NCBI GenBank assembly: GCA_048884785.1
Contig: JBHLQM010000073.1
Location: forward strand, 1-12,248
Length of the DNA stretch: 12,248 nt
Reading direction: 5' to 3'
From: Candidatus Thorarchaeota archaeon
GTDB taxonomy: Archaea > Asgardarchaeota > Thorarchaeia > Thorarchaeales > Thorarchaeaceae
The notes beneath the pieces were generated by a model that ran no database searches, was not told where the DNA came from, and saw only the letters and a list, made by a program, of their open reading frames with translations. The translations under genes were made by a program, and so were the position numbers. Position 1 is the stretch's first letter. Each line of letters begins with the position of its first letter. Positions 1 to 12,248 of this stretch are shown piece by piece.

Positions 1-122
1 CAATGGGCGTTATGTCTATGGTCTTGCCGATGCTAGGTCAAGCTGTTGACCTGGGATTAATAGGATTGGCTGTAACCTGTCTAGGCATTGCTGGACTGAG
101 TACTAGTAGTGGAGATTCTTGA
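1..122 (+). CDS. 3' end of a membrane protein (partial; hydrophobic C-terminal helix, loosely SMR/DMT-like)
   Basis: The frame from nt 3 is open to TGA at 120-122 and reads ...MGVMSMVLPMLGQAVDLGLIGLAVTCLGIAGLSTSSGDS*, a Gly-rich hydrophobic helix. The 5' end lies outside the window and the family assignment is weak. Confidence 0.55.
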   Translation, partial: MGVMSMVLPMLGQAVDLGLIGLAVTCLGIAGLSTSSGDS

Positions 123-139
123 AGCAAGAATGATTCAAA

Positions 140-535
140 GTGGTTTTGAATATGAGGGCTTCAAGTCTTAGAGAGGAGTATCGGCAAGCATTTGCCGCTC
201 CCCTCAATATTTCTGAGAGCGAATCCGAGAATGGTATGCATCACATTCTATATAGAAGTGATTGGATCAGAATAGTCCTCGTCAGAAAGCTTCATGACTC
301 AGATTCCACAATTGAAGTGGAACTCTCTATACCAGAGAAGGAGATCTCAAATCCTCAAAGCGCTGTCCATATCATCCATAGGCTAATTACTCACCTGCAT
401 TACCTTCTAGGTTTGCATGATATTGGATTTGGAATAGAGATAATGGAGGATGATGTTTGTTGGACAGCTTCAATAGAAATCTCAAATGAACCGGAATTAG
501 AATTCTTTGAAGGTCTGCTTCCACCTGAAACATAA
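140..535 (+). CDS. Hypothetical protein (uncharacterised alpha/beta family; paralog of the ORF at 11892)
   Basis: 131-aa ORF with globular composition and colinear similarity to the partial ORF at 11892 (YLLGLHDIGFGIEIMEDDVCWTA vs YLLLLEEHGFKIGVVTDECVLTA). The start could be GTG140, TTG146 or ATG152. Confidence 0.85.
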   Translation: MVLNMRASSLREEYRQAFAAPLNISESESENGMHHILYRSDWIRIVLVRKLHDSDSTIEVELSIPEKEISNPQSAVHIIHRLITHLHYLLGLHDIGFGIEIMEDDVCWTASIEISNEPELEFFEGLLPPET

Positions 536-754
536 CAGGACACACTGCACATCCGATGTATATTCCCAGTTCAGGTGTACACAATTTGAGTTGTGGCTCA
601 TCGAAATGAACAGACTATCATTTCTTCATCTGGCGTAATAATGGATAGCAGCTCTCTCAAATTCGCCAATTGGAACGAAATACGAGGCTTATTTGCCATT
701 GAATATTTTTATCAGCATTTACGCACAACATGATTTTCAGGCGATTGCCTTTAC

Positions 755-904
755 ATGAATGAACAACAGAGATGTTCTCGGACTGAATATGACAGCAAAT
801 TGTCATTTAGCGAAATCCGTCAGCCCACTTCTTTTCACCAAAGAGGTTCATTTCATGCAGTCAAATCTAGTTTCAGATTAGATGGCATAAAGGGAGGTGA
901 GTGA
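755..904 (+). CDS. Possible 49-aa leader ORF (uORF) coupled to the small ORF at 905
   Basis: ATG755 to TGA902-904 (MNEQQRCSRTEYDSKLSF...DGIKGGE*). The stop directly abuts GTG905. No obvious RBS, so it may be non-coding. Confidence 0.2.
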   Translation: MNEQQRCSRTEYDSKLSFSEIRQPTSFHQRGSFHAVKSSFRLDGIKGGE

Positions 905-914
905 GTGGGCAGAC
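819..914 (+). promoter_or_regulatory. Structured RNA leader sequestering the RBS and start codon of the 905 ORF
   Basis: Manual pairing gives about 35 bp in 96 nt: GTC-A-GCCCACTT (819-830) with GAGTGGGC-A-GAC (903-914), TTCACC (834-839) with GGTGAG (896-901), and an inner stem 847-895. An alternative hairpin 827-847 is mutually exclusive. Confidence 0.5.
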
Positions 915-1021
915 ATAACAACTCTAGTGGAAGAAAACGAAGGAATCATAACTCCAGAAGTTCTCGAAGAAGATTCCCATTGATAGAGGATAGATTGAAT
1001 CAAGGCTGGTCTGGAGTGTAG
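905..1021 (+). CDS. Small Arg-rich basic protein, 38 aa (MGRHNNSSGRKRRNHNSRSSRRRFPLIEDRLNQGWSGV)
   Basis: Perfect RBS GGAGGTGA at 893-900, 4 nt before GTG905; stop TAG at 1019-1021; followed by a hairpin and T-run. Not in the supplied ORF track. Confidence 0.5.
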   Translation: MGRHNNSSGRKRRNHNSRSSRRRFPLIEDRLNQGWSGV

Positions 1022-1048
1022 TCCTCGTTAGAATCACAACAAGCAATT

Positions 1049-1100
1049 GGCGTCTTGCTCTGGAACAGATTTTCTCTGGGATAGAGTCAGGCGCCTTTTT
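1049..1100 (+). terminator. Hairpin plus oligo-T, putative terminator of the small-ORF transcript
   Basis: GGCGTCT..CTCT-GGAA-CAGA-TTTTC-TCTG-GGAT-AGAG..AGGCGCC (1049-1095) followed by TTTTTCTTCT. Confidence 0.5.
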
Positions 1101-1177
1101 CTTCTGATTTGTTTTGCCAAGTGTCAAAGTATTTCAGGGAAGTTGTATAGATTTTTTTTGCTTGTGAGGGAGGCTAG

Positions 1178-4100
1178 ATGCTCGATAAAGGAAAGACAGT
1201 GCTTCTTATAGTCCTACTAATTGCACCATTATTGATACTACCTAGCAGAGTTGGATTTGATTTTCTCAAATCTGGTGGTCAGTATGAAAACGATTCCAAA
1301 CCTGCTTCTCCATATCTAGACAGGGATGCAATTATGCACAACAATTCCGGAATTGCCCCCAATCAGTACAGCAATCAATACTTTGCCTCTGCCGAAACAA
1401 GCTCAGGTGTGCTTGATCCTATTACGGTTGAACAACGCGGATATTATTCCTCTGGAAATATCAGTGCGAGGACTGATACAGGTATCAACACTGGTACAAA
1501 TCTACTCTTGGATACTGCCCACAATTGGATTGCAGATGAAGCAGAGGCATATGTCTGGAATCTCCAGAAGTTATATGCCGCAAATGGAAGTTATGACGAA
1601 GGATTCCCGGGGATTAATGTATTTCCCGCAGGTTCAGTGGATTATCACCCGGTTGGGTGGGATGCAAATAGTACAGATACAACTACATATTCAGATGATG
1701 TACAACTGGCGGCTTATGATTCAAGCGGCCGAGAATTTGTGACAGTCGAAAGTCAGGGCGGAAAAGAGGGTCAAAACGCGTTTGGCCATGTAGCGGCCAC
1801 TAGAATAGTATGGATCCAAAATGTGACCAATGCTCCATATACAGAAGATTTCGTATTGAGTTTTGATTACTTCTATCTGAGAGGACCAATTGATGGCCCC
1901 ACAGGAGCAAATCCCCTAACAGGAAATTGCAGTATTGCCTTCTTCATTGATGGAATAAACATCTGGAATATGAGTTTGCTTCTTCTATCACAGAGAGGTG
2001 TCTGGTTTGAATCTGGAAACATCCCGATATCCATTATTGGCGCCCCAAGTAATTTCACATTGGAGATTGGATTAATAGTTGACGAAACATTGATTCTTGA
2101 CAAGCGATATGACTATGACGGTGACCCTGGCAATCTGCCAGATGGTCTAGCCAATTCAGCGTATATCACTGTCTACTTGGATGACATTTCCTTTATCAAG
2201 TCAACACCGCCCACTCCTCAAGAAGTCAAACTTGAATTCACCACTGGAGGAGAAAATTCCTCACTTGCTGGCTCTTCAGGTCTATACTACGCATTAATTG
2301 TAAACCAGTCATATTGGACTACGAGTCCTATCTCAGTCCATGTTGTGTCGAATACCACCGTTTCCTTTGAGTATGAATCTCGCCTGCTCTCTCATCGATT
2401 CGCAGACTCAAATTGGAGAACTGATATCTCAAGTTTTGGAATTTCATATGTAGTTGATATTGGTCAAAGCCCTGAACTCACTTTCTATTCATATGTTGGA
2501 TATCTTGGGGGATATGAAGATCCGGAGCTTATAATTAGATATCCAATAGATTGGGAGAATGTATCAGTTTCAGATCCATTCTTGGTAGATTTAACAGGCT
2601 CATGCTCAGTGAGTGATGGCAACCTTACGGTTCCAAGCTCAATTCTTGACCGATTAGGTTGGTGGCAATTTAAATTAGAATCACCAAACTATGGGAAAAC
2701 ATTGGAAATTCAGAAGTATGACTCTTCAACTGGTTGGCTAGTTGATAGCCAATTTCGAGTCGGCAATGAAACACGGCCAGCGATAGAAATCGGCACAATA
2801 ACAGAAACTCCGTCATCTCTCTCGAATGTCAATATCACCTGGACGCTGCCAAACGGCACTCAATGGTTTCAGGAGTCCATTTCTGGTGGAATTGATGGAA
2901 TTATCAATGGGACTTCGAGAGTAATTGACAACTCTCTTGCAGGTTATTGGCAGATTGAATTCATATGGTCAAACGGAACGGAGATTGCATTTCTCGATTC
3001 TATTTTTGAAGTATATCATTCAGCCAATTTGATTTCGCTTGATAGTATTATAGAAACTGAAGTAGGAAACATTGTAACAGGCAGGGTAGAATTTCGAGAT
3101 GCTGAAAATGACGATTACCTGATGGAAGACGCCCAAATCAAGGGAAACTGGTCTGCTGGTTCAGTCACATTTAGCTCAAATCCCACAAGAAAATGGTGGG
3201 AAGTTGATCTCGATACAAATCTAATAGGTGCGGGCTTATTTGTTGTAGAAGTAAATGCAACACTCCCATTTTTCGATATAGCAGTTTGTCAATTCTTTGT
3301 TCTGGCAACTAATGTCACACGATTGAGTTCGCCCAATGCGCCTTGGACTTCAACAGCATGGGAAAGTTCTGTGGTTTTGACATTTCATTACGAAACATTT
3401 GTTGCACTAGCGTCCTCTTGGGAACCGGTTTCCAATAGTAGCGGTAGCGTAGTAGCCACTGTTAACTGGACAATCGGAGCTTGGTCTGTACTGGAAACTG
3501 GTGTACCAGGCATATATGAAGTGACAATAGATACAGCAGTAAAGCCTGCAGATAGCTACCTACTCAATGTTTCTTTCTCAAAGCCGGCACATCAAGCCAG
3601 GCAAATGGTTTTAGAACTTGTGGTAACCCCGCAAGCAAGCAGTTTGACCATCTATAATGGATCTTCAATCCAGTCAGACATAGAGGACATTGTCGTTCTG
3701 AAATTCAGCTTTGTTGACTCAGATGGACATGAGACAGGTGATGCTCTGCTTACTGTAGATGCAGTTTCACCAAGTTCTGGTCTTGGTTTTTCAAGCTTTG
3801 AACCTGTGAGTGGAGAAACAGGGAACTACTCCGTATCAGTTACTGTAGGTGGGCTAGGGGTCTATACAATTCGATTTCTTGCCTCAAAGGCGGATTACCA
3901 ACCAGCAACAGCAGTGTTTGTACTAATAGTGAATGATCTGCCCACCAGCCTCTCTGTAACATCAGGTGAAACTGCAGAGATGGGGCTGACTGATACATTC
4001 ATTGCCACGTATCACTTTGAGATGTATAACGGCTCTCCAGTAGCAGGAGCACAGATTAATGTGCTCTACTCAGGTCCTGCTGGCGGTTTAGCGTGGTCTG

Positions 4101-7100
4101 CTCCAATAGATGAGGGATCCGGTGACTACTCGATTCAATTCTATTCAACCATTTCCGGAGCGTATTTGATTACTGTAGCTGCAGCAAGGCAGTATTATCA
4201 AAGTGATTCTGTTTCATTCTTCCTCTCTGTAGGGGAAATAGCAACTCGTTTGGACGTCCTCAATGGGACTGCCAAAACCATAGATTTTGGAACGCCCTAC
4301 AGATTGGTTCTTTCCTACTACAATACAACTCCGTACGGGCTGGCGGGTGCCGATATTGAAATTGTTTCAATGGATCCGAGCAGCGGACTTGATACTAGCA
4401 CTATCACGGACGAAGGTTCAGGAATCTATAGCCTGATTCTGGACCCCAAGATTGTTGGCATCTATACAATGGTATTTCGAGCCAATCTCACCAATCACCA
4501 GTCACAGTTTGCTTCATTTACACTCAATTTGAATGACATTATCACGGACCTTGCTATTACATCCGGAAATAGTGCAGAGATTGGACTTACTGATTCCTTT
4601 GAAGCGACAATCCATTATGAAGGGTATAATGGTACAGGAATTGAAGGTGCAAACGTGGATGTGGTGTATTCCGGACCCTCAGGGCTTTCTTGGTCAGTAC
4701 CTTCAGATGATGGCCAAGGCAACTACTCGCTTATCTTCGATGCTGTCACATCAGGTACATATCTCATTACAATCAGTGCTTCAAAGCAGTACTATCAAAC
4801 CTCATCGAGCTTCTTTTTCCTCCTTGTGGGCGATATTACAACTCATCTGAATGTTATGAATGGAACTTCCAAGACCATCAACTTTGGGCAGACCTACCGT
4901 TTGATGCTATACTACTACAACAACACACCATATGGATTGGAGGGAGCCAATGTGAGTCTTCTTTCAATCACACCGGATATCGGACTATCTGTTGGCTCCG
5001 TTGTAGAAGAGGGATTGGGCTTCTATAGCCTAGTACTGGACCCTCAGGTTGACGACACATTTACACTTCTGTTCGCTGCCAATTTGACAAATCATCAGAC
5101 TCAGTTTGCCACTTTTACGCTTGTTTCAAATCCGGTTCCTACTGAGCTGAAAGCTCTCAATTCGACAACATCACTACAAGTAATCACCAACTTCACTCTC
5201 TTCCTGCGATATGAAACCCAAGGAGCGATTGGCATTTCAGGCGCAAACCTAGTTGTCTTGAATCCTCCAACGGGATTAACACTCTCCAATTTCGAGGATA
5301 TTGGGAACGGCTACTATAAGTTGTATATATTCCCGATACAAACTGGAAGCTTCCAGCTCTCAATAACCTCGTCCAAGCAGTTCTATCAGACCGAGAGTAC
5401 ATCTGTGTTTCTTGTAATTGGCGAGATAAACACACAATTCGTCATCCTAAACGGAACTGCGGGAAACATTGTTTTTGGCAGCACATACGATCTTTGGTTC
5501 TCATTCAAGAATGAATCAAGTGTTGGTCTTGAAGGCGCGATCCTCACAACAGTCAGCATAACACCATCTGGCCTATCAACTGGTCCGTTTATTGACAGGG
5601 GTGAGGGGCTGTATTCCGTCTTGTTGAATCCAAGCATGAGCAAGACCTTCTCCATATTGATCAAAGCCAATCTCTCGAATCATGAGGTGCAATTTGCAGT
5701 TTTTACAATAGTTGTTGAGCCTGTTGCAACTGTATTCAGAGCCATGAATGCAACGGCATCAATCTCAGTGGATAACGACTACAGACTAGTGCTACTCTTT
5801 GAGGATGACAACAATAATGGGATTGAAGGTGCTCTTATTGAGCTCCTCACGACCCCTGAGGGTATTGCTATTTCTGAGATTGCAGAGCTTGGAGTGGGAT
5901 ACTACAGCGTTCTGCTGAACCCCTCTGCCATTAACATGTACAATTTGCTATTTAGAGCAAGTCTAGAAAATCATCAGAACGGATCAACATCCTACATACT
6001 TGAAACCACACTAGTGCCAACGTCACTGAGGTTTCTAGACGATATCAGTTCTGGGATAACATATTATGGTGAAGAATTCTTTATTTCTGTATTCTATAAC
6101 CGGACTGACTCCCACCAGATTATTGAGTCTGCAACTGTGAATGCTAGTACTCAAAAAACTGGGATTTCATTTATTGTTGAAGACACTGGAACTTTGTACA
6201 CAATACGAGTTAATCCATTAAGATTGGGAACTCATGCGATTACGATAACAATCACAAAGGATGACTACAAGAGTCAATTCGTTACCTTTACTCTCACTGT
6301 TTTAGAAATCCCAACTTCTCTGTCGTGGGAGAATCAACCTGAGGAGATACTCTTCAGTCATACTCATACAATGATGTTCTCCTACGTGAACAGTGTTGTG
6401 CTGAATAGCACTGTAGTCTTAGATGGGACCTATCAAATCATAGGTTCGAAAATAAACTGGGTTGAAACTGAGAGAATTGGCATTAGACAGTTTAATTTCT
6501 CGATAACACCCAATGAGCTTGGAACATACACATTGGTATTCCAGTTCTCCGCCGAAGGTTTCGAAGGTCAGTCCCTTTCCATCACTTTCACAGTTATCGA
6601 AGTGAGCGTTGATGTCAATTTCATTTCTGCTACTATGACCACTGAAGGACTCCCCTTGACAGTGGTTGTTGAGCTTTTTGAAAGTGGAACAAATATCCCA
6701 GTAAAGGGTGCAGATTTAAGATGCAGATTGGATGTACCAGATAGTCTATGGGCGACACTATCAGAGATTGCACCAGGGAGGTATAGAGGGCAGCTACTAA
6801 TTCCAATAGTAGAAACAGAATCCAGCATTGATGTTCTATTCTTCTTCAGCAAAGAGAACTATCAGATTTCTTTAGCTACACAAATATCAATTCTGGTTCG
6901 AACTGACCCCTTCGTCAAGCTGTTCCCAGCCATATCGATTGGTGGCAGCTCTATCGCAATGCTGACCGTTGCTTTTGTAGGATATCGTGTTTCTAGAACT
7001 AGAAAGAGGAAGAGAAATCTCAGGGCTATCGCAATCAAACAGCGATTTGATGATGTAAAGAATATGATTGGAATAATCGTTCTCCACAAGTCAAGTGGAC

Positions 7101-7687
7101 TACCAATATATTCAAGAACGCTAAAGGGTGGATTTGATGAATCCATGGTTTCTGCCTTTATCACTGCTGTTTCTCATTTCAGATCAGAATTTGGCATGGA
7201 TGAGAAACACTGGGACTTCCAAGTCATCCCAATTTCGGATATCGTCAGTGCCGTTCCAACAAGAAATCTGATTTGCGCATTCATATCTGCTTCAGCTCCC
7301 TCAAAAGAACAGCTTGTCAAGATGGAAGCTTTTGGACGAGCAGTTGGGGCTATGTTTGATGAATCCTCTGCAATAGCACCCACAGAGCTTCAAGATCAAA
7401 GAGCAGAGGAACTATTCACATCACTCTTTATGGATCTAATGGATGGCGAATTCCTTACCGCCTACAGAAAACGAGAGTCTGCAGATATTCCGAAGAGCAT
7501 GAAGTGTCTATCATATGTTGTTAGAAACATGGATCATCCTGAATTCTCACTGGATGAACTGGCGCGGGGCATGGCAATGTGCGGAATCGAGGAAGGAGAG
7601 GCTTACTTGCAAGTGATGGATGCAATAGAAAATGGAATCCTCGAACCTGCAAATGGAAGTTTGCCTCTTGAACTTGAACCAAAGTAG
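1178..7687 (+). CDS. Giant single-pass surface glycoprotein: signal peptide, ~13 Ig-like beta-sandwich repeats, TM helix, cytoplasmic longin-like and winged-helix-like domains
   Basis: RBS GGAGG 4 nt before ATG. N-terminal KGK plus hydrophobic signal. Many N-x-S/T sequons. ~100-aa repeats at aa ~614-1909. TM at aa ~1915-1936 followed by RVSRTRKRKR (positive-inside). Tail MIGIIVLHKSSGLPIYSR...DESMVSAFITAVSHFRSE has a longin-type beta-beta-alpha pattern. Domain calls are by eye. Confidence 0.92.
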   Translation: MLDKGKTVLLIVLLIAPLLILPSRVGFDFLKSGGQYENDSKPASPYLDRDAIMHNNSGIAPNQYSNQYFASAETSSGVLDPITVEQRGYYSSGNISARTDTGINTGTNLLLDTAHNWIADEAEAYVWNLQKLYAANGSYDEGFPGINVFPAGSVDYHPVGWDANSTDTTTYSDDVQLAAYDSSGREFVTVESQGGKEGQNAFGHVAATRIVWIQNVTNAPYTEDFVLSFDYFYLRGPIDGPTGANPLTGNCSIAFFIDGINIWNMSLLLLSQRGVWFESGNIPISIIGAPSNFTLEIGLIVDETLILDKRYDYDGDPGNLPDGLANSAYITVYLDDISFIKSTPPTPQEVKLEFTTGGENSSLAGSSGLYYALIVNQSYWTTSPISVHVVSNTTVSFEYESRLLSHRFADSNWRTDISSFGISYVVDIGQSPELTFYSYVGYLGGYEDPELIIRYPIDWENVSVSDPFLVDLTGSCSVSDGNLTVPSSILDRLGWWQFKLESPNYGKTLEIQKYDSSTGWLVDSQFRVGNETRPAIEIGTITETPSSLSNVNITWTLPNGTQWFQESISGGIDGIINGTSRVIDNSLAGYWQIEFIWSNGTEIAFLDSIFEVYHSANLISLDSIIETEVGNIVTGRVEFRDAENDDYLMEDAQIKGNWSAGSVTFSSNPTRKWWEVDLDTNLIGAGLFVVEVNATLPFFDIAVCQFFVLATNVTRLSSPNAPWTSTAWESSVVLTFHYETFVALASSWEPVSNSSGSVVATVNWTIGAWSVLETGVPGIYEVTIDTAVKPADSYLLNVSFSKPAHQARQMVLELVVTPQASSLTIYNGSSIQSDIEDIVVLKFSFVDSDGHETGDALLTVDAVSPSSGLGFSSFEPVSGETGNYSVSVTVGGLGVYTIRFLASKADYQPATAVFVLIVNDLPTSLSVTSGETAEMGLTDTFIATYHFEMYNGSPVAGAQINVLYSGPAGGLAWSAPIDEGSGDYSIQFYSTISGAYLITVAAARQYYQSDSVSFFLSVGEIATRLDVLNGTAKTIDFGTPYRLVLSYYNTTPYGLAGADIEIVSMDPSSGLDTSTITDEGSGIYSLILDPKIVGIYTMVFRANLTNHQSQFASFTLNLNDIITDLAITSGNSAEIGLTDSFEATIHYEGYNGTGIEGANVDVVYSGPSGLSWSVPSDDGQGNYSLIFDAVTSGTYLITISASKQYYQTSSSFFFLLVGDITTHLNVMNGTSKTINFGQTYRLMLYYYNNTPYGLEGANVSLLSITPDIGLSVGSVVEEGLGFYSLVLDPQVDDTFTLLFAANLTNHQTQFATFTLVSNPVPTELKALNSTTSLQVITNFTLFLRYETQGAIGISGANLVVLNPPTGLTLSNFEDIGNGYYKLYIFPIQTGSFQLSITSSKQFYQTESTSVFLVIGEINTQFVILNGTAGNIVFGSTYDLWFSFKNESSVGLEGAILTTVSITPSGLSTGPFIDRGEGLYSVLLNPSMSKTFSILIKANLSNHEVQFAVFTIVVEPVATVFRAMNATASISVDNDYRLVLLFEDDNNNGIEGALIELLTTPEGIAISEIAELGVGYYSVLLNPSAINMYNLLFRASLENHQNGSTSYILETTLVPTSLRFLDDISSGITYYGEEFFISVFYNRTDSHQIIESATVNASTQKTGISFIVEDTGTLYTIRVNPLRLGTHAITITITKDDYKSQFVTFTLTVLEIPTSLSWENQPEEILFSHTHTMMFSYVNSVVLNSTVVLDGTYQIIGSKINWVETERIGIRQFNFSITPNELGTYTLVFQFSAEGFEGQSLSITFTVIEVSVDVNFISATMTTEGLPLTVVVELFESGTNIPVKGADLRCRLDVPDSLWATLSEIAPGRYRGQLLIPIVETESSIDVLFFFSKENYQISLATQISILVRTDPFVKLFPAISIGGSSIAMLTVAFVGYRVSRTRKRKRNLRAIAIKQRFDDVKNMIGIIVLHKSSGLPIYSRTLKGGFDESMVSAFITAVSHFRSEFGMDEKHWDFQVIPISDIVSAVPTRNLICAFISASAPSKEQLVKMEAFGRAVGAMFDESSAIAPTELQDQRAEELFTSLFMDLMDGEFLTAYRKRESADIPKSMKCLSYVVRNMDHPEFSLDELARGMAMCGIEEGEAYLQVMDAIENGILEPANGSLPLELEPK
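3017..6904 (+). repeat. Array of ~13 Ig-like protein repeats (~290-320 nt each) inside the giant CDS
   Basis: Repeat starts include 3938, 4238, 4538, 4835, 5135, 5426, 5723, 6014, 6308 and 6602. Shared motifs: (I/V)xTxL...G(I/L)xGA...GxGxYS...Y/HQ. Units 3938-4537 and 4538-5134 are clear duplicates at protein level. Confidence 0.85.
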
Positions 7688-7735
7688 AAATCCTTTCTGA
7701 TAATCAAAGCGGATCCTACTTAAGAAAAATTACTA

Positions 7736-7761
7736 CGAGGAGCAAAAGAAAAGGCTCCTCG
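7736..7761. terminator. Inverted repeat between convergent genes; likely terminator for arsM, possibly bidirectional
   Basis: Perfect 8-bp stem CGAGGAGC-N10-GCTCCTCG. On the minus strand the loop is CTTTTCTTTT and is followed by a TTTTTCTT tract. Confidence 0.6.
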
Positions 7762-7771
7762 ATCAAAGACT

Positions 7772-8581
7772 CTAATTCACAGGCTTGTATGCAGCAATTT
7801 TCGCACTTGCTGCAAACCCAAAGGAAGCCTTAGATTCCACTTTTACATTCTCGAAACCAGCGTTACTGATATGCTCTAAGTATTCCTTCTCCAGGATTGC
7901 CCCACCTACGCAGCCTGTATATGTTGAAACTTTGGCTCGTTCCTCGGGTGGCAACTCATTGTTCAAAACAATGTCTGATACCATTATGCGACCGCCAGGT
8001 TTGAGAACTCGATAGGACTCTCGAAACACCTTTGCCTTATCAGGTGCTAGATTGATGACACAATTGCTGATGATGACGTCTATGGTATCATTCTCAACTG
8101 GTAAATCCTCAATGTCACCTTGTCGAAACTCAACATTGGTGAGTCCTAGCTGTTGAATGTTGTCAGTAGCTTTCTGGATCATTTCAGGAGTCATGTCGAC
8201 ACCAATTACTCGACCCTCATCACCTACCTGACGAGCTGCCATTATCACGTCGAGACCAGCTCCACTTCCTAAATCAAGCACAACTTCTCCCTTTCTGAGA
8301 CTTGCCAACGCTATTGGATTTCCACATCCTGCAAAAGATTCAGTTGCAGATGACGGAAGACCCTCAATATCATATCCCATTGAAAGGGCGACATTGCTGC
8401 GGGAGCTTGGTCCGCAACTAGAAGATGAATCAGTTCCGCAGCCTGACGTTGTTGCAGGACCACAACAGCCTGAACTTGCCTCAGGTTCGCTTTTTCTTTG
8501 GGCCACCTTCGTGTAGGCTTTGCGGACTTCATCTTTGATCTCATCAGAGGTCATTTCTTGTATTGTCTTTGTGTTTGTCAT
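7772..8581 (-). CDS. arsM: Arsenite S-adenosylmethionine methyltransferase (ArsM/AS3MT family), 269 aa
   Basis: Hallmark motifs GCGNP, VLDLGSGAGLD (SAM binding), GVDMT, IISNCVINL, LKPGG and GCVGGA, plus a Cys-rich N-terminus. True start is likely ATG8581 (RBS GAGGT 7 nt upstream), not TTG8611. Confidence 0.93.
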   Translation of the reverse strand: MTNTKTIQEMTSDEIKDEVRKAYTKVAQRKSEPEASSGCCGPATTSGCGTDSSSSCGPSSRSNVALSMGYDIEGLPSSATESFAGCGNPIALASLRKGEVVLDLGSGAGLDVIMAARQVGDEGRVIGVDMTPEMIQKATDNIQQLGLTNVEFRQGDIEDLPVENDTIDVIISNCVINLAPDKAKVFRESYRVLKPGGRIMVSDIVLNNELPPEERAKVSTYTGCVGGAILEKEYLEHISNAGFENVKVESKASFGFAASAKIAAYKPVN

Positions 8582-8598
8582 TCGAAAAACCTCTTTTT

Positions 8599-8724
8599 CT
8601 ACCCACAGCAAGACCCACTTCTCGAGGGCTTAGCTGCTTCTTCGCTGGGTTCACAACTACAATTGCTTGTAGTGTTTTCCCTGACTTCTTCAGAATTTAA
8701 CTTCTGTTTCTCATCGTCGTTCAT
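8599..8724 (-). CDS. Small Cys-rich acidic peptide, 41 aa (MNDDEKQKLNSEEVRENTTSNCSCEPSEEAAKPSRSGSCCG); putative As(III)/metal-binding peptide
   Basis: ATG8724 with RBS GGTGG 6 nt upstream; TAG at 8601-8599; CxC and terminal CCG motifs. It is the first ORF after the TATA box and ends 17 nt before the arsM start. Not in the supplied ORF track. Confidence 0.75.
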   Translation of the reverse strand: MNDDEKQKLNSEEVRENTTSNCSCEPSEEAAKPSRSGSCCG

Positions 8725-8738
8725 ACCGAACCACCATA

Positions 8739-8795
8739 TATCGGATGTGCAATATTGGTCAACCAATAGTATATATATTTATCGGGTATCCAATA
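8739..8795. promoter_or_regulatory. Divergent promoter: TATA box (8770-8782) flanked by three 16-bp palindromic operators
   Basis: TATCGG-ATGT-GCAATA (8739-8754), TATTGG-TCAA-CCAATA (8753-8768; perfect arms) and TATCGG-GTAT-CCAATA (8780-8795). TATATATATTTAT lies between sites 2 and 3. Confidence 0.65.
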
Positions 8796-8891
8796 ATGAA
8801 TGATGTGGGTAAAGGCCGTATATTCAGCTGTTATTTTTGCTCCGAATATGATATTAGTTTGATTTTGTAACAGGGGAATTAGGTGTGATAT

Positions 8892-9803
8892 TTGGACGCT
8901 ATTGATAAAGCAATACTCTTTATCCTTCTAGGCAACTGCCGAACCCCTTATAGAACCCTGGCACGCCAGCTCAACCTTACTGCCAATGCCGTCAAGAAGA
9001 GGGTTGATAATCTAATAAAATCGGGTGTAATTGTTCGGTTCTCAGTTGAATTGAGTCTTGCTATGATTGATGGAACCCAATTCATTGCCATTGTAACCAC
9101 CGACGGCACTGAAAAGGAGGAGGAATTCATCAATCTGATTGGATCCAATGAATATGTAAGAGATGTTGGAGCACTTTCAGGAACAGGCTATGTTGCTATG
9201 GGAGCTTCGGTAGGCCAAGAAAGCCTCAGAGAGGTCGGTGGTTTTTTGAGAGGACAAAAATGCGTAAAGGCTGTTGAATTTCATAGTCTGATGCATGATG
9301 CACTACATGGGCAAAAGACTGAATTCAGCAATCTCCAGCTCAGAGTACTCCGCTCCCTTATAGAGGATCCCCGCGCCTCGACACGTGAAATCTCAAGGTC
9401 AACTGGCTTAACAGTGAAAAGGGTGAGAAAAACCCTGAATCAATTGCTTGAAGGGAGAGGAGTGAATCTAGGGCTCCGCTGGAATCTTAGCATTGGTGAT
9501 AGCTTTGTTTTCCTTCTTAGAATACATTGGGATGAAAAATCAGCCTCATATGAAGAGGTCGTTGGCTTCATTTTGGAAAACTTTCCCCAACAATTCTATG
9601 GCCCACTTCTCACTGCAACTGAACCCCTTGTCTTCATCGTATTTGTAGTGGAGAATTTTCGAGAGGCGGATCAAATATCTAAAAAGGTTAGCAATGCTCC
9701 TTTCACGAAATCATCTCATACTCTCTTTGGCAAACCATCGGTCAGTTTCCCAGATCTCCGAAGCATCCTTCTTGAAAGGATGGTCAAAGATGCAGGGTAT
9801 TAG
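8892..9803 (+). CDS. Tandem (double) Lrp/AsnC-family transcriptional regulator
   Basis: Two AsnC-type HTHs (DAIDKAIL..NCRTPYRTLARQLNLTANAVKKRVDNLIKSGVI and NLQLRVLRSLIEDPRASTREISRSTGLTVKRVRKTL), each followed by a RAM-like alpha/beta domain. TTG start with RBS AGGTG at 8881-8885. Confidence 0.9.
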   Translation: MDAIDKAILFILLGNCRTPYRTLARQLNLTANAVKKRVDNLIKSGVIVRFSVELSLAMIDGTQFIAIVTTDGTEKEEEFINLIGSNEYVRDVGALSGTGYVAMGASVGQESLREVGGFLRGQKCVKAVEFHSLMHDALHGQKTEFSNLQLRVLRSLIEDPRASTREISRSTGLTVKRVRKTLNQLLEGRGVNLGLRWNLSIGDSFVFLLRIHWDEKSASYEEVVGFILENFPQQFYGPLLTATEPLVFIVFVVENFREADQISKKVSNAPFTKSSHTLFGKPSVSFPDLRSILLERMVKDAGY

Positions 9804-9818
9804 CCACCTACAAGTGAA

Positions 9819-9854
9819 GGGCTCAATGTGAACTCAGAGGTTCATATTCAGCCC
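9819..9854 (+). terminator. Stem-loop downstream of the Lrp gene (terminator, mRNA stabiliser or attenuator)
   Basis: GGGCT-C-AATGTGAAC-TCAGAG-GTTCATATT-C-AGCCC, 14 pairs including one G-U; no T-run follows. Confidence 0.4.
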
Positions 9855-9946
9855 ACCTAATTCAAAATACTACGCCCTTAGTGAACTCCCTAGCACACGC
9901 GAATAGAATTGCATTTTCTACTATCACTGTAATAGGTGATTCATAA

Positions 9947-10726
9947 ATGCAAATCACAGTTAAACAGACGACAGGAAAAATCAAGAAACCTGCAATCAGT
10001 CTGACCAATTTATCAAAAAGATTTGGAAGCTTTACGGCAGTTGATAATCTAAATCTAGAAATCGGTTGGGGTGAGATTTTTGGTCTCTTGGGACCAAATG
10101 GTGCAGGCAAAACAACAACAATAAACATGCTTTCAACGCTCTTGGATCCGAGCAGCGGAACAGCAGCAGTTGCAGGATACGACGTTGTAAAGCATGCCAA
10201 CGAAGTACGAACATTGATTGGCGTTTGTCCCCAGCAACCAGCGTTCTTTCCTTACCTTACCGGTAGAGAAAACATTCAACTATTCGGGCATCTCCATTTG
10301 ATACCTCAAGATCTGCTGGCTGAGAGGACAAACCAATTAGTAAAGCAGATGGGCTTGGAGGATGACGTTGACAGAAGAGCTGGTCACTACAGTGGAGGAC
10401 TGGTTCGACGCATCAGTACAATAATGGCTTTGATTCATGATCCCGACATTGCATTATTAGACGAGCCCACAGTTGCAATGGACCCTGTATCCCGACGTTC
10501 AGTGTGGGACTTCATCAAAGAATTGCGCCAAAAGGAAAAGACCATCATACTCACAACACACTACATGGAAGAAGCACAAGAACTGGCTGATAGGGTGGGC
10601 ATTATCGACCAAGGCAGATTGATAGAACTTGGAACCCCAGAAGCATTGATCGAGAAATACAACGTGGATGATCTCGAGGGGGTTTTTGTCAATATTACAG
10701 GCAAGAAACTGAAGGAGGCAGTCTAG
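9947..10726 (+). CDS. ABC-2 type exporter ATP-binding subunit (DrrA/NodI-like)
   Basis: Walker A GPNGAGKTT, Q-loop CPQ, signature YSGG, Walker B ALLDEPT, H-loop TTHY; RBS AGGTGA at 9934-9939. Confidence 0.95.
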   Translation: MQITVKQTTGKIKKPAISLTNLSKRFGSFTAVDNLNLEIGWGEIFGLLGPNGAGKTTTINMLSTLLDPSSGTAAVAGYDVVKHANEVRTLIGVCPQQPAFFPYLTGRENIQLFGHLHLIPQDLLAERTNQLVKQMGLEDDVDRRAGHYSGGLVRRISTIMALIHDPDIALLDEPTVAMDPVSRRSVWDFIKELRQKEKTIILTTHYMEEAQELADRVGIIDQGRLIELGTPEALIEKYNVDDLEGVFVNITGKKLKEAV

Positions 10727-11887
10727 ATGAAGTGGCGTAGAATTGCAGCTTTAGTAGAAAGAAATCTGAAGAAACTTGCAAGAGATCGAGGTACTCTGTT
10801 CCTTCTGATTCTTTTCCCTGTTGTAATGACTTTTGTCTTTGGGCTTGCATTTGGTGGAATTGGTGGATCTGGAAATCAGAGTTTCGCTATTGGTGTAGTA
10901 AATCTCGATGATGTTTCAGGAAACGACGAATGGGCTACAGACTTCATTGGCAATCTTTCTGATGTTGAAGGAATCGATGTGGTTCCGTATCAAGACATCA
11001 CAACTGGGCATGATGACCTACTCAGCGGTAGCCTTGACGGACTCATTATAATCCCATTGGGCTTTGGAGATAGCTGTTATTCATATTGGCTAGCACCACA
11101 GAATGAATCCGTTTGGTTGAATTCAACAATAGATCTTTACGTTGACAGCGGATCAATAATTGCCACAAGCGCAATCCCTCCGATTGTGCAGCAAACTTTG
11201 CTCAATACTCTATTTGGAAACACTCAAGCATCATTCGAGATACCCATAAAGATCACAAGTCCTGAGCTAGTTGTCGTTAGTTCGTTTACTCAGTGGGAAT
11301 ACATGGTACCAGGTATGTTTGCCTTCTCTGCGATATTCATTACAGTAATAGTTGCACAATCTATGACTGTTGAGAGAAGTGATGGTATACTCAAGCGATT
11401 TTCAACGACTCCATTATCCTCTGCTGAATACATGGTTAGCCAACTGGTATCTTATCTCGCGGTTGCATCCCTACAAGTTGCCATGATTTTCATAACTTCA
11501 TTTCTCATTGGCTATAGACCAGCCACAGGAGTTCTGGGAATCGGATTTGCAGTTGCACTTCTCGGAGTGTTTTCACTAGTCTGCGTTGGTCTTGGACTAA
11601 TTGCTGCTACATTCTCGAAATCTGAGGATAGTGCAACGGGATTGGCCTTCATGATCGCCCTACCCCAAATGTTCCTCGGAACTTTCATGCCTCTTGGTGG
11701 AATAGCAGAAGCAGTCTCAGCATTTATGCCAAGCAAGTATGTCACAGATGCACTAACGACGCTATTTCTCAGAGGAGCTCAGATTACCACCTTCTCAATC
11801 TGGATGGATCTCGGGATGGTAGTAATAGCAAGTGCAATTGTGGTCATAGCTGGTATTCTCCTCTTCGAAAAGTGGGGAAGGGGATGA
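10727..11887 (+). CDS. ABC-2 type exporter permease
   Basis: One N-terminal TM, a large extracellular loop, then five further TMs. ERSDGILKRFSTTPLS motif. The start abuts the ATPase stop (TAG-ATG). Confidence 0.93.
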   Translation: MKWRRIAALVERNLKKLARDRGTLFLLILFPVVMTFVFGLAFGGIGGSGNQSFAIGVVNLDDVSGNDEWATDFIGNLSDVEGIDVVPYQDITTGHDDLLSGSLDGLIIIPLGFGDSCYSYWLAPQNESVWLNSTIDLYVDSGSIIATSAIPPIVQQTLLNTLFGNTQASFEIPIKITSPELVVVSSFTQWEYMVPGMFAFSAIFITVIVAQSMTVERSDGILKRFSTTPLSSAEYMVSQLVSYLAVASLQVAMIFITSFLIGYRPATGVLGIGFAVALLGVFSLVCVGLGLIAATFSKSEDSATGLAFMIALPQMFLGTFMPLGGIAEAVSAFMPSKYVTDALTTLFLRGAQITTFSIWMDLGMVVIASAIVVIAGILLFEKWGRG

Positions 11888-11891
11888 GCTG

Positions 11892-12248
11892 ATGAATATG
11901 GTTGCCTTTGTTGAGGGGTATGCGGCCCTGTCCGCTACTTCTCAACATGATTCCTTGTACTCAGCCACAGGACGTACAATACTCTTACACAATAGTGAGG
12001 ATTGTAGGATTTATCTAACCAAAGGCCCTGAGTCATGGGAAGAGGTATACCTTGAGATTGAAGTCTACTTACCTATGGGCTGCGATACCAATCAGGAAAG
12101 TCTTGAACTAAACGATTTTGATTCTGAAATTGAGAGCCTATCACGAGCTCAGCTCCTCAGATACATCAACTACATTGAGTATCTCCTACTTCTGGAGGAG
12201 CATGGTTTCAAGATCGGAGTCGTGACAGATGAATGTGTACTCACTGCA
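11892..12248 (+). CDS. Hypothetical protein, partial (paralog of 140..535)
   Basis: ATG11892, 4 nt after the permease stop, open for 119 codons to the window end: MNMVAFVEGY...SEDCRIYLTK...LEIEVYLP...YIEYLLLLEEHGFKIGVVTDECVLTA. Not in the ORF track because it has no stop in the window. Confidence 0.85.
   Translation, partial: MNMVAFVEGYAALSATSQHDSLYSATGRTILLHNSEDCRIYLTKGPESWEEVYLEIEVYLPMGCDTNQESLELNDFDSEIESLSRAQLLRYINYIEYLLLLEEHGFKIGVVTDECVLTA

Follow-up and report, generated by a model that had tools for sequence, protein, structure and literature searches.

The window, the whole 12,248-nt stretch of DNA analysed, derives from a Candidatus Thorarchaeota archaeon, a member of the Asgard archaea, and the region of interest represents one locus in a 3.6-Mb metagenome-assembled genome (MAG). 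It comprises the intergenic region (536-1177) between a 131-codon open reading frame (ORF) and a 2169-codon ORF with Ig repeats. The 638-nt intergenic region is present as a single copy in its own MAG, shows no relevant repeats and has no match in viral contigs, and a repeat or mobile-element origin was rejected on these grounds. No tRNA or tmRNA was found in the window with ARAGORN, while a scan of the window for bacterial-type promoters and terminators was uninformative, as the host is an archaeon. The following features can be distinguished in the intergenic region:

704-712, forward strand: TATA-like box TATTTTTAT, predicted promoter of the unit
739-758, forward strand: invariant 5′-terminal motif AGGCGA-N10-CATGA, including the leader-ORF ATG (755-757)
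755-904, forward strand: leader ORF (uORF) of 49 codons, the TGA stop of which (902-904) abuts GTG905
779-819 (core 783-810), forward strand: predicted hairpin P1, within the leader ORF
819-914, forward strand: rod hairpin P2, with the 5′ arm (819-839) paired to the 3′ arm (893-914)
893-900, forward strand: Shine-Dalgarno (SD) sequence GGAGGTGA of the small ORF, an 8-nt perfect 16S complement
905-1021, forward strand: small ORF of 38 codons with a GTG start and TAG stop, with 18 distinct homologues
1049-1100, forward strand: 3′ hairpin (1049-1095) followed by T5 (1096-1100), the likely transcript end

No Pfam match was obtained for the translated product of the upstream flanking gene (140-535), which is one of a multi-copy family in the genus, with five matches in the window's own genome. 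Of these, a partial copy at the edge of contig C17 shares 94% identity, and strain heterogeneity within the MAG may account for it. As the orthologs of this flanking gene within the same genus share only 27-42% identity, no empty site could be recognized there. The downstream gene (1178-7687) codes for a 2169-amino acid protein with sub-threshold matches to Ig-like, Big_1, invasin-D3, filamin and CarboxypepD_reg repeats and contains internal DNA repeats, ~597 nt in length, at 4264-5707. Ahead of the start of this gene come GGGAGG and, 18 nt upstream, a T8 run.

Comparison at the DNA level with related genomes matched only the stretch 891-1029, in two genomes, where the aligned stretches encode the same peptide of 38-52 residues. 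Profile searches against six-frame translations identified homologues in 16 of the 86 genomes of the window's own family, distributed patchily over 6-7 of its 16 genera, and in none of the 314 genomes of 32 other families of the phylum. Peptide patterns based on an ATG start matched ATG-start members only, and as such a degenerate DNA pattern was used, which added metagenomic and GenBank loci, all from Candidatus Thorarchaeota/Promethearchaeota MAGs. After removal of duplicates, 18 distinct loci, all from one Thorarchaeota family, were retained, in addition to two divergent loci and one fused form. Among five gap-free loci of one genus, the variable sites of the small ORF fall 15/5/24 over the three codon positions, a coding signature, while ATG replaces the GTG of the other loci in three cases, fixing position 905 as the start. 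On these comparative grounds, the small ORF (905-1021) is a real, conserved and unannotated gene, in keeping with the original prediction, made from the sequence of the window, of a hidden small gene at this position. A second, overlapping frame of 28 codons beginning at GTG897 (897-983) is also open in relatives, with the same end. It was rejected as a gene, given that its second codon positions would vary most and that the conserved C-terminal motif lies past its stop, and is probably a by-product of the codon usage of the small ORF.

The peptide family shares an N-terminus of the form (M)G/S/A-R-H-N-N/H-S (MGRHNNS in the window), an Arg-, Asn-, Ser- and His-rich linker that varies in length, and, at the C-terminus, (I/V)x(D/E)DxLxxGW(S/A/T)G with a single further residue before the stop, a motif that can also be summarised as IEDxLxxGWSG(V/A/C/I). 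The window peptide has a pI of 12, a GRAVY value of -1.76 and a longest hydrophobic run of two residues, and throughout the family the pI (10.5-12) and GRAVY (-0.8 to -1.8) values are similar, without any transmembrane stretch. Searches against Pfam returned nothing meaningful for any of the 18 members, even at E <= 10, a profile search of the PDB with the peptide gave a best E-value of 2.5, and the ESM Atlas held no usable match for it. The AlphaFold2 model (pLDDT 62) contains no predicted secondary structure, and the 38-residue product is accordingly modelled as a very basic, disordered peptide. Only three matches were found among 1.84 billion protein representatives, being either family members or chance; two are family members, one of which carries a wrong N-terminal extension. 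The microprotein family is thus almost wholly missed by automated gene calling.

Residue 2 of the peptide is always Gly, Ser or Ala. Without the initiator Met, the N-terminus would read X-Arg-His, which we take to be a match to H2N-X-X-His, the ATCUN motif for Cu(II)/Ni(II) binding. The peptides of one subfamily are moreover rich in His (RHEHERKRGRH-like), and in variants from genus g10 a Gln replaces the His of X-Arg-His.

The 96-nt segment 819-914 folds into a rod of 35 base pairs with a minimum free energy of -33.5 kcal/mol, as compared to -20.1 +/- 3.0 kcal/mol for dinucleotide-shuffled sequences (z = -4.47), none of 200 of which folds as well. The 5′ arm consists of GCCCAC and a pyrimidine-rich anti-SD, and the 3′ arm of the SD, a spacer and GTG GGC AGAC, so that GGAGGTGA (893-900) and GTG 905-907 pair with 834-849 and 823-830. 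In the predicted full transcript of the window, the SD is paired with a probability of 0.85 and the start codon with one of 1.00, values matched by 0.5% of 200 control genes from the same genome which likewise carry a strong SD. Among 17 of the loci, 13 combine an SD pairing probability of at least 0.7 with a start codon pairing probability of at least 0.8, versus 9% of the same control genes. The burial of the ribosome-binding site and GTG905 by an anti-SD, in a rod of the predicted length and about the predicted number of pairs, was therefore borne out. The SD is an 8-nt perfect complement to the 3′ end of the 16S rRNA of its own genome (...GGAUCACCUCCU), extended to 10 nt in one subfamily, and every locus carries GGAGGTGA or a one-base variant of it 4 nt ahead of the start codon. 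Once freed from sequestration, it would promote initiation very strongly.

In a MAFFT alignment of ten loci from six genera, RNAalifold recovered the outer helix of the rod, with the consensus GCCCAC and a pyrimidine run paired with GGGAGGUGA-N4-GUGGGC. Across this helix 88.7% of cells are paired, versus 44-59% when the partner strand is slid by one to three columns. Changes on both sides affect six of its 15 pairs, and one of 500 shuffles attains this number, although such shuffle statistics overstate the significance, the relatives being few and akin. The clearest covariation concerns the start codon itself, where CAC:GUG is replaced by CAU:AUG. Within one genus, almost all sites in the apical half of P2 vary, and several relatives have weak z-scores for the segment -95..+12 (L016 and L020, -0.25 to -0.6). 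Hairpin P1, which had also been proposed from the sequence, is predicted in the window (779-819); hairpins at the same place with unrelated stem sequences are predicted in other genera, and within genus g6 one pair changes from UA to CG. The 3′ hairpin (1049-1095; -25.1 kcal/mol) and the T5 run behind it agree with the proposed closure of the unit; strong 3′ hairpins are predicted in most loci, and a run of at least five T occurs no more than 130 nt past the stop in 11/18.

The most conserved non-coding block of the family, AGGCGA-N10-13-(C)ATGA, is found in 17 of the 18 loci, 150-220 nt upstream of the small ORF. In these 17 loci an A/T-rich box of the TTTAWWWW type is located 24-27 nt upstream of the invariant GGCGA. 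In archaeal promoters the spacing from the TATA box sets the transcript start, and from this spacing only we infer a start 2-4 nt before GGCGA, which would place the leader ATG ~17 nt from the 5′ end. The GGCGAU near the leader AUG is similar to the SD core GGUGAU and has a single mismatch to the 3′ end of the 16S rRNA. AUG755 is predicted to be accessible in the window (probability of being paired 0.09), and in some relatives the leader AUG lies in a small hairpin.

In genus g6 (L019-L024) the 5′ motif is GGCGAAUGUAG in four of five species, GGCGAAAGUAG being present in L019 and GGCGAAUGCAG in L023. This motif, the first 12 nt of the predicted transcript, includes a mini-ORF, AUG UAG, 10 nt before the leader AUG, and other lineages have mini-ORFs of 5 to 12 codons or UUG there.

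The invariant AUG opens a frame of 48-72 codons in 17/17 loci. No stop occurs in this frame, versus 0-10 (mean ~3.5) in each other frame. Shuffled leader frames remain open in 1-14% of trials per locus; the combined chance over 11 lineage representatives is ~1e-15, a figure that is overstated as the lineages are akin. The leader stop is placed between -7 and +11 of the small-ORF start, likewise in 17/17 loci, where it takes the form of a TGA inside GGTGA (nine loci), a TGA directly before the start (the window), UAGUG/UAAUG/UGAUG overlaps (six loci), GUGA (one locus) or a stop 11 nt inside the small ORF (one locus). The relative frame of the two ORFs is 0, 1 or 2 depending on the lineage, with all three occurring. 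In the window the SD (893-900) forms part of the last uORF codons and the 5′ arm of P2 corresponds to uORF codons 22-29, while the 755-904 frame ends with TGA 902-904 right before GTG905, as had been noted for a coupled 49-codon uORF. The leader carries no coding signature, with variable sites distributed 27/29/25 over the codon positions, and leader peptides are unalignable between genera and range in pI from 4.5 to 11.5.

In the divergent loci L034 and L036 of genus g10, the leader exceeds that of their genus relative G047 by ~65 nt and the long uORF stops 52 nt early (-52). A second uORF of 12 codons, which is begun by a duplicated ATGAATTGGCGAAT segment, ends there in the TGA of the SD. 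Together with the open frames of the other loci, this suggests that the arrival of ribosomes at the SD and start codon by way of the rod is conserved.

These in silico features, namely the structure and its covariation, the open leader frame with its stop position and the coding signature of the small ORF, lead us to infer that the leader is translated and that its translation is coupled to that of the small ORF. We consider it likely that the locus is a self-contained micro-operon of ~360 nt with two ORFs, extending from the promoter at ~704-712 and the predicted start at ~736-739 to an end at 1049-1100, in which the 38-residue peptide is the sole conserved product and ribosomes from the leader ORF melt the rod and reinitiate at the SD and GTG905, resulting in obligatory translational coupling. 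Ribosomes would enter at the 5′-proximal AUG, which is predicted to be accessible, unwind P1 and P2 in the course of translating the leader, and terminate on or beside the SD and start codon, in the window at the TGA directly before GTG. At this point the 3′ arm, with the SD and GTG, would be located inside or just behind the mRNA channel of the ribosome, and the 5′ arm, ~22 codons into the leader ORF, far behind it. With the arms in these positions, the terminated ribosome would be situated beside an exposed, strong SD, with a start codon 0-11 nt away. Either the terminating ribosome would reinitiate or a new subunit initiate on the briefly exposed SD/GTG, and the rod would then re-form. Because the SD and GTG are held in a rod that leader ribosomes would cross, expression of the peptide would be strictly slaved to leader translation, and the peptide is probably made only by ribosomes that have read the leader first. 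It would be the act of translating the leader that matters, not the leader peptide. The coupled uORF, earlier a side remark, is as such the core of the proposed mechanism.

Translational coupling of this kind is known from phage f1 genes VII/IX, the MS2 coat and lysis genes, E. coli rpmI-rplT and gene pairs of Haloferax volcanii. RNA unfolding and termination-reinitiation as routes of coupling are established elsewhere (PMC12548453), and overlapping Haloferax gene pairs show strict coupling with a variable, often helpful, contribution of the intragenic SD (PMC6728339). The two ORFs in the Thorarchaeota loci resemble such pairs in being co-directional, in that the stop of the upstream ORF overlaps, abuts or lies within a few nt of the downstream start, in having the downstream SD inside the upstream ORF, and in that the downstream start is silenced by a structure which includes upstream coding sequence (PMC12548453, PMC6728339, PMC10666635). 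They differ in that the upstream ORF lacks a coding signature and seemingly only gates the microprotein, in that the unit stands alone in Asgard archaea with its own predicted promoter and terminator, and in that the relative frame and stop position drift among relatives while the principle is kept. The mechanism belongs to a class that is already known; the novelty lies in an undescribed family of microprotein and leader, in its presence in Asgard archaea and in a leader ORF that seems to be conserved solely for its translation.

In the relatives, the invariant 5′ end, CGAAUG with a variable base, is complementary to a (R)CAUUCG box, which belongs to the 3′ strand of the rod and precedes the SD by ~25-35 nt. 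Across this helix 87% of cells are paired, versus 18-43% when the strands are slid, and one pair is split between four C-G and four U-A. The mean duplex z-score is -1.7, seven loci have p <= 0.013, and other subfamilies have different but again complementary 5′-end and box sequences. The helix is not kept in the window, where the sequence of the box is AUUAGA and the duplex scores z = 0.06. As it crosses P2, it would represent either a pseudoknot or an alternative fold. Such pairing would close the 5′ entry site and may provide a point of regulation in relatives; together with the invariant 5′ motif, it is a candidate modulator of leader initiation. A bolder interpretation, which we consider unlikely, is that of a self-locking 'one-shot' mRNA, in which the 5′ end of most relatives (CGAAUG...) docks in the rod as a pseudoknot that closes the leader entry site on the completed transcript, such that synthesis of the peptide would be limited to nascent transcripts or require an activating event. 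The product would then be a metal- or nucleic acid-binding microprotein, stress-induced and possibly toxic, with an ATCUN-type N-terminus and a protamine-like tail rich in Arg and His. If true, a hok-like logic would have arisen independently in Asgard archaea.

A related explanation is that the locus is itself a type I toxin system like hok/mok/sok of plasmid R1, in which the basic peptide would be toxic, the leader would take the role of mok and a folded, inert mRNA would be controlled by an antisense RNA or processing not seen in the sequence. The shared architecture speaks for this, as a tiny ORF is preceded and overlapped by a leader ORF, its SD is held in a rod, mRNA folding blocks ribosome entry and a long-range helix with the 5′ end is present in relatives; so do the patchy distribution described above, the second match in two genomes (one a full second cassette, the other a fused form) and a gene neighbourhood that is not conserved. 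However, hok-type products are small hydrophobic membrane toxins, whereas the peptide is hydrophilic, basic and disordered in the window and similar in all relatives. Neither a 3′-end fold-back nor sequence or Rfam similarity to hok is observed, and the 5′-end helix is not kept in the window. An unsystematic look revealed no antisense gene and, in the variable 3′ flanks, no conserved antisense promoter, and the cassette was not found in viral contigs. We regard this explanation as improbable, and membership of type I toxin-antitoxin systems is not claimed.

The leader might alternatively encode a functional small protein of its own in an ordinary two-gene operon, with the hairpin being incidental. 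Its frame is open and its length roughly kept, and certain residues recur, PTS ~23 codons into the frame and F-D/E ~10 codons before its end, the conservation of which could stem from a constraint on the peptide rather than on the RNA. These residues nevertheless fall on the RNA arms, namely GCCCAC(U) and the CAUUCGA box, and the absence of a third-position excess (27/29/25) and the unalignable leader peptides with their wide range of pI also make a conserved leader protein quite improbable. The same peptides separate the obligatory coupling preferred here from leader-peptide attenuation as in ermC, cat and cmlA, in which a short ORF near the 5′ end likewise controls access to a hairpin-held SD. 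Leaderless polycysteine uORF attenuators of mycobacteria similarly combine a 5′-near ORF with an SD hairpin (bioRxiv 10.1101/834739). The leaders of these systems are short, rely on conserved stalling codons or peptides and end before the hairpin, in contrast to the Thorarchaeota leader, which runs through the whole hairpin to the SD without a conserved stalling motif.

As a ligand- or temperature-sensing switch, the leader would toggle between the SD-sequestering rod and the exclusive fold of the original prediction, in which a hairpin of 827-834 with 840-847 largely frees the ribosome-binding site. The sequestering structure is stable and conserved, the competing hairpin can be drawn and can form (-5.1 kcal/mol), and the 5′-end/box helix of the relatives could be part of a conformational choice. 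The ensemble probability of the hairpin is nevertheless 0.0015, and when it is forced the SD re-pairs elsewhere (-29.1 kcal/mol). At the equivalent position in ten other loci the energies are 0 to -3.4 kcal/mol with one exception, the hairpin being absent in 9/10. This anti-anti-SD hairpin was consequently rejected, and with it the freeing of the SD and the two exclusive conformations. The hypervariability of the apical half of P2 within one genus speaks against a conserved ligand pocket, and as such neither the conserved ligand core nor the pair of conserved exclusive folds typical of riboswitches was found. RNA thermometers of the ROSE and fourU types rely on a short, imperfect SD hairpin that melts at physiological temperatures, whereas P2 is a 35-bp rod (-33.5 kcal/mol at 37 °C) which would be far too stable to act in the thermometer range. 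A cmscan of the whole window against Rfam, on both strands, gave no match at E <= 1, consistent with the RNA being undescribed, as had been supposed, and with no known switch family. While translational riboswitches and thermometers also sequester the SD and start in a 5′ structure, the region which would correspond to an aptamer is here an open frame, conserved in 17/17 loci. A ligand- or temperature-sensing switch is thus very improbable, and what stands of the original prediction is the hidden gene, its buried ribosome-binding site and the coupled uORF. That the unit is a structured non-coding RNA with both ORFs accidental is hardly credible, since, although both strands fold better than shuffles and gene callers almost never call the ORF (three matches among the 1.84 billion representatives), the small ORF shows substitutions of the coding type, its stop is conserved, GTG and ATG starts interchange, and the termini of its product are conserved despite a linker of variable length.

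Asgard archaea are the closest prokaryotic relatives of eukaryotes. To our knowledge, translation control in this group has hardly been explored, and documentation of conserved regulatory uORFs is poor for archaea as a whole. With obligatory coupling as the likely mechanism, the locus would offer, in ~360 nt, a compact comparative model for archaeal reinitiation and ribosome-driven RNA unfolding, combining a product-independent leader, a covarying rod around the SD and start codon, and junctions that drift from -7 to +11 while the coupling is apparently kept. It furthermore adds an unannotated microprotein family.

No gene neighbourhood is conserved across the family; one subfamily adjoins DUF22 and DsrE/DsrH-like genes, while another adjoins a gene encoding an M24 peptidase. 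In the former, the His-rich subfamily (L040, L044, L052 and L053), the cassette is divergent from a conserved gene coding for a 135-amino acid DUF22 protein, which is followed by the DsrE- and DsrH-like genes. The fused form is represented by L038 (G061:C78:188343-188411) and by L055, around 4109-4414. In the fused copy only the C-terminal motif (..RLTVIQNQQELGWSGI, then the stop) is retained, joined to the end of a ~100-amino acid protein that begins with a signal-peptide-like hydrophobic segment, and this form of the cassette may have been recombined or domesticated.
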